A stretch of 64,000 nucleotides of DNA from Escherichia coli. Lineage in GTDB: Bacteria > Pseudomonadota > Gammaproteobacteria > Enterobacterales > Enterobacteriaceae. The notes under the pieces are model-generated. The model saw only the letters and a program-made list of their open reading frames with translations, did no database searches and was not told the origin of the DNA. Both the position numbers and the translations under genes were made by a program. Below are positions 1-64,000 of the stretch, one piece after another. The stretch's first letter is position 1. Every line of letters starts with the position of its first letter. Location of the stretch: assembly GCF_030384885.1 (NCBI RefSeq), contig NZ_CP128615.1, one strand, 5' to 3'.

Positions 1-2
1 AG

Positions 3-1565
3 ATGCCTCTGATCACGCGGCTTATGCTGCAAAACTTTAAAAAGTTTCCGGAACTGGACCTGCGCTTCACTCATGACCGTAACATTCTGGTCGGGGATAA
101 TGAGTCCGGGAAAAGCACGATTCTGCTGGCCCTTGACCTTGTGCTGAGCGACAGCCGGCACCGGGTCGAGGCATTGGGTGTGGAATCGCTCCTGTCCCAG
201 TCAGCAGTCAGGCAGTTTCAGGAAGGTGAGCGCCGCGCCGATCGGTTACCCGTGCTGACAGCTGATGTTTTCCTGAGTAATGGGGGAGATCCTGACCTGA
301 ACGGCAGGCAAAATCTGGCGGGTATCGATGCGGATGGTCTCAGAATGCGCATTGCACCCATGACGGAGGAATACGGTCAGGATATACATCATGTCCTGCA
401 GCAGGATCCCGATAATTTTCCCTATGAATACTATTCCGTGCGGTTCAGCACCTTCTCCGGGGGGCATTTTGCCGGCTTCAGACGCTATCTGCGCCATCTG
501 CTGTTAGACAGTGCACGCATCGATAACGAGCACGCCGCACAGGAATATACGCGCACAGTTTACAGCGTCAATGTGCCGGTAGCCGATCGGTACCGGCTTG
601 AAAACAGTTACCGGCAACAGAAAATGCACTTCTGCACCCGGCATCTGTCAGCCATAAACGACACGCTGGATACGTATCAGTTTGGCGTGCGTTCCGGTGC
701 TAAATCAGGTCTTGAGGCGAATCTGGACATTACCGAGGACGGTATTTCCATTCGTCACCGTGGAAAAGGAAGGCAGTGCTTCATCAAAACAGAGTTTGCA
801 CTGCAGCGGCATCAGCAGCAGGGAGAGCTCCACGCACTGTTGCTTGAGGAGCCGGAGAATCATCTCAGCCATGTCAGTATGAAGAGGCTGGTTAATCAGC
901 TTGCAACTGAACGGCAGACGCAGGTGTTTATTGCCACACACAGCAGCCATATCTCATCCCGCCTCGATCTGCGTAAGGCAATCCTCCTCGGGTCTGCCCG
1001 ACCGGTACTGATGAATGAACTTTCCGCTGAGACTGCCGCCTTCTTCATGAAAGCACCGGACAATAATGTGCTGGAATTTGCGCTGGCCAGACGTGTGCTG
1101 CTCGTGGAGGGGGATGCTGAGTTTATTCTGATCGAGGCCTTTTATCGCCGCCTGTATGGCAGGTCGCCGGAGGATGACGGGGTTCACATCATCGCTATCG
1201 GCGGAACGAGTTTCCGTCGTTATCTTGAACTGGCCCGTCTTCTGGAAAATCGCGTCGCGGCCCTTCGTGATAATGACGGCAACTATCAGCAAAACTGCGA
1301 TGAACGCTATGCTGACGTGCTTTGTTCCCGCTCCCGGGTATTTGCTGATCGCGATAACACCCGATCCACATTTGAAATCTGCCTGTATCAGGATAACGCT
1401 GGTCTGTGTGATGCGCTTTTCCGCGGAACACGCCGGACACTCACGGTGCAGGAATACATGCTGGCCAATAAGGCAGAAGCAGCATTCCGGCTGTTACAGC
1501 TGCACGCCGAAGAGCTGACAGTACCTGATTATATTCAGGAGGCACTGGCATGGATAAGAGAGTGA
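3..1565 (+). CDS. OLD-family ABC-type ATPase with C-terminal Toprim-like nuclease domain (GajA-like / class 1 OLD)
   Basis: 520-aa ORF; Walker A GDNESGKST, Walker B LLEEPE, C-terminal VLLVEGDAEF...RDNDGN Toprim-like motifs; stop overlaps start of downstream helicase gene. Confidence 0.75.
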   Translation: MPLITRLMLQNFKKFPELDLRFTHDRNILVGDNESGKSTILLALDLVLSDSRHRVEALGVESLLSQSAVRQFQEGERRADRLPVLTADVFLSNGGDPDLNGRQNLAGIDADGLRMRIAPMTEEYGQDIHHVLQQDPDNFPYEYYSVRFSTFSGGHFAGFRRYLRHLLLDSARIDNEHAAQEYTRTVYSVNVPVADRYRLENSYRQQKMHFCTRHLSAINDTLDTYQFGVRSGAKSGLEANLDITEDGISIRHRGKGRQCFIKTEFALQRHQQQGELHALLLEEPENHLSHVSMKRLVNQLATERQTQVFIATHSSHISSRLDLRKAILLGSARPVLMNELSAETAAFFMKAPDNNVLEFALARRVLLVEGDAEFILIEAFYRRLYGRSPEDDGVHIIAIGGTSFRRYLELARLLENRVAALRDNDGNYQQNCDERYADVLCSRSRVFADRDNTRSTFEICLYQDNAGLCDALFRGTRRTLTVQEYMLANKAEAAFRLLQLHAEELTVPDYIQEALAWIRE

Positions 1566-2572
1566 TATTTGCGGTTGCCGGCTCGGGCAAGACCACGCTG
1601 CTGATACAGCGGTTGAGTGAGGACCGGCGGACGCTGATCCTGACCTTCACCGTGAATAATGAAGCGCATCTCCGGGCGCAGATTATCAGACGTTTTGGCT
1701 TTATCCCGGACGGGATCAGGGTGATGACCTGGTTTGAGTTTCTGCACGGTTTTTGCTTCAGGCCTTTCCTGCAGGAGCAGCTGGCATCGCGTGGGCTGAG
1801 CTTCGACCAGCCCCCACCCAGAATACCGCGCACGAATGCCCGGCATTATCAGGATCCCGCCGGACGGCTGTATCACCGGAGGCTCGCACACTTACTCACA
1901 GCCCGGGGGCTGCTGCCAGATATCCGTACCCGGCTTGCCCGTTACTACGATGAACTGCTTGTCGATGAAGTCCAGGACTTTGCCGGACATGACTTTAATT
2001 TTCTGCTGGAGCTCTGCCGCGCGGAAATCACTGTGCTCTGTTGCGGCGATTTTTATCAACATACCTTTGATACAAGCCATGACGGCAACGTTAATTCAAC
2101 GCTGCACGATGACATTACGCGATATGAGGCCCGCTTCGACGCAGCAGGTTTCACGGTTGACCGGGACACGCTCAACCGGACATGGCGTTGCTCAGCTTCA
2201 GTGTGCGAGTTTATCACCGGACAACTGAACATCCGTATCGCTGCCCATGGGATACATGCCACCCTGATTGAAACGATCACAGATGCAGAGCGCACAGCCA
2301 CCCTGCACGCCGATAATACGGTGATTAAGCTCTTCTATCGTGAACATCACCGTTACGGCTGCTATTCCATGAACTGGGGCGTCAGTAAAGGGCTCGACCA
2401 CTTTCAGGATGTCTGCATTGTGATGGGATCTTCCCACTGGAAGCTTCTGACCCGTCAGGAACTGGCAGCCCTTCCACCGTCGTCCCGTAACAGGCTGTAC
2501 GTGGCATGCTCACGGGCGCGCGGCAACATTTATTTTGTTCCCGAAATTCATCTGCGCCGATTCCGGAACTGA
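1550..2572 (+). CDS. compact UvrD/Rep-like SF1 helicase (GajB-like partner of the OLD nuclease)
   Basis: 340-aa ORF; AGSGKTT Walker A, DEVQDF motif II, YVACSRARG C-terminal motif; 16-bp overlap with upstream gene. Confidence 0.7.
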   Translation: MDKRVIFAVAGSGKTTLLIQRLSEDRRTLILTFTVNNEAHLRAQIIRRFGFIPDGIRVMTWFEFLHGFCFRPFLQEQLASRGLSFDQPPPRIPRTNARHYQDPAGRLYHRRLAHLLTARGLLPDIRTRLARYYDELLVDEVQDFAGHDFNFLLELCRAEITVLCCGDFYQHTFDTSHDGNVNSTLHDDITRYEARFDAAGFTVDRDTLNRTWRCSASVCEFITGQLNIRIAAHGIHATLIETITDAERTATLHADNTVIKLFYREHHRYGCYSMNWGVSKGLDHFQDVCIVMGSSHWKLLTRQELAALPPSSRNRLYVACSRARGNIYFVPEIHLRRFRN

Positions 2573-2699
2573 GTCAGCTGCTTCTCAGTCGGGCACAATT
2601 CAGAAATAAAGCTGTATGGCCAACGATGTCACTTCAGGCTGGAAAAGTGCGGATCCGGTTTTGCCTTTTTTCGGATCTGAGCGGGAAAAGTGAGAAACC

Positions 2700-2861
2700 A
2701 ACATAGGTGTAACATATCCATATGCCGGGCATCTGCATAGGCAAAGCATACGCATATACCTACCATCTGCATATGTAACACCTATACAAGCCGGGCTTGC
2801 AGGCATATACTTCACCTATGCGGGAATACTCCCTGGCACACTCAGCATATGAGGAAAAACC
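2700..2861 (+). promoter_or_regulatory. putative vagCD promoter/operator (inverted repeat ATAGGTGT/ACACCTAT, CATCTGCATA direct repeats)
   Basis: repeat-rich region immediately upstream of vagC; a related repeat-rich region precedes the second vagC copy at 58860-59026. Confidence 0.4.
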
Positions 2862-3092
2862 ATGCGCACAGTTTCGATATTTAAAAACGGCAATAACCGC
2901 GCCATCCGTCTGCCCCGGGACCTGGATTTTGATGGCGTCAGCGAGCTGGAGATCGTCCGGGAAGGGGACAGCATCATTCTGCGTCCCGTCCGGCCGACCT
3001 GGGGCTCGTTCGCGCAGCTGGACAGGGCCGATCCGGACTTTATGGCGGAGCGTGAGGATGTGGTCAGCGATGAAGGACGCTTTGAGCCATGA
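2862..3092 (+). CDS. vagC: VagC/VapB-type antitoxin (AbrB/SpoVT fold)
   Basis: 76-aa ORF MRTVSIFKNGNNRAIRLPRDL...; 4-bp overlap with downstream PIN toxin. Confidence 0.9.
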   Translation: MRTVSIFKNGNNRAIRLPRDLDFDGVSELEIVREGDSIILRPVRPTWGSFAQLDRADPDFMAEREDVVSDEGRFEP

Positions 3093-3505
3093 AGAAAACC
3101 TGGATGCTCGACACCAACATCTGCTCGTTCATCATGCGCGAGCAGCCGGCAGCGGTGCTGAAGCGCCTGGAGCAGGCGGTGCTGCGCGGTGATCGCATTG
3201 TGGTCTCGGCCGTGACGTATGCCGAGATGCGCTTCGGCGCCACCGGCCCGAAGGCCTCGCCGCGCCATATTCAGCTGGTCGACGCGTTCTGCGCGCGCCT
3301 CGATGCCGTCCTGCCCTGGGACCGCGCCGCGGTGGACGCCACGACGGACATCCGGGTGGCGCTGCGCCTAGCCGGGACGCCGATCGGCCCGAATGACACG
3401 GCCATTGCCGGGCACGCCATCGCGGCGGGCGCCATCCTGGTGACGAACAATGTGAGAGAGTTTGCGCGGGTCCCGGGCCTGGTGCTGGAAGACTGGGTGA
3501 AATAA
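3089..3505 (+). CDS. vagD: VagD/VapC PIN-domain toxin
   Basis: 138-aa ORF MKKTWMLDTNICSFIM... with PIN acidic residues; overlaps vagC stop. Confidence 0.9.
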   Translation: MKKTWMLDTNICSFIMREQPAAVLKRLEQAVLRGDRIVVSAVTYAEMRFGATGPKASPRHIQLVDAFCARLDAVLPWDRAAVDATTDIRVALRLAGTPIGPNDTAIAGHAIAAGAILVTNNVREFARVPGLVLEDWVK

Positions 3506-3547
3506 TCCCGTAATAATTTCCGTGACGGAGACGACAGACATGAATGG

Positions 3548-3608
3548 GCTTTGTTGAATAAATCGAACTTTTGCTGAGTTGAAGGATCAGATCACGCATC
3601 CTCCCGAC
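3548..3608 (+). mobile_element. IS903-like (IS5 family) terminal fragment including IR GGCTTTGTTGAATAAATC
   Basis: matches the first ~61 bp of the intact IS903-like copy at 23903; homology stops where the IS3-family element begins. Confidence 0.65.
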
Positions 3609-3708
3609 TGGATTTGCCCCTATATTTCCAGACACCTGTTATCACTTAATGGAGTGACCCCGAGCCCGTAGACAAATCTGCCCTATAGTTTGAGCATAGG
3701 AGGAGTCT

Positions 3709-3993
3709 ATGGGCACATCACGTTTTACCCCTGAATTTAAGGAAGAGGCCGTCCGCCAGATCACCGAGCGGGGCTATTCTATTGCTGAAGTATCTGAACG
3801 GCTCGGCGTGTCGGCGCACAGCCTATATAAATGGCTCCGGGCTGTTAAGCCTGACAACAGTGGACAGCAGGCACAGGATTTACTGGATGCCAGAACAGAA
3901 ATTCTCAGGCTGAAAGCACAGCTTAAACGCACTGAGGAAGAGCGGGATATTCTGAAAAAGGCAGCGCGGTACTTTGCAAGGGAGCCCGACTGA
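3709..3993 (+). CDS. IS3-family transposase OrfA (HTH)
   Basis: 94-aa ORF with HTH (YSIAEVSERLGVSAHSLYKW) and leucine-zipper-like C-terminus. Confidence 0.85.
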   Translation: MGTSRFTPEFKEEAVRQITERGYSIAEVSERLGVSAHSLYKWLRAVKPDNSGQQAQDLLDARTEILRLKAQLKRTEEERDILKKAARYFAREPD

Positions 3994-4567
3994 AGTATCG
4001 CTTTATCAACGATCACCGTGAAATCTGGTCGATCGTTACAATGTGTCGGGTCCTTAAGGTTGCCCGTGCCGGATTTTATGTCTGGCTCCATAACCCTGTA
4101 TCTGCCGGAGAAAAGGATAACCAGCGACTGCTGGAACTCATCCGCGACTCCTATACGCTGAGTGGTGGAGTTTACGGTTATCGCAGGGTTCATGGCGATC
4201 TTCGCGAAATTGGCGAAGTGTGCAGCAGAAACCGGGTTGCCAAAATCATGAGGAAAAACAGGATTCAGGCTATACATGGTTATAAAGTGCCACGCGGGAG
4301 CCGGGGACGACCGTCACTGATAGCGCCTAATCACGTGCGGCGTGAATTTACTGTAGTGAAGCCCAATCAGGTGTGGGTCACCGACATCACCTACATCCGC
4401 ACCTGGCAGGGCTGGCTGTACCTGGCAGTGGTTATCGATCTTTTTGCCCGTAATGTGGTGGGCTGGTCGATGAAGCCGACACTGTCGCGCGAGCTGGCAC
4501 TGGATGCGCTGCTGATGGCGGTCTGGCGACGTAAACCTGAAGAAAACGTCATTGTGCACAGCGATAG

Positions 4568-5941
4568 TAATAATGCCGATGTCAGTCTTTACCACCACTT
4601 AGTTTGCCGTTTAACCAGATTGGTGTGATTACTGATGCAGTGAAGACCTTCCCGCATCCTGACTCACACAGCGATCGACCTTTTGTGTCCTGCCCTGGAC
4701 CCGTCGGTTGCCGGAAGCGCCTTCATGCGAGGCATCTCCTCACCGATGCGCGTGACTCAAGAAGGGCCTGACGGCTTGTCTCGTTACTGTCCTGTCCGGG
4801 TTATCTGTCTGGAGATTCAACTCTGTTTCCTCACAGGAGCTCTGTCATGGTTGATAAAGTTACCGAAGCTGCCGTTGTGGGTGGCGTGGATACACATAAA
4901 GATTTGCACGTTGCCGCTGTCGTAGATCAGAACAATAAAGTCCTTGGGACTCAGTATTTCTCCACAACACGACAAGGTTACCGGCAGATGCTGGCATGGA
5001 TGACCTCGTTTGGGACATTAAAGCGAATTGGTGTTGAGTGCACAGGTACCTATGGTTCCGGTTTGCTTCGTTATTTTCAGAACGCCGGGTTAGAAGTTCT
5101 TGAGGTGACTGCTCCAGACCGGATGGAGCGACGCAAACGGGGTAAAAGTGACACAATTGATGCTGAATGTGCCGCTCATGCAGCATTCTCAGGCATCAGG
5201 ACAGTTACTCCCAAAACGCGTGATGGCATGATTGAGTCCCTGCGGGTATTAAAAACTTGCCGAAAAACAGCAATATCAGCCCGCAGAGTCGCTCTCCAGA
5301 TTATCCATTCAAATATTATCTCTGCCCCGGATGAATTACGTGAACAGCTCAGAAATATGACGCGCATGCAGCTCATCAGGACCCTGGGTTCCTGGAGACC
5401 TGATGCCAGTGAATACCGCAATGTAACCAACGTTTATCGCATTTCATTAAAGTCCCTTGCCCGACGCTATCTCGAGTTACATGACGAAATCGCTGATCTG
5501 GATGTCATGATTGCGGCAATTGTCGACGAGTTGGCACCTGAGCTGATTAAACGTAATGCTATCGGATACGAAAGCGCTTCACAGTTGCTGATCACTGCCG
5601 GAGACAATCCTCAACGGTTAAGATCAGAATCAGGATTTGCGGCACTGTGTGGTGTCAGCCCGGTCCCCGTTTCTTCTGGAAAAACGAACCGTTACCGACT
5701 TAATCGTGGTGGAGATCGTGCTGCAAATAGTGCACTTCACATCATCGCCATCGGACGCTTACGAACTGACGCAAAAACAAAGGAATATGTCGCCAGGCGT
5801 GTAGCCGAAGGACATACAAAAATGGAAGCGATACGCTGTCTAAAGCGATATATCTCCCGCGAAGTTTACACGTTACTGCGCAATCAAAACAGGCGGATCA
5901 ACAGTATCCCGATAACAGCTTGACTCTTAGAAGGGCGTCCA
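4568..5941 (+). mobile_element. IS110-family insertion sequence (about 1374 bp, no obvious terminal IRs)
   Basis: precisely interrupts the IS3 orfB codon run HSD|RGSQY (2-bp junction ambiguity); carries a DEDD-type transposase gene. Confidence 0.75.
4847..5923 (+). CDS. IS110-family (DEDD) transposase
   Basis: 358-aa ORF; N-terminal GVDTHKDLHVAAV, C-terminal ...NRGGDRAANSALHIIAIGRLR... typical of IS110 family. Confidence 0.85.
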   Translation: MVDKVTEAAVVGGVDTHKDLHVAAVVDQNNKVLGTQYFSTTRQGYRQMLAWMTSFGTLKRIGVECTGTYGSGLLRYFQNAGLEVLEVTAPDRMERRKRGKSDTIDAECAAHAAFSGIRTVTPKTRDGMIESLRVLKTCRKTAISARRVALQIIHSNIISAPDELREQLRNMTRMQLIRTLGSWRPDASEYRNVTNVYRISLKSLARRYLELHDEIADLDVMIAAIVDELAPELIKRNAIGYESASQLLITAGDNPQRLRSESGFAALCGVSPVPVSSGKTNRYRLNRGGDRAANSALHIIAIGRLRTDAKTKEYVARRVAEGHTKMEAIRCLKRYISREVYTLLRNQNRRINSIPITA

Positions 5942-6325
5942 GGGCAGTCAGTATGGCAGTGATGACTGGCAGCGGTTCTGCCGGGCCAATAATCTGGTAC
6001 CGAGCATGAGCCGTCGCGGCAACTGCTGGGATAATGCAGTGGCAGAATCGTTCTTCAGTTCACTCAAAAAAGAGCGCATCAGGAAGCGGATATACAAAAC
6101 CCGGGACATGGCCCGGGCGGATATTTTCGATTATATTGAAGTGTTCTACAACCGGGCCCGGCGCCACAGTCATCTCGGCGGCGTCAGCCCGGAGGCCTTC
6201 GAAAAGGCCTCGCAGTGAGGACAGAAACTGTCTACCGGAGCGTGGTCACTCCACATTTAAAGAAACGAGCTTTGGTAAACATACCTGTAATGACTCCATA
6301 AAATGGCGCGTCAAACGACACCTAA

Positions 6326-8401
6326 TCAATTAACCCCAAGCGCCTTAAACACGGCATCGACGGGGTCTGCATAAAAGCTGATCTGGAATTTTGAGAACAA
6401 CTCAGCAGGAACCGTTGGAATATCTGAGGCTGAGGCCATTGGGAGCAAAATACGCTTTGCGCCACTGTCCATAGCTAACTGAAGACTGCCTGCAAGATCT
6501 TGAACAGGATTGACGACACCACCTAAAGTCATCTCACCCAAAACAACCATCTGCTCTTGAATCGGTCGGTTCATCAGAATTGAACAGAACGCAATTAATG
6601 CAGCGAGCGATGACTTTGTACTTGGCCCCGTATTGTGGAGCTCAACAACATGGAGGTGATACTCATGATCAGAAAACTTCGCCGACGCACTGATTCTATT
6701 CAGGTTACCTTTGAAATAATCAAAGCCAACACGCACAGCTTCTTTCGCTGCGGTATTCGAACCAAGGCCAGACACTGAGTGTTTACCAGAACCAGCCATC
6801 ATCTGGGTTTCATAGCGATATAACCCAAGCTGCCCAGTGCTTCCCTGAGTAACCAAGTGCACGACACCAGCGCGAGGTAAGCCCTCAGGAATTAGCTTGC
6901 TGCCACCTTGTTCCGGTACATTGATGAAGAATTCTTCTAATGAATCGTTATCGATGTAGCTAAAGTGCACATCAAAAAATTCCATTCCGCCAAGCTTTTT
7001 CAATTGCTCTTTGACTCTACGTCTAGTTTCCAGCGCATAGGTCAGGCAGGCTCTTACATCATCTTTTGTGTACTGTGCGTCGGGGTGTAGTAGCTTTAAC
7101 AAGCCCGAAACAGTTCTGCGTACAGCAATTACATCACGCTGATTAAGGTTATTACCGAGTTTGAAGAACTTATCGATAGCATCCGCAAAACTTCTTTTGC
7201 GCATTTCACGCATGTATTCAGCAAGATAGTCTGTGATTAATCCGTAACTATTGGTGAAAAACTCAGGACGCATCTTCGGTATTTCCCATCCAGGAATATA
7301 GGAATGGAAACGGTCAAAAAAAGCAGTGTCAATCATGGCTTCAGGAAAAGGTGCCAACAGATGACTGGTCTTCACCAGTGTCTCAACGCTTTGATTGATG
7401 TTACCGACGAATACCATGGAAGCCTTCGCTTCGATTGAATCACGACCACGGGCAAAAGACCCTGACGCCATATAATCTTTCATTATTTGGACGCCGTCTT
7501 TGTCTTTAAAGTTAATACCCGCTACTTCATCAAAGGCGACAACATCCCACATTCCGACCAACCCAACTTGGCGCGAGCTCATGTTATAGAACAAGTTCGC
7601 CACAGTTGTTTGTCCGCCCGAGACAAGCAATGAGTTTGGTGAGCACTCCTTGTAGACATGGCTTTTACCTGTCCCTCTTGGTCCGAGCTCACAAACGTTG
7701 TAGTTGTTTTCAACGAATGGGATCATACGAGTGATAAGATGCCATTTCACCCGATGCTCTAAGTTGGTTGGCTCCATACCCACGGAACGAAGCAACACAT
7801 CCATCCACTGATCGGTACTAAAATGTCTTCTGGTTGAAAACACCTCATCCATGTTCATGGACGGCATTTGTATCGGTTTTAAACTCATAATGGAGAAAGG
7901 TGATGTCTTCTGACCTTCCTCAAAGAAATACTGGACGGTAATAATGCACCAGATGCCGCCAGTTAATAATTTTTCGTTGTCTTGTACTATTTTGGTCGGT
8001 ACAAGGGCATCCTTGATACCCAGGTTCGACAACGCAGCTTCATAGACGTCTTTTTTCTGGTTGAGCTTAACGCTTACTTTGTCGATGATTTTAAACGTGC
8101 CGCGTTCACGGATCAGTGACTTCACTTTCTCCGCTTCATCTGGTCGGACATAGTTCTCAGCCAAGATTTTTTTTACATTATCAAGGCCTTGCATTACAAC
8201 TTCGTCGTCATCGGACGCACAATACATGCCTAGTAAATACTCAAGCACATAGACAGGGACGTTAGCGCCTTCTTTCAATTGCTTTGTCAGATCTTTTCGA
8301 ACGACACGGCCTTTAAAATATTGGTTGAGCAATGCGTCTAAATCGGCGCTTTGCATCTGATTTTTTTCGTCTTTATGATCTTGTGAAAAATCAGTTGTCA
8401 T
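6326..8401 (-). CDS. brxL: BREX BrxL (Lon-like protease domain protein)
   Basis: 691-aa ORF, last gene of the BREX operon; P-loop GPRGTGKSH and Lon-like C-terminus. Confidence 0.85.
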   Translation of the reverse strand: MTTDFSQDHKDEKNQMQSADLDALLNQYFKGRVVRKDLTKQLKEGANVPVYVLEYLLGMYCASDDDEVVMQGLDNVKKILAENYVRPDEAEKVKSLIRERGTFKIIDKVSVKLNQKKDVYEAALSNLGIKDALVPTKIVQDNEKLLTGGIWCIITVQYFFEEGQKTSPFSIMSLKPIQMPSMNMDEVFSTRRHFSTDQWMDVLLRSVGMEPTNLEHRVKWHLITRMIPFVENNYNVCELGPRGTGKSHVYKECSPNSLLVSGGQTTVANLFYNMSSRQVGLVGMWDVVAFDEVAGINFKDKDGVQIMKDYMASGSFARGRDSIEAKASMVFVGNINQSVETLVKTSHLLAPFPEAMIDTAFFDRFHSYIPGWEIPKMRPEFFTNSYGLITDYLAEYMREMRKRSFADAIDKFFKLGNNLNQRDVIAVRRTVSGLLKLLHPDAQYTKDDVRACLTYALETRRRVKEQLKKLGGMEFFDVHFSYIDNDSLEEFFINVPEQGGSKLIPEGLPRAGVVHLVTQGSTGQLGLYRYETQMMAGSGKHSVSGLGSNTAAKEAVRVGFDYFKGNLNRISASAKFSDHEYHLHVVELHNTGPSTKSSLAALIAFCSILMNRPIQEQMVVLGEMTLGGVVNPVQDLAGSLQLAMDSGAKRILLPMASASDIPTVPAELFSKFQISFYADPVDAVFKALGVN

Positions 8402-8417
8402 GTTTCACCTCAGCGCC

Positions 8418-11090
8418 TTAGAAAAAATCATCTTGGAATGCCAAATCAATGGTTACCGCGTATTGGCTATAACGGGTTCTCATTTCCGCATTCTCAAGAA
8501 CTAATGTGTATTGAGCGTTTCTATCGAACTGGGAGCCAATAAGCTTTAACCTAGCTTCGCGAGTACGTTCATCCATCACTTTACTCACGCTATCAAAGTT
8601 AATCGTTTCACGACTGGAGACTTCATTACCTTGTGCATCGACGATATAGACATCCAACAACCGTGCGACGAAACGCTCGCCTACAGGGTCTGTCTGAATA
8701 AATCTGACCTTGTCGATATTGTTTACTAATTTGATGGGCTGAGTGGCTGCTACAACACCTACCGGTTGTTTCTCATGTTTTGCTGCTTGTTCTTTTTGTA
8801 GCTCTCGCACATGTAGTACCGGTACGCAGACTTCCTGTAGCATCGCTCCGCCATGCACAAACTTAGCACCACCAACGAAGTGGAAGCGTTGAGCCGCTTT
8901 TGGAAGCAGGAACTCGGTATCACTTGAGCCATGAGCCGTATCGTTAATTGAGCCTTTCCAACAGGCTTCATCTGAAGGCAAGTTATTACCAACGATATAA
9001 CGTTTCTTGGCTTCTATCGCTCCAGCAGGTTTGGTTTTCAACGAGGTTTTGTCAGCCGCTACAAGTGCTTTTTGTTGGAAGAGGAAGCCATGGTCAGCAG
9101 TGATCACAACTCGGCTGCCGTTTAGACGGTTGATGACCCGCCCAACGAGGTCTTTTAGCTCTTCAATGGCACTACGACAGGCTTCAAACGTTTTCTCTTC
9201 AGTTGCTGCCTTATCACCAATCGCATCAATGGTATCGTGATAGATATAAACGACTTCTACGTCTCGAACCTTGTCACGCCCCTCCTGGTTACTCCAGCTC
9301 ATCAGTTCCTTAGAACTCACTGCCATACCACCTACTTTTTGTAGGATGGCGTTGCGGTTGTCTAGACCCTGTGAAGAAATACCATCCACATAAACAGCCG
9401 TGCCTTGCTCTGGCTGGTAACTGAGCGCCTTATGAGGCAATAATGCCGCCATCCCAAGTTGGGTATAACTCGGCAAAACGCCCAACTGCGTAGACACCTC
9501 AGCCTTAAATCGCTTCTCGTTGTTAATGATAGCGCCAAGCTCATTCGCAATTTCAAAACGCAGGGCATCAGAGATGATCACAAACACTCGTTTTGTCTGT
9601 TTCAGACTCAGTCGTGTGCGAACTTCTTTTTCATAGAAGTCATACTGGTGCGGTACGCCAGAAATCTGCCACTTTTCAAGTAATTTTTCATTGGCCAAGT
9701 GACGATCCCATGCAAGGCCAAGCTCATACAAGTACCAGTTGGTATAAATGCTTTCGACTTCGTCGTCGAGCTGACGCAGTATGTCTGCACCTTTACTCAA
9801 TACAGAGTGCACATGCTCATTGAACAAACGGTAAGCCTGGTCAAAACGATAAATGTCTGTGGTATAGGCGTCGTACATTGCTTTCGCGTTATCAAAGTGG
9901 AACCCATCCACATAGCGATTTCGCAAGTGCATTAACTCTTCAGCGTTGCGGATAGCTTCATAAATTGCGAAGTATTCTTTGCGTGACAATGTCCAGTGGC
10001 TAGAAAGACGTCTTGATAAGACCGTATCAAACTGAACCCGGTCTAGCGCTTTACTGCTATCGAGCAAATCACGAACTAAACCACGGATTATGGCCTGTTC
10101 CACAGCTTCGAACGTTTCGCATTCGATAAGCTCAACCGGATGGTACTGCCCAGCACGAGTCGAAATTTCCAACTGTTGGCTAAGCACCTTAGAGATGCTT
10201 TCGTAGTAAGCGGCGAAAGAGCGGCTGTCGCGCCAGCTCACCATAAACGCCAAGGCTGTCGCCCGGCCTGATGCGCTTTTTAGAACATTGTTAAGCAACC
10301 AATCGCGTTCAACACCTTCAATTTGGCTCCAGAATTCAGTACAGAATAATTTCAACACGAAGTCTGAGAAGGTTGGCTCTTCAACTGTATAGCCAAAACC
10401 CTCACTCAGATATGCCCAGAGTGAGGTCTCAAGATCAAACTTTCCTAGCTGGCTCCATAAAGGTTGACCAAGGCTTTCATCTTCGATATAAGCCGCATAT
10501 TCGCGTAGTAACCCAAGCAGAATGTCCGACAAAGACGCAGAATCAGCTTTTACAACCACTGCCATCATCTTTCTGTCTAACGACAGTTCGTCTTCGTTCT
10601 CAGTCACCCACTTTTTTAAACCGGCTATGCGCTGTTTATTGGCAAAAAAGCTCTGGCGCTTACGAATGTGCGTGCGAAGCGCCATTTTCGGAATACCCAG
10701 CTCATTAAGCAGCATTGAGCTGTGATCAGCAAAAAACTGCTCGCTATACAAACGCACGTCTAGCAACCAATCGCGGTCAGGCTCTGGCTCAGCGCTTGGA
10801 AAATAGATAAGGAATTTAGCTTCACGCTCATCTACTTCAATGCGTTTTTTCACTGCCAATACAGACTCATTGCCCATATTGAGGATGGTCAAATCATTTG
10901 GAAGCACCCGTGCAGTTTTATCCGCCGATTTATCGTCTGTTTCTTTTGCAAGCCCTTCTTTTGCAATAGAGAGGGCGTTAGCTAAATGCTCAAGCTCTTC
11001 AGTAAAGCTTTGCTCTGGGTCGTACCAAAACACAATGCGGCTTTGTTCAAATTTGGCAGCAACGCCTTGTGCCAGTTCACTAATCTGCAT
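8418..11090 (-). CDS. pglZ: BREX PglZ (alkaline-phosphatase superfamily)
   Basis: 890-aa ORF between pglX and brxL; N-terminal VFWYDP motif; size and position typical of PglZ. Confidence 0.85.
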   Translation of the reverse strand: MQISELAQGVAAKFEQSRIVFWYDPEQSFTEELEHLANALSIAKEGLAKETDDKSADKTARVLPNDLTILNMGNESVLAVKKRIEVDEREAKFLIYFPSAEPEPDRDWLLDVRLYSEQFFADHSSMLLNELGIPKMALRTHIRKRQSFFANKQRIAGLKKWVTENEDELSLDRKMMAVVVKADSASLSDILLGLLREYAAYIEDESLGQPLWSQLGKFDLETSLWAYLSEGFGYTVEEPTFSDFVLKLFCTEFWSQIEGVERDWLLNNVLKSASGRATALAFMVSWRDSRSFAAYYESISKVLSQQLEISTRAGQYHPVELIECETFEAVEQAIIRGLVRDLLDSSKALDRVQFDTVLSRRLSSHWTLSRKEYFAIYEAIRNAEELMHLRNRYVDGFHFDNAKAMYDAYTTDIYRFDQAYRLFNEHVHSVLSKGADILRQLDDEVESIYTNWYLYELGLAWDRHLANEKLLEKWQISGVPHQYDFYEKEVRTRLSLKQTKRVFVIISDALRFEIANELGAIINNEKRFKAEVSTQLGVLPSYTQLGMAALLPHKALSYQPEQGTAVYVDGISSQGLDNRNAILQKVGGMAVSSKELMSWSNQEGRDKVRDVEVVYIYHDTIDAIGDKAATEEKTFEACRSAIEELKDLVGRVINRLNGSRVVITADHGFLFQQKALVAADKTSLKTKPAGAIEAKKRYIVGNNLPSDEACWKGSINDTAHGSSDTEFLLPKAAQRFHFVGGAKFVHGGAMLQEVCVPVLHVRELQKEQAAKHEKQPVGVVAATQPIKLVNNIDKVRFIQTDPVGERFVARLLDVYIVDAQGNEVSSRETINFDSVSKVMDERTREARLKLIGSQFDRNAQYTLVLENAEMRTRYSQYAVTIDLAFQDDFF

Positions 11091-14000
11091 TAGTTAACCT
11101 CCGGGGCCGAACCGGTAATGGCCTTAACATCAGCCAACAGATCACCAAACTTGCCGTAATTCACTTTCACGCCATCATCCAAATCCAGTGAAATACGCAT
11201 ATCAGCGTAGTGTTTTAGCTTGTCATCAAACTCGCGTAGTTCAACCTGTTTCTTGATTAAGGCATCCAACTCTTTCTTGAAGCGGTTCGCTTCACTGGTC
11301 GAGTCTGCCGTTTCAATCTGCTTCTCAAGCTGCTCTGCATAAGCATCGTATTTGCCGAGTAACGGGGTGACATACTCGGTACGCATACGCGAAAGCGTGC
11401 CCTCGTTGTAACGGTGCAGGTAAACCAGGCACTCAAAAGCCTTCTGTTTGCCTGAGCTAAACAACCAATAAATAGGACGTTTTTTGTATGTCTTCAGGTG
11501 GTCTTTGTAGAATTGAGTCGATAAATAGCGGCGGATCGTCTCAAGAGCTGATTCTGATTTTTTGGGCTTTATGGCATTTAAGCACAGAGACTCTGCAACA
11601 AAATCGAGATTTTCTTGTAAGTGTTCTTCACCCCAAACAACTTGGACAAACTCGCGGAAACGATTGGTTGCGTCGTCCTTGAACCATTCTTGGTCGGTTA
11701 GGGGAATGATGCCATTTTCGTCGGCAGCAAAAGATTGATAAGCACCTTCGGCAACGAGTTTATCAAACCCATAATTACAAGCATGAGCGTAGACTAAGCC
11801 TTCACGATCAAGAGAGTAACGCCCCATCATGCAACCAATGGAGTAACTAATGAGTTCACAGGTTGTATCAGATTTTAACTTACTTAAATCAGTAGAATTT
11901 TCATATCGAAAAGCAGGGTTAGCAAATAATGATAGTGTTGAAATATCTATTGAAACCGGCACCGAAATTCCAAAATCATTGCATATTAAAGAATTAACTT
12001 CACTTTCCAAATTGGCTTGTTCATTAACTAGATTTAACTTCACTTCATTTAGAACCTGATAAGATTCAGCAATTTTGGCACGTTTTATTTTACACAGAGG
12101 CGAACATTCAAAGTTCCATGACGTTTCGTACATATCCCAATCAACCTTTGCGTTGGAAATTAAATCGCTCACCTTTTCAAACAATGCTTCTTTGTCAGCC
12201 TTATTGAAAATTGCCGGCAATGAGGCTATTTGACTCGTTTCATAGTTAAGCGTTGGCGAAATGATTTTTAACTGTTCCAGCACTACAGATGAGTTTAACT
12301 GAGCCAATAAGGCATATTCTTCAATTCGAGAATTAAGAAATACTGATGCACCTGCAACGTCAAATATCGCTCCTTCAGGCTGCCATCTGAACGATGGAAT
12401 TCCACTCGAAATTTTTGACCAAGTTACTGAGCTACGAAAATAAAATGCACCATTTTTCACAGTTCTAGTAGGAGACCCATACAAACTTTTAGCGTATGCA
12501 AATACCTCTTCACCTGCATTTTCCCAATTAATTACGTATTCCTGATTGCCATACCATTTTCTATATGAACCGCCTTTATTATATGGAAACCATTTGAATC
12601 CTGAGGATTCAGCTTCATCTTTAGAACTAGAGTCATACATTGAGGTGTTTACTGGAACTTCATGCCATAGCCTTAAGAATCTATTATTATCACTTGTTTG
12701 ACACCCAACTCTAGTTTTAGCAACTGACGATATTGGCGCGTCCATAAATGTATTTAATATTTCCTTGGCAACCCAATAAGCAATCGGACTCCCAGGAATC
12801 TTTTTGAAATCATCCTGAGCTGTCGCTGCAAATTCATTCTCTCTATTGAGCAATGCTTTTTGCTTTTCTTCTTCATTGCCATCTATCAGCCTATAAAAGG
12901 TAGGTTGATAATGATTGATGTGCTTATTTTGAATAATCCAGGCAGTAGTCTGTACAACCTCGCCACTAATCTGACTAAAAGCGCGTGCACCGAGGTGAGC
13001 CATAGTAATAAATGTATGGTCTTCCAATAAATTGTTTCTTAGTTGCTCATAACTCGACAAGAACATCCACGATTGCATATTGATTTGAGCATTAAATCCA
13101 TATTGAGAAAGCAATTTAAATGCTCGCTCCATAAAAATGGCAAACAAGTCTGATTTACTATTTGGGTATTGTTTCTTAGCAAACTCTTTCAAATCTGCAT
13201 TCATTCCTTTTGCTCCCATATAGGGAGGATTAGCAATCACAGCATCGTAACGAATAGATAAAACCAAAGCCTGGTGAACAAACTCAATCAATTGCTTCGC
13301 TGCCAGCTTCTGCATTGAGTCGCCTGACTCTTGTAGCTCTACTAGCGTGCTCAGGAGCTCTTTTAGCTGTTCATGGTCATCGCTTGGTACATCAATCAAT
13401 GAACCAAAGGTCTTGGCTTGAGTAAATCTTGCCAACGTTCGCTTCAGCAGTTGGTAGCGGTTGTCTGCATTGAACGAGCTTAAATCTTGCTCTTCGTCAG
13501 AGAACAGTCCTTGTGATGTGCCGCTTTGCCAACTTCCCGATAGGTTGAGTGCTTTCCATAAGGTCGGCAGATCAATATGGTTACTTTCCTGCAATGACAG
13601 TACATTGAGTCGCACGTTACGGGTAAAAATACGCTTGTCGTCATCTCTCGCCATCATCATCAGGGCAAAGCCAGATAGCTGTGCTGCACGATCATCTATG
13701 TCCAAGCCGAAGAGGTTGTTCTCCAGGATCATCTTTGGAATGTCACGAGAGCGGAAACCACGTTCTTCGTAGATGGCTTTTAGTACGTTGTAAGCTTCAA
13801 TCAGTATGTGGCCCGAGCCACAAGCGGGATCGAGTACTTTGATGGTTTCAGGTTCAATCGATTCTGGCGTAATAGCCTTTAGCTGTTGGTTAACTTCGTC
13901 AGATTGCTGCGCAGGCTCAATGTAGTATTCCATCTGGCTTTTAATGGCAGAGTCTGGGTAGGTTTGCAGCCATTGACGACCGACTGAGTTTTGTACCAGG

Positions 14001-14758
14001 TACTTTACAATCCAGTTAGGTGTAAATAGCTGAGTAGCGGCAGGAATGTCTTCACTTTTGACTACTTTTCCGATGACCTGATCTTTCTTTTCAGAAATGT
14101 AGAATTGGTAAAGCCAACCAATCACTTCGACTTGTTGCCAGTCCTCTTCAGGGATGCCGTCTACCAATCCACGCAGAATGGAGTCGGTACGCATTAGGTT
14201 GTCTGGTAGCAGAAGCTCTGTTTCATCGTCCAATGCGTCAAATAAGAAAGGCATCGCTTCATGTAGCTTATGGCACTGGCCTAACAGCAGTTCACGATAC
14301 AGCTCTTCGTCTTTGTTGCCCGCAAGCTTGAGTTCAACAATGCGAGCTCTATCTAATCCGAGTTCATCCGCAGCGTCTTGGGCATGGTCGATAATTTCAA
14401 AGCCTTTAGGGTTGTCTGGGTGCGACAAAACACGAAAACCGTGGCCTAGATAGTCATGGATTTCCATATAGCGAATAGCACACAGACGGTTGAACCAGGT
14501 ATAAGCTACTTGTTCAATAAGTTGTGCATACCCAAGTTTCTGGCTTCTGGCTACTATGCGTTTTCTGGGCTCGGCCAGTTTACCGTCAAAACTGTTACCA
14601 GCGATTTGAAGCACAGAACCTTGTAGATTCGCTTCTGCAATTTGTAGCTCGCCCTTTTTATTCGCGGTGATACCAAAGGTATTTAATCGTTTAGCTACCG
14701 CATCCATAAATTCGCGGCGCGCTTTTGGTGCGTATTTTTTAATGTTGTTCGTATTCAT
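11090..14758 (-). CDS. pglX: BREX PglX N6-adenine DNA methyltransferase
   Basis: 1222-aa ORF; SAM motif LDPACGSGHIL and catalytic NPPY (ANPPYMGAKG). Confidence 0.9.
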   Translation of the reverse strand: MNTNNIKKYAPKARREFMDAVAKRLNTFGITANKKGELQIAEANLQGSVLQIAGNSFDGKLAEPRKRIVARSQKLGYAQLIEQVAYTWFNRLCAIRYMEIHDYLGHGFRVLSHPDNPKGFEIIDHAQDAADELGLDRARIVELKLAGNKDEELYRELLLGQCHKLHEAMPFLFDALDDETELLLPDNLMRTDSILRGLVDGIPEEDWQQVEVIGWLYQFYISEKKDQVIGKVVKSEDIPAATQLFTPNWIVKYLVQNSVGRQWLQTYPDSAIKSQMEYYIEPAQQSDEVNQQLKAITPESIEPETIKVLDPACGSGHILIEAYNVLKAIYEERGFRSRDIPKMILENNLFGLDIDDRAAQLSGFALMMMARDDDKRIFTRNVRLNVLSLQESNHIDLPTLWKALNLSGSWQSGTSQGLFSDEEQDLSSFNADNRYQLLKRTLARFTQAKTFGSLIDVPSDDHEQLKELLSTLVELQESGDSMQKLAAKQLIEFVHQALVLSIRYDAVIANPPYMGAKGMNADLKEFAKKQYPNSKSDLFAIFMERAFKLLSQYGFNAQINMQSWMFLSSYEQLRNNLLEDHTFITMAHLGARAFSQISGEVVQTTAWIIQNKHINHYQPTFYRLIDGNEEEKQKALLNRENEFAATAQDDFKKIPGSPIAYWVAKEILNTFMDAPISSVAKTRVGCQTSDNNRFLRLWHEVPVNTSMYDSSSKDEAESSGFKWFPYNKGGSYRKWYGNQEYVINWENAGEEVFAYAKSLYGSPTRTVKNGAFYFRSSVTWSKISSGIPSFRWQPEGAIFDVAGASVFLNSRIEEYALLAQLNSSVVLEQLKIISPTLNYETSQIASLPAIFNKADKEALFEKVSDLISNAKVDWDMYETSWNFECSPLCKIKRAKIAESYQVLNEVKLNLVNEQANLESEVNSLICNDFGISVPVSIDISTLSLFANPAFRYENSTDLSKLKSDTTCELISYSIGCMMGRYSLDREGLVYAHACNYGFDKLVAEGAYQSFAADENGIIPLTDQEWFKDDATNRFREFVQVVWGEEHLQENLDFVAESLCLNAIKPKKSESALETIRRYLSTQFYKDHLKTYKKRPIYWLFSSGKQKAFECLVYLHRYNEGTLSRMRTEYVTPLLGKYDAYAEQLEKQIETADSTSEANRFKKELDALIKKQVELREFDDKLKHYADMRISLDLDDGVKVNYGKFGDLLADVKAITGSAPEVN

Positions 14759-14773
14759 ATGATCTTGCGCCTC

Positions 14774-16537
14774 TTATTCTGTCTCTACGCTGTTTGCGGG
14801 TTGTAATGCGGTTCTAATGCGGGCAAGCAGTGTTTCCTGACGCTCGCGGTAAAAGTCCATAAACTGGTTTAGTTGTTCAGGTAATGATGTTATGGCTTGC
14901 GATTGCAGATGTGCTTGTCTTGCATTCACATCAGGCCACTGCTGCGCATACCATTCATGGGGCATTTTTTGCCGCTTCTGGTTGTTGATTGTCCCTTCCA
15001 ACAGTTGAAGGTTTGGCAGCTTGTTAGATGCCTCGATGAGTTCATCTAGCTGTTCAGCTGGGACACCAACTTTTGCAAGCTTGTTACGCGTAAACAAACC
15101 TTTGGGGTAAATGTGGTCCACATGAAAGTGTCGTGAAAAATCGAATCCTGGGAACAACAAAGTCAACAAGGCAAAGGTACGCGGATTACCATAATCCAAC
15201 TGCGCTAGTTCACTAATTTCCTCTGGGTCAAAGCGCAACGATTTACCACGCTGTTGCATGGTCGCTTCAATTTTCGCTAGCGGGAAACCCGTATCACCCG
15301 ATTGTTTAATGTCTGAGCGAAGCATAGTAAGCAGGGTATCCAAACCACTTCCCCAGATGCCTGACGCTTTCAACAACGACCTAATGAGCCAGTTTCTGAT
15401 GCATTCTCTATCGACCGCATATTCAACCCTAGAAAGGTAGCTTGCCGTTAACTTTCGGTGGTGCAGGTAATAGGCTAACGGGAGGATGGCACTTGTTGCT
15501 CTGAGGTTTTGTGCATTAAAACCAAAACTTGCCAGCAACTGCATTGAGAGCAATAACGCATCACGAATTGGCGTCCAGTTCTTTTCGAGAATCGCCATAT
15601 TTTCCTTGTTAAAGTTCTCAACCTTAAAGCCCACGCTACCGATGTCAGAGAGCATTAAGCCTGCTTTTAAAACGAGATCTTTTGATACGTTGAATCCATC
15701 ACCAACACGGTTCATCTCATCCACTAAGGCATGAATTTCTTCACGGGCATCTAACGAGCTCCACTGCGCTACGGCTATTGAAAGTAGTAAGTCTGAGTAG
15801 GACAAAGTAGTGCCGCCGCTATTCATGCGGATAAAGATATTCAGAACACGTTCAAGGCTCTGATCACTTTCTTCGTAAAACGAAATCTTATCTTTGTCAT
15901 GGATAGTTCGATACAAGTGACGAAGAGTTGAGCGAGCCTCTTTGCGTTGCTCCGAGCTCAACCTAGCATCATCAGCAACTTCATCGATAAGTGCATCTTC
16001 TTCCTCTTCCATGATCCGGCCTACACGGAACCAGTATTGTTCAGATGCATCCAAAGAGGCTTTATCGTCGGTTAGGAACTCAAAGTCATACATCGACCCA
16101 GTTTCTAAGTCGGGCTGGCTTAACAGATTTAAGTGAAGCCTGCGCACTGGGAAGGCGTCATCATTGCTCCACCATTTACCTGTCAGCTTCCACGCAAATG
16201 AGCCGCGTAGGCCGATGTTCAAAGCGGTAATCCGCTGCTGTCCATCTAGGACGGCAATGAACTCACGCTCTGGTAACTGAGTGACATTTTCACAATGGTA
16301 GTTATCTCGCTCATGGTAATGCTGCATGAACTGATAAAACTGATAGCTATGCCGGTTCTCTGGTTTTATCTTCCAGAATAGAAAGGTCCCAAACGGGTAA
16401 CCTTGCAACAGGCTATCAAATAGACGACAGATCTGTTCTGGTCGCCATACAAACTCTCGCTGGATGGCCGGTAACAGGTATTCCTGCTCAGCAACCTTGT
16501 CGAGTAATGATCTTATTGTTCCACCCGCTTGATACAT
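14774..16537 (-). CDS. GmrSD-family type IV restriction endonuclease (DUF262 + DUF1524; BrxU-like) embedded in BREX locus
   Basis: 587-aa ORF; N-terminal IQREFVW and DGQQR (DUF262/ParB-like) motifs, C-terminal HxxH-type HFHVDHIYPK (DUF1524 His-Me finger). Confidence 0.8.
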   Translation of the reverse strand: MYQAGGTIRSLLDKVAEQEYLLPAIQREFVWRPEQICRLFDSLLQGYPFGTFLFWKIKPENRHSYQFYQFMQHYHERDNYHCENVTQLPEREFIAVLDGQQRITALNIGLRGSFAWKLTGKWWSNDDAFPVRRLHLNLLSQPDLETGSMYDFEFLTDDKASLDASEQYWFRVGRIMEEEEDALIDEVADDARLSSEQRKEARSTLRHLYRTIHDKDKISFYEESDQSLERVLNIFIRMNSGGTTLSYSDLLLSIAVAQWSSLDAREEIHALVDEMNRVGDGFNVSKDLVLKAGLMLSDIGSVGFKVENFNKENMAILEKNWTPIRDALLLSMQLLASFGFNAQNLRATSAILPLAYYLHHRKLTASYLSRVEYAVDRECIRNWLIRSLLKASGIWGSGLDTLLTMLRSDIKQSGDTGFPLAKIEATMQQRGKSLRFDPEEISELAQLDYGNPRTFALLTLLFPGFDFSRHFHVDHIYPKGLFTRNKLAKVGVPAEQLDELIEASNKLPNLQLLEGTINNQKRQKMPHEWYAQQWPDVNARQAHLQSQAITSLPEQLNQFMDFYRERQETLLARIRTALQPANSVETE

Positions 16538-16553
16538 AGTTATCCGTTGCCTC

Positions 16554-19500
16554 TTACTTAATTCTTACTCGGTCGCCAGCTTTGACCGCAGCAATCAGCT
16601 GCTCTCTTAAAGCGGCAAGATAGGCATCAACTTCGGCTTCACTTTCAATGAATCCGGTTGTTACTGACTTAGCCATGGCATCGGTTGAGTTAATCGTTAC
16701 GGTACGTTTTGCAACCGGCTGTGGCTGCACTGGTTCAGAGGCTGGCTCAGGTGCTGGAGCTGCTTTACCGGCTTTCGCTGCTTCCTCTTCGCGTGTCTGC
16801 TGTTCGAGTTCACGACGTCTTTGCTCAGCTTCAGCTTTTTTGCGTTGATCTTCGATAAAGCCATTCAGCAACTCATAGGCTTCGTCCTCGTAACCTTCCG
16901 CTTCAGTTTGCTCACTGATAATTTGTGGTATTGAAGAGGTCGCTTCAATACGCTGTCTGCACATTTGTAACGGGCGCAGTGCTTGGTTCTGTAATTCAGA
17001 CGGTGCATGAGCTTCAGCTAGCGCTTCTTTTACACGTCCGATGCGCAGATCAACACGCTCTAAGGCATGAGTGCGTTTTTCTTCAACCAATGTTGAGTTA
17101 ATTTTTGCCACCTGCTCGATAAGCGGATTAATGTGGCGCAGCTGCTCATACGGCGAGGGCATATTGTAAATGCGTTCTAATTCAGTGAGCGCTTTTAATG
17201 CTTCACTGTCTTTTTCTAACGCAGGTCTATTGGCCTTAAACTTCTCGTTCAATGCGCCAGCAAGGGCTTGCCAAGTTTGAAATTGGCTATTGTAGAAGTC
17301 ATCAAGATCCTCAAAGTCCTCAGCAAACTCTTCAAGGGCATCAGCGTTTTCTAAGAATCGGGTGATAAGAGCGAAGCTTGAAGTTTGCTCAAGAATACCC
17401 GCGACCAATGCAAGACCATCGTCAATTTGAGATTTACCTGGGAAATGGCCTGTCTGTGACTTGGTTCTGAATGATTTAAGCTCTTCATTCCAAGCCAGTA
17501 ATTCATCGCGCACTAATTCGTAGAGCTCCTTTTCACCAGAGCCGGTAAAGGTTTTTGAAAAGATCTCTTTAACAAGACCAGCAGCCTTTTTGATTTGGCG
17601 CTCGTCATGTTGCCTGATTTTATGTACACGGATCTCACCGCGTTTACGCACGCTGGTAAACGGCTCGTAAGCTTTTTTCAACGCCAGATCTGTGCCCTGG
17701 GTACTAAAAGATAACTTTCCAGCCAAGCCCAGCCTTGCAGTGAGCAATAAGATTTCATTGTCTGGCCAGCCATACGGGCGCTTGCCGAAGTGGGCAACGA
17801 TGTCACGTAAGTAAACAGGCTCATTACGCTCGACTTTTAGCGTTACGTACTGCTCAACCTCACGCGTAGCTTCTGGGTTACATTCATCCGCTTGAAGATC
17901 CAGTCCAATCTGAGCAATATCATCAGCAACAAGTACGGCCTGTAGCTCACGCAAAACTTCACCAGGCGTCGCCTTGAGCATGTTCAATTTAGCGAAGGTG
18001 TTTTCGATAACGTATTTGTATGCTTCTTCGACGATGGCACTTGGCGTTGCTGATTTCTTCGGTAGTTTTGTGCCGATAGCGTAAACGTCAGCCTCTGCAA
18101 ACAAAGCTTCAAAATCCGTTCTTAAGCGTTTTTCACGCTCAATATTTTCCATCTGCTTTTCGCGGAGAAGGTGTTCTTGCTCTGGTCGCTGTCCTGAATT
18201 TTGTTTTAAGAATCGGTCAGTTTTTATAAAGGTTGTCAGGTCATCCCAAAGACGTTTATGTTCGCCCAGCTTGACGAGCACGCACCCATCAGCCTCAAGC
18301 GTATGATTGATGCAGGCTTGATCGTGGGAGTAATTTTCAAAGTGCGAATCCAAAGGTGAAATGACTTTAATGACTAGATCTTCCAGCGTGGTGCCATCTT
18401 TTGGATGACCATTGCAAAAACGGCTCACCGCAAAGTCTTGCTTATTAATCGGGTATCGATAGGCACGATTACCTTTCAAAATACCGTCAAATACGATTGC
18501 TGAAAGCTTGTTAGAGACCTCTGACATTTCAACGTCAGTGTGGCGGATCTCGTTTTCAATCTCTTTTTCTTCGTTGGTCAGGAAGATAAATTCATCACCA
18601 TTACGCGCAATCAGCAATTGGCGTTCAAGACGATTCAAGCTCTCTTCAATTTGTTTACGCAGCGCAATTTTATCTGCATCGATTCGATCAATTGACAGCG
18701 TCACAAGGTTGTCTAGTGTGCTTTTGACAACGTCCACATAACGGATCAAGAAAAGAGTTTTTAGAATCTTGCCATCGAATTCTGTTAAGGAATCCAACTC
18801 ACAGGCTTGGTCAATCGTTCGCTTAACCGCTGGCTCCAAAAAGCTTTCAATCGGTGCATAGAAACTGTAAAACGGGATTAACACATCAAGGCCAGAGTCC
18901 TTCATCTGTTTTGCAGCTGATTGGAAAGCATCAAGTAATGAACGCTCACCCATGGCTAAGTGCTTACCCGTCGCGCCTTTTGTTCGAATTGACTCAAACA
19001 CTTTTTGAACCAGCGTGTAGTGGTAAGGCACAAACGGATAGTTGTCCACGAAAGACGGAGCGTCGGTGTAGCCCTTTAGAGACGCAGTTGTCGTTTTATC
19101 AAATGTCAGCTGGTTACGAAGAATGTCGCCCTTTTCAGCAAACACATCGATGAGGTGTGTACGAGCTTCTTCCGTTTTGGACAACAAACGCTTTTGAATA
19201 ACTTCCGAGGTATTCGAGCTCGACAGCTGCAAGCGGGTACTAAAACGCCCTTGAATTTTAGAGAAGTCCTCGCCATCGCGCTTATCCATACCACCAATGG
19301 CAGCATCAATGTCTGCCTGAGAGGTAACAACGACCCAAGCTCTGCCACCACAATATGTGCCAAGATCTTCAGTAATGGTCTGAAGCTTCAACATCATTTG
19401 TGTGTTCTTACCGATAAACTGACCGACTTCATCGACTAAGAAAAGAAGGTTACGATCTCCAGTTCGATCTAAGTATTCATTAACCCACTTACAGAAGTTT

Positions 19501-20231
19501 CGGATATCTAGCGGGAAATTGTTTTCAACCTGTTCAACCCACGCTTTGGCAGACTCTAATGATTGCTCACTGGCATGAGCGAGTGCTTCTGAAAGTTCGT
19601 CTCGATAGAAGTCATAGGCGTCACGCTCCTTTTCCCAAGTTGATTGAGTCAACTCAGCAAATTTGTCCTTGAAAGACATGTATTGATTACGCTTATCAAG
19701 CTCGCGTTCTAAATGCGCAATGTGAGGAAAATCAGCGCAGTATCCTACACGCTCATTAAAGACTTTGAGGAAGACCTTAAGAATGGCATTTTCTCGGTCA
19801 TCCGTATTGGCTCGTGAATCGATGTTAAAAAGAATAACATCAGTGTCTTTGGTAACAGCGTTTTGGATATCGGCCAACAGCATGGCATCGTTGATTTTGT
19901 CTTTAAAAAACTCAAATGCTTGACGGCCTTGGCCATCCTTTTCGACAGACTTATTTTCGAGGAGGTAAGACAAAATTTTCAGGAAGTGAGACTTACCCGA
20001 ACCAAAGAAGCCAGAGATCCACACACCAATTTTTCCTGACATTGATGCGCCACTTTGCGTCACAGATGGAACGTAAGCCTCAAAGAAAGCGCGAAAATGT
20101 CGATCTAGCTCTCGGGTTACAACATACTCATCAAGTTCGACATACACACTGTCATTGTCTTTCTGTTCCGCTTTAACAACGCCGTTAATATCACGCGTCA
20201 ACTTCTTGGAAAAAATCTGTTCAATTTTCAT
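16554..20231 (-). CDS. brxC: BREX BrxC (large P-loop ATPase)
   Basis: 1225-aa ORF; Walker A GFFGSGKSH; position downstream of brxB. Confidence 0.9.
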   Translation of the reverse strand: MKIEQIFSKKLTRDINGVVKAEQKDNDSVYVELDEYVVTRELDRHFRAFFEAYVPSVTQSGASMSGKIGVWISGFFGSGKSHFLKILSYLLENKSVEKDGQGRQAFEFFKDKINDAMLLADIQNAVTKDTDVILFNIDSRANTDDRENAILKVFLKVFNERVGYCADFPHIAHLERELDKRNQYMSFKDKFAELTQSTWEKERDAYDFYRDELSEALAHASEQSLESAKAWVEQVENNFPLDIRNFCKWVNEYLDRTGDRNLLFLVDEVGQFIGKNTQMMLKLQTITEDLGTYCGGRAWVVVTSQADIDAAIGGMDKRDGEDFSKIQGRFSTRLQLSSSNTSEVIQKRLLSKTEEARTHLIDVFAEKGDILRNQLTFDKTTTASLKGYTDAPSFVDNYPFVPYHYTLVQKVFESIRTKGATGKHLAMGERSLLDAFQSAAKQMKDSGLDVLIPFYSFYAPIESFLEPAVKRTIDQACELDSLTEFDGKILKTLFLIRYVDVVKSTLDNLVTLSIDRIDADKIALRKQIEESLNRLERQLLIARNGDEFIFLTNEEKEIENEIRHTDVEMSEVSNKLSAIVFDGILKGNRAYRYPINKQDFAVSRFCNGHPKDGTTLEDLVIKVISPLDSHFENYSHDQACINHTLEADGCVLVKLGEHKRLWDDLTTFIKTDRFLKQNSGQRPEQEHLLREKQMENIEREKRLRTDFEALFAEADVYAIGTKLPKKSATPSAIVEEAYKYVIENTFAKLNMLKATPGEVLRELQAVLVADDIAQIGLDLQADECNPEATREVEQYVTLKVERNEPVYLRDIVAHFGKRPYGWPDNEILLLTARLGLAGKLSFSTQGTDLALKKAYEPFTSVRKRGEIRVHKIRQHDERQIKKAAGLVKEIFSKTFTGSGEKELYELVRDELLAWNEELKSFRTKSQTGHFPGKSQIDDGLALVAGILEQTSSFALITRFLENADALEEFAEDFEDLDDFYNSQFQTWQALAGALNEKFKANRPALEKDSEALKALTELERIYNMPSPYEQLRHINPLIEQVAKINSTLVEEKRTHALERVDLRIGRVKEALAEAHAPSELQNQALRPLQMCRQRIEATSSIPQIISEQTEAEGYEDEAYELLNGFIEDQRKKAEAEQRRRELEQQTREEEAAKAGKAAPAPEPASEPVQPQPVAKRTVTINSTDAMAKSVTTGFIESEAEVDAYLAALREQLIAAVKAGDRVRIK

Positions 20232-20249
20232 TCGGGAGGCTCCCTGCTC

Positions 20250-20843
20250 TTAATTTTTTTTACCGTCTTCAGGCACAAGCTTGAAGGCGCGATAGTAGTT
20301 TTTAGATTCGATCATGCCGAAAGGATGCAAATCCCTTCCGCTATATTCACCCGGATAGAAAAGCACTAATGGCGTGCTACCCATAACGTCTTGCAGAGCA
20401 CTAAGTAACTCATGTCCTCGGATAAGAGGCCACGCACTGCCTAAGCCTGACAGCAACACAAACTCAAGTTCTGATGGCTTATATTTGTCCGCGATATACC
20501 TTGCCACTTTCTCTTGGCTCAGAGGCCCGGCTAGTGTTTTTCGAAGGCCATCAACACCGACTTGCAATTCACGCTGGCAAGCTCGGTCGAAAAGGCCTCG
20601 CTCCTCAAGCATATCTATCAAGACTTCAAAAATATTGAGATGGACAAAGCGGTAACCACGCTTGTTGAGTTTTTCGTCAACGTGCTTAATGTGCTCTCGT
20701 ACAAGCAGTTCATACTTGGCTGGATAGTCAAATACCCAAAATCCAATTTCATTGCCCAAGCCATCGTTTTTCAAAAACTTAGGGCTTTCAATTCGTTCCA
20801 GTATCAGATCAAGCCTGGTCTGAAGAGCCTTCATATTGTGCAC
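20250..20843 (-). CDS. brxB: BREX BrxB (DUF1788)
   Basis: 197-aa ORF immediately upstream of brxC, overlapping brxA; size and position typical. Confidence 0.8.
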   Translation of the reverse strand: MHNMKALQTRLDLILERIESPKFLKNDGLGNEIGFWVFDYPAKYELLVREHIKHVDEKLNKRGYRFVHLNIFEVLIDMLEERGLFDRACQRELQVGVDGLRKTLAGPLSQEKVARYIADKYKPSELEFVLLSGLGSAWPLIRGHELLSALQDVMGSTPLVLFYPGEYSGRDLHPFGMIESKNYYRAFKLVPEDGKKN

Positions 20844-21430
20844 TCCATTACCTCAATCAAATCTTCCCGGCCCAGACGAACTAACCAGTCTTTAACTTCT
20901 GGCATTAGGTAAACAGGTTGTATTTTCTTTGTCCTGCTATCACTCAGGTAGCCACTATCAACCAGTGCCTTAATTGCGTTGTTACCCATTTTTTTGACAG
21001 TTGAGTCAGAAAAACCGCCAAGCTCAGCATATGCCCGCACTCTCGTGTCATAAAACTCAGACCATGCATCAGCGGTTAAAGAGGGTTTATAGGTGCGACG
21101 AGCTTCGGCTAAGGTAAGTCGCATAAAATAAGCGACAACCGGAGAATGAATGAGTAATGACATCATCAGCATTTGGACATAGGCACGTTCACTCGCGGCT
21201 AAAAGATCAGTCATAAACTCATCACCCAGGCCTTCAATACGCCAACGGATTGTTCTGGCATAACGAATAGCCGTCTGACCGGATTTTTTCTGAAGAACAT
21301 TTTGCTCAACGATCAGCGACTTCCACTCATCTTCTGGAAGTTTTTTCAATAGCGATTCTGCGATTATTCTAGATTCAGTTATCAATAAACTGCCTCCGAT
21401 AAGATCGCCTAAATATTCTTTTATATTCAT
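20831..21430 (-). CDS. brxA: BREX BrxA (DUF1819)
   Basis: 199-aa ORF first structural gene of operon; size and position typical. Confidence 0.8.
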   Translation of the reverse strand: MNIKEYLGDLIGGSLLITESRIIAESLLKKLPEDEWKSLIVEQNVLQKKSGQTAIRYARTIRWRIEGLGDEFMTDLLAASERAYVQMLMMSLLIHSPVVAYFMRLTLAEARRTYKPSLTADAWSEFYDTRVRAYAELGGFSDSTVKKMGNNAIKALVDSGYLSDSRTKKIQPVYLMPEVKDWLVRLGREDLIEVMECTI

Positions 21431-21439
21431 AAATTCATC

Positions 21440-22366
21440 TCACGATTCGCTATATCCAGGAGCGAGTGCAGCATTGTCAACGCCGTATAGTGCTTCTGGA
21501 TTTTTAAGTGCTAAATGGAACTCTCGCCCATTGCTCTTACAATTCTTTGAACAATCGATATTCCATAAACGCAGTAAATATCCAGCGAACGCAGCTCTTA
21601 TCTCTACACGCAACCTATTGTTTTCCATTGCGTAGTCCATCGATACAGCTTCTGGATGTGCTAGTTTTGGATGAGGTATCAGCTCTAGCTCAACGATTCG
21701 GTTCCATTGCTTATCCCACTGAAGAGTCTCAACTTCGTCGTTAACCTCATCCTCTAACAACTCAACTTCACTTATTCTGGTTAAAACAAAATCCCTAAAT
21801 TCTCTAAGCTTTCTATCGAATGCTCGGACATGCCATCTCAAGCCATTGTCAATCAGGGTATGAGGAACTATTTGCCTGCTCCCATGACCACTCGACAATG
21901 AGGTGTACTCAATATTAATCACAGCGCGCTTATGTATGGCTTCACTAATAGCCGCTACAACTTCCAATTTCGGCTTATTGAGATGGAATGGTGCTTCACA
22001 AGCCATAGGTGGCCTGGCCTTGCCAAGAAAGCCATCACCGAACCCTTGGCTTATCGTCGCAAGAGTTCGAACAACGTCATAATCAAACAACGGCTGGAAT
22101 GCGCTCGTCTTCAAGTGCACTCTGCGCTTTTCGTCATACATAACGTTGTTAGGAGCCAACTCTTTGTACCGCGCAAAATCTTGTGTTGCCACAGACGGCG
22201 CTACGCTAAATCGCTCGGTTAAATAACTACGCCCAGCTTCACCTTTAAATAACAAAGTGAAATCAATATGAGCGAGTCGTTCTCTCTGTGCTTGGCTAAG
22301 CTCTTCAAGTCCAGTGTTGTCTTGCACTGTCAGCCTCTCAATCCATCTGGGACAAGCCCTAATCAT
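21440..22366 (-). CDS. brxR: BrxR-type WYL-domain transcriptional regulator
   Basis: 308-aa ORF upstream of brxA; WYL-like core (RWHVRAFDRKLREFRDF); true start may be an internal Met. Confidence 0.75.
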   Translation of the reverse strand: MIRACPRWIERLTVQDNTGLEELSQAQRERLAHIDFTLLFKGEAGRSYLTERFSVAPSVATQDFARYKELAPNNVMYDEKRRVHLKTSAFQPLFDYDVVRTLATISQGFGDGFLGKARPPMACEAPFHLNKPKLEVVAAISEAIHKRAVINIEYTSLSSGHGSRQIVPHTLIDNGLRWHVRAFDRKLREFRDFVLTRISEVELLEDEVNDEVETLQWDKQWNRIVELELIPHPKLAHPEAVSMDYAMENNRLRVEIRAAFAGYLLRLWNIDCSKNCKSNGREFHLALKNPEALYGVDNAALAPGYSES

Positions 22367-22685
22367 TTAAAACTAGGAAGCCATCGATTGAATGCCATCA
22401 AGCAACCTACTTTTTTTCATTAGGTATCATAGTATCAACAAGTCGTCTTGTTGGCTATAAAAATTGGCTTGACGTTGTTCGAATGTTTCTTTTCTGGCCT
22501 TGATAGAAGCTCACGCTGGAATGCCAACTGACGCAATTCATTCTCTCGAACACGCCTAGCAACTTCTGCCTGGGCTGGTAGCTGATCTTGACCCTCCATC
22601 TCCGAACAGCTTTTGTATCTTAAGTTAACGATGTCCGCTGCCGCCGGTATTCCCTCGGGGAGTGATATCCCAGCGCGCTGTGCGG

Positions 22686-22961
22686 GTGGCTTCCATTTCC
22701 ATCAGATGTCCTTCCTGCTCCGCTACTGAAGGCGTGGTGCGTAACGGCAAAAGCACTGCCGGACATCAGCGCTATCTCTGCTCTCACTGCCGTAAAACAT
22801 GGCAACTACAGTTCACTTACACCGCCTCTCAGCCCGGTACGCACCAGAAAATCATTGATATGGCCATGAATGGCGTTGGATGCCGGGCAACCGCCCGCAT
22901 TATGGGCGTTGGCCTCAACACGATTTTACGTCACTTAAAAAACTCAGACCGCAGTCGGTAA
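22686..22961 (+). CDS. insA: IS1 InsA
   Basis: [37 protein letters not shown]...; GTG start; the ORF-track Met at 22662 lies outside IS1. Confidence 0.85.
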
Positions 22962-23383
22962 CCTCACGCATACAACCGGGCAGTGACGTCATTGTTTGCG
23001 CGGAAATGGACGAACAGTGGGGTTATGTCGGCGCTAAATCACGCCAGCGCTGGTTGTTTTACGCGTATGACAGGATACGGAGGACGGTTGTGGCGCACGT
23101 ATTCGGTGAACGCACGTTGTCCACGCTGGAGCGTCTTCTGGGCCTGCTGTCGGCCTTTGAGGTCGTGGTATGGATGACGGATGGCTGGCCGCTTTATGAA
23201 TCACGCCTGAAGGGAGAACTGCACGTTATCAGCAAGCGATATAAGCAGCGCATTGAGCGGCATAACCTGAATCTGAGGCAGCATCTGTCAAGGCTGGGCA
23301 GGAAGTCACTGTCGTTCTCAAAATCGGTGGCGCTGCATGACAAAGTCATCGGGCATTATCTGAACATAAAACACTATCAGTAA
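22880..23383 (+). CDS. insB: IS1 InsB (expressed as InsAB fusion by frameshifting)
   Basis: 167-aa [29 protein letters not shown]... Confidence 0.85.
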
Positions 23384-23590
23384 GTTGGAGTCATTACCTT
23401 CTTTGCCGCCGGACATTGTCCGGCGCAACACCAAACCGGTCTGGCGGGCTGAGCCAATCCCGCAGGCAAATTCAGCCCTTACCGGATGGCTCAGCCCCCT
23501 ACTCATTGGAATTGGATATTCAACTTTCAGGGGCTACTGCGCCAGACTTCAGTCTTTAAAGTGATTGACTTAGCGCCTGGCACACTCAAT

Positions 23591-23902
23591 TTATTTAGGT
23601 AGCGGGCCTAATTGCACCCCATCAGGATAATACTTCCAGCCATCGCGAATTTTGACATTTTCATCCCACGGAAGTTTGTATTCGCCATTGGCAAGATCGC
23701 GCACCCAGGTCAGGTAATTCTCGCGTTCGCCTCCCGGTTTGCCGACATAGCCCCGGCAGCCAAGGTTGAAAATATTGTTTTCCAACGCCCAGTTTTCACG
23801 CGCTTTATCCACCAGGCGCGGGAACAGCTCTGCGGTAACAATTTCCCATGGGTTGCGGTGCCCCTGCTGAATGACGTTACCGTCATAATTGCAGACCGTA
23901 CC
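23591..23902 (-). pseudogene. 3' fragment of an unidentified gene, N-terminally truncated by IS903
   Basis: C-terminal ORF ...[58 protein letters not shown] abuts the IS903 IR at 23903. Confidence 0.4.
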
Positions 23903-24959
23903 GGCTTTGTTGAATAAATCGAACTTTTGCTGAGTTGAAGGATCAGATCACGCATCCTCCCGACAACACAGACCATTCCGTGGCAAAGCAAAAGTTCAGA
24001 ATCACCAACTGGTCCACCTACAACAAAGCTCTCATCAACCGTGGCTCCCTCACTTTCTGGCTGGATGATGGGGCGATTCAGGCCTGGTATGAGTCGGCAA
24101 CGCCTTCATCACGGGGAAGGCCCCAGCGCTATTCTGACCTTGCCATCACGACTGTGCTGGTCATTAAACGCGTATTCAGGCTGACCCTGCGCGCTGCGCA
24201 GGGCTTTATTGATTCCATTTTTACACTGATGAATGTTCCGTTGCGCTGCCCGGATTACAGCTGTGTCAGCAGGCGGGCAAAGTCGGTTAACGTCAGTTTC
24301 AAAACGTTCACCCGGGGTGAAATCGCGCATCTGGTGATTGATTCCACCGGGCTGAAGGTCTTTGGTGAAGGCGAGTGGAAAGTCAAAAAGCATGGCCAGG
24401 AACGCCGTCGTATATGGCGAAAGTTGCATCTGGCAGTTGACAGCAACACACATGAAATCATCTGTGCAGACCTGTCGCTGAACAATGTGACGGACTCAGA
24501 AGCCTTCCCGGGTCTTATCCGGCAGACTCACAGAAAAATCAGGGCAGCATCGGCAGACGGCGCTTACGACACCCGGCTCTGTCACGATGAACTGCGGCGT
24601 AAGAAAATCAGCGCGCTTATCCCTCCCCGAAAAGGTGCGGGTTACTGGCCCGGTGAATATGCAGACCGTAACCGTGCAGTGGCTAATCAGCGAATGACCG
24701 GGAGTAATGCGCGGTGGAAATGGACAACAGATTACAACCGTCGCTCGATAGCGGAAACGGCGATGTACCGGGTAAAACAGCTGTTCGGGGGTTCACTGAC
24801 GCTGCGTGACTACGATGGTCAGGTTGCGGAGGCTATGGCCCTGGTACGAGCGCTGAACAAAATGACGAAAGCAGGTATGCCTGAAAGCGTGCGTATTGCC
24901 TGAAAACACAACCCGCTACGGGGGAGACTTACCCGAAATCTGATTTATTCAACAAAGCC
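23903..24959 (+). mobile_element. IS903-like (IS5 family) copy 1, 1057 bp, intact
   Basis: 18-bp IRs GGCTTTGTTGAATAAATC at both ends; no 9-bp target duplication. Confidence 0.9.
23935..24903 (+). CDS. IS903-like DDE transposase
   Basis: 322-aa ORF ...[28 protein letters not shown]... Confidence 0.9.
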
Positions 24960-25112
24960 AGATGGAATAGCCCCGCTCGGTGATTTGGCGGACAGCTTCT
25001 TCCTTAAATTCAGGGGTAAAACGTGGTGTGCCCATAGACTATGACCTGCTCCCCGTTGATTAGTACACCCCGATGTTAGTAATGTCTTCATAAGCCACAT
25101 GAGGACATCCCC

Positions 25113-25376
25113 ATGAAGAAGCGTTTTTCCGACGAACAGATCATCAGTATTCTCCGCGAAGCCGAAGCTGGGGTACCCGCCCGTGAACTCTGCCGCAAGC
25201 ATGCCATTTCCGATGCCACGTTTTACACCTGGCGTAAGAAGTATGGCGGTATGGAGGTGCCTGAAGTTAAGCGCCTGAAGTCGCTTGAGGAAGAGAACGC
25301 CAGACTCAAGAAGCTGCTTGCCGAAGCCATGCTGGATAAAGAGGCGCTTCAGGTGGCTCTTGGGCGAAAGTACTGA
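25113..25376 (+). CDS. IS3-family transposase OrfA
   Basis: 87-aa ORF MKKRFSDEQIISILREAEAGVPARELCRKHAISDATFYTWRKKYGG... Confidence 0.85.
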   Translation: MKKRFSDEQIISILREAEAGVPARELCRKHAISDATFYTWRKKYGGMEVPEVKRLKSLEEENARLKKLLAEAMLDKEALQVALGRKY

Positions 25377-25399
25377 CGACAGACCAGAAGCGGGAAGCC

Positions 25400-25624
25400 G
25401 TGATGCTGATGTGTGATGCGACCGGTCTGTCGCAACGTCGTGCCTGCAGGCTTACAGGTTTGTCCCTGTCGACCTGCCGCTATGAGGCTCACCGTCCGGC
25501 TGCTGATGCGCATTTATCAGGGCGCATCACTGAGCTGGCACTGGAGCGCAGGCGTTTTGGCTACCGTCGTATTTGGCAATTGCTGCGCCGTGAAGGGCTT
25601 CATGTTAATCATAAGCGCGTGTAG
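25400..25624 (+). pseudogene. IS3-family transposase OrfB, N-terminal fragment only
   Basis: 74-aa ORF ending at the truncation point. Confidence 0.7.
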
Positions 25625-25873
25625 TGATGCGGACTACGACGTGCGTTTGGTCCAGGACTGCTGCTACGACCCGGATCGGGATGCCCACGAAGCTCTGTTG
25701 CGTTCCGGGTTCGGCGGACGTGTACAGGTCGTGTAATTTTCGGGCCTCGCATGATCGCGGCCATAGCCGCAGGTGGATTGGTGCGAGGCAGGGCCAGTCC
25801 AAGTCAGGGTGCGGTCATCGCGGCGCCTGCAACTCTCAAAAACCCATCGCCGTAGCGGAGGTCTTGTAATCGC

Positions 25874-26758
25874 ATGTCATTACGCACGCCCGATTTATTG
25901 TTCACAGCGATAGCACCTGCCATTTGGGGCAGCACCTACATTGTCACCACCCAATACCTGCCGAACTTCTCACCGATGACGGTCGCGATGCTGCGGGCGT
26001 TGCCGGCGGGTTTATTGCTCGTGATGATCGTCCGACAGATTCCAACGGGAATCTGGTGGATGCGCATCTTCATCCTCGGCGCACTTAATATTTCGCTATT
26101 CTGGAGCTTGTTGTTTATTTCGGTCTACCGCCTGCCGGGCGGGGTCGCGGCGACGGTAGGCGCTGTGCAGCCGCTGATGGTCGTGTTCATCTCTGCCGCT
26201 CTGCTAGGTAGCCCGATACGATTGATGGCGGTCCTGGGGGCTATTTGCGGAACTGCGGGCGTGGCGCTGTTGGTGTTGACACCAAACGCAGCGCTAGATC
26301 CTGTCGGCGTCGCAGCGGGCCTGGCGGGGGCGGTTTCCATGGCGTTCGGAACCGTGCTGACCCGCAAGTGGCAACCTCCCGTGCCTCTGCTCACCTTTAC
26401 CGCCTGGCAACTGGCGGCCGGAGGACTTCTGCTCGTTCCAGTAGCTTTAGTGTTTGATCCGCCAATCCCGATGCCTACAGGAACCAATGTTCTCGGCCTG
26501 GCGTGGCTCGGCCTGATCGGAGCGGGTTTAACCTACTTCCTTTGGTTCCGGGGGATCTCGCGACTCGAACCTACAGTTGTTTCCTTACTGGGCTTTCTCA
26601 GCCCGGGGACCGCCGTGTTGCTAGGATGGTTGTTCTTGGATCAGACGCTGAGTGCGCTTCAAATCATCGGCGTCCTGCTCGTGATCGGGAGTATCTGGCT
26701 GGGCCAACGTTCCAACCGCACTCCTAGGGCGCGTATAGCTTGCCGGAAGTCGCCTTGA
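25874..26758 (+). CDS. EamA/DMT-family transporter (PecM-like)
   Basis: 294-aa multi-TM ORF adjacent to tetA(A), as in Tn1721. Confidence 0.8.
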   Translation: MSLRTPDLLFTAIAPAIWGSTYIVTTQYLPNFSPMTVAMLRALPAGLLLVMIVRQIPTGIWWMRIFILGALNISLFWSLLFISVYRLPGGVAATVGAVQPLMVVFISAALLGSPIRLMAVLGAICGTAGVALLVLTPNAALDPVGVAAGLAGAVSMAFGTVLTRKWQPPVPLLTFTAWQLAAGGLLLVPVALVFDPPIPMPTGTNVLGLAWLGLIGAGLTYFLWFRGISRLEPTVVSLLGFLSPGTAVLLGWLFLDQTLSALQIIGVLLVIGSIWLGQRSNRTPRARIACRKSP

Positions 26759-26789
26759 CCCGCATGGCATAGGCCTATCGTTTCCACGA

Positions 26790-27989
26790 TCAGCGATCGG
26801 CTCGTTGCCCTGCGCCGCTCCAAAGCCCGCGACGCAGCGCCGGCAGGCAGAGCAAGTAGAGGGCAGCGCCTGCAATCCATGCCCACCCGTTCCACGTTGT
26901 TATAGAAGCCGCATAGATCGCCGTGAAGAGGAGGGGTCCGACGATCGAGGTCAGGCTGGTGAGCGCCGCCAGTGAGCCTTGCAGCTGCCCCTGACGTTCC
27001 TCATCCACCTGCCTGGACAACATTGCTTGCAGCGCCGGCATTCCGATGCCACCCGAAGCAAGCAGGACCATGATCGGGAACGCCATCCATCCCCGTGTCG
27101 CGAAGGCAAGCAGGATGTAGCCTGTGCCGTCGGCAATCATTCCGAGCATGAGTGCCCGCCTTTCGCCGAGCCGGGCGGCTACAGGGCCGGTGATCATTGC
27201 CTGGGCGAGTGAATGCAGAATGCCAAATGCGGCAAGCGAAATGCCGATCGTGGTCGCGTCCCAGTGAAAGCGATCCTCGCCGAAAATGACCCAAAGCGCG
27301 GCCGGCACCTGTCCGACAAGTTGCATGATGAAGAAGACCGCCATCAGGGCGGCGACGACGGTCATGCCCCGGGCCCACCGGAACGAAGCGAGCGGGTTGA
27401 GAGCCTCCCGGCGTAACGGCCGGCGTTCGCCTTTGTGCGACTCCGGCAAAAGGAAACAGCCCGTCAGGAAATTGAGGCCGTTCAAGGCTGCCGCGGCGAA
27501 GAACGGAGCGTGGGGGGAGAAACCGCCCATCAGCCCACCGAGCACAGGTCCCGCGACCATCCCGAACCCGAAACAGGCGCTCATGAAGCCGAAGTGCCGC
27601 GCGCGCTCATCGCCATCAGTGATATCGGCAATATAAGCGCCGGCTACCGCCCCAGTCGCCCCGGTGATGCCGGCCACGATCCGCCCGATATAGAGAACCC
27701 AAAGGAAAGGCGCCGTCGCCATGATGGCGTAGTCGACAGCAGCGCCGGCCAGCGAGACGAGCAAGACCGGCCGCCGCCCGAAACGATCCGACAGCGCGCC
27801 CAGCACAGGTGCGCAGGCAAATTGCATCAACGCATACAGCGCCAGCAGAATGCCATAGTGGGCGGTGACGTCGTTCGAGTGAACCAGATCGCGCAGGAGG
27901 CCCGGCAGCACCGGCATAATCAGGCCGATGCCGACAGCGTCGAGCGCGACAGTGCTCAGAATTACGATCAGGGGTCTGTTGGGTTTCAC
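26790..27989 (-). CDS. tetA: tetracycline efflux MFS transporter TetA(A)
   Basis: 399 aa from GTG start (VKPNRPLIVILSTVALDAVGIGLIMPVLPGLL...); the ORF-track start at 28064 is an upstream extension. Confidence 0.9.
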   Translation of the reverse strand: MKPNRPLIVILSTVALDAVGIGLIMPVLPGLLRDLVHSNDVTAHYGILLALYALMQFACAPVLGALSDRFGRRPVLLVSLAGAAVDYAIMATAPFLWVLYIGRIVAGITGATGAVAGAYIADITDGDERARHFGFMSACFGFGMVAGPVLGGLMGGFSPHAPFFAAAALNGLNFLTGCFLLPESHKGERRPLRREALNPLASFRWARGMTVVAALMAVFFIMQLVGQVPAALWVIFGEDRFHWDATTIGISLAAFGILHSLAQAMITGPVAARLGERRALMLGMIADGTGYILLAFATRGWMAFPIMVLLASGGIGMPALQAMLSRQVDEERQGQLQGSLAALTSLTSIVGPLLFTAIYAASITTWNGWAWIAGAALYLLCLPALRRGLWSGAGQRADR

Positions 27990-28094
27990 GTCTGGCCTCC
28001 GGACCAGCCTCCGCTGGTCCGATTGAACGCGCGGATTCTTTATCACTGATAAGTTGGTGGACATATTATGTTTATCAGTGATAAAGTGTCAAGC

Positions 28095-28745
28095 ATGACA
28101 AAGTTGCAGCCGAATACAGTGATCCGTGCCGCCCTGGACCTGTTGAACGAGGTCGGCGTAGACGGTCTGACGACACGCAAACTGGCGGAACGGTTGGGGG
28201 TTCAGCAGCCGGCGCTTTACTGGCACTTCAGGAACAAGCGGGCGCTGCTCGACGCACTGGCCGAAGCCATGCTGGCGGAGAATCATACGCATTCGGTGCC
28301 GAGAGCCGACGACGACTGGCGCTCATTTCTGATCGGGAATGCCCGCAGCTTCAGGCAGGCGCTGCTCGCCTACCGCGATGGCGCGCGCATCCATGCCGGC
28401 ACGCGACCGGGCGCACCGCAGATGGAAACGGCCGACGCGCAGCTTCGCTTCCTCTGCGAGGCGGGTTTTTCGGCCGGGGACGCCGTCAATGCGCTGATGA
28501 CAATCAGCTACTTCACTGTTGGGGCCGTGCTTGAGGAGCAGGCCGGCGACAGCGATGCCGGCGAGCGCGGCGGCACCGTTGAACAGGCTCCGCTCTCGCC
28601 GCTGTTGCGGGCCGCGATAGACGCCTTCGACGAAGCCGGTCCGGACGCAGCGTTCGAGCAGGGACTCGCGGTGATTGTCGATGGATTGGCGAAAAGGAGG
28701 CTCGTTGTCAGGAACGTTGAAGGACCGAGAAAGGGTGACGATTGA
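28095..28745 (+). CDS. tetR: tetracycline repressor TetR(A)
   Basis: MTKLQPNTVIRAALDLLNEVGVDGLTTRKLAERLGVQQPALYWHF...; divergent from tetA. Confidence 0.9.
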   Translation: MTKLQPNTVIRAALDLLNEVGVDGLTTRKLAERLGVQQPALYWHFRNKRALLDALAEAMLAENHTHSVPRADDDWRSFLIGNARSFRQALLAYRDGARIHAGTRPGAPQMETADAQLRFLCEAGFSAGDAVNALMTISYFTVGAVLEEQAGDSDAGERGGTVEQAPLSPLLRAAIDAFDEAGPDAAFEQGLAVIVDGLAKRRLVVRNVEGPRKGDD

Positions 28746-29043
28746 TCAGGACCGCTGCCGGAGCGCAACCCACTCACTACAGCAGAGCCATGTAGACAAC
28801 ATCCCCTCCCCCTTTCCACCGCGTCAGACGCCCGTAGCAGCCCGCTACGGGCTTTTTCATGCCCTGCCCTAGCGTCCAAGCCTCACGGCCGCGCTCGGCC
28901 TCTCTGGCGGCCTTCTGGCGCTCCTGCTGCGGCGTCCGCTCGTGGGCCGTGGCGCGGGTCCGCGCGCCGGCCTCGTGCGCCTGGCGCTCGCGGGCGAGGT
29001 CCAGGGCGGCCGTCTTCACGTTCTGCCTTGCGCAGATGAGATA

Positions 29044-29081
29044 GGGGAGCCCGCAGAATTCGGAAAAAATCGTACGCTAAG
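29044..29081. repeat. Tn1721 internal 38-bp inverted repeat
   Basis: GGGGAGCCCGCAGAATTCGGAAAAAATCGTACGCTAAG, overlapping tnpA stop. Confidence 0.8.
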
Positions 29082-32043
29082 GTTTTCCGGGCATCCGTAA
29101 GGGCCGAAACTTCCCGTCTTCCAGTCTGCGGCTCTGCCGCCAGACGTAATCGCCGGTTAGGTTGATGTGCTCCCAGCCCAGCGGCGACAGGAATTGCAGC
29201 AGCTCGCCGTCCACCGGCTTGCCGGCCTCGACCAACCCCTGGGTGGCGCGTTCCAGGTACACCGTGTTCCACAGCACGATAGCCGCCGTCACCAGGTTGA
29301 GGCCGCTGGCCCGGTAGCGCTGCTGCTCGAAGCTCCGATCCCTGATTTCCCCAAGGCGGTTGAAGAACACCGCCCTGGCCAGCGAGTTGCGCGCCTCACC
29401 TTTGTTCAGGCCGGCATGCACGCGGCGGCGCAGTTCAACACTTTGCAGCCAGTCCAGGATGAACAGCGTGCGCTCGATCCGGCCCAGCTCGCGCAGGGCC
29501 ACGGCCAGTCCGTTCTGGCGCGGGTAGCTGCCGAGCTTGCGCAGCATCAGCGAGGCGGTGACGGTGCCCTGCTTGATCGAGCTGGCCAGGCGCAGGATGT
29601 CGTCCCAGTGGGCACGCACGTGCTTGATGTTCAGGGTGCCGCCGATCAGCGGGCGCAACGTCGGGTAGGCTTGCACGCCCTGCGGCACGTACAGCTTGGT
29701 TTCGCCGAGGTCGCGGATGCGCGGCGCGAAGCGGAAGCCTAGCAGGTGCATCAGGGCAAAGACGTGATCGGTGAAGCCGGCCGTGTCGGTGTAGTGCTCC
29801 TCGATCCGCAGGTCGGACTCGTGGTACAGCAGGCCGTCGAGCACATAGGTGGAATCGCGGACGCCGACATTCACCACGCGGGTGCTGAACGGCGCGTACT
29901 GGTCGGAGATATGGGTATAGAACAGCCGTCCCGGCTCGCTACCGTACTTCGGGTTGACGTGCCCGGTGCTCTCGCCCCGGCCACCCGCGCGGAAGCGCTG
30001 GCCATCGGAGGATGAGGTCGTGCCGTCGCCCCAGTGGGCGGCAAAGGCGTGGCGATACTGGTGGTTGACCAGCTCGGCCAAGGCCGCCGAATAGGTTTCG
30101 TCGCGGATGTGCCAGGCTTGCAGCCAGGACAGCTTGGCGTAGGTCAGGCCGGGGCTCGACTCGGCCATCTTGGTCAGCCCGAGGTTGATCGCATCACCGA
30201 GGATTGCGGACAGCAGCAACGTCCTGTCTTTGGCCTCGGCCCCGTCCTTCAAGTGGGTGAAGTGGCGGCTGAAGCCCGTCCAGTCGTCCACGTCCATCAG
30301 CAGTTCGGTGATCTTGATGCGCGGCAGTAACTGGCTGGTTTGGTCGATCAGCGCCTGCGCCCGATCCGGCACCGCCGCATCCAGCGGGGTGATTTTCAGC
30401 CCTGACTCGGTGAGGATGGCATCGGGCAGCTCGTTGTCCTTGGCCAGGCGGGTGACGGTGGCCAACTGCTCGTCCAGCAGCTGCAAACGCTCTTCCAGGT
30501 ACTGGTCGCTGTTCGGGTTGATCGCCAGGGGCAGGGCCTGCTCGCGCTTGAGTGCGGCGAACTTCTCGGCCGGCAGCAGGTAGTCGTCGAAGTCGCGGAA
30601 CTGCCGCGAGCCCTTGACCCAGATGTCGCCGGAGCGCAGGGCGTTCTTCAGCTCGGACAGGGCGCAGATTTCGTAGAATTTCCGGTCGAGGCCTTCCGGG
30701 GTGATCACCAGCGGCTTCCAGCGCGGCTTGATGAAGGCCGTGGGTGCATCGGCCGGCACCTTGCGCAGGTTGTCGGCGTTCATCTCACGCAGGGTCTGCA
30801 CGGCTGCCAGCACGCCTTGCGCGGCCGGCGCGGCGCGCAGTTCCAGCACCTCCAGCAAGGCCGGCGTGTAACGGCGCAGGGTGGCGAAGTTCTCGCCGAC
30901 CAGGTGCAGGTGGTCGAAGCCTTCCGGCCGGGCCAGCAGCTCGGCCTCGCTGACGCTCTCGGTGAACTCGTCCCAGGGAATCACCGCCTCGATGGCGGCA
31001 TAGGGGTCGCTGCCGCTTTCCTTCGCTTCCAGCAGCGCCTGGCCGATCCTGGAGTACAGGCGCACCTTGTCGTTGATCGCCTTGCCCTGCTTCTGGAACT
31101 GCTGCTGATGCTTGTGCTTCGCGCCGCTGAACAGCTTGACCAGGATGCGGTCATGCAGATCGACCAGCTCATCGATCACGGTCGCGGTGCTCTCCAGCAC
31201 CACGGCGGCCAGGGTCGCGTAGCGGCGCTGCGGCTCGAACTTACCGAGGTCTTTGGGCGTCATCTGCCCACCCTCGCGGGCCAGCTTGAGCAGGCGGTTC
31301 TGGTGGATGTGCCGGCCCAGGCCTTCGGGCAAGTCCACCAACTGAAATGTCTTCAGCCGCTCGATGTGTTCCAGCATGTGCCGAGAGTTGGGTTTCAGCG
31401 GTGCCTGGCGCAGCCAGGTCAACCAGGTGATGCTGCTGCCGGCCTTGAGCTTCAACAGCTCGTCCAGCTTGGCCCGATGCGAGTCCGTGAGTGGTTCGAC
31501 CAGGGCGCGGTAGACCCGCCGATTGGCTCGCGCAATGGCTTCCGAGCAGGCCCGGTCAATCACGCTCAGCGCCGGCAGGATGCGTCGTTTCTGCCGTAGG
31601 CTCTCCAGGGCCTGACCGGCCAGCAGCAAGCCTTTGTCGGTCTGCTGGGCCAGCTCGGTTAGCTCGCGCACCAGGGCGCGGAAGTCGGACAGGCCGAACG
31701 GGGCCAGTTGCAGGTAGGTGCGCAGTTCCTGGGCATGCTCGCGACGGGTCACGTCGCGCTCGCCGTACTTTGCCCAGCTCGCCGGCTCGGCCTGGACTTG
31801 CTTCGCCACCCACAGGATGACCGGCTCGGGCAGCTCGCTGTCGGTTCCCAGCGCGTAACCGGGGTAGCGCAGCAGGCAGAGCTGCACGGCGAAGCCGAGG
31901 CGGTTGGCGTCGCCGCGTCGCTGGCGGATCAGCGACAGGTCGGAGTCGTTGAAGGTGTAGTAGCGGATCAGGTCATCCTGGCTTTCCGGCAGCGCAAGCA
32001 GGGTGTCCCGCTCCGTGGCCGAGAGGATCAAGCGACGCGGCAT
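29077..32043 (-). CDS. tnpA: Tn3-family transposase TnpA (Tn1721-type)
   Basis: 988-aa ORF; C-terminal ...[17 protein letters not shown] motif. Confidence 0.9.
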
Positions 32044-32046
32044 GTG

Positions 32047-32607
32047 TCAGTCGTCCGTGCGGAGGTACTGGTAGAGGGTTTCCCGGCTGATGTTGAACTC
32101 GCGGGCAAGCTGCGCCTTGGGCTCGCCGGCCGTCGCTCGCTGCCGCAGGGTAGCAGCCTGCTCATCGGACAGGGCTTTCTTGCGGCCCCGGTACGCGCCA
32201 CGCTGCTTGGCCAAGGCGATGCCCTCACGCTGCCGCTCGCGGATCAGGGCGCGCTCGAACTCAGCGAAGGCCCCCATCACCGACAGCATCAGGTTGGCCA
32301 TCGGCGAGTCCTCGCCAGTGAACACCAGGCCCTCCTTCAGGAACTCGATGCGCACGCCGCGCTGAGTCAGCTTCTGTACCAAGCGACGCAGGTCATCGAG
32401 GTTGCGGGCCAGCCGATCCATGCTGTGCACCACCACTGTATCGCCTTCGCGGACGAAGCTCAGCAGCGCTTCGAGCTGGGGGCGCTGGGTGTCCTTGCCC
32501 GATGCCTTGTCGGTGAACACCTTGCTCACCTGGGTTTGTTCCAGCTGGCGTTCCGGGTTCTGGTCAAAGCTGCTGACCCGGACGTAGCCGATGCGGTGCC
32601 CCTGCAC
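32047..32607 (-). CDS. tnpR: serine resolvase TnpR
   Basis: 186-aa ORF MQGHRIGYVRVSSFDQNPERQ... with catalytic Ser and C-terminal HTH. Confidence 0.9.
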   Translation of the reverse strand: MQGHRIGYVRVSSFDQNPERQLEQTQVSKVFTDKASGKDTQRPQLEALLSFVREGDTVVVHSMDRLARNLDDLRRLVQKLTQRGVRIEFLKEGLVFTGEDSPMANLMLSVMGAFAEFERALIRERQREGIALAKQRGAYRGRKKALSDEQAATLRQRATAGEPKAQLAREFNISRETLYQYLRTDD

Positions 32608-32800
32608 GATGTCTCCTTGGTTGAAGGCGGCTTAAGTGCACTTTCTGTTCCGTTGTGCCTCAAAGCCCATTTCTGTCAGGCTGAAATCTATAACCTTCGC
32701 GGGCATGTGTCAAAAAATGGGAAAGCAGACTCTATTCTGACGAAGCGGCGCGCCCTGCCTGACATCAAGTTAGGGTATAGCCTAGATTGACATGCGCGAT
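32608..32800. promoter_or_regulatory. probable res site / tnpR promoter region
   Basis: AT-rich intergenic region between tnpR and mcp, by position only. Confidence 0.4.
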
Positions 32801-32915
32801 GCAACCCTTAACTTGCTTGCACCTATCGTTTCCATGCTAGCTTTATCGTAACGCTCAAGAAATTGGGCTTAATGCCGAAAACAATAAAATAAAACAGCCA
32901 ACCCTTGAGGTTCTT

Positions 32916-34493
32916 ATGCGCCAGAATTTACCAGTGACGGGTCGAAACTTAGAACTCCCAAAAGATGCCAATATTCTTTCGACTACCTCCCCTCAAAGCC
33001 ATATCACGTACGTTAATCCTGACTTCATTAAAATCAGTGGTTTCACTGAGGAAGAACTATTAGGCCAGCCTCACAACATCGTAAGACACCCAGATATGCC
33101 GCCTGCTGCATTTGAGCATATGTGGAGTACATTAAAATCTGGCCGCTCATGGATGGGGCTAGTAAAAAATCGCTGTAAAAATGGCGACCACTATTGGGTA
33201 AGTGCTTATGTAACGCCAATAGCTAAGAATGGTTCGATTGTTGAATACCAGTCTGTAAGGACCAAGCCTGAACCTGAGCAGGTTTTGGCTGCGGAAAAAT
33301 TATATGCTCAATTGAGAAGCGGGAAGGCCGCGAGGCCGAAATTGGCTGCTAGCTTTTCCGTGAAAATACTCTTGCTCATATGGGGTAGTATTATATCAAG
33401 CGCAATGGCTGCCGGCATGCTTACTGATACATCAATAAGCAGCTTATTGTTAGCCACTTTAATGTCAGGAAGCTTAAGCTCTGTTAGTGTTTTGGCTATT
33501 CTCTCTCCTCTTGGAAGACTGGTTGAAAGAGCCAGGAATATTTCCAATAACCCATTAAGTCAATCCCTCTACACTGGGCGCACCGATGAGTTTGGCCAAA
33601 TAGAGTTTGCTTTACGAATGATGCAAGCTGAAACAGGCGCCATAGTAGGTCGCATAGGTGATGCATCAAATCGGCTTAGCGAACACACCCGAGGCCTACT
33701 AAAGGATATTGAGTCAAGCAATGTACTTACAGTTGAGCAGCAGGCAGAGACAGATCAAATAGCAACGGCAGTAAACCAAATGGTGGCAAGCATTCAAGAG
33801 GTTGCGAGCAATGCACAGCATGCTGCAGATGCGGCCGGAAGAGCAGACACTGAGACGGCATCTGGCCAGCGTCTGGTAGCCCACACAAGCCAGTCAATCA
33901 CTGCCCTTGAAGGTGAAATTAGGCAAGCCACTCAGGTTATTCATGAGCTTGAAGGTCAAAGTAACGAGATATCAAAAGTTCTTGACGTTATACGAGGGAT
34001 CGCCGAGCAAACGAATTTGTTGGCACTCAACGCAGCAATTGAGGCCGCGCGTGCTGGTGAGCAGGGGCGTGGTTTTGCTGTTGTCGCCGATGAGGTTCGC
34101 AGTCTTGCTGCTCGCACACAGCAATCGACAACGGATATTCAAAGCATGATCAGCGCTCTACAAGAGCGAGCGCAATCCGCTGTTACAGTCATGGAGCAAA
34201 GTAGTCGGCAAGCGCACACGAGTGTAGCTCACGCAGAGGAAGCAGCTACAGCTCTTGATGGAATTGGCCAACGCGTTAACGAAATTACCGACATGAACGC
34301 GCAAATAGCGACTGCGGTCGAGCAGCAGGGAGCAGTAAGTGAAGACATAAACCGCAGTATTATCAATATACGCGATGCTGCTGATACCAATGTACAGACC
34401 GGGCAGAATAATTTGCAAAGTGCGAAATCTGTCGCTCAGTTAACTAGCGCTCTGAGCGAACTGGCAAAACAGTTTTGGGAAAAACGAGGATAA
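32916..34493 (+). CDS. methyl-accepting chemotaxis-like protein (Tn1721 orfI-type, PAS + MCP signalling domain)
   Basis: 525-aa ORF; PAS-like N-terminus, TM segment, MCP signalling repeats ([30 protein letters not shown]). Confidence 0.85.
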
Positions 34494-34643
34494 CGCTTTT
34501 CAGTATCTCGACAGGGATAACTTACTTTACCATCGGTTATCCCTTTTAGCCGCACAAATTTTAGCCATGGCTTTTCAGGAAGTCAGGGCTATCAGAATGG
34601 CCTTAGAAAGCCTAGTCAAAGAGCTGTCACGAGAACACCGTTA

Positions 34644-34681
34644 GCTTAGCGTACGATTTTTTCCGAATTCTGCGGTTCCCC
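34644..34681. repeat. Tn1721 terminal inverted repeat (mcp side)
   Basis: reverse complement of GGGGAACCGCAGAATTCGGAAAAAATCGTACGCTAAG. Confidence 0.8.
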
Positions 34682-34715
34682 CTTAATTTCAGTATCTGTT
34701 ATTACAGTTGGGTAT

Positions 34716-34790
34716 CGGTGATGCTGCCAACTTACTGATTTAGTGTATGATGGTGTTTTTGAGGTGCTCCAGTGGCTTCTGTTTCTATGG
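34716..34790 (+). mobile_element. IS1 terminal fragment (IR plus first ~75 bp)
   Basis: GGTGATGCTGCCAACTTACTGATTTAGTGTATGATGG...; joined directly to a Tn3-family IR. Confidence 0.8.
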
Positions 34791-34828
34791 GGTCAGTTTG
34801 GATATCGAAAATTATTGTACGTTAAGGT
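34791..34828. repeat. Tn3-family 38-bp terminal inverted repeat (unidentified transposon)
   Basis: GGGGTCAGTTTGGATATCGAAAATTATTGTACGTTAAG followed on minus strand by a tnpA 3' fragment. Confidence 0.7.
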
Positions 34829-35147
34829 CGTTTTTTGACCTTTCTACTTTAGCTGGCCTCAGCCGACGAAACTTACCGGAGGCCGGTATTCTGTTGTTTT
34901 TCCAGATGTAATCGCCTGTCAGATTGATATGCTCCCAGCCTAACGGCGACAAATGTGACAGCAGTTGCTCGTTGATCTTCACCCCTTTACGCTTCAGGGC
35001 ATCGACCGCTCTTTCCATATACACTGTATTCCACAGCGAGATAGTTGCTGTCAGCAGCGTCAGTCCACTGGCGCGGTAGCTCTGATTTTCCGGTTTACGA
35101 TCCCTGATTTCACCCAGACGGTGCAGGAATACCGCGCGCGCTAGAGA
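34812..35147 (-). pseudogene. Tn3-family transposase TnpA, C-terminal ~110 codons only
   Basis: ...[17 protein letters not shown]...[17 protein letters not shown]...; homology to TnpA ends near 35147. Confidence 0.75.
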
Positions 35148-35666
35148 GAGCTCCCATCGCTGCGCGACGGGCCCCAACCGGAGAACCAAGTTAGTTACAG
35201 CATTCAGATGAAAATTCATCATAAAACCGGCGCCGGTTTGCCAGCCAGGAGCCCCTCCCCACCACTGAAAAGCGCCGCCGCCCCCGGCCGAAGGCCGGGA
35301 GTAGTGTCGCTTTTAATGATGGGTGTTGTAACTACTCTTCGTCATCTCTGTGAGTAGTGTCGCGGTAAGTTCTGGGATACACGCTCGTAAGCGGCCCTAA
35401 CGGCCCGCTAACGCGGAGATACGCCCCGACTGCGGCTGTCGCCTTGCCGGGACCACTCCGACCGCGTACAGAGGCATCTGAGCCGTTTTTAGCGGGTATA
35501 GCTTTGCAGGGAAGGGGGTGGGTGAGGCAGAACCTGTCAAAACAGCAGCCGGCTGCGCCGGGCGACGGCGCCATTTACCCGCAGTACTCCATTCAACTTC
35601 AGCTGGCGCCTCCATGCCGCTGACGCGGCATTATCTATACTTTAAGTCTGGCCACTGGAGGTAACC

Positions 35667-35751
35667 ATGTGCGGACGTTTTTCTCAGTCTATGACGCGGG
35701 AAGAGTATCTTTCTCTCCTCGCCAATGAAGCCGATCGAAATATTGCCTACG
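35667..35751 (+). pseudogene. SRAP/YedK-like (DUF159) gene, first 28 codons only, truncated by IS903
   Basis: MCGRFSQSMTREEYLSLLANEADRNIAY with RBS GGAGGT; runs into the IS903 IR at 35752. Confidence 0.5.
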
Positions 35752-35912
35752 GGCTTTGTTGAATAAATCAGATTTCGGGTAAGTCTCCCCCGTAGCGGGT
35801 TGTGTTTTCAGGCAATACGCACGCTTTCAGGCATACCTGCTTTCGTCATTTTGTTCAGCGCTCGTACCAGGGCCATAGCGGGGTCGTTTGCGGGAGGGGG
35901 CGGAATCCTACG

Positions 35913-38798
35913 CTAAGGCTTTGGCCAGCGATATTCTCCGGTGAGATTGATGTGTTCCCATCCGAGCGGCGAAACATGGGCCAAGAGATCGGGCGATAGC
36001 AGCTTTCCATCGCGTTTCTGGTTTGCAACGACCTCGCCGAGCTTCATGGTGTTCCAGAAGATGATGATGGCGGCGAGCAGATTCATGCCGGCGATGCGGT
36101 AATGCTGGCCTTCGGCGGAACGGTCGCGGATTTCACCGCGGCGGTGGAAGCTGATTGCCCGCTTCAGCGCATGATGAGCTTCGCCTTTGTTGAGCCCGAT
36201 CTGGGCACGCCGTTGGAGTTCGGCATCCAGAATCCAGTCGATCATGAACAGGGTGCGCTCGACGCGACCGACTTCCCGCAGGGCTGTCGCGAGCTCGTTC
36301 TGCCGCGGATAGGAGGCGAGTTTCCGCAGAATCTGGCTTGGCGCGACGGTCCCGGCAGCAATGGTGGCGGCGATGCGCAGGATGTCGGGCCAATTGCGCT
36401 CGATCATGGCTTGGTTGACCTTTCCGCCGATCAACGCTCGCAGGTGCGCCGGGGCGGCCGACGGATTGAACGCGTAGAGCCGTTTGGATGGCAGGTCGCG
36501 GATGCGCGGAGCGAACCGGTAGCCGAGAATGGCACATGCGGCAAAGACGTGATCGGTGAAGCCGCCCGTGTCGGTGAACTGCTCGCGGATATGGCGTCCA
36601 GCATCGTTCATCAGCAGGCCATCGAGGATGTAAGGCGCTTCGCTTGCCGTTGCAGGAATCACCTGGGTTGCGAACGGCGCATATTGGTCGGAGACGTGGC
36701 TATAGGCTTTCAGGCCCGGGGTATTGCCATATTTCGCGTTGACCAGGTTCATGGCCTCACCTTGCTCTGTAGCGACGAAGAACTGTCCGTCGCTCGAAGC
36801 CGACGTGCCCATGCCCCAGAACCGGGCCATGGGTAACGCTGCCTGTGCCTCGACCACCATGGCCAGCGCCCGGTCATAGGCTTCGCCCTCGACATGCCAC
36901 CGTCCAATGCGGATCAATTCCCAGAAGGTGTGGGTGTTTGTCGCATCCGCCATTTTGCGCAAGCCGAGGTTGATCCCTTCCGCCAAGATAACGTTCATTA
37001 GCCCGATCCGGTCAGCGCAGGGTGCTCCTGTGCGCAGATGGGTGAACGCTTCGGTGAAGCCGGTCGCCGCATCCACCTCCAGCAGGAGATCGGTGATGCG
37101 CGTGGGCGGGATCTGCTTGTAGAGATCGAGCACCAGATCTTCGGCGCCTGTCGGCGCGGCGGCTTCGAGTTTCTCGATATGCAGAACGCCGTTTTCAATC
37201 GACCCGCCCGGGATCGTGCCTGCGCGAGCGGCACGGCCAAGCTCGCGCAACCGCATGTCGAGGCGAGCTTGCCGGTCTGCCAGCCATTCCTCCGGCCGCA
37301 ATGGCACAGCGAGACGACCGCCTTCCGCGATGGATTGTGCCGGAACGAGTGCGTGTTTCAGATCGCCATAGCGCCGGGACCTAGTAAGCCAGACATCTCC
37401 GGAGCGGAACGCATCGCGCAGATGGAACAGCACCGCGATCTCCCATAGGCGAGCGTCGCCAGCCCTCTGGGCCCGAAGGTGGCGATGCCATTTCGAGCTG
37501 GGCCGCAAGAAGCTGGTCATCGCGGCATCGTTCAAACCGGTACGAAGGGCCGTCACCGCTTCCAGAAGCGGCAGTGCAACGGGCGCAGCTCGCAGATCGA
37601 GCAGGCGCAACATGCGTGGAGCGTATCGGCGGAAGCGGTGATAACCGTCGAGCACATGATTGAGCGGATCGTCGGCCATGGTGGCGGTCAGCCTGGTTGC
37701 CATTGCAACAAGGGTTTTTAAGCCGTCCCACCCTGACCCACTCGCGATGACATCGCCCAGCGGCTGGCCATCATCCTGTGCATCGACCAGGGCGCCCCCG
37801 ATCTCGGCGAAGGATTTCAGGGTGTCACGCACCACCCCCGCTTCGTCTGCGACCTTTGCATGGCAAATACGCTCCGAAGCACGGTAGAGACGGCCGACGA
37901 TCCGGTCGTGGGTTTCGACCACTGCGTCGGCCAACATCGCCTGCCATTCCGAGACGCAAACAGCCAAGATCGCAAGCCGCCTGTCCTCCGGGAGATCGCG
38001 CATGCCGTCGGCATAATACCGTTCACCCTGCCTGCGCAGACGAGTCACCCGATGGGCAGGAACGCCGGCAAGCAGATCCTCGGGGAGATCGATGCGTTGC
38101 AGATATTCGAGCCGGTCGAGCAGCCGGTTGGCCGACGAAGAGTTCGAGCCAGGCTCGAACTGGCGCAGCCACACAAAACGGGTCACCCGATCATCAGCCG
38201 TCTCCTCGAGCAATGCCAGCAACTGTTCTCGGATCGACATAGGCAGCCGACTGGCGATCCTCGTCTCGATGCGTCGCTCGGCATCGACGAGAGCCGCGGC
38301 ACAAAGCCGCTCGATCGTGGATGTCGCGGGAAGGACAGTGCGGGTGCGTCGGCACTCGGCTACGAAGCGACGGGCGATATCCTCGTTCGACACCGCCATC
38401 TCGGCTTCTCGGAACAACCATTCCTTCAGCTCGCTCGCACCACGTCCGGAGAAGGTGCGGAAGCCGTAGAGCCCCCGTAACTCGGCAAGATGCTCGTGCC
38501 GTGTTTCCTCGCGGGCAGCATAGTCTACGAGATCGTCGGCACCCAGGCCAAGCTGCGCTCCGATAAATTCGATGACCTCTGCAGGGATCAGTTCGCCTGG
38601 AGCCAGCACCCGGCCGGGATAGCGCAGGACACACAATTGCAGGGCGAAGCCGAACCTGTTGTGAGCGCGCCGACGCAGCCTGATATGCCCAAGGTCTTCA
38701 TCACTCAGCGTATAGTGCTTGAGCAAATCCGTCTGTGAAGTCGGCAAGCGCAACAGCGCGTCTTTCTGCCGATCGGTTAGAGTGACGCGACGCGGCAT
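35913..38798 (-). CDS. tnpA: Tn3-family transposase TnpA (Tn5393)
   Basis: 961-aa ORF; C-terminal ...[17 protein letters not shown]. Confidence 0.9.
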   Translation of the reverse strand: MPRRVTLTDRQKDALLRLPTSQTDLLKHYTLSDEDLGHIRLRRRAHNRFGFALQLCVLRYPGRVLAPGELIPAEVIEFIGAQLGLGADDLVDYAAREETRHEHLAELRGLYGFRTFSGRGASELKEWLFREAEMAVSNEDIARRFVAECRRTRTVLPATSTIERLCAAALVDAERRIETRIASRLPMSIREQLLALLEETADDRVTRFVWLRQFEPGSNSSSANRLLDRLEYLQRIDLPEDLLAGVPAHRVTRLRRQGERYYADGMRDLPEDRRLAILAVCVSEWQAMLADAVVETHDRIVGRLYRASERICHAKVADEAGVVRDTLKSFAEIGGALVDAQDDGQPLGDVIASGSGWDGLKTLVAMATRLTATMADDPLNHVLDGYHRFRRYAPRMLRLLDLRAAPVALPLLEAVTALRTGLNDAAMTSFLRPSSKWHRHLRAQRAGDARLWEIAVLFHLRDAFRSGDVWLTRSRRYGDLKHALVPAQSIAEGGRLAVPLRPEEWLADRQARLDMRLRELGRAARAGTIPGGSIENGVLHIEKLEAAAPTGAEDLVLDLYKQIPPTRITDLLLEVDAATGFTEAFTHLRTGAPCADRIGLMNVILAEGINLGLRKMADATNTHTFWELIRIGRWHVEGEAYDRALAMVVEAQAALPMARFWGMGTSASSDGQFFVATEQGEAMNLVNAKYGNTPGLKAYSHVSDQYAPFATQVIPATASEAPYILDGLLMNDAGRHIREQFTDTGGFTDHVFAACAILGYRFAPRIRDLPSKRLYAFNPSAAPAHLRALIGGKVNQAMIERNWPDILRIAATIAAGTVAPSQILRKLASYPRQNELATALREVGRVERTLFMIDWILDAELQRRAQIGLNKGEAHHALKRAISFHRRGEIRDRSAEGQHYRIAGMNLLAAIIIFWNTMKLGEVVANQKRDGKLLSPDLLAHVSPLGWEHINLTGEYRWPKP

Positions 38799-38923
38799 AC
38801 ATGTTCCTTTTTCAAAATCTGATAGCGTTCAAGACGCTTTGTTTATGAAGCTGGTTGAGATACATTTCCAGAGGTCAATGCAATCGTGGCCGAAGCGCCG
38901 CCTCAAACCAACGTTTGTGATAC

Positions 38924-39538
38924 ATGCTGATCGGATATGCCCGCGTCTCCAAAGCCGATGGCTCGCAGTCTCTCGACCTGCAGCACGACGCCTTGCGCGC
39001 CGCAGGTGTCGAACGGGACAATATCTATGATGATCTTGCTTCCGGCGGTCGTGATGATCGCCCTGGCTTGACTGCCTGCCTCAAGTCATTGCGTGACGGC
39101 GATGTGCTGGTGGTCTGGAAGCTCGATCGCCTCGGACGATCGCTTGCCCATCTGGTCAACACGGTGAAGGAGCTGTCAGACCGCAAGATCGGCCTGCGGG
39201 TTCTGACTGGAAAGGGCGCTCAGATCGACACCACGACTGCGTCCGGTCGCATGGTGTTCGGAATCTTCGCCACCTTGGCCGAGTTCGAGCGGGATCTGAT
39301 CCGAGAGCGCACCATGGCGGGTCTCGCCTCCGCGAGAGCGCGCGGTCGCAAGGGCGGACGAAAATTCGCGCTCACCAAAGCTCAGGTGCGTCTCGCGCAA
39401 GCCGCCATGGCCCAGCGCGATACTTCAGTTTCCGATCTCTGCAAGGAACTCGGCATCGAGCGCGTCACTCTCTACCGATATGTCGGTCCCAAAGGCGAGC
39501 TCAGAGACCATGGAAAGCATGTTCTCGGACTTACGTAG
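38924..39538 (+). CDS. tnpR: serine resolvase TnpR (Tn5393)
   Basis: 204-aa ORF MLIGYARVSKADGSQSLDLQ... Confidence 0.9.
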   Translation: MLIGYARVSKADGSQSLDLQHDALRAAGVERDNIYDDLASGGRDDRPGLTACLKSLRDGDVLVVWKLDRLGRSLAHLVNTVKELSDRKIGLRVLTGKGAQIDTTTASGRMVFGIFATLAEFERDLIRERTMAGLASARARGRKGGRKFALTKAQVRLAQAAMAQRDTSVSDLCKELGIERVTLYRYVGPKGELRDHGKHVLGLT

Positions 39539-39581
39539 TGGACTTGCCTCGGTTTCGTTCCGGTCTTTTTGAGAGCATTAT

Positions 39582-39878
39582 TTGTTATCAAGGAGACCAT
39601 ATATGTCATTAAAGCATAGTGATGAATTTAAGCGTGATGCAGTTCGCATAGCACTCACTAGTGGCTTAACACGCCGTCAAGTTGCGTCAGATTTAAGTAT
39701 TGGGCTTTCCACGCTTGGGAAATGGATCGCATCAATTTCCGATGAAACTAAAATTCCTACCCAAGACACTGATCTTCTGCGTGAGAATGAACGTTTACGC
39801 AAAGAGAACCGTATCCTTCGGGAGGAGAGGGAGATATTAAAAAAGGCAGCAATATTTTTCGCAGTACAAAAGCTGTGA
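39582..39878 (+). CDS. IS1133 transposase OrfA
   Basis: 98-aa ORF with HTH. Confidence 0.8.
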   Translation: MLSRRPYMSLKHSDEFKRDAVRIALTSGLTRRQVASDLSIGLSTLGKWIASISDETKIPTQDTDLLRENERLRKENRILREEREILKKAAIFFAVQKL

Positions 39879-40732
39879 GATTTCAGTTTATTACGGATTA
39901 CCGTGGCTCTCTCTCACGTTCACGCATATGTCGTTTGATGGGCGTAACAGATCGTGGTTTACGTGCATGGAAACGCCGTCCTCCATCACTGCGCCAGCGT
40001 CGTGATCTTATACTTCTAGCGCATATACGTGAGCAGCATCGGTTGTGTTTGGGGAGCTATGGTAGGCCGCGTATGACAGAAGAGTTGAAAGCGCTGGGCC
40101 TGCAGGTTGGGCAGCGTCGGGTTGGACGTTTGATGCGCCAGAATAACATTACAGTTGTTCGAACGCGTAAATTCAAACGGACAACGGATAGTCATCATAC
40201 CTTCAACATTGCACCGAACCTATTAAAACAAGACTTTAGCGCAAGCGCACCCAACCAGAAATGGGCAGGCGATATCACTTATGTTTGGACCAGAGAAGGA
40301 TGGGTCTATCTTGCTGTTATCCTTGACCTGTATTCCCGTCGCGTGATTGGCTGGGCAACAGGTGATCGATTAAAGCAGGATCTTGCATTAAGGGCACTGA
40401 ATATGGCGTTGGCTTTACGCAAACCACCACCGGGTTGTATTCAACACACAGACCGTGGGAGCCAATATTGCGCTCATGAATATCAAAAGCTACTGCTCAA
40501 ACATCAATTGCTGCCGTCCATGAGCGGGAAAGGCAATTGTTTTGATAACTCCGCAGTAGAAAGCTTCTTTAAATCATTAAAGGCTGAGTTGATTTGGCGC
40601 AGACACTGGCAAACAAGGCGAGATATTGAGATTGCAATCTTCGAATATATAAATGGCTTTTATAATCCACGCCGAAGACATTCAACACTCGGCTGGAAAT
40701 CGCCGGTGGCATTTGAGAAAAAAGCCGCTTAA
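39875..40732 (+). CDS. IS1133 transposase OrfB (DDE/rve)
   Basis: 285-aa ORF; 4-bp overlap with orfA. Confidence 0.8.
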   Translation: MRFQFITDYRGSLSRSRICRLMGVTDRGLRAWKRRPPSLRQRRDLILLAHIREQHRLCLGSYGRPRMTEELKALGLQVGQRRVGRLMRQNNITVVRTRKFKRTTDSHHTFNIAPNLLKQDFSASAPNQKWAGDITYVWTREGWVYLAVILDLYSRRVIGWATGDRLKQDLALRALNMALALRKPPPGCIQHTDRGSQYCAHEYQKLLLKHQLLPSMSGKGNCFDNSAVESFFKSLKAELIWRRHWQTRRDIEIAIFEYINGFYNPRRRHSTLGWKSPVAFEKKAA

Positions 40733-40838
40733 AATGAGAGATAGACCGGAACACAACCGGTGCAAGTCCATAGCAACTCGTTTCTTTTCGCAGGTTGAGC
40801 CACCTCCGCGCTTCATCAGAAAACTGAAGGAACCTCCA

Positions 40839-41642
40839 TTGAATCGAACTAATATTTTTTTTGGTGAATCGCATTCTGACTGGTTGCCTGTCAGAGGCGG
40901 AGAATCTGGTGATTTTGTTTTTCGACGTGGTGACGGGCATGCCTTCGCGAAAATCGCACCTGCTTCCCGCCGCGGTGAGCTCGCTGGAGAGCGTGACCGC
41001 CTCATTTGGCTCAAAGGTCGAGGTGTGGCTTGCCCCGAGGTGATCAACTGGCAGGAGGAACAGGAGGGTGCATGCTTGGTGATAACGGCAATTCCGGGAG
41101 TACCGGCGGCTGATCTGTCTGGAGCGGATTTGCTCAAAGCGTGGCCGTCAATGGGGCAGCAACTTGGCGCTGTTCACAGCCTATCGGTTGATCAATGTCC
41201 GTTTGAGCGCAGGCTGTCGCGAATGTTCGGACGCGCCGTTGATGTGGTGTCCCGCAATGCCGTCAATCCCGACTTCTTACCGGACGAGGACAAGAGTACG
41301 CCGCAGCTCGATCTTTTGGCTCGTGTCGAACGAGAGCTACCGGTGCGGCTCGACCAAGAGCGCACCGATATGGTTGTTTGCCATGGTGATCCCTGCATGC
41401 CGAACTTCATGGTGGACCCTAAAACTCTTCAATGCACGGGTCTGATCGACCTTGGGCGGCTCGGAACAGCAGATCGCTATGCCGATTTGGCACTCATGAT
41501 TGCTAACGCCGAAGAGAACTGGGCAGCGCCAGATGAAGCAGAGCGCGCCTTCGCTGTCCTATTCAATGTATTGGGGATCGAAGCCCCCGACCGCGAACGC
41601 CTTGCCTTCTATCTGCGATTGGACCCTCTGACTTGGGGTTGA
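40839..41642 (+). CDS. strA: aminoglycoside 3''-phosphotransferase APH(3'')-Ib (streptomycin resistance)
   Basis: 267 aa from TTG start (NRTNIFFGESHSDWLPVRGGESGDFVFRRGDGHAFAKIAP...); the ORF-track start at 40653 is an upstream extension. Confidence 0.9.
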   Translation: MNRTNIFFGESHSDWLPVRGGESGDFVFRRGDGHAFAKIAPASRRGELAGERDRLIWLKGRGVACPEVINWQEEQEGACLVITAIPGVPAADLSGADLLKAWPSMGQQLGAVHSLSVDQCPFERRLSRMFGRAVDVVSRNAVNPDFLPDEDKSTPQLDLLARVERELPVRLDQERTDMVVCHGDPCMPNFMVDPKTLQCTGLIDLGRLGTADRYADLALMIANAEENWAAPDEAERAFAVLFNVLGIEAPDRERLAFYLRLDPLTWG

Positions 41643-42478
41643 TGTTCATGCCGCCTGTTTTTCCTGCTCATTGGCACGTTTCGCAACCTGTTCTCATTGC
41701 GGACACCTTTTCCAGCCTCGTTTGGAAAGTTTCATTGCCAGACGGGACTCCTGCAATCGTCAAGGGATTGAAACCTATAGAAGACATTGCTGATGAACTG
41801 CGCGGGGCCGACTATCTGGTATGGCGCAATGGGAGGGGAGCAGTCCGGTTGCTCGGTCGTGAGAACAATCTGATGTTGCTCGAATATGCCGGGGAGCGAA
41901 TGCTCTCTCACATCGTTGCCGAGCACGGCGACTACCAGGCGACCGAAATTGCAGCGGAACTAATGGCGAAGCTGTATGCCGCATCTGAGGAACCCCTGCC
42001 TTCTGCCCTTCTCCCGATCCGGGATCGCTTTGCAGCTTTGTTTCAGCGGGCGCGCGATGATCAAAACGCAGGTTGTCAAACTGACTACGTCCACGCGGCG
42101 ATTATAGCCGATCAAATGATGAGCAATGCCTCGGAACTGCGTGGGCTACATGGCGATCTGCATCATGAAAACATCATGTTCTCCAGTCGCGGCTGGCTGG
42201 TGATAGATCCCGTCGGTCTGGTCGGTGAAGTGGGCTTTGGCGCCGCCAATATGTTCTACGATCCGGCTGACAGAGACGACCTTTGTCTCGATCCTAGACG
42301 CATTGCACAGATGGCGGACGCATTCTCTCGTGCGCTGGACGTCGATCCGCGTCGCCTGCTCGACCAGGCGTACGCTTATGGGTGCCTTTCCGCAGCTTGG
42401 AACGCGGATGGAGAAGAGGAGCAACGCGATCTAGCTATCGCGGCCGCGATCAAGCAGGTGCGACAGACGTCATACTAG
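41642..42478 (+). CDS. strB: aminoglycoside 6-phosphotransferase APH(6)-Id (streptomycin resistance)
   Basis: 278 aa MFMPPVFPAHWHVSQPVLIADTF...; overlaps strA stop. Confidence 0.9.
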   Translation: MFMPPVFPAHWHVSQPVLIADTFSSLVWKVSLPDGTPAIVKGLKPIEDIADELRGADYLVWRNGRGAVRLLGRENNLMLLEYAGERMLSHIVAEHGDYQATEIAAELMAKLYAASEEPLPSALLPIRDRFAALFQRARDDQNAGCQTDYVHAAIIADQMMSNASELRGLHGDLHHENIMFSSRGWLVIDPVGLVGEVGFGAANMFYDPADRDDLCLDPRRIAQMADAFSRALDVDPRRLLDQAYAYGCLSAAWNADGEEEQRDLAIAAAIKQVRQTSY

Positions 42479-42584
42479 ATATCAAGCGACTTCTCCTATC
42501 CCCTGGGAACACATCAATCTTACCGGAGAATATCGTTGGCCAAAGCCTTAGCGTAGGATTTCGCCCTCTCCCGCAAACGACCCC

Positions 42585-43486
42585 ATAGCCTCCGCAACCT
42601 GACCATCGTAGTCACGCAGCGTCAGTGAACCCCCGAACAGCTGTTTTACCCGGTACATCGCCGTTTCCGCTATCGAGCGACGGTTGTAATCTGTTGTCCA
42701 TTTCCACCGCGCATTACTCCCGGTCATTCGCTGATTAGCCACTGCACGGTTACGGTCTGCATATTCACCGGGCCAGTAACCCGCACCTTTTCGGGGAGGG
42801 ATAAGCGCGCTGATTTTCTTACGCCGCAGTTCATCGTGACAGAGCCGGGTGTCGTAAGCGCCGTCTGCCGATGCTGCCCTGATTTTTCTGTGAGTCTGCC
42901 GGATAAGACCCGGGAAGGCTTCTGAGTCCGTCACATTGTTCAGCGACAGGTCTGCACAGATGATTTCATGTGTGTTGCTGTCAACTGCCAGATGCAACTT
43001 TCGCCATATACGACGGCGTTCCTGGCCATGCTTTTTGACTTTCCACTCGCCTTCACCAAAGACCTTCAGCCCGGTGGAATCAATCACCAGATGCGCGATT
43101 TCACCCCGGGTGAACGTTTTGAAACTGACGTTAACCGACTTTGCCCGCCTGCTGACACAGCTGTAATCCGGGCAGCGTAGCGGAACGTTCATCAGAGAAA
43201 AAATGGAATCAATAAAGCCCTGCGCAGCGCGCAGGGTCAGCCTGAATACGCGTTTAATGACCAGCACAGTCGTGATGGCAAGGTCAGAATAGCGCTGAGG
43301 TCTGCCTCGTGAAGAAGGTGTTGCTGACTCATACCAGGCCTGAATAGCTTCATCATCCAGCCAGAAAGTTATGGAGCCACGGTTGATGAGGGCTTTATTG
43401 TAGGTGGGCCAGTTGGTTATTTTGAACTTTTGCTTTGCCACGGAACGGTCTGCGTTGTCGGGAAGATGCGTGATCTGATCCTTCAA
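42585..43486 (-). pseudogene. IS903-like transposase, C-terminus replaced by read-through into Tn5393 IR
   Basis: ORF identical to the other copies up to ...VAEAM, then diverges (GSFAGEGEILR) at the Tn5393 junction. Confidence 0.8.
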
Positions 43487-43857
43487 CTCAGCAAAAGTTC
43501 GATTTATTCAACAAAGCCCATTCAGTCCTCAATTTGTGCATTTTTTAAACGAAAAAAGGGTGTCTAATACGGTGAAATCATAGTATTACCAAAGTAATAA
43601 ATAAAAAGTTATTTAAATCAGTAATTTAGATTTGATTTGTAATACCTGGGTAATACCGCAGCATGGCTAAATTTTGTTTTTTTTCTTTTAAATCAGTGCG
43701 ATAGCGTGATTTATCACGCTGCGTTAGGTGTATAGCAGGTTAAGGGATAAAAAATCATCTTTTTTTGGTAGGGCGATCTCCGTAGGTTAAGGGGCATTTG
43801 GCTAAAAAGCGTCCTATTCTTTGATGGTCATGCTTGCATGACCATCTGAGCAACCAA

Positions 43858-44006
43858 AAACTACAGATAAACTACAGATAAACTACAAAAAACGTTTTGC
43901 CTTAGTGTTGTAAGACTACAAATAGACTACAATAAAACTACAAATAAACTACAAAAAACGTGACAGACTACAAATAGACTACAATAAAACTACAGATAAA
44001 CTACAA
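43858..44006. repeat. array of ~11-bp ACTACA(A/G)ATA direct repeats (iteron- or centromere-like)
   Basis: at least 12 copies of (A/G)ACTACA(A/G)AT(A) in 150 bp, preceded by a perfect palindrome GATGGTCATG-cttg-CATGACCATC at 43821-43846. Confidence 0.6.
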
Positions 44007-44066
44007 AACTCGATTGACCCCTTCTTACGAGTGTTGTAGAGTCATTTTCATACAACGGAGGGGGTT

Positions 44067-44246
44067 ATGAATAAACCAGCAGATCTGAAACCCCGCAACT
44101 TATCGGCTGCTGTCAGATTGCGCCTAAATGAAATCGAGAACTGGCTGGACAGAGGGCTAACGCGGCATGAAATTGCTGAAATCCTCGACAGCGAATACAG
44201 CTTTTCGGTAACAGCCAAAGGGCTTGAGATGGATGGCACTGTATAG
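44067..44246 (+). CDS. small hypothetical protein (59 aa), possible DNA-binding regulator
   Basis: strong RBS GGAGGGGG 6 bp upstream; MNKPADLKPRNLSAAVRLRLNEIENWLDRGLTRHEIAEILD...; below the ORF-track length cutoff. Confidence 0.45.
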   Translation: MNKPADLKPRNLSAAVRLRLNEIENWLDRGLTRHEIAEILDSEYSFSVTAKGLEMDGTV

Positions 44247-44465
44247 AACGCGGCAAAACCGAAAAAATGTATTGCACAATACGCATGATAAGAGTAGCGC
44301 GAAGGGTGCAGCGGAAAGTGTATTGCACAATACACAACCGTCTGAGCCTGAAGTGCAGGAAAGTAAAAAAGCAGAGAGTCCCGGCATTATTGATAAAGAA
44401 TTCTTCAAGAAAATCGGTGAGAATTTCGACCCTAAGAAGTTCAACAAAAAATTCTGAGGTGATTT

Positions 44466-44540
44466 ATGAAAGTAGCGGTAATTAATTACAGTGGCAGTGT
44501 TCGTAAAACCTTAATTTCATCTTACCTGTTAGCCCCGCGC
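44466..44540 (+). pseudogene. 5' fragment of a gene (MKVAVINYSGSVRKTLISSYLLAPR), truncated by IS903 copy 3
   Basis: RBS GAGGTGA then ATG; the N-terminus resembles the start of a ParA-like NTPase but the Walker A is not canonical. Confidence 0.35.
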
Positions 44541-45597
44541 GGCTTTGTTGAATAAATCAGATTTCGGGTAAGTCTCCCCCGTAGCGGGTTGTGTTTTCAG
44601 GCAATACGCACGCTTTCAGGCATACCTGCTTTCGTCATTTTGTTCAGCGCTCGTACCAGGGCCATAGCCTCTGCAACCTGACCATCGTAGTCACGCAGTG
44701 TCAGTGAACCTCCGAACAGCTGTTTTACCCGGTACATCGCCGTTTCCGCTATCGAGCGACGGTTGTAATCTGTTGTCCATTTCCACCGCGCATTACTCCC
44801 GGTCAGCCGCTGATTCGCAACAGCACGGTTACGGTCTGCATATTCACCGGGCCAGTAACCCGCGCCTTTTCGGGGCGGGATAAGCGCGCTGATTTTCTTA
44901 CGCCGCAGTTCATCGTGACAGAGTTGGGTGTCGTAAGCGCCGTCTGCCGATGCTGCCCTGATTTTTCTGTGAGTCTGCCGGATAAGACCCGGGAAGGCTT
45001 CTGAGTCCGTCACATTGTTCAGCGACAGGTTTGCACAGATGATTTCATGTGTGTTGCTGTCAACTGCCAGATGCAACTTTCGCCATATACGACGGCGTTC
45101 CTGGCCATGCTTTTTGACTTTCCATTCGCCTTCACCAAAGACCTTCAGCCCGGTGGAATCAATCACCAGATGCGCGATTTCACCCCGGGTGAACGTTTTG
45201 AAACTGACATTAACCGACTTTGCGCGCTTGCTGACACTGGTGTAATCCGGGCAGCGCAACGGAACATTCATCAGTGTAAAAATGGAATCAATAAAACCCT
45301 GTGCAGCCCGCAGGGTCAACCTGAACACGCGTTTAATGACCAGAACGGTGGTGATGGCGAGATCAGAATAGCGCTGAGGTCTTCCCCGTGATGAAGGCGT
45401 TGCCGACTCATACCAGGCCTGAATAGCTTCATCATCCAGCCAGAAAGTTATGGAGCCACGGTTGATGAGGGCTTTATTGTAGGTGGGCCAGTTGGTTATT
45501 TTGAACTTTTGCTTTGCCACGGAATGGTCTGCGTTGTCGGGAAGATGCGTGATCTGATCCTTCAACTCAGCAAAAGTTCGATTTATTCAACAAAGCC
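44541..45597 (-). mobile_element. IS903-like copy 3, 1057 bp, intact
   Basis: 18-bp IRs at both ends; same orientation as copy 2. Confidence 0.9.
44597..45565 (-). CDS. IS903-like DDE transposase
   Basis: 322-aa ORF nearly identical to copy 1. Confidence 0.9.
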   Translation of the reverse strand: MKDQITHLPDNADHSVAKQKFKITNWPTYNKALINRGSITFWLDDEAIQAWYESATPSSRGRPQRYSDLAITTVLVIKRVFRLTLRAAQGFIDSIFTLMNVPLRCPDYTSVSKRAKSVNVSFKTFTRGEIAHLVIDSTGLKVFGEGEWKVKKHGQERRRIWRKLHLAVDSNTHEIICANLSLNNVTDSEAFPGLIRQTHRKIRAASADGAYDTQLCHDELRRKKISALIPPRKGAGYWPGEYADRNRAVANQRLTGSNARWKWTTDYNRRSIAETAMYRVKQLFGGSLTLRDYDGQVAEAMALVRALNKMTKAGMPESVRIA

Positions 45598-46099
45598 GTC
45601 TGTGTTGTAAAATGGCGCCGAAAGCCCGGCGTAGCCGGTTGCCGGGCTATAAATTCTGCCACCCTACCCCCTGCCCTGATTAGCCTTAACTCGCGAACAG
45701 CAATGAAGAAGTCAAAGTAATCCCTTTTAACCCCGGTGAGCGGGCTTTACGGCGTTTACGACGTAAAGGGCGTGATTTCCGGGGCCTAAGCGGCGGCAGC
45801 TTGCTGCTGACGCTTAGGGGGATGTTCATCAACTATTTCAGCGACACCAGGGAACTTAACACGGTAGCTGCAAAGCCCTAATCCCGCTCACCGCCACGCA
45901 GCTGCCGTACGTCCCCCACGGGGGTGCGCAGTGCTGCGCGCGGGAACGGCGGCCCGTCTGCGGGACGCGGCGCCGTACTGCGCGTTAGCGGCCGCACGCG
46001 GCCGGTTACGGGGGACACTCCGCCATACGACCAGCGACCCGCTGAGCTGCACAATCCACAGATAACACAAGCTACATACATGTCGATATGGGAATCGGC

Positions 46100-46660
46100 C
46101 CACCTTGCCGGGCGCCGGTGCCGTGTGGAAATCCGCCCACCTTGCCGCGCGCCGGTGCCGTGTGGGAATCCGCCCACCTTGCCGCGCGCCGGTGCCGTGT
46201 GGGAATCCGCCCACCTTGCCGGGCGCCGGTGCTGTGTGGAAATCCGCCCACCTTACCGGGCGCCGGTGCTGTGTGGAAATCCGCCCATCTTGCCGGGCGC
46301 CGGTGCCGTGTGGGAATCCGCCCACCTTACCGGGCGCCGGTGCCGTGTGGGAATCCGCCCACCTTACCGGGCGCCGGTGCCGTGTGGGAATCCGCCCACC
46401 TTACCGGGCGCCGGTGCTGTGTGGAAATCCGCCCACCTTGCCGCGCGCCGGTGCCGTGTGGGAATCCGCCCACCTTGCCGCGCGCCGGTGCCGTGTGGGA
46501 ATCCGCCCACCTTGCCGGGCGCCGGTGCTGTGTGGAAATCCGCCCACCTTACCGGGCGCCGGTGCTGTGTGGAAATCCGCCCATCTTGCCGGGCGCCGGT
46601 GCCGTGTGGGAATCCGCCCACCTTACCGGGCGCCGGTGCTGTGTGGAAATCCGCCCATCT
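46100..46660. repeat. tandem array of about 15 copies of a 37-bp repeat (putative Rep_3 iterons)
   Basis: unit CTTGCCG(G/C)GCGCCGGTGC(C/T)GTGTGG(G/A)AATCCGCCCAC; lies downstream of the truncated repA fragment. Confidence 0.7.
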
Positions 46661-46708
46661 TCATGACAAAAATTTGTCAAATGACAGGCTCATGTGTGCT
46701 GATTTATG

Positions 46709-47011
46709 TCAGACGGGATTTTGCTTATCAATTATTGAGAACAGAAATTTTCCTGAATCATCAATACTATACTTAGCAAGTAAAGGTGTTTTCTCATTTA
46801 TCTGCTTGAGTGCAGGATCAAGGAAAGATCGTTTCAACTCTGCCAAGTTCTTCTGCTGGGATTCCGGTAAGACGAAACGGTCATTTAACCAAGCATGAGT
46901 AGTAACCCATAAGCCTGAAGATTTGAATTGAGCAAGACTTTCATAAAGGCGGATCGTCCGGGGATTTCGAAGACTGCCACAATCGCGGAGCGAGTAGGTG
47001 GTGAACTGGTT
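46709..47011 (-). pseudogene. Rep_3-family replication initiator, C-terminal ~100 codons only (truncated by IS1)
   Basis: translation ...NQFTTYSLRDCGSLRNPRTIRLYESLAQFKSSGLWVTTHAWL... aligns with the C-terminus of the intact RepA at 54593-55459. Confidence 0.8.
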
Positions 47012-47026
47012 GGTAATGACTCCAAC

Positions 47027-47530
47027 TTACTGATAGTGTTTTATGTTCAGATAATGCCCGATGACTTTGTCATGCAGCGCCACCGATTTTGAGAACGACA
47101 GTGACTTCCTGCCCAGCCTTGCCAGATGCTGCCTCAGATTCTGGTTATGCCGCTCAATTCGCTGCGTATATCGCTTGCTGATAACGTGCAGTTCTCCCTT
47201 CAGGCGGGATTCATAAAGCGGCCAGCCATCCGTCATCCATACCACGACCTCAAAGGCCGACAGCAGGCCCGGAAGACGCTCCAGCGTGGCCAGAGTACGC
47301 TCACCAAAGACGCGTGCCACCACCGTCCTGCACATCCTGCCATAGGCGTAAAATAACCAGCGCTGACGTGATTTAGCCCCGACGTAGCCCCACTGTTCGT
47401 CCATTTCCGCGCAGACAATGACGTCACTGCCCGGTTGTATGCGTGAGGTTACCGACTGCGGTCTGAGTTTTTTAAGTGACGTAAAATCGTGTTGAGGCCA
47501 ACGCCCATAATGCGGGCGGTTGCCCGGCAT
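47027..47530 (-). CDS. insB: IS1 InsB
   Basis: 167-aa ORF. Confidence 0.85.
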
Positions 47531-47724
47531 CCAACGCCATTCATGGCCATATCAATGATTTTCTGGTGCGTACCGGGCTGAGAGGCGGTGTAAGTGAACT
47601 GTAGCTGCCATGTTTTACGGCAGTGAGAGCAGAGATAGCGCTGATGTCCGGCAGTACTTTTACCGTTACGCACCACGCCTTCAGTAGCTGAGCAGGAGGG
47701 ACAACTGATGGAGATGGAAGCCAC
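47449..47724 (-). CDS. insA: IS1 InsA
   Basis: 91-aa [14 protein letters not shown]... Confidence 0.85.
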
Positions 47725-47789
47725 TGGAGCACCTCAAAGACACCATCGTACACTAAATCAGTAAGTTGGCACCATTATCCGGCAGGCGA

Positions 47790-49700
47790 TCTGGATTATC
47801 GTCACGCTGTTAAATATGTCGCGGTAGGGATACCCGTTACCGGATACCCCCCGCACAGATCCCGGCGTGCGCGATTTACGCACCGGGCTCCTGCCTCGGG
47901 TGTCTGGCGGTGAACCGCTCCACAGGCCATGGATGAAGAACCCGAACCCTTGGTAGCCATGCGGCTGCCAGTTTGTTTGCTTTCGTCCAGGTCGTATCAT
48001 CCTTCTGGCTCCTGCGCCTGAGCGCCCGGCGCCAGAGGTTTGTTACGTGTGTCCTGAACTTCTGCATGGTGGGGAAGTTGCCCGGTACCGAGTGATAGTT
48101 CAGGTATCCCTGAACCACTCTCCTGAGCCATTTTCCCTGTTCGGGGATTGAGTAATGCCAGCGCCTTCGCAGACCGTCTTTGATGGCTTTCAGAGTTGCC
48201 GTCATCCGATCCCGGCGGGTCTTTCGTATCAGCATGAACCTGCCGTTGCGATCTTTCCCGCTGATGTGCGTGAACCCGAGGAAGTTGAACGTTTCTGGTT
48301 TGCCTTTTCCCCTGATGGCACGGTTTTCGGCAGCGAAGCGGCCGAACTCCATCAGACGGGTTTTCTCCGGGTGAACCGTGAGTCCGAACTCCCTCAGTCT
48401 GCGCTGCATGGCTATACGGAAGCGCCGGGCATCGTATCGTTTGTCGAACCCGATGACGATGTCATCGGCGTATCTGACCATTACCACATTGCCTGTGGCA
48501 TAGCGACGTCGCCACTGATGCGCCCACAGATCGAAGACGTAGTGGAGGTATATGTTTGCCAGCAGCGGTGAGATGACCGCACCCTGTGGGGTGCCTTCCT
48601 CCGTTGCTCGCCATTGACCCTCCTCCAACGTCCCGGCTGTGAGCCACTTACGTATGAGCCTGATTACGCTCCGGTCGCCGATCCGATGCTCTGTGAACCT
48701 GATCAGCCATTCGTGGCTCACCCTGTCGAAGAACTGACTGATGTCGGCATCCAGTACCCAGTTTACGTTAGTGCGTACCAGCCCTGTGGCCAGTGCGTCC
48801 AGTGCATCGTGCTGGCTTCGCCCGGGTCTGAACCCGTATGAGAACCCCATAAAGTCGTTTTCATAGACTGCGTTCAGGATTTTCACCAGCGCATACTGGA
48901 CGATCTTGTCCTCCAGCGAGGCGATGCCGAGCGGGCGTTGTTTTCCATCCGCTTTTGGGATGTAGTGACGCCTGCCGGGCTGCGCCCTGTAGCTGCCCTA
49001 ATGTAGCCTCCGGTGCAGATCTGTTATGTTGTTCTTCATGTTTCCGGCGTAGTCCATCCACCTGATGCCATCCACTCCGGCGGCCGCTTTCCTGCTCAGG
49101 GAGAGGAATGCGGCTTCCAGTGCTTCGACTGTCAGCAGGTGGAACAATGCTGTAAACCGTTCTTTCTTCCGCTGCTTCGCAGCTTCCCGCACGCGTGACA
49201 GCCTCTGTGACATGCTTTCCCGGCTCTGTGTCCGGCGCATGTGTGGCTGTTCCGCGTTCCCCTTGGCCCCGCTCCTTCGCTCCACTGACTCCGCTCCTTT
49301 CGGGTTGTTCGCCTGCTTCGCCGCTACTATGAGCGAGTCCGACTTCTCCTCTCCGTACATCACCGGCTATGACTCCTCGTCTTCCCGGTGCGGGCCGTCT
49401 CCGACACTGGCAGATGGTCAGAGGGGAGATCTCCCGGTTCCCGCGTAGAGATCGTATTGACATGCCAGGGTCTCAGACCCCGCCGGGTCCATGTGGCACT
49501 CGCAGTATCGCACCCTATGATGTTGCCTTCCGTTAACAGTACAACGTCGGCACCCGGTAATTTAATATACATTTCGTGGCTCAATGGCTGGCCTGTCAAC
49601 ACCCCTGTCAACGCTTCGCCCCATACCTCGCGGTATGCAACGCATGACTCGGGGACCTTGTGGATTGCTGGTCCTTCAATGGTCGGGGACTTTCACCCCT
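47790..49700 (-). mobile_element. bacterial group II intron (boundaries approximate)
   Basis: intron-encoded RT/maturase ORF; domain V-like hairpin in the reverse complement of 47845-47880; 5' boundary not pinned. Confidence 0.6.
47876..49363 (-). pseudogene. group II intron reverse transcriptase/maturase, interrupted by one in-frame TAG
   Basis: two same-frame ORFs (48998-49363 and 47876-48886) separated by a TAG at 48998-49000; RT motifs ...GVDGIRWMDY..., ...FSYGFRPGRSQHDAL..., ...YADDIVIG... Confidence 0.75.
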
Positions 49701-49727
49701 TGATCTCTACCGGTCTCCCGGTGAACA

Positions 49728-49743
49728 CTGTATGTATAACCAG
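49728..49743 (+). promoter_or_regulatory. LexA (SOS) box upstream of umuD
   Basis: CTGTATGTATAACCAG (CTGT-N8-CCAG, one mismatch to the CTG-N10-CAG consensus) 26 bp upstream of the umuD start. Confidence 0.6.
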
Positions 49744-49768
49744 TAAAATTAGAGTGTCAGGAGGAAAG

Positions 49769-50200
49769 ATGAAACTACAACTTTTCAGCACCGGGAAAGA
49801 ACTCCCGCCACAGGCCCATCCATTGTTTGCCGATCTGGCCAGCTGCGGTTTTCCCAGCCCTGCTGCTGACTATGTCGAGTCCGATCTGGATCTCCATGAT
49901 TACTGCATACGGCATCCGAGCGCGACGTACTACCTGCGTGCCAGCGGAGACAGCATGGCCGACGGCAGTCTGTACAATGGCGATCTGCTGGTTGTGGACA
50001 GTGCTGAAAAGCCGCGGCACGGCGATATCGTTGTCGCCAGCATGCAGGGGGAGTTTACGGTGAAACGGCTTCTGCTGACGCCGCGACTGACGCTGCAGCC
50101 CATGAATGCCTCCTGGTCGCCGATTTATCCTGATCCCGACGAGCTGGATATCTTTGGCGTCGTCACGCATATCATCCACCGCCCGAGGGAGATGTACTGA
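49769..50200 (+). CDS. umuD: UmuD-like SOS mutagenesis protein (LexA-like peptidase S24)
   Basis: 143 aa from [10 protein letters not shown]... with RBS AGGAGG; Ser-Lys dyad region (SGDSM...K); the ORF-track start at 49388 is an upstream extension. Confidence 0.85.
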
Positions 50201-51471
50201 TGTTTGCCCTGGCCGATGTGAACAGCTTCTATGCCAGCTGTGAACGTGTTTTCCGCCCGGATTTGAAAGGAAAGCCGATAGTCGTCCTGAGCAACAACGA
50301 CGGGAATGTAATCGCTCGCAGTGCCGAGGCGAAGCCCTGGATCAAAATGGAAACTCCGTGGTTTCAGATAAAAAACGAAAGATACCCGGAAAAAATATAT
50401 GCGTTTTCAAGTAACTATGAACTTTATGCCTCGATGTTGGCGCGCGTGATGAACAGCCTGGAGGAACTGGCCCCCAGAGTGGAACAGTATTCAATTGATG
50501 AGATGTTCCTCGATTTGACCGGCGTGGAGCACTGTATGGAGCTTGAGGACTTCGGCCGGCAGCTGCGTCAGCACGTGTATGACTGTACCCACCTGACCAT
50601 TGGCGTGGGCGCCGGACCAACGAAGACCCTCGCAAAATCAGCCCAGTGGGCCTCAAAAGAGTGGAAACAGTTTCGTGGCGTACTTGCTCTGACCAGGGGA
50701 AATCCGCAGAGAACGCGGAAACTGCTTTCACTGCAGCCGGTTGAAGAAATCTGGGGGGTGGGTAACCGTATTGCACGCAAGCTGAATGTACTGGGCATTA
50801 AGACCGCGCTCGATCTCGCCCTGACGAACCCGGCCTTCATCCGCAAAAATTTTTCTGTGGTCCTTGAGCGAACGGTACGGGAACTGAACGGGGAAAGCTG
50901 CCTTTCGCTTGAGGAAGCCCCTCCGACGAAACAGCAAATTGTCTGCAGCCGCAGTTTTGGCGTGAAGATCACGGAGTACGAGTCACTCCGTCAGGCTATC
51001 TGTCAGCACGCAGAGCGGGCCTCTGAAAAACTGCGTAAAGAGCACCAGTATTGCCGGCATATTTCCGTTTTCATCAAAACGTCTCCGTTCGCCATTAAAG
51101 AGCCTTACTACGGCAACGTGGCTACGGAAAAACTTCTTACACCCACTCAGGACACCAGGGACATCATTGCAGCCGCTACAACGGCTCTGGAGCGTATCTG
51201 GAGGGATGGGCACCGGTATGCCAAAGCCGGAGTTATGCTGAATGACTTCACCGGCTCCGGCGTTTCGCAGCTGCAGCTGTTCGACGAACGCCCGCCACGC
51301 CCTTACAGTGCTGAGCTGATGAAGGTTCTGGACGGGATCAACAACTCAGGGCTGGGTAAAGTATGGTTTGCGGGGCGGGGTATTGCCCCGGAATGGCAGA
51401 TGAAACGGGAGATGCTTTCTCCTGCTTATACGACACGATGGTCAGATATTCCTTCAGCGAAACTGGCGTAA
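50200..51471 (+). CDS. umuC: UmuC-like Y-family DNA polymerase V catalytic subunit
   Basis: 423-aa [44 protein letters not shown]... Confidence 0.9.
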
Positions 51472-51481
51472 AACTTTGGCG

Positions 51482-51550
51482 ATTTCACCTTGAAATTCTC
51501 AGCCTAAACTGCCTAATTACAATAAGTTAGATGTGAAATCGCCATGGCGA
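51482..51550. promoter_or_regulatory. putative P1-type parS centromere (heptamer ATTTCAC and hexamer TCGCCA boxes)
   Basis: GATTTCACC...GTGAAATCGCCATGGCGAAAT immediately downstream of parB. Confidence 0.5.
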
Positions 51551-51552
51551 AA

Positions 51553-52530
51553 TTATTGACTCAAATTTCTGTCAAGGACCTCGTTGATAGCCTTGTCCAG
51601 TTCATCCTGAATCACTTTTGACATACGGCTAAACTCATAAGTCAGCGTACGCCCTTTCACACGCTTACGCGCGAACTTGTCCTTTTCTTCAAAAGACCAG
51701 AGTGGGGAAACCACTGACTTTTCCTTGGGAGATGGATCTATCAATGCCTGAGATGCCTGAGAAATCAGCTTCAGTATACTGGCTTTCTGTTCGTCTTCTG
51801 GTCGCTCGCCTTCACTCAAAATTGCATCGAGCTGAGCTGATACAGACTGAATGAGTTCTTCAGGCGTTAATCCCTTTTCACTGAGTTTTTCATTAACTTC
51901 TAAAAGAAGTTTATAGTCACTAAACGATAGCTCCGACTGAACCGGGAACAGAGAAATCAAGTCTTGCGGTACGGCCGCCGCCTGCAGCGCCCTGGTAACT
52001 TTAGCTTGAGATAACCCCTCCAGTTCAGCAATTTCCTTTTGATTAAATCCGGACTCTTTAAGAGCGATCAATCTCAGGCCAATCTCCCGAAGATTATGTT
52101 CTTTAGCTGTCTGGATATCTTTAGCCAGTTGGCGAGCTTCATCAGCTGATAAATGCTCTTCGGTAACCATTACATCAAGGCCTGTACGGACAAAAATTGC
52201 TGAGGCTCGCCGTCTTGAACCATCCAGTATCTCAATCCTTTCACTTTGCTTAATACCAATACAGGGAAAGAACTGCTGAAACTTAATCGTCTGGATAATG
52301 GATTTCAGGGATTCCCTGGTCAGTGCAAGTTGATCTCTTCCGTTGTTTTCCTGGTTTACGAAGGTCTTACTTTCAACTTCAGATGCAGGCACCCGAACAA
52401 ACCTGAACGTTACCTTCCTGCCGGTTTTTAAGGTAAATACCTGGCTTCTACCGGTGTCCGTCATTTCCGCAATTGACGCCTGGGTATTTAACTGTCTGCC
52501 GATGGTTTTTCTTTTCTCATTCGACATCAC
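51553..52530 (-). CDS. parB: ParB/SopB-family partition protein
   Basis: 325-aa ORF downstream of parA, overlapping its stop. Confidence 0.8.
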   Translation of the reverse strand: MMSNEKRKTIGRQLNTQASIAEMTDTGRSQVFTLKTGRKVTFRFVRVPASEVESKTFVNQENNGRDQLALTRESLKSIIQTIKFQQFFPCIGIKQSERIEILDGSRRRASAIFVRTGLDVMVTEEHLSADEARQLAKDIQTAKEHNLREIGLRLIALKESGFNQKEIAELEGLSQAKVTRALQAAAVPQDLISLFPVQSELSFSDYKLLLEVNEKLSEKGLTPEELIQSVSAQLDAILSEGERPEDEQKASILKLISQASQALIDPSPKEKSVVSPLWSFEEKDKFARKRVKGRTLTYEFSRMSKVIQDELDKAINEVLDRNLSQ

Positions 52531-53732
52531 ATACCTCCGTTAGTACGAATGAACTCGATGCGATCAAAGACTGCCTTCGCAAAGTCTTCCGCTGCTGATT
52601 TTGCGCTTTTTAGTGCCTCTGTACTTCCATCATAGGTTGCTGGATTTGCTGAAATAACTGTGTCAAAAGTCTCCCCACAACGTTCGAAACCATCCAGTCT
52701 TGGCAGAACCATGTCTAGCATATCGGCACCGAAAACCTCTTTGGCCTGACTATGGCAAATTTTGTGATCAGACTTGTTCAGGATCTTGGACATGAAGCCG
52801 ACATTACCGATGAGATTGCAGGTGTGCCCATCCATTTCGATGGAATCTATGAGGGCAGGGAGGCTGGCCACAAACTTCAGGGAAGAATGAAAATCAACCG
52901 TCGCCGGTGGAAGAGGGGTCAACATCAGGTCTGCCGCCCCAATGCAGTTTTTCAGGAACGCATCAAGGTGAGGACCACTATCAAGGAAAATAAAGTCGTA
53001 GTCATGCTGGAGCTTGTCGATAATGTTCTCTTTAAGCACCGCATGAATATTTTTCCCTGGCAGATGTTCTTCACACAATCCCTTCCAGCCTTCAGCAAGG
53101 AATGCATCGTCAATGGAAGCGGGGATTACATCAACACCAGGGATAATAGACGGTACTATAAAATCGGAAAGTAATTCTTCACGAGACACGTTCTGGAGCA
53201 TGGCCTGAGCAGCCGTATTTTCAACCAAGCCCACTGAATTCTCATGGCTCAGGAACATTGTCAGAGATGCCTGCGGATCGAAATCGATGGCCAGAATACG
53301 CAGGTCTTCGAACAGAAGCTGAGGATGAGCTCGAAAAGCATGTGATAATGAAGCGGTAGAAACTGTCTTGGAACCACCACCTTTAAGATTACATACAAAA
53401 ATCGTAAAGGCTTTATCGAAGCGATCCCTGTACTTCGGTACTTTACGATGGTTATACAGATCGATGACATTCTGAATCGTCATCGCGTATTTCATCGTAT
53501 TACCAGAAGGTTTCTTTTTAAAAATGTAGCCACCGGCTTCCATTTCGGACACAGCATACTCAACACTGCCTTTACTGAGCTTAGGCAGCTTATACAGAGC
53601 GGCTTTGCTGTATTCCTGATAGAACTCGGTAAGCTTCAATTCCTCTTTTTGCTGTCGGATACTTTCGCTCAAAGATGTCAGAAGCTTACCTGCACGTGTA
53701 GCGACTTTCCGTAACTGCTCAATATTGTCCAT
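52527..53732 (-). CDS. parA: ParA/SopA-family type Ia partition ATPase
   Basis: 401-aa ORF; deviant Walker A (CNLKGGGSKTVSTASL) after an N-terminal DNA-binding extension. Confidence 0.85.
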   Translation of the reverse strand: MDNIEQLRKVATRAGKLLTSLSESIRQQKEELKLTEFYQEYSKAALYKLPKLSKGSVEYAVSEMEAGGYIFKKKPSGNTMKYAMTIQNVIDLYNHRKVPKYRDRFDKAFTIFVCNLKGGGSKTVSTASLSHAFRAHPQLLFEDLRILAIDFDPQASLTMFLSHENSVGLVENTAAQAMLQNVSREELLSDFIVPSIIPGVDVIPASIDDAFLAEGWKGLCEEHLPGKNIHAVLKENIIDKLQHDYDFIFLDSGPHLDAFLKNCIGAADLMLTPLPPATVDFHSSLKFVASLPALIDSIEMDGHTCNLIGNVGFMSKILNKSDHKICHSQAKEVFGADMLDMVLPRLDGFERCGETFDTVISANPATYDGSTEALKSAKSAAEDFAKAVFDRIEFIRTNGGM

Positions 53733-54125
53733 TTATCACCTCATGACGTTTTTTGTCATTTTGAACAAAAAGTGTCATGTTGCAAGAAAAAAATCATATT
53801 GTTTTGATTTCGCTCTCAACAGAAGGGGGATGAAGCTCGACGGGCGTGCTACTAAATCACACTGCAGCAACACGCAGACGCACTTTTGACCATCAACAGC
53901 AACTCATACAAAAGGGCTTTGAGAAAGGTATTCAACTTGCAAGACAGGAGAGTCATTCAGAAGGATTCTGATTTTAGTTACGACCAGTGCAATGCTGAGC
54001 CTTATGTATCAGCGCTCGCCGCAGCCATGTAACCGAGCGTAGCGAGCGAACTGGCGAGGAAGCGAAGAGGAACCGTTCCGGCAGATAGCTCTTACGCTCA
54101 GCACAAGAAGAGTTTTCCATCCTCT

Positions 54126-54545
54126 GTGGGAAACAGGTCAACTTTAATGGACGCTCCGGACTATGGGAAACAGGTCAACTTCGCGGACGGCCCGGACTAT
54201 GGGAAACAGGTCAACTTCACGGGCGGCCGGGAGTGTGGGGAACAGGTCAACTTCGCGGACGGCCCGGATTATGGGAAACAGGTCAACTTCGCGGGCGGCC
54301 GGGACTGTGGGAAACAGGTCAACTTTGCAGACGGCCCGGACTGTGGGAAACAGGTCAACTTCGCGGGCGGCCGGGAGTGTGGGGAACAGGTCAACTTCGC
54401 GGACGGCCCGGACTAAGGGAAACAGGTCAGCTTCTCGGACGGCCCGGACTATGGGAAACAGGTCAACTTCTCGGACGGTCGGGAGTGTGGGAAACAGGTC
54501 AAGTTAGGCAAGCACTATGGGAAACACAGCAAGTTCAGTATCCCC
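54126..54545. repeat. tandem array of about 11-12 copies of a 36-bp repeat (putative repA iterons / copy-control array)
   Basis: unit TATGGGAAACAGGTCAACTTCGCGGACGGCCCGGAC; immediately downstream of repA. Confidence 0.7.
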
Positions 54546-54592
54546 CCATATGTCAGCAACAAACTAAGGGGGGAGGAAATAAAAATTACAGA

Positions 54593-55459
54593 CTATTGTT
54601 TTTTATCAAGAAAATTAAACAGCAAGCGACCATCTTCTTCAGTGGTATATGTTACCTTTAATGGCGTCTTCTCATTAATTTTCTTCAGAGCAGGTTCCAG
54701 GAAGGTACGCTTCATTTCAGCAATATTGTTTTTCTGCGAGGCAGGGAGCATAAACCTTTCACATAACCAGTCATGTGTGGTGATCCAGACACCAGTGCTC
54801 CGGAACTGACACAGGCTTTCATAAAGCCGGATGACACGAACACTATTAAGCTGGCCACAGTCATAGAGAGAATAGGTAGTGAACTGGGAGGTTAAGCCGA
54901 CCAGGAATGGCATGACCTTGTAGTTAAATTCAATCTGCCAGGAACCCCGGCCTCGCTTCATTCCTGCTTCAGCCAGCCACGGACGTTTAACTTCTTCAAA
55001 CTCACCTTCTTTTGGATAAAAGGTAACCGTTGATTCGCCCAGAGCATTTACCCCAGCCTTCACATCACGACTGGCGACAGACGTAGCGACATTGAAGTAT
55101 TTGACGTAATCGGAAACGCTGATTTTGAAGAGCGGCAATACGTCAGAGTCATCTTCCTGGCTGTCATTAAAATAGGCCTGCATGAGGCATAACCACAGCA
55201 CACGTTTTGCCTGAAGAGGCAGGTAATATGCAGCTTCGGTCAATTCGTTAGATTGCTTTATACTGGCGCGTTTTTTAAACGTTTTAGTAGCTGGCAAGAG
55301 TGCTTGAGTATCCATTTCAATGCCTATGGGTAAATTTTTACCCACCCATAATGACAGTGAAAACAGAAATTGCAAGCTATCGCGATACTTATCCACCGGA
55401 AAAATCTGCACTTTATCCACAAGTGGATAATTGAGAACTGAACTTGACCTCTTTCCCAT
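54593..55459 (-). CDS. repA: Rep_3-family replication initiator (RepFIB-type)
   Basis: 288-aa ORF; N-terminal IKQSNELTEAAYYLPLQAKRVLWL typical of Rep_3. Confidence 0.85.
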   Translation of the reverse strand: MGKRSSSVLNYPLVDKVQIFPVDKYRDSLQFLFSLSLWVGKNLPIGIEMDTQALLPATKTFKKRASIKQSNELTEAAYYLPLQAKRVLWLCLMQAYFNDSQEDDSDVLPLFKISVSDYVKYFNVATSVASRDVKAGVNALGESTVTFYPKEGEFEEVKRPWLAEAGMKRGRGSWQIEFNYKVMPFLVGLTSQFTTYSLYDCGQLNSVRVIRLYESLCQFRSTGVWITTHDWLCERFMLPASQKNNIAEMKRTFLEPALKKINEKTPLKVTYTTEEDGRLLFNFLDKKQ

Positions 55460-55700
55460 AGCTTGTTGATGCGTATCCCATAGCTTGTTGACACAAAACC
55501 CACTGATACGTGATTAATTTCCCATATTATGTTTACCAGTTGCCCATACAGGCCCCCTCTCAGGCCGCACTGTACGCGGCTTTCAGGCTCCCTAAAAGAT
55601 GTAAAATAAAGAAAAAGAATAAAAAAGTACTTTATAAAAATATGCCCGTGGATAAGTGGATAACCCCGAGGGGAGGTGATTTTTCAGGCATTGAGCGTAA
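55460..55700. other. putative oriV region (DnaA boxes, short direct repeats, AT-rich tract)
   Basis: TTATCCACA at 55414-55422, TGGATAAGTGGATAA near 55640, two copies of TCCCATAGCTTGTTGA at 55460-55500. Confidence 0.5.
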
Positions 55701-56221
55701 GCAGAATTTATAAGTTTTGTTCCCTGGTGCTTCCTCGCTCACTCGGGGCTTCGCCCTGTCGCTCGACTGCGGCGAGCACTGCTGGCTCGATCATATCCGT
55801 GGCCGGAAGATACTACTCCTCCCCCGAGTCGCTCTCCAGAGCCGGCTACAGCGAGACAACCCGCACGAAGATTTCTATCGTCCCTGCAGACATATTCGAA
55901 TCGTTTTTATTAACCCTGGCTTCCGTCGTGACAGAACACTACGTCCTGTAAAAGGGGGACTAAGGCCCCTGAATCACACACCTGAATAATGCGGAGTTTT
56001 ACGATAATGTCATTGCTGGAAACTTTCCTGACCGCTTCTCAGGGGGCAACAATCCTGTTCCTTGCCATGCTGATCTACTGGCAAAAGCGATAAATCCAAG
56101 CGGGCTGGCCTTTGGCCAGCTTCGCTGTATAAGGGGAAAAATGCGGCATATCCAGACATTTCACTAGGCAATTTGAATTCAGATATCTATGCTTGGGATC
56201 CGGTCAACAGGAGGTAACAAG

Positions 56222-56479
56222 ATGAAACTTGAAACTATACAGATAGATAATACCGTAAGGAGTGGTCTTAATTCTTTCACTGACGGGGTGATTATTCGTG
56301 ATACAAAGGTATTGATCACGCTCAATCTCCCGGATGGACAGAAAACCACTATTGAGGGGGAATGGCGGCATATGTCGGACGCCAACAGGTTGTCAGAACG
56401 TATTACGATGCTTCAGCATGCGATCTATGAGCAGTATGAGGAATACAGAGCAGATATTCCCGTCAGCTGGTCCAGATAA
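56222..56479 (+). CDS. hypothetical protein (85 aa)
   Basis: RBS AGGAGG then MKLETIQIDNTVRSGL...; no recognisable motif. Confidence 0.5.
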   Translation: MKLETIQIDNTVRSGLNSFTDGVIIRDTKVLITLNLPDGQKTTIEGEWRHMSDANRLSERITMLQHAIYEQYEEYRADIPVSWSR

Positions 56480-56536
56480 CGTCTGACAGACCTCCCCGGC
56501 GAGCAGGACGTTCGCCAGCATCATTCTCCTAAGTAC

Positions 56537-57315
56537 TTAAATATTCCCTTTCAGCATGGCTACCGCATCCGCTTCGGGCATCTGAAACTGAACTCGATGC
56601 CGCGCAGCAACATCAAGTGCGAACACCTTCGTATAGACTTCCGTCGAGCTAATCGATTTGTGGCCCATCAGGCTCTGCAAAACCTTCAGTGGTATGCCGG
56701 CATACAGCACATATGCATCGCGTAGGAGTGGCGGAACGTATGCGGGGTGACCGGCACCGAGAATGTCACCCCGTCGACGGCGGCCGCTTCAACCGCTTCG
56801 CCAATCCAGGTCCGTACTGTCCGGTCGGTGATGTCCCAGATGCGGGCTTTCTCTGTTCTGCCGGTACGCTTGTTGCGTCTTTCCAGCGGAATTTTCAGGG
56901 TGGCCACCATCATCTGCAGCTGGCTGACGTAGTGGTGATCGGAAAGCGGAACCAGACGATGAGCCTGGCTACCGGCGGGAGCTCGGCCGGCTGTCCTGGC
57001 CGCTTTTTCGGTGCGCTGCTTAAGCGTGGCCAGCTGCACGAACGGATACGGTGGCACCAGCGAAAAATCCCCCCGGGTCAGCGCCAGCGCCTCGTTGATA
57101 CGTGCGCCGGTGTTCCAGAGGGTTGCCAGCAGCATCTTGCGGTGCAAATCGGGCACATAATGGAGCAGGGCGCTGACTTCCGGTGCCAGCAGGTATTTCG
57201 GTAGTTCATCTTGAACGAGCGCCATCTGGCGCAGGGCCAGCGCGGCGGGATAGTCAATGGCCACCGGCATTTGCGCCGGCTGCTGCGGGTGAGAATATGA
57301 TAAGAGGCCGCTCAT
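56537..57315 (-). pseudogene. tyrosine site-specific recombinase (XerD/ResD-like) with frameshift upstream of the catalytic Tyr
   Basis: ORF 56686-57315 ends ...HTFRHSYAMHMCCMPAYH*; the adjacent frame continues LYAGIPLKVLQSLMGHKSISSTEVYTKVF... Confidence 0.7.
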
Positions 57316-58055
57316 TGGTTTGACATTCCATCAGGTATCACTAATTGATTCCACTCCCTGTTGCGGGTAGCTTCAGCAGCGCGCAGGGCTCTTTCGCGCC
57401 TCCAGACTTTACGAAACACGGAAACTGCAGACCATTCATCATGACCTGTAAGACGTGTTTCGGGCATCCCGGTTGCCTTGCGCAGACGGACGGCAAGAAT
57501 GACAGCGTTGATGCCCAAGCGCGTGAACTGATACTGCCGTTCCCTGAAATAGTCCTTATGCCAAGGAGGGTCGGAGTATTCGGCGGCATATGCAATTGCC
57601 CTGTGGGCCTCATCCTGGAGCACCGGCAGTTCACGGATGCGATACATAAGACGTGGCTCTAAAGTCCGCCAGTCACCGGAGACATCGATCAGATTCAGTT
57701 CAGGGTAATTCGTGACAGCTTTTCTCTCAGGCTGGGGGGCATCATCATCCTGGCCGTCATCCGTCACAACCCGGAAACAACCCTCAGCATACCGTTCAAG
57801 CATGAATACCAACTCGGTGGCAATGTAATGCAGTTCCTTTTTCATTTTATCTTCTGACGCCTGTCTCTCACGCTTAAGCGTGAAATAATGTGTCAGCCAG
57901 ATGCCAGTGAGTGTTATACCCCCAGTAAGCAGGCCAGTGATAAGCCCGGTTGCCACGTTTCCCCAGATCCCCGCCCCTTGATTAATCAGCTGTACGGAAA
58001 CCGGATGGGATGTCGCAGCAACTATACTCTCAGTTGCGGCCTGTATATCAGTCAT
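57312..58055 (-). CDS. hypothetical membrane-anchored protein (one N-terminal TM helix)
   Basis: 247-aa ORF; hydrophobic segment GNVATGLITGLLTGGITLTGIWL; 4-bp overlap with the recombinase start. Confidence 0.6.
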   Translation of the reverse strand: MTDIQAATESIVAATSHPVSVQLINQGAGIWGNVATGLITGLLTGGITLTGIWLTHYFTLKRERQASEDKMKKELHYIATELVFMLERYAEGCFRVVTDDGQDDDAPQPERKAVTNYPELNLIDVSGDWRTLEPRLMYRIRELPVLQDEAHRAIAYAAEYSDPPWHKDYFRERQYQFTRLGINAVILAVRLRKATGMPETRLTGHDEWSAVSVFRKVWRRERALRAAEATRNREWNQLVIPDGMSNQ

Positions 58056-58105
58056 TGATCATTTACCCCTTTATATTCCTGAGAAATCCCGCCCTCTGTC
58101 CGTAG

Positions 58106-58456
58106 TCAGCGGCCGGCAGCCAGCTCTTCAGCCAGTTTCACAAACCTTTTGTGCTCAGTCTGCAGGTAATGGCTGTAAATCCGGGCATCACGTTCTGTCA
58201 GTCCGGATGGATTGCCGGTGAAGTAACGTTGCAGCACCGCAATACAGTGATTGTAGGTATCGAGATCATATTCCCAGTTTCCCAGCTCACCGGCCGCATC
58301 CAGTTCCTGGCGAAACTGCTCGTATTTACGGAGCAGAATGCCAAGACCTAATTCTGTTGCAGCATAAAGATTATTTTCTCCTGGCGCGGAAATCGCATTA
58401 CGGATTTTTTCAAAAGCATAACTGAAATCATTTCTCTCATTGAATGCAGTAAACAT
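58106..58456 (-). CDS. hypothetical protein (116 aa)
   Basis: ORF 50 bp upstream of the membrane protein gene, same strand; no recognisable motif. Confidence 0.5.
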   Translation of the reverse strand: MFTAFNERNDFSYAFEKIRNAISAPGENNLYAATELGLGILLRKYEQFRQELDAAGELGNWEYDLDTYNHCIAVLQRYFTGNPSGLTERDARIYSHYLQTEHKRFVKLAEELAAGR

Positions 58457-58859
58457 GTCCTTTCCTCAGTTGAATAGTTAGCCGTGCAATTTTACCACAC
58501 CTCAATCATCGTCAGATGAGTGCCACTCTGTCGCGACAGTGACTTTCACGAGAGTGATTTTCACATACTAAAATAATAAGCAGCCATATAACAACGTAAT
58601 TAAATTACCTGACGGCCGCTCTGGCCGGATCCGACTTTTATGTTATTCCACAGTTTCCGGAAGTGTACCACGCACACGGAATAACCACAGCGCCCTTTCA
58701 GGGTGGTGAGCGGCCGGTCACGGGGCAGGGGAGGGGCACAACATATATGGTCACTGACAGCTGGAAACACCGCTACATCTTGTGTTTCCGGGCCGCTGCG
58801 CGCCGGCGGGGCTGAATCAGATCCGGAACTGGTGGTTTTCGGATCTGCGGTGGAGAAAT

Positions 58860-59026
58860 GAGAAAACAGGATATGCGCAGCATATCCACATGCCACGCAT
58901 CTGCATAGGGCAGACATACGCATATGTCAGTCATCTGCATATGTTACACCTATACAGACCAGTCCGGCAGGCATATACTGCACATATGTACTCACACATC
59001 ATGCATGATCAGCCGGAGGAACATCC
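58860..59026 (+). promoter_or_regulatory. putative promoter/operator of second vagC copy (CATATG / CATCTGCATA repeats)
   Basis: repeat pattern related to, but diverged from, 2700-2861. Confidence 0.4.
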
Positions 59027-59257
59027 ATGCGCACAGTTTCGATATTTAAAAACGGCAATAACCGCGCCATCCGTCTGCCCCGGGACCTGGATTTTGACGG
59101 CGTCAGCGAGCTGGAGATCGTCCGGGAAGGGGACAGCATCATTCTGCGTCCCGTCCGGCCGACCTGGGGCTCGTTCGCGCAGCTGGACAGGGCCGATCCG
59201 GACTTTATGGCGGAGCGTGAGGATGTGGTCAGCGATGAAGGACGCTTTGAGCCATGA
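59027..59257 (+). CDS. vagC: VagC/VapB-type antitoxin, second copy
   Basis: 76-aa protein identical to the first copy; two synonymous DNA differences noted. Confidence 0.9.
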   Translation: MRTVSIFKNGNNRAIRLPRDLDFDGVSELEIVREGDSIILRPVRPTWGSFAQLDRADPDFMAEREDVVSDEGRFEP

Positions 59258-59349
59258 AGAAAACCTGGATGCTCGACACTAACATCTGCTCGTTCATCAT
59301 GCGCGAGCAGCCGGCAGCGGTGCTGAAGCGCCTGGAGCAGGCGGTGCTG
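59254..59349 (+). pseudogene. vagD: vagD (PIN toxin), first ~32 codons only, truncated by IS21-family element
   Basis: MKKTWMLDTNICSFIMREQPAAVLKRLEQAVL then IS terminus TGTCAACGCC... Confidence 0.85.
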
Positions 59350-59407
59350 TCAACGCCACGATGTTTGACCGTTATTTGCCATTTTCATGCCCGCTAAGAT
59401 ACTTTCG

Positions 59408-60191
<784 letters not shown>

Positions 60192-60195
<4 letters not shown>

Positions 60196-60833
60196 AACAG
60201 CTCCTCATAGGCACTCAGTGGTCGATGTTCCACCTGACTGACCTGCTGCCAGAGCGGGGCGTGATGCTCCGGCACTGTCTGCCAGCCAGACGATGCCGGA
60301 CAGAGGCGATGTGAGGCCACCAGTTTCTCATTACTGTAGATCCGCAACTCGTCATCCAGCGATATTCGTATCGATACTGGCTGACCACACAGCGCTTCGG
60401 GAACGCTGTAACGATTACCACCAACCTCGATATAGCTGTCCCAGGACACATGGCGGATGTCGAAGTAACTGGTATCGAAGTCCGTATCCGGTAACGGCTG
60501 CAGATGTTCCTGCTCCAGCGCGAAGCGCTGTTCCGGCGTTTCTTTGAACTGGCGAAGCTCCCGTTTGTCAGCCACATCGGCTATCCATTGCTCCAGTTGT
60601 TGATTAACATGAGTGAAGCTGTCGAACCTGCGGTACCGGACGAAGAAGTTCTCCTTGAGGTATTTCACCATCCGCTCAACCTTACCTTTTGTTCTGGCCC
60701 TGCGTGGACGGCATGCCCGTGGCAGGAAGTTATAGTGGTCGGCCAGCAACAGGAATCCGGAGTTGAACACGACTTTCCCGTTGTTATTCTTCAGCACCGC
60801 AGCCTTCTGGTTATCAACCAGCACCGTTTTCAC
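60192..60833 (-). pseudogene. istA: IS21-family IstA transposase, C-terminal 213 codons only
   Basis: ORF ...[23 protein letters not shown]...; overlaps istB start. Confidence 0.75.
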
Positions 60834-61020
60834 ACAACCACCGAATTTGATCCCTGAAAACTGTCAGCGCTGCGAGGACGAAGAAAGTATTACGGCTAAA
60901 GCCGTAATACCTCCCCATCCAGCTTCAAGCTATGTAGAAACTTATGTGGGTAGAGCAGTCCCGACAGGGCAGTACCGCATTGACAGGCCGTCAGGGCCAC
61001 TTACGAGCTTGTATGACAAG

Positions 61021-61058
61021 GGGGGCCGTCTGGATATAGCGAATTATTGTACGGTAAG
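61021..61058. repeat. Tn3-family-like 38-bp inverted-repeat sequence, isolated
   Basis: GGGGGCCGTCTGGATATAGCGAATTATTGTACGGTAAG, about 80 percent identical to the IR at 34791-34828. Confidence 0.5.
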
Positions 61059-61394
61059 CCTTTTTTGAACAGCCTTACCTATTGCTATAGAGGGGAACTC
61101 CTACGTTATACGCCGCTTTCAGGGGATTCGACCTTAATGAGACAACTCAAATATGATCGACAACTTAAACGCGATAGTTGCTGATAAAATCAATCCATTA
61201 CGCGTTTCAATTGATTAAATAATGCACTTAATGTACAAAAATTCCCGATCTCAAAACTGAACCCTAAAGATACCAGGCATCTCCCCCAGGAAGCGCCCTC
61301 ATGCGTTTTCCTGTTCCGCCCCTGCCACCTACCTTCTGTTTCATACTTGTTGTATTATTGTTTTTGTTTTCAATCCCCAAGGAGACGTCGCTAT

Positions 61395-61562
61395 ATGACT
61401 GTGCGGGAGACAGAGGAAAACATTGAACAAATCTTCCCTGAGCTTTCGAACTTAATTGATATTATTAATAAATGGCTTTCCCATGGAAACATTGATCCTG
61501 AACTGGCACACTTCATCATTTATCTTCTTGATTACCTAACCACCACACACAAAAGCATATAA
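61395..61562 (+). CDS. small hypothetical protein (55 aa)
   Basis: MTVRETEENIEQIFPELSNLIDIINKWLSHGNIDPELAHFIIYLLDYL...; followed by a strong terminator; RBS weak. Confidence 0.35.
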   Translation: MTVRETEENIEQIFPELSNLIDIINKWLSHGNIDPELAHFIIYLLDYLTTTHKSI

Positions 61563-61677
61563 AAATTTTCCTTGCACATCCATTTTTTTGCGAATATTAT
61601 TATTCCTGCTGAATATGATTCAATATCGCACGCTACTCATCCATCCCAGGATAATGAGTACATAGGTTGAAGTTTCA

Positions 61678-61705
61678 ACACCCCCATTACGGGGGTGTTT
61701 TTTTT
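61678..61705 (+). terminator. rho-independent terminator
   Basis: ACACCCCCATTACGGGGGTGT followed by T8. Confidence 0.7.
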
Positions 61706-61823
61706 ACCAATAAACACAAATCACACCATCGCCATACTCTGTTTGCCAGACATCGATTGGTAAATATGCGTAACTCGCTATAATACAAAAAGAAAAATCA
61801 GAACCAGAAACCAGTTTCCAGAT

Positions 61824-61850
61824 AAAAAACACCCTCCCGAAGGAGGGGAC
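61824..61850 (-). terminator. rho-independent terminator (minus strand)
   Basis: reverse complement of CCCTCC-CGAA-GGAGGG hairpin followed by a T-run. Confidence 0.6.
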
Positions 61851-62180
61851 AGACACATTCATATTTCCCAAAACAGGAATTTTTATTTTTATGACGCATT
61901 AATGAAGTTACTTCATCTCCAGTAGATTAACTTCATTTAAAGTGGCGATCAATCATATTTATTACGACTCTAAACTATTACAACAACCACAATAAGATAT
62001 CACCTCAAATATAAAAGATAACTCTTACAAAAACGTTCCGAAAACAAAAAATACAGATAAACACCAATAAAAAACAGAAAACTCTTACACATTTAAAGAT
62101 GGTAAAATAATATAGAACTGTTAGTCTAATGGAGAAGGCGCATCTGATTCAGAGCAATCTATTGCGAAGAATCAGAGTAA

Positions 62181-62219
62181 CAGGGCCCCATGATATAATC
62201 ATGGGGCCCTGTTGCTTTT
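62181..62219. terminator. strong near-perfect hairpin, possibly a bidirectional terminator
   Basis: CAGGGCCCCATGA-TATAA-TCATGGGGCCCTG followed by TTGCTTTT. Confidence 0.6.
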
Positions 62220-62463
62220 ACAGATGTAAAAACGACCAATCATTTAACATCTGTTATCGGCACCGCCCCGGACGGGTTCGGCGCAAATATGGTATGGTAC
62301 CAGCCCGGCAATTCACCTGCCGTGCAATCTGACGAAGCAGTACCGGCGTATGCAGATATATCGTCCAGACATATCTGCCGCATTCAGGCGGTGAGTAAAG
62401 CCTTCTCTCTCAAAAGAGGAGCAACAGTTATCCACAGATTCTGGGGATAACTGCGAAAAGAAT

Positions 62464-62604
62464 ATGTGCCAGGAAAGTCGGCTCCCGGGAAAAAGACCGC
62501 TGGCGGCGCAGCTGCTGGATACGAAAGCTGAGCTGAAAGGATCCCGGGAGGACGTCCGTAAACTTCAGTCCCTGGCCCGTCATGACGGGAAGGTGAAAAA
62601 GTGA
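62464..62604 (+). CDS. small hypothetical protein (46 aa)
   Basis: MCQESRLPGKRPLAAQLLDTKAELKGSREDVRKLQSLARHDGKVKK; stop overlaps GTG start of the next ORF (GTGA); below the ORF-track cutoff. Confidence 0.3.
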   Translation: MCQESRLPGKRPLAAQLLDTKAELKGSREDVRKLQSLARHDGKVKK

Positions 62605-63242
62605 ATGCGGATACCTGGACCCGCCTGCAGGCCTTCCGACATGCTCTGGAGCTGACTTCCTGTGAGGCTTCTCTCACCGCCGGGTATGATCACCTGAAGG
62701 ATTTCCCGGCCGGTTGCAGCGAGCTGGCCAGCCAGACGCTGACTGATTATCTGACGGAAGACGGCAGCAACCTGTACTCCTGTATTGTCGGTATGCAGTG
62801 GGATAATGGTCCTGGCAGATACGGCCACGTCATTGCCGCCCCTGCCAGGGACTATATCGACCTGACCCTTGATCAGTTTCCAGGCTATCATAACCGGATT
62901 GTGGCAGAGCCCGTTGAGTCCGGCGGACAGCTCGCGGCAGACCTCAACAGGGAGCCTGCCATCAGTACAGCTGATGGAATAGTGGCCAGCGCATCAGATA
63001 AGGTTAATTACATTACTGAACAGAAAAATCGCCAGCCAATGGTGATCATTACAGAATGTTACAAGCTGATCAGAATAACGGCAAGATTTATACCAATGTG
63101 CCAGTCATCTCAACTCTTCCAGCACCAGGTATTCCCTCGCTTATTTATCATTTCAGACGTTGGCTCCTGCAGTTTGTCCAGGAACACCTTAGATCGTTTA
63201 GCTACTGACTGGAAGGTGACACTGTCCATCCTGTCGCTATAG
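62601..63242 (+). CDS. hypothetical protein (GTG start; 3' part may be spurious)
   Basis: 213-aa ORF; N-terminal ~150 aa look protein-like; 3' end overlaps a convergent ORF. Confidence 0.35.
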   Translation: MNADTWTRLQAFRHALELTSCEASLTAGYDHLKDFPAGCSELASQTLTDYLTEDGSNLYSCIVGMQWDNGPGRYGHVIAAPARDYIDLTLDQFPGYHNRIVAEPVESGGQLAADLNREPAISTADGIVASASDKVNYITEQKNRQPMVIITECYKLIRITARFIPMCQSSQLFQHQVFPRLFIISDVGSCSLSRNTLDRLATDWKVTLSILSL

Positions 63243-63430
63243 GGCTTGATATAAACCTGGCAGGCAAGGGATCTGGTTAACTCCTTTCCTTCCATAAAGT
63301 GTTTGAAGATCCAGAGATACGTATCCACAAGCTCCAGCCCTGTACTCTGTGTCCCCGACTGGAAGACCTGCGGTTCAGCTGGTATTTCCGTTACATCCAT
63401 GACCGGTGTCTGCGCAGCAGTGCCTGTCAT
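63110..63430 (-). CDS. hypothetical protein (106 aa)
   Basis: ORF convergent with and overlapping 62601-63242; no recognisable motif. Confidence 0.3.
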   Translation of the reverse strand: MTGTAAQTPVMDVTEIPAEPQVFQSGTQSTGLELVDTYLWIFKHFMEGKELTRSLACQVYIKPYSDRMDSVTFQSVAKRSKVFLDKLQEPTSEMINKRGNTWCWKS

Positions 63431-64000
63431 CAGGATCCTGTCACTCTTTCGACCGACAGCTTATGGCATACAGTTGGGCTCGTAAGATCCAGAGTCAATA
63501 ACTGACAGGGTTTATTCTGTCATCCTCCGGCAACAAAGGCATATACGATATTCACTTATTTTGTCGGCCCAACGGCTTTTTACAGTAGCTCGTTTTGCCC
63601 AACTGATGCTACAGCTCTTTGGTTTGCTTCATCACGGATATCAGCTCCGACACAGGCACAGCTGACTGGTTGCAACGTCTGCACTTCTCTGGACCTGAAA
63701 CGTCAATTATCAGGATTCTGACGATTAGTCTTAAGACTGTCGGTAAATTAAGTGATGCCAGTTGTCAGGATATTCATGGAGCCAGTCTGCATGCGCCTCT
63801 GGCGTTGAGACAAACATATGAAGTGTATTTCGGATATGACTGTACGCTCAGGAAGTACGGCAGATTCCGTCAAAAATTACCTGTAAAGACAGACTTCAGA
63901 AAAAACAGTGCTCGCCGCAGACCGGTGACCGGGCGAAGCCCGCGAACCGGCGAGGAAGCGCAATATATCTGTAGTTACAGTGAGCAGGTACGCCCTGAAG

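Follow-up and report, generated by a model that had tools for sequence, protein, structure and literature searches.

In ColE1-like plasmids, the small RNA Rcd is transcribed from the accessory side of the cer site towards the XerC and XerD arms, with rcd and RNA II being co-directional (PMC2831885). Two of six intact cer plasmids, p30EVA1-2 and pCR-HvKP1-p5, possess a terminator composed of an A-tract, a GC hairpin and a T-tract 20-25 nt past the XerD arm, where it divides the mob-cer unit from the cargo. F has a low copy number and a resolution system of its own (ResD/rfsF), and hok/sok-type systems are present elsewhere on F-like plasmids. UptR is a known small RNA of the same plasmids. The locus considered here had been proposed in the original prediction to encode either a trans-acting small RNA or a type I antitoxin RNA of about 100 nt (62100-62222), but the evidence favours, by a modest preponderance, a different explanation: the large palindrome of the candidate is an orphan terminator-type hairpin of a decayed ColE1-type plasmid adjoining RepFIB. 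The literature searched, on UptR, on transcriptomes of the F plasmid, on plasmid sRNAs and on the sequence of the hairpin, contained no description of this locus.

The locus lies in a 64-kb stretch of Escherichia coli DNA, referred to as the window, between the pif/ccd side and the RepFIB repB gene. The region is also present in the F plasmid (NC_002483, ~39.3-40.3 kb), and some 365 F-like plasmids carry it, for the most part with identities of at least 99%. For the analysis of variants five plasmids were aligned, and counts were taken over 367 plasmid records. As the relatives are mostly at least 99% (at least 95%) identical, missing covariation is uninformative either way. The flanking genes, namely a 55-aa ORF, UptR, ORF46, ORF213 and repB, are all encoded on the + strand, so that a + strand stop signal would have something to insulate. 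Searches of ORF213, ORF46 and the 55-aa ORF against Pfam returned nothing.

The surroundings had been described as an AT-rich gene desert. They are indeed AT-rich, with 26-31% GC at 61850-62150, but not empty, as UptR lies inside (61608-61699, + strand), with a full-length match to Rfam RF02568 (123.3 bits, E 2e-21). Its promoter, at 61572-61600, reads TTGCAC-17-TATTAT, and the + strand terminator at 61678-61705 belongs to it. This terminator and its convergent - strand partner at 61824-61850 were both called by a consensus scan, as had been anticipated. The latter is part of a minus-strand unit (61822-61952) with a promoter-like TTGATC-17-TAATCT (61952-61924; score of 10.5 in a position weight matrix, PWM, scan) and a terminator CCCTCC-TTCG-GGAGGG followed by seven T at 61847-61832. 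To judge from these elements, the candidate RNA of ~95 nt from this unit looks better than the 62100-62222 candidate. A further promoter-like site, TTGAAT-18-TAATAT, lies antisense to UptR on the - strand (61623-61594; PWM 10.9). UptR was also considered as a homologue of RNA I and rejected, since there is no model or sequence similarity: RNAI (RF00106), which was found in ColE1, pN18S0597 and pCR-HvKP1-p5, was unmatched at UptR at E≤10 in a 201-nt search, and the agreement between UptR and RNA I is one of position, strand and size only.

The ancestry of this DNA can be read from several fragments. A search of a phage collection had returned matches to the origins of cloning vectors. A ColE1-origin-proximal piece corresponding to the RNA II template (61265-61333) is 84-85% identical to ColE1 1116-1048, just upstream of ori, and to the pUC-type ori (E = 9e-16 and 2e-17, respectively). 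A ColE1-origin-downstream piece (62424-62468) is 84% identical to the DnaA-box region of ColE1 at 1283-1239 (E 3.6e-8) and contains two inverted DnaA-box-like sites, TTATCCACA (62428-62436) and TTATCCCCA (- strand, 62450-62442). Between these pieces lies a mobC pseudogene fragment on the - strand (62296-62437) covering residues ~4-73 and interrupted by one frameshift and a single stop (tblastn E 2.3e-4), of which 62312-62395 matches mobC of pN18S0597 at positions 212-317 by blastn. Read rightward, the matches to pN18S0597 run 4334 -> 2157 -> 317 -> 212 and then wrap to the ori-downstream piece. Both the order and the strands of these matches agree with the circle of pN18S0597. Judged by them, 61236-62495 is colinear with an entire ColE1-type mobilizable plasmid that was opened at the origin and heavily deleted.

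The fourth fragment is a partial cer-type Xer site on the - strand (62245-62311), which consists of the accessory-region end, the XerC arm GGTGCCGATAA (62264-62254) and the central CAGATG. When a profile built from six cer sites, ColE1 cer among them, was run with nhmmer, the window gave this match alone (62311->62245, - strand, E 1.4e-12), which spans model positions 199-260 of 281 and stops at the XerD arm. The XerC arm and the 6-8-bp central region are present, as GGTGCCGATAA-CAGATG aligns to GGTGCCGCTAA-GAGATG and similar sites, and a 43-bp core (62245-62288) is common to ~550 small mobilizable ColE1-type plasmids. The XerD arm, by contrast, is disrupted, with TTAAATGATTG in place of the near-invariant TTATGGTAAAT, so that the consensus TTATG(G/T)T(A/T)AAT is not matched. 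The ~180-bp accessory DNA with the ArgR box is missing too, as homology stops ~45 bp from the XerC arm, where the mobC fragment follows. A functional cer site at 62237-62311 was ruled out because both the XerD arm and the accessory DNA are missing. The orientation of the remnant relative to the ori remnants is that of all ColE1-like plasmids.

On the RepFIB side, the 46-codon ORF46 (62464-62604, + strand) is a truncated gene, the final 34 residues of which match the C-terminus of a KfrA-like DNA-binding protein, with 71-76% identity in tblastn to the KfrA-like proteins of pO157 and Serratia (E 1e-9 to 3e-11). ORF213 (62601-63242, + strand), whose start overlaps the ORF46 stop, is a homologue of pO157p26 (40% identity, E 6e-17). 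In pO157 the order ccdAB-kfrA-orfB-repFIB is uninterrupted and the ORF213 homologue follows kfrA, while here the relic block ends at ~62495, at the start of the final 38 codons of the kfrA-like gene, and replaces its 5' ~190 codons. Together with the colinear ori, cer and mobC matches, the intact kfrA order of pO157 suggests that a ColE1-type plasmid, whole or in part, took the place of the 5' portion of kfrA in the F lineage and afterwards lost the mob genes, most of cer and ori. For the AT-rich stretch that separates UptR from the palindrome, no homologue was found in small plasmids, other plasmids or phages outside F-like plasmids, so that its arrival as ‘cargo’ of the captured plasmid is assumed.

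The most conspicuous element of the locus is a 35-bp perfect palindrome (62179-62213, both strands) with the 16-bp arms AACAGGGCCCCATGAT and ATCATGGGGCCCTGTT and a 3-nt loop, ATA. On the + strand the stem lengthens to 19 pairs (62176-62216) via G.U pairs, and the hairpin reaches -35.2 (+) and -30.5 (-) kcal/mol, compared with -16.5 kcal/mol for the UptR terminator. It is the longest perfect inverted repeat of the window, where 30 block shuffles yielded arms of 8-12 bp at most. The palindrome sits at a sharp composition boundary, from 26-31% to 49-60% GC, and lies 23 nt past the cer remnant on its XerD side. In E. coli genomes it occurs as a single copy, and an exact-pattern scan gave no match in viral contigs and none in 100,044 species-representative genomes, which implies that it is not a repeat family, a MITE end or a REP-like element. 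An attC-like site was ruled out by inspection, as the palindrome is perfect and R'/R'' motifs do not fit.

The hairpin has the stable G+C-rich stem-loop of an intrinsic terminator, and it is followed on the + strand by the U-containing tail GCTTTTACA (62214-62222). How good this tail is depends on where the stem is taken to end: past the full stem the + strand reads GCTTTTAC, an interrupted T-run with 4 T in 8 only, or GCUUUUAC, if the basal A-U pairs open the tail is TGTTGCTTTT, and past the G+C core it is UGUUGCUUUU. The corresponding - strand tails are ACTCTGATTCTT and UGUUACUCU. The near-perfect terminator hairpin that had been predicted is real as far as the hairpin with its perfect 16-bp arms is concerned, but a consensus terminator scan demanding at least five T in 8 called it on neither strand. 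The very stable hairpin, the U-containing tail and the smaller hairpin preceding it, together with the lack of a credible ORF, make an RNA 3' end at ~62213-62219 plausible.

These properties suggest a terminator-type activity of the palindrome. The 16-19-bp G+C-rich stem would form in nascent RNA of either strand ahead of a U-tract (UGUUGCUUUU on +, UGUUACUCU on -), and stem and U-containing tract would release RNA polymerase in a factor-independent manner. On the + strand the palindrome would stop untranslated transcripts that begin in the AT-rich block and that would, without it, run into the cer and mobC remnants, the truncated kfrA-ORF213 pair and RepFIB. Whatever passes through the mobC/cer remnant on the - strand would be stopped as well. 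Three features speak against a terminator, namely the interrupted U-tract, the failure of the scan to call it and the overly strong stem. A perfect stem of 16-19 bp at -35 kcal/mol far exceeds the needs of ordinary terminators. A hairpin at the equivalent place is also found in only two of the six intact cer plasmids.

A further possibility is that the palindrome acts only as DNA and has no RNA role: it would be a leftover or by-product from the joining of the AT-rich block and the cer remnant by rearrangement, and would serve mainly as a hotspot for deletion. Its position exactly at the mosaic and composition junction would suit such an origin, as would its perfection, which most terminators lack, and the absence of any other occurrence in the genomes and viral contigs scanned; a natural deletion, described below, also ends within its left arm between 9-bp direct repeats. 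On the other hand, its place beside the cer remnant matches that of the terminators of intact cer plasmids, it is followed by a T-run on the strand that is coding throughout the region, and a 35-bp perfect palindrome is unlikely to arise at a junction by chance. A role confined to DNA is considered unlikely.

The origin of transcripts that would reach the palindrome was assessed with two promoter scans. The original prediction paired TTTAAA (62092-62097) with TAATAT (62108-62113), but the spacer between them is only 10 bp, which is not sigma-70 geometry, so the two cannot work jointly as a sigma-70 promoter. The sole usable -35 for the candidate RNA is CTTACA (62084-62089), which gives a weak promoter-like site (62084-62113, + strand) in the form of CTTACA-16-AATAAT (62084-62111; 9/12 in the consensus scan) or CTTACA-18-TAATAT, with a predicted start at ~62118-62120. 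The promoter prediction that had been proposed as a check does not come out in its favour, as this only alternative ranks last of 28 in the PWM scan of 61500-62700 (1.2 kb; score 6.0) and is near chance. The consensus scan found 9 promoter-like sites per 4 kb against a chance expectation of 5.7 +/- 2.8. The PWM was built on approximate, author-supplied frequencies and has the recovery of the UptR start as its sole validation: the top score of 11.3 falls on the true promoter of UptR, with a predicted start at 61607 compared with the Rfam start at 61608.

A much stronger promoter-like site, TTGGTA-16-TATAAT, lies at 61757-61784 on the + strand (10/12, PWM 11.0, predicted start ~61791), and its hexamers are kept in all five aligned plasmids. 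Based on these scores, + strand transcripts that reach the palindrome ~430 nt downstream appear most likely to start here, and this site would chiefly supply the RNA to be stopped there, to which the site at 62084-62113 would add at most a few transcripts. The RNA upstream of the palindrome would be A/C-rich and G-poor, with a GC skew down to -0.63. Untranslated A/C-rich, G-poor transcripts are usually non-functional and Rho-sensitive. Such a transcript from 61757-61784 would be ended first by Rho and then by the hairpin.

This leaves the RNA that the locus was originally thought to make. As an independent trans-acting sRNA gene, the site at 62084-62113 would fire and produce an RNA of ~100 nt (~62118-62219) with a 25-nt single-stranded 5' region, the internal hairpin and the terminator hairpin, which would pair with plasmid or host mRNAs. 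The internal hairpin exists as claimed: TCTGATTC...GAATCAGA (62143-62176, + strand) has an inner GCAA/TTGC stem and a dG of -13.6 kcal/mol, with the arms CTGATTC and GAATCAG at 62144-62150 and 62170-62176. The 111-nt + strand RNA folds at -51 kcal/mol, compared with -25.1 +/- 3.1 for shuffles (z = -8.3), and the - strand of the same stretch folds with z = -6.5. It was also correct that no ORF of meaningful length is present, as no conserved or credible ORF fits upstream of the large hairpin. A further point for an sRNA gene is that its promoter-like site, at 9/12, stands at a suitable distance. UptR, 500 bp upstream, shares the layout of promoter, hairpin and terminator, and the -10 element and RNA body of the candidate are conserved in the ~5%-diverged RHB07 plasmids.

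Against this, the promoter has the lowest score of the region, such sites occur at chance frequency, and the -35 differs among the aligned plasmids (CTTACA, CCCACA or CCTACA). Position 62144 is A in F and in all four other aligned plasmids, which introduces an A.C mismatch into the internal stem; the perfectly paired G of the window is the minority allele. The 3' tail contains only four U's, and a four-U 3' tail is poor for Hfq-type sRNAs. A search of 58-64 kb against Rfam (15) at E≤1 returned UptR only and no family for 62100-62222; matches below the thresholds were mir-5595 (30.7 bits vs 100) and IsrM (19.1 bits vs 376). Complementarity of the candidate RNA to the rest of the window did not exceed 11 nt, and none was above chance.

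The natural variants weigh further on this question. Both the promoter-like site and the first ~22 nt of the candidate RNA fall within a 76-bp segment (62064-62139). F has this segment, and 146 of the 367 plasmid records retain it, whereas ~220 (~60%), such as NZ_CP024887, lack it and keep both hairpins. The segment is ancestral, since the RHB07 plasmids keep it. Conversely, a 235-bp segment (62184-62418), which takes in the cer remnant and the greater part of both the palindrome and the mobC fragment, is not present in RHB07-type plasmids, ~50 of the 367 records being without it. The segment lies between two 9-bp direct repeats, GAGTAACAG (62175-62183) and GAGCAACAG (62419-62427), of which the left one provides the five initial bases of the left hairpin arm, so that the deletion ends inside that arm. 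As the left repeat holds the start of the arm, the full hairpin is ancestral and the RHB07 variant is a repeat-mediated deletion. Given these repeats, a deletion appears to suit the 235-bp difference better than an insertion. The segment had also been considered as an insertion with target duplication, which was dropped because E. coli genomes have the segment in one copy only and its two ends do not form inverted repeats.

Promoter, body and terminator of the candidate are not kept together, with the promoter and 5' end gone in ~220 of 367 records and the hairpin gone in ~50 others. Both losses look like simple deletions, as would be expected of unconstrained relic DNA, which argues against a regulatory function. 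UptR, found in the same set of F-like plasmids, is kept in all variants examined. Of the proposal of a trans-acting sRNA, the stable hairpins and a plausible 3' end stand, but the weak promoter is absent from most records and there is no Rfam family; an sRNA gene of its own is unlikely, though it remains the most credible of the alternatives. Where the 76-bp segment is kept, as it is in a minority of plasmids, a ~100-nt RNA (~62118-62219) may be made; on this evidence it would be a by-product of relic DNA rather than the product of a conserved regulatory gene. UptR speaks against dismissing it as a by-product, proving that a real sRNA can exist in the same block.

The other half of the original prediction, a type I toxin-antitoxin system, would make the candidate an antitoxin RNA lying over the 5' leader of a - strand mRNA for the 30-aa peptide MCKSFLFFIGVYLYFLFSERFCKSYLLYLR (62092->62000). 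This hydrophobic ORF is indeed short, on the opposite strand and just upstream of the candidate's start, the strong - strand terminator at 61847-61832 lies downstream of it, and the hok/sok-type systems of F-like plasmids offer a precedent. It is the only nearby hydrophobic ORF, however, and lacks a Shine-Dalgarno sequence, while Phe/Leu-rich ORFs are expected by chance on a T-rich strand. Its start codon is gone in both RHB07 plasmids, in one of which two 1-bp indels disturb the frame, and the common 76-bp deletion takes the start codon as well. Upstream on the - strand there are only weak promoter sites. With the 30-aa ORF unconserved and no complementarity above 11 nt in the window, where a toxin ORF with antisense complementarity had been sought, the antitoxin idea is not supported, is already contradicted for the most part by the plasmid comparison, and appears exceedingly improbable.

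The cer remnant raises another possibility for the - strand, in which the palindrome terminates an Rcd-like RNA running from ~62282 to 62170 across the XerC/XerD core, as in ColE1 cer. The direction of Rcd transcription corresponds to the - strand here, the cer profile match reaches the Pcer-equivalent region, the - strand RNA 62290->62165 folds into three stem-loops (z -8.1), and a weak promoter-like GTGAAT-16-TACCAT is found at 62316-62289. This promoter is not convincing (PWM 6.6), however, the - strand tail is U-poor, and the site is fragmentary, its XerD arm being destroyed and its ArgR box and most accessory DNA being replaced by the mobC fragment. There is also no obvious need for an Rcd checkpoint in F, which is low-copy and has its own ResD/rfsF. 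A role of the palindrome as the terminator of an Rcd-like RNA is very unlikely.

A broader alternative is that F-like plasmids kept and use the small RNAs of the captured plasmid, with the ~100-nt + strand RNA, the Rcd-like - strand RNA or both as a second functional sRNA. Such retention is rather improbable. In this reading, UptR would sit exactly at the place expected of RNA I, and targets would be in the host or the plasmid.

Returning to the orphan terminator of a decayed plasmid, the sRNA candidate carries little weight, as it belongs to one F-like plasmid lineage and is dispensable in most of its members. The wider context carries more, since the pif/ccd-RepFIB region of F, UptR included, would be what is left of a mobilizable ColE1-type plasmid after its integration. 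Such an origin would explain the mix of strong hairpins, DnaA boxes, half a Xer site and a truncated kfrA. It also offers a testable evolutionary origin for UptR. Promoter-plus-terminator signatures in AT-rich relic plasmid DNA are poor evidence for regulatory RNAs.

Compared with known systems, the candidate resembles the type I antitoxin RNAs Sok/FlmB and SrnC of F-like plasmids in being a small structured RNA opposite a short hydrophobic plasmid ORF. It differs in that this ORF is unconserved and has no ribosome-binding site, that neither a mok/hok-like leader nor fold-back elements are present, and that the locus is dispensable in most plasmids. UptR is nearer, with the same strand, a similar size (92 nt vs ~100 nt), the same layout of promoter, small hairpin(s) and terminator, and the same plasmids. 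Nonetheless, UptR has no sequence or model similarity to the candidate, its promoter scores 11.3 compared with 6.0, its terminator is canonical with U8, and it is kept in all variants examined, whereas the candidate's promoter is deleted in most. With the cer/Rcd region of ColE1 the locus shares homology, as 62245-62311 corresponds to the XerC arm, the central region and the last ~40 bp of accessory DNA. In this remnant the XerD arm is not intact, the ArgR box and most accessory DNA are lacking, conservation does not include the promoter, and ColE1 has no counterpart of the palindrome.

The intrinsic bidirectional terminators by cer sites, such as AAAAAAGCCGCCC-ATTA-GGGCGGCTTTTTT in p30EVA1-2, differ from the palindrome in several respects. 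Its stem of 16-19 perfect pairs is about twice the usual length, its T-run is interrupted, and no intact gene ends at it. The likeness lies in a G+C-rich hairpin with a short loop, placed 20-25 nt past the XerD side. An A-containing run before the hairpin and a T-containing run after it are likewise shared, and a palindrome flanked in this way would be readable from both strands.

The block at 61236-62495 is colinear with a whole ColE1-type mobilizable plasmid that has been opened at the origin and heavily deleted. Four parts of it survive: an ori/RNA II piece at 61265-61333, the core of cer at 62245-62311, a fragment of a mobC pseudogene at 62437->62296 and, at 62424-62468, an ori DnaA-box piece. 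No description of this remnant was found in the searchable literature. At 62425-62453 lies a perfect 9-bp inverted repeat with the arms CAGTTATCC and GGATAACTG, inside which two DnaA-box-like sites, TTATCCACA and TTATCCCCA, face each other. The repeat is inherited from the region downstream of the ColE1 origin and is still present in plasmids from which both the cer remnant and the 35-bp palindrome, where the reviewed RNA candidate would end, have been deleted.

On the + strand at 62464-63242 lie ORF46, a gene for a KfrA-like DNA-binding protein reduced to its C-terminal stump, and ORF213, whose GTG start is overlapped by the ORF46 stop codon and which here stands without the kfrA promoter. 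ORF213 has no Pfam domain; its homologues, at 36-48% identity, include the gene that follows kfrA in pO157 as well as plasmid-borne matches from Serratia, Salmonella and Klebsiella.

The region from about 3000 to 28000 is not F-like, and its gene content was read through 100% identity to plasmid NZ_CP024857: it holds vapBC, a group II intron reverse transcriptase, IS110, IS1/IS903/IS3 elements and, at roughly 8.6-24.6 kb, a complete BREX type 1 operon (brxR/WYL, brxA, brxB, brxC, DUF262, pglX, pglZ, brxL). Adjacent, overlapping parts of plasmid p14EC033d match the two window ends, 1-3184 and 58820-59350, so that there are two copies of the vapB region (about 2650-3184 and 58820-59350) with about 55 kb of other DNA between them. 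Beyond the downstream copy lie a truncated vapC and frameshifted IS21 istB/istA remnants (59408-60833).

An unannotated sRNA candidate on the minus strand (61822-61952) looks better than the + strand candidate under review. A promoter-like site, TTGATC-17-TAATCT, would give rise to an RNA of about 95 nt with a hairpin at its 5' end and the terminator CCCUCC-UUCG-GGAGGG followed by U7; the hexamers, like the terminator, are conserved across the five aligned plasmids. The candidate is fully antisense to predicted + strand transcripts from TTGGTA-16-TATAAT (61757-61784).

A 55-aa ORF (MTVRETEENIEQ..., 61395-61562, +) with a good Shine-Dalgarno sequence, AAGGAG, is hypothetical in the F annotation (WP_000218294.1) and has no Pfam match; the promoter of the known sRNA UptR lies directly downstream of it. 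UptR (61608-61699, +) shows no match to the Rfam RNAI model and no detectable sequence homology to RNA I; the analogy between the two is one of position only. UptR is separated by 275 bp from the ori-proximal remnant, while in intact ColE1 replicons RNA I, of similar size and on the same strand, lies at a distance of 268-299 bp, an RNA I-like position that may hint at the origin of UptR.
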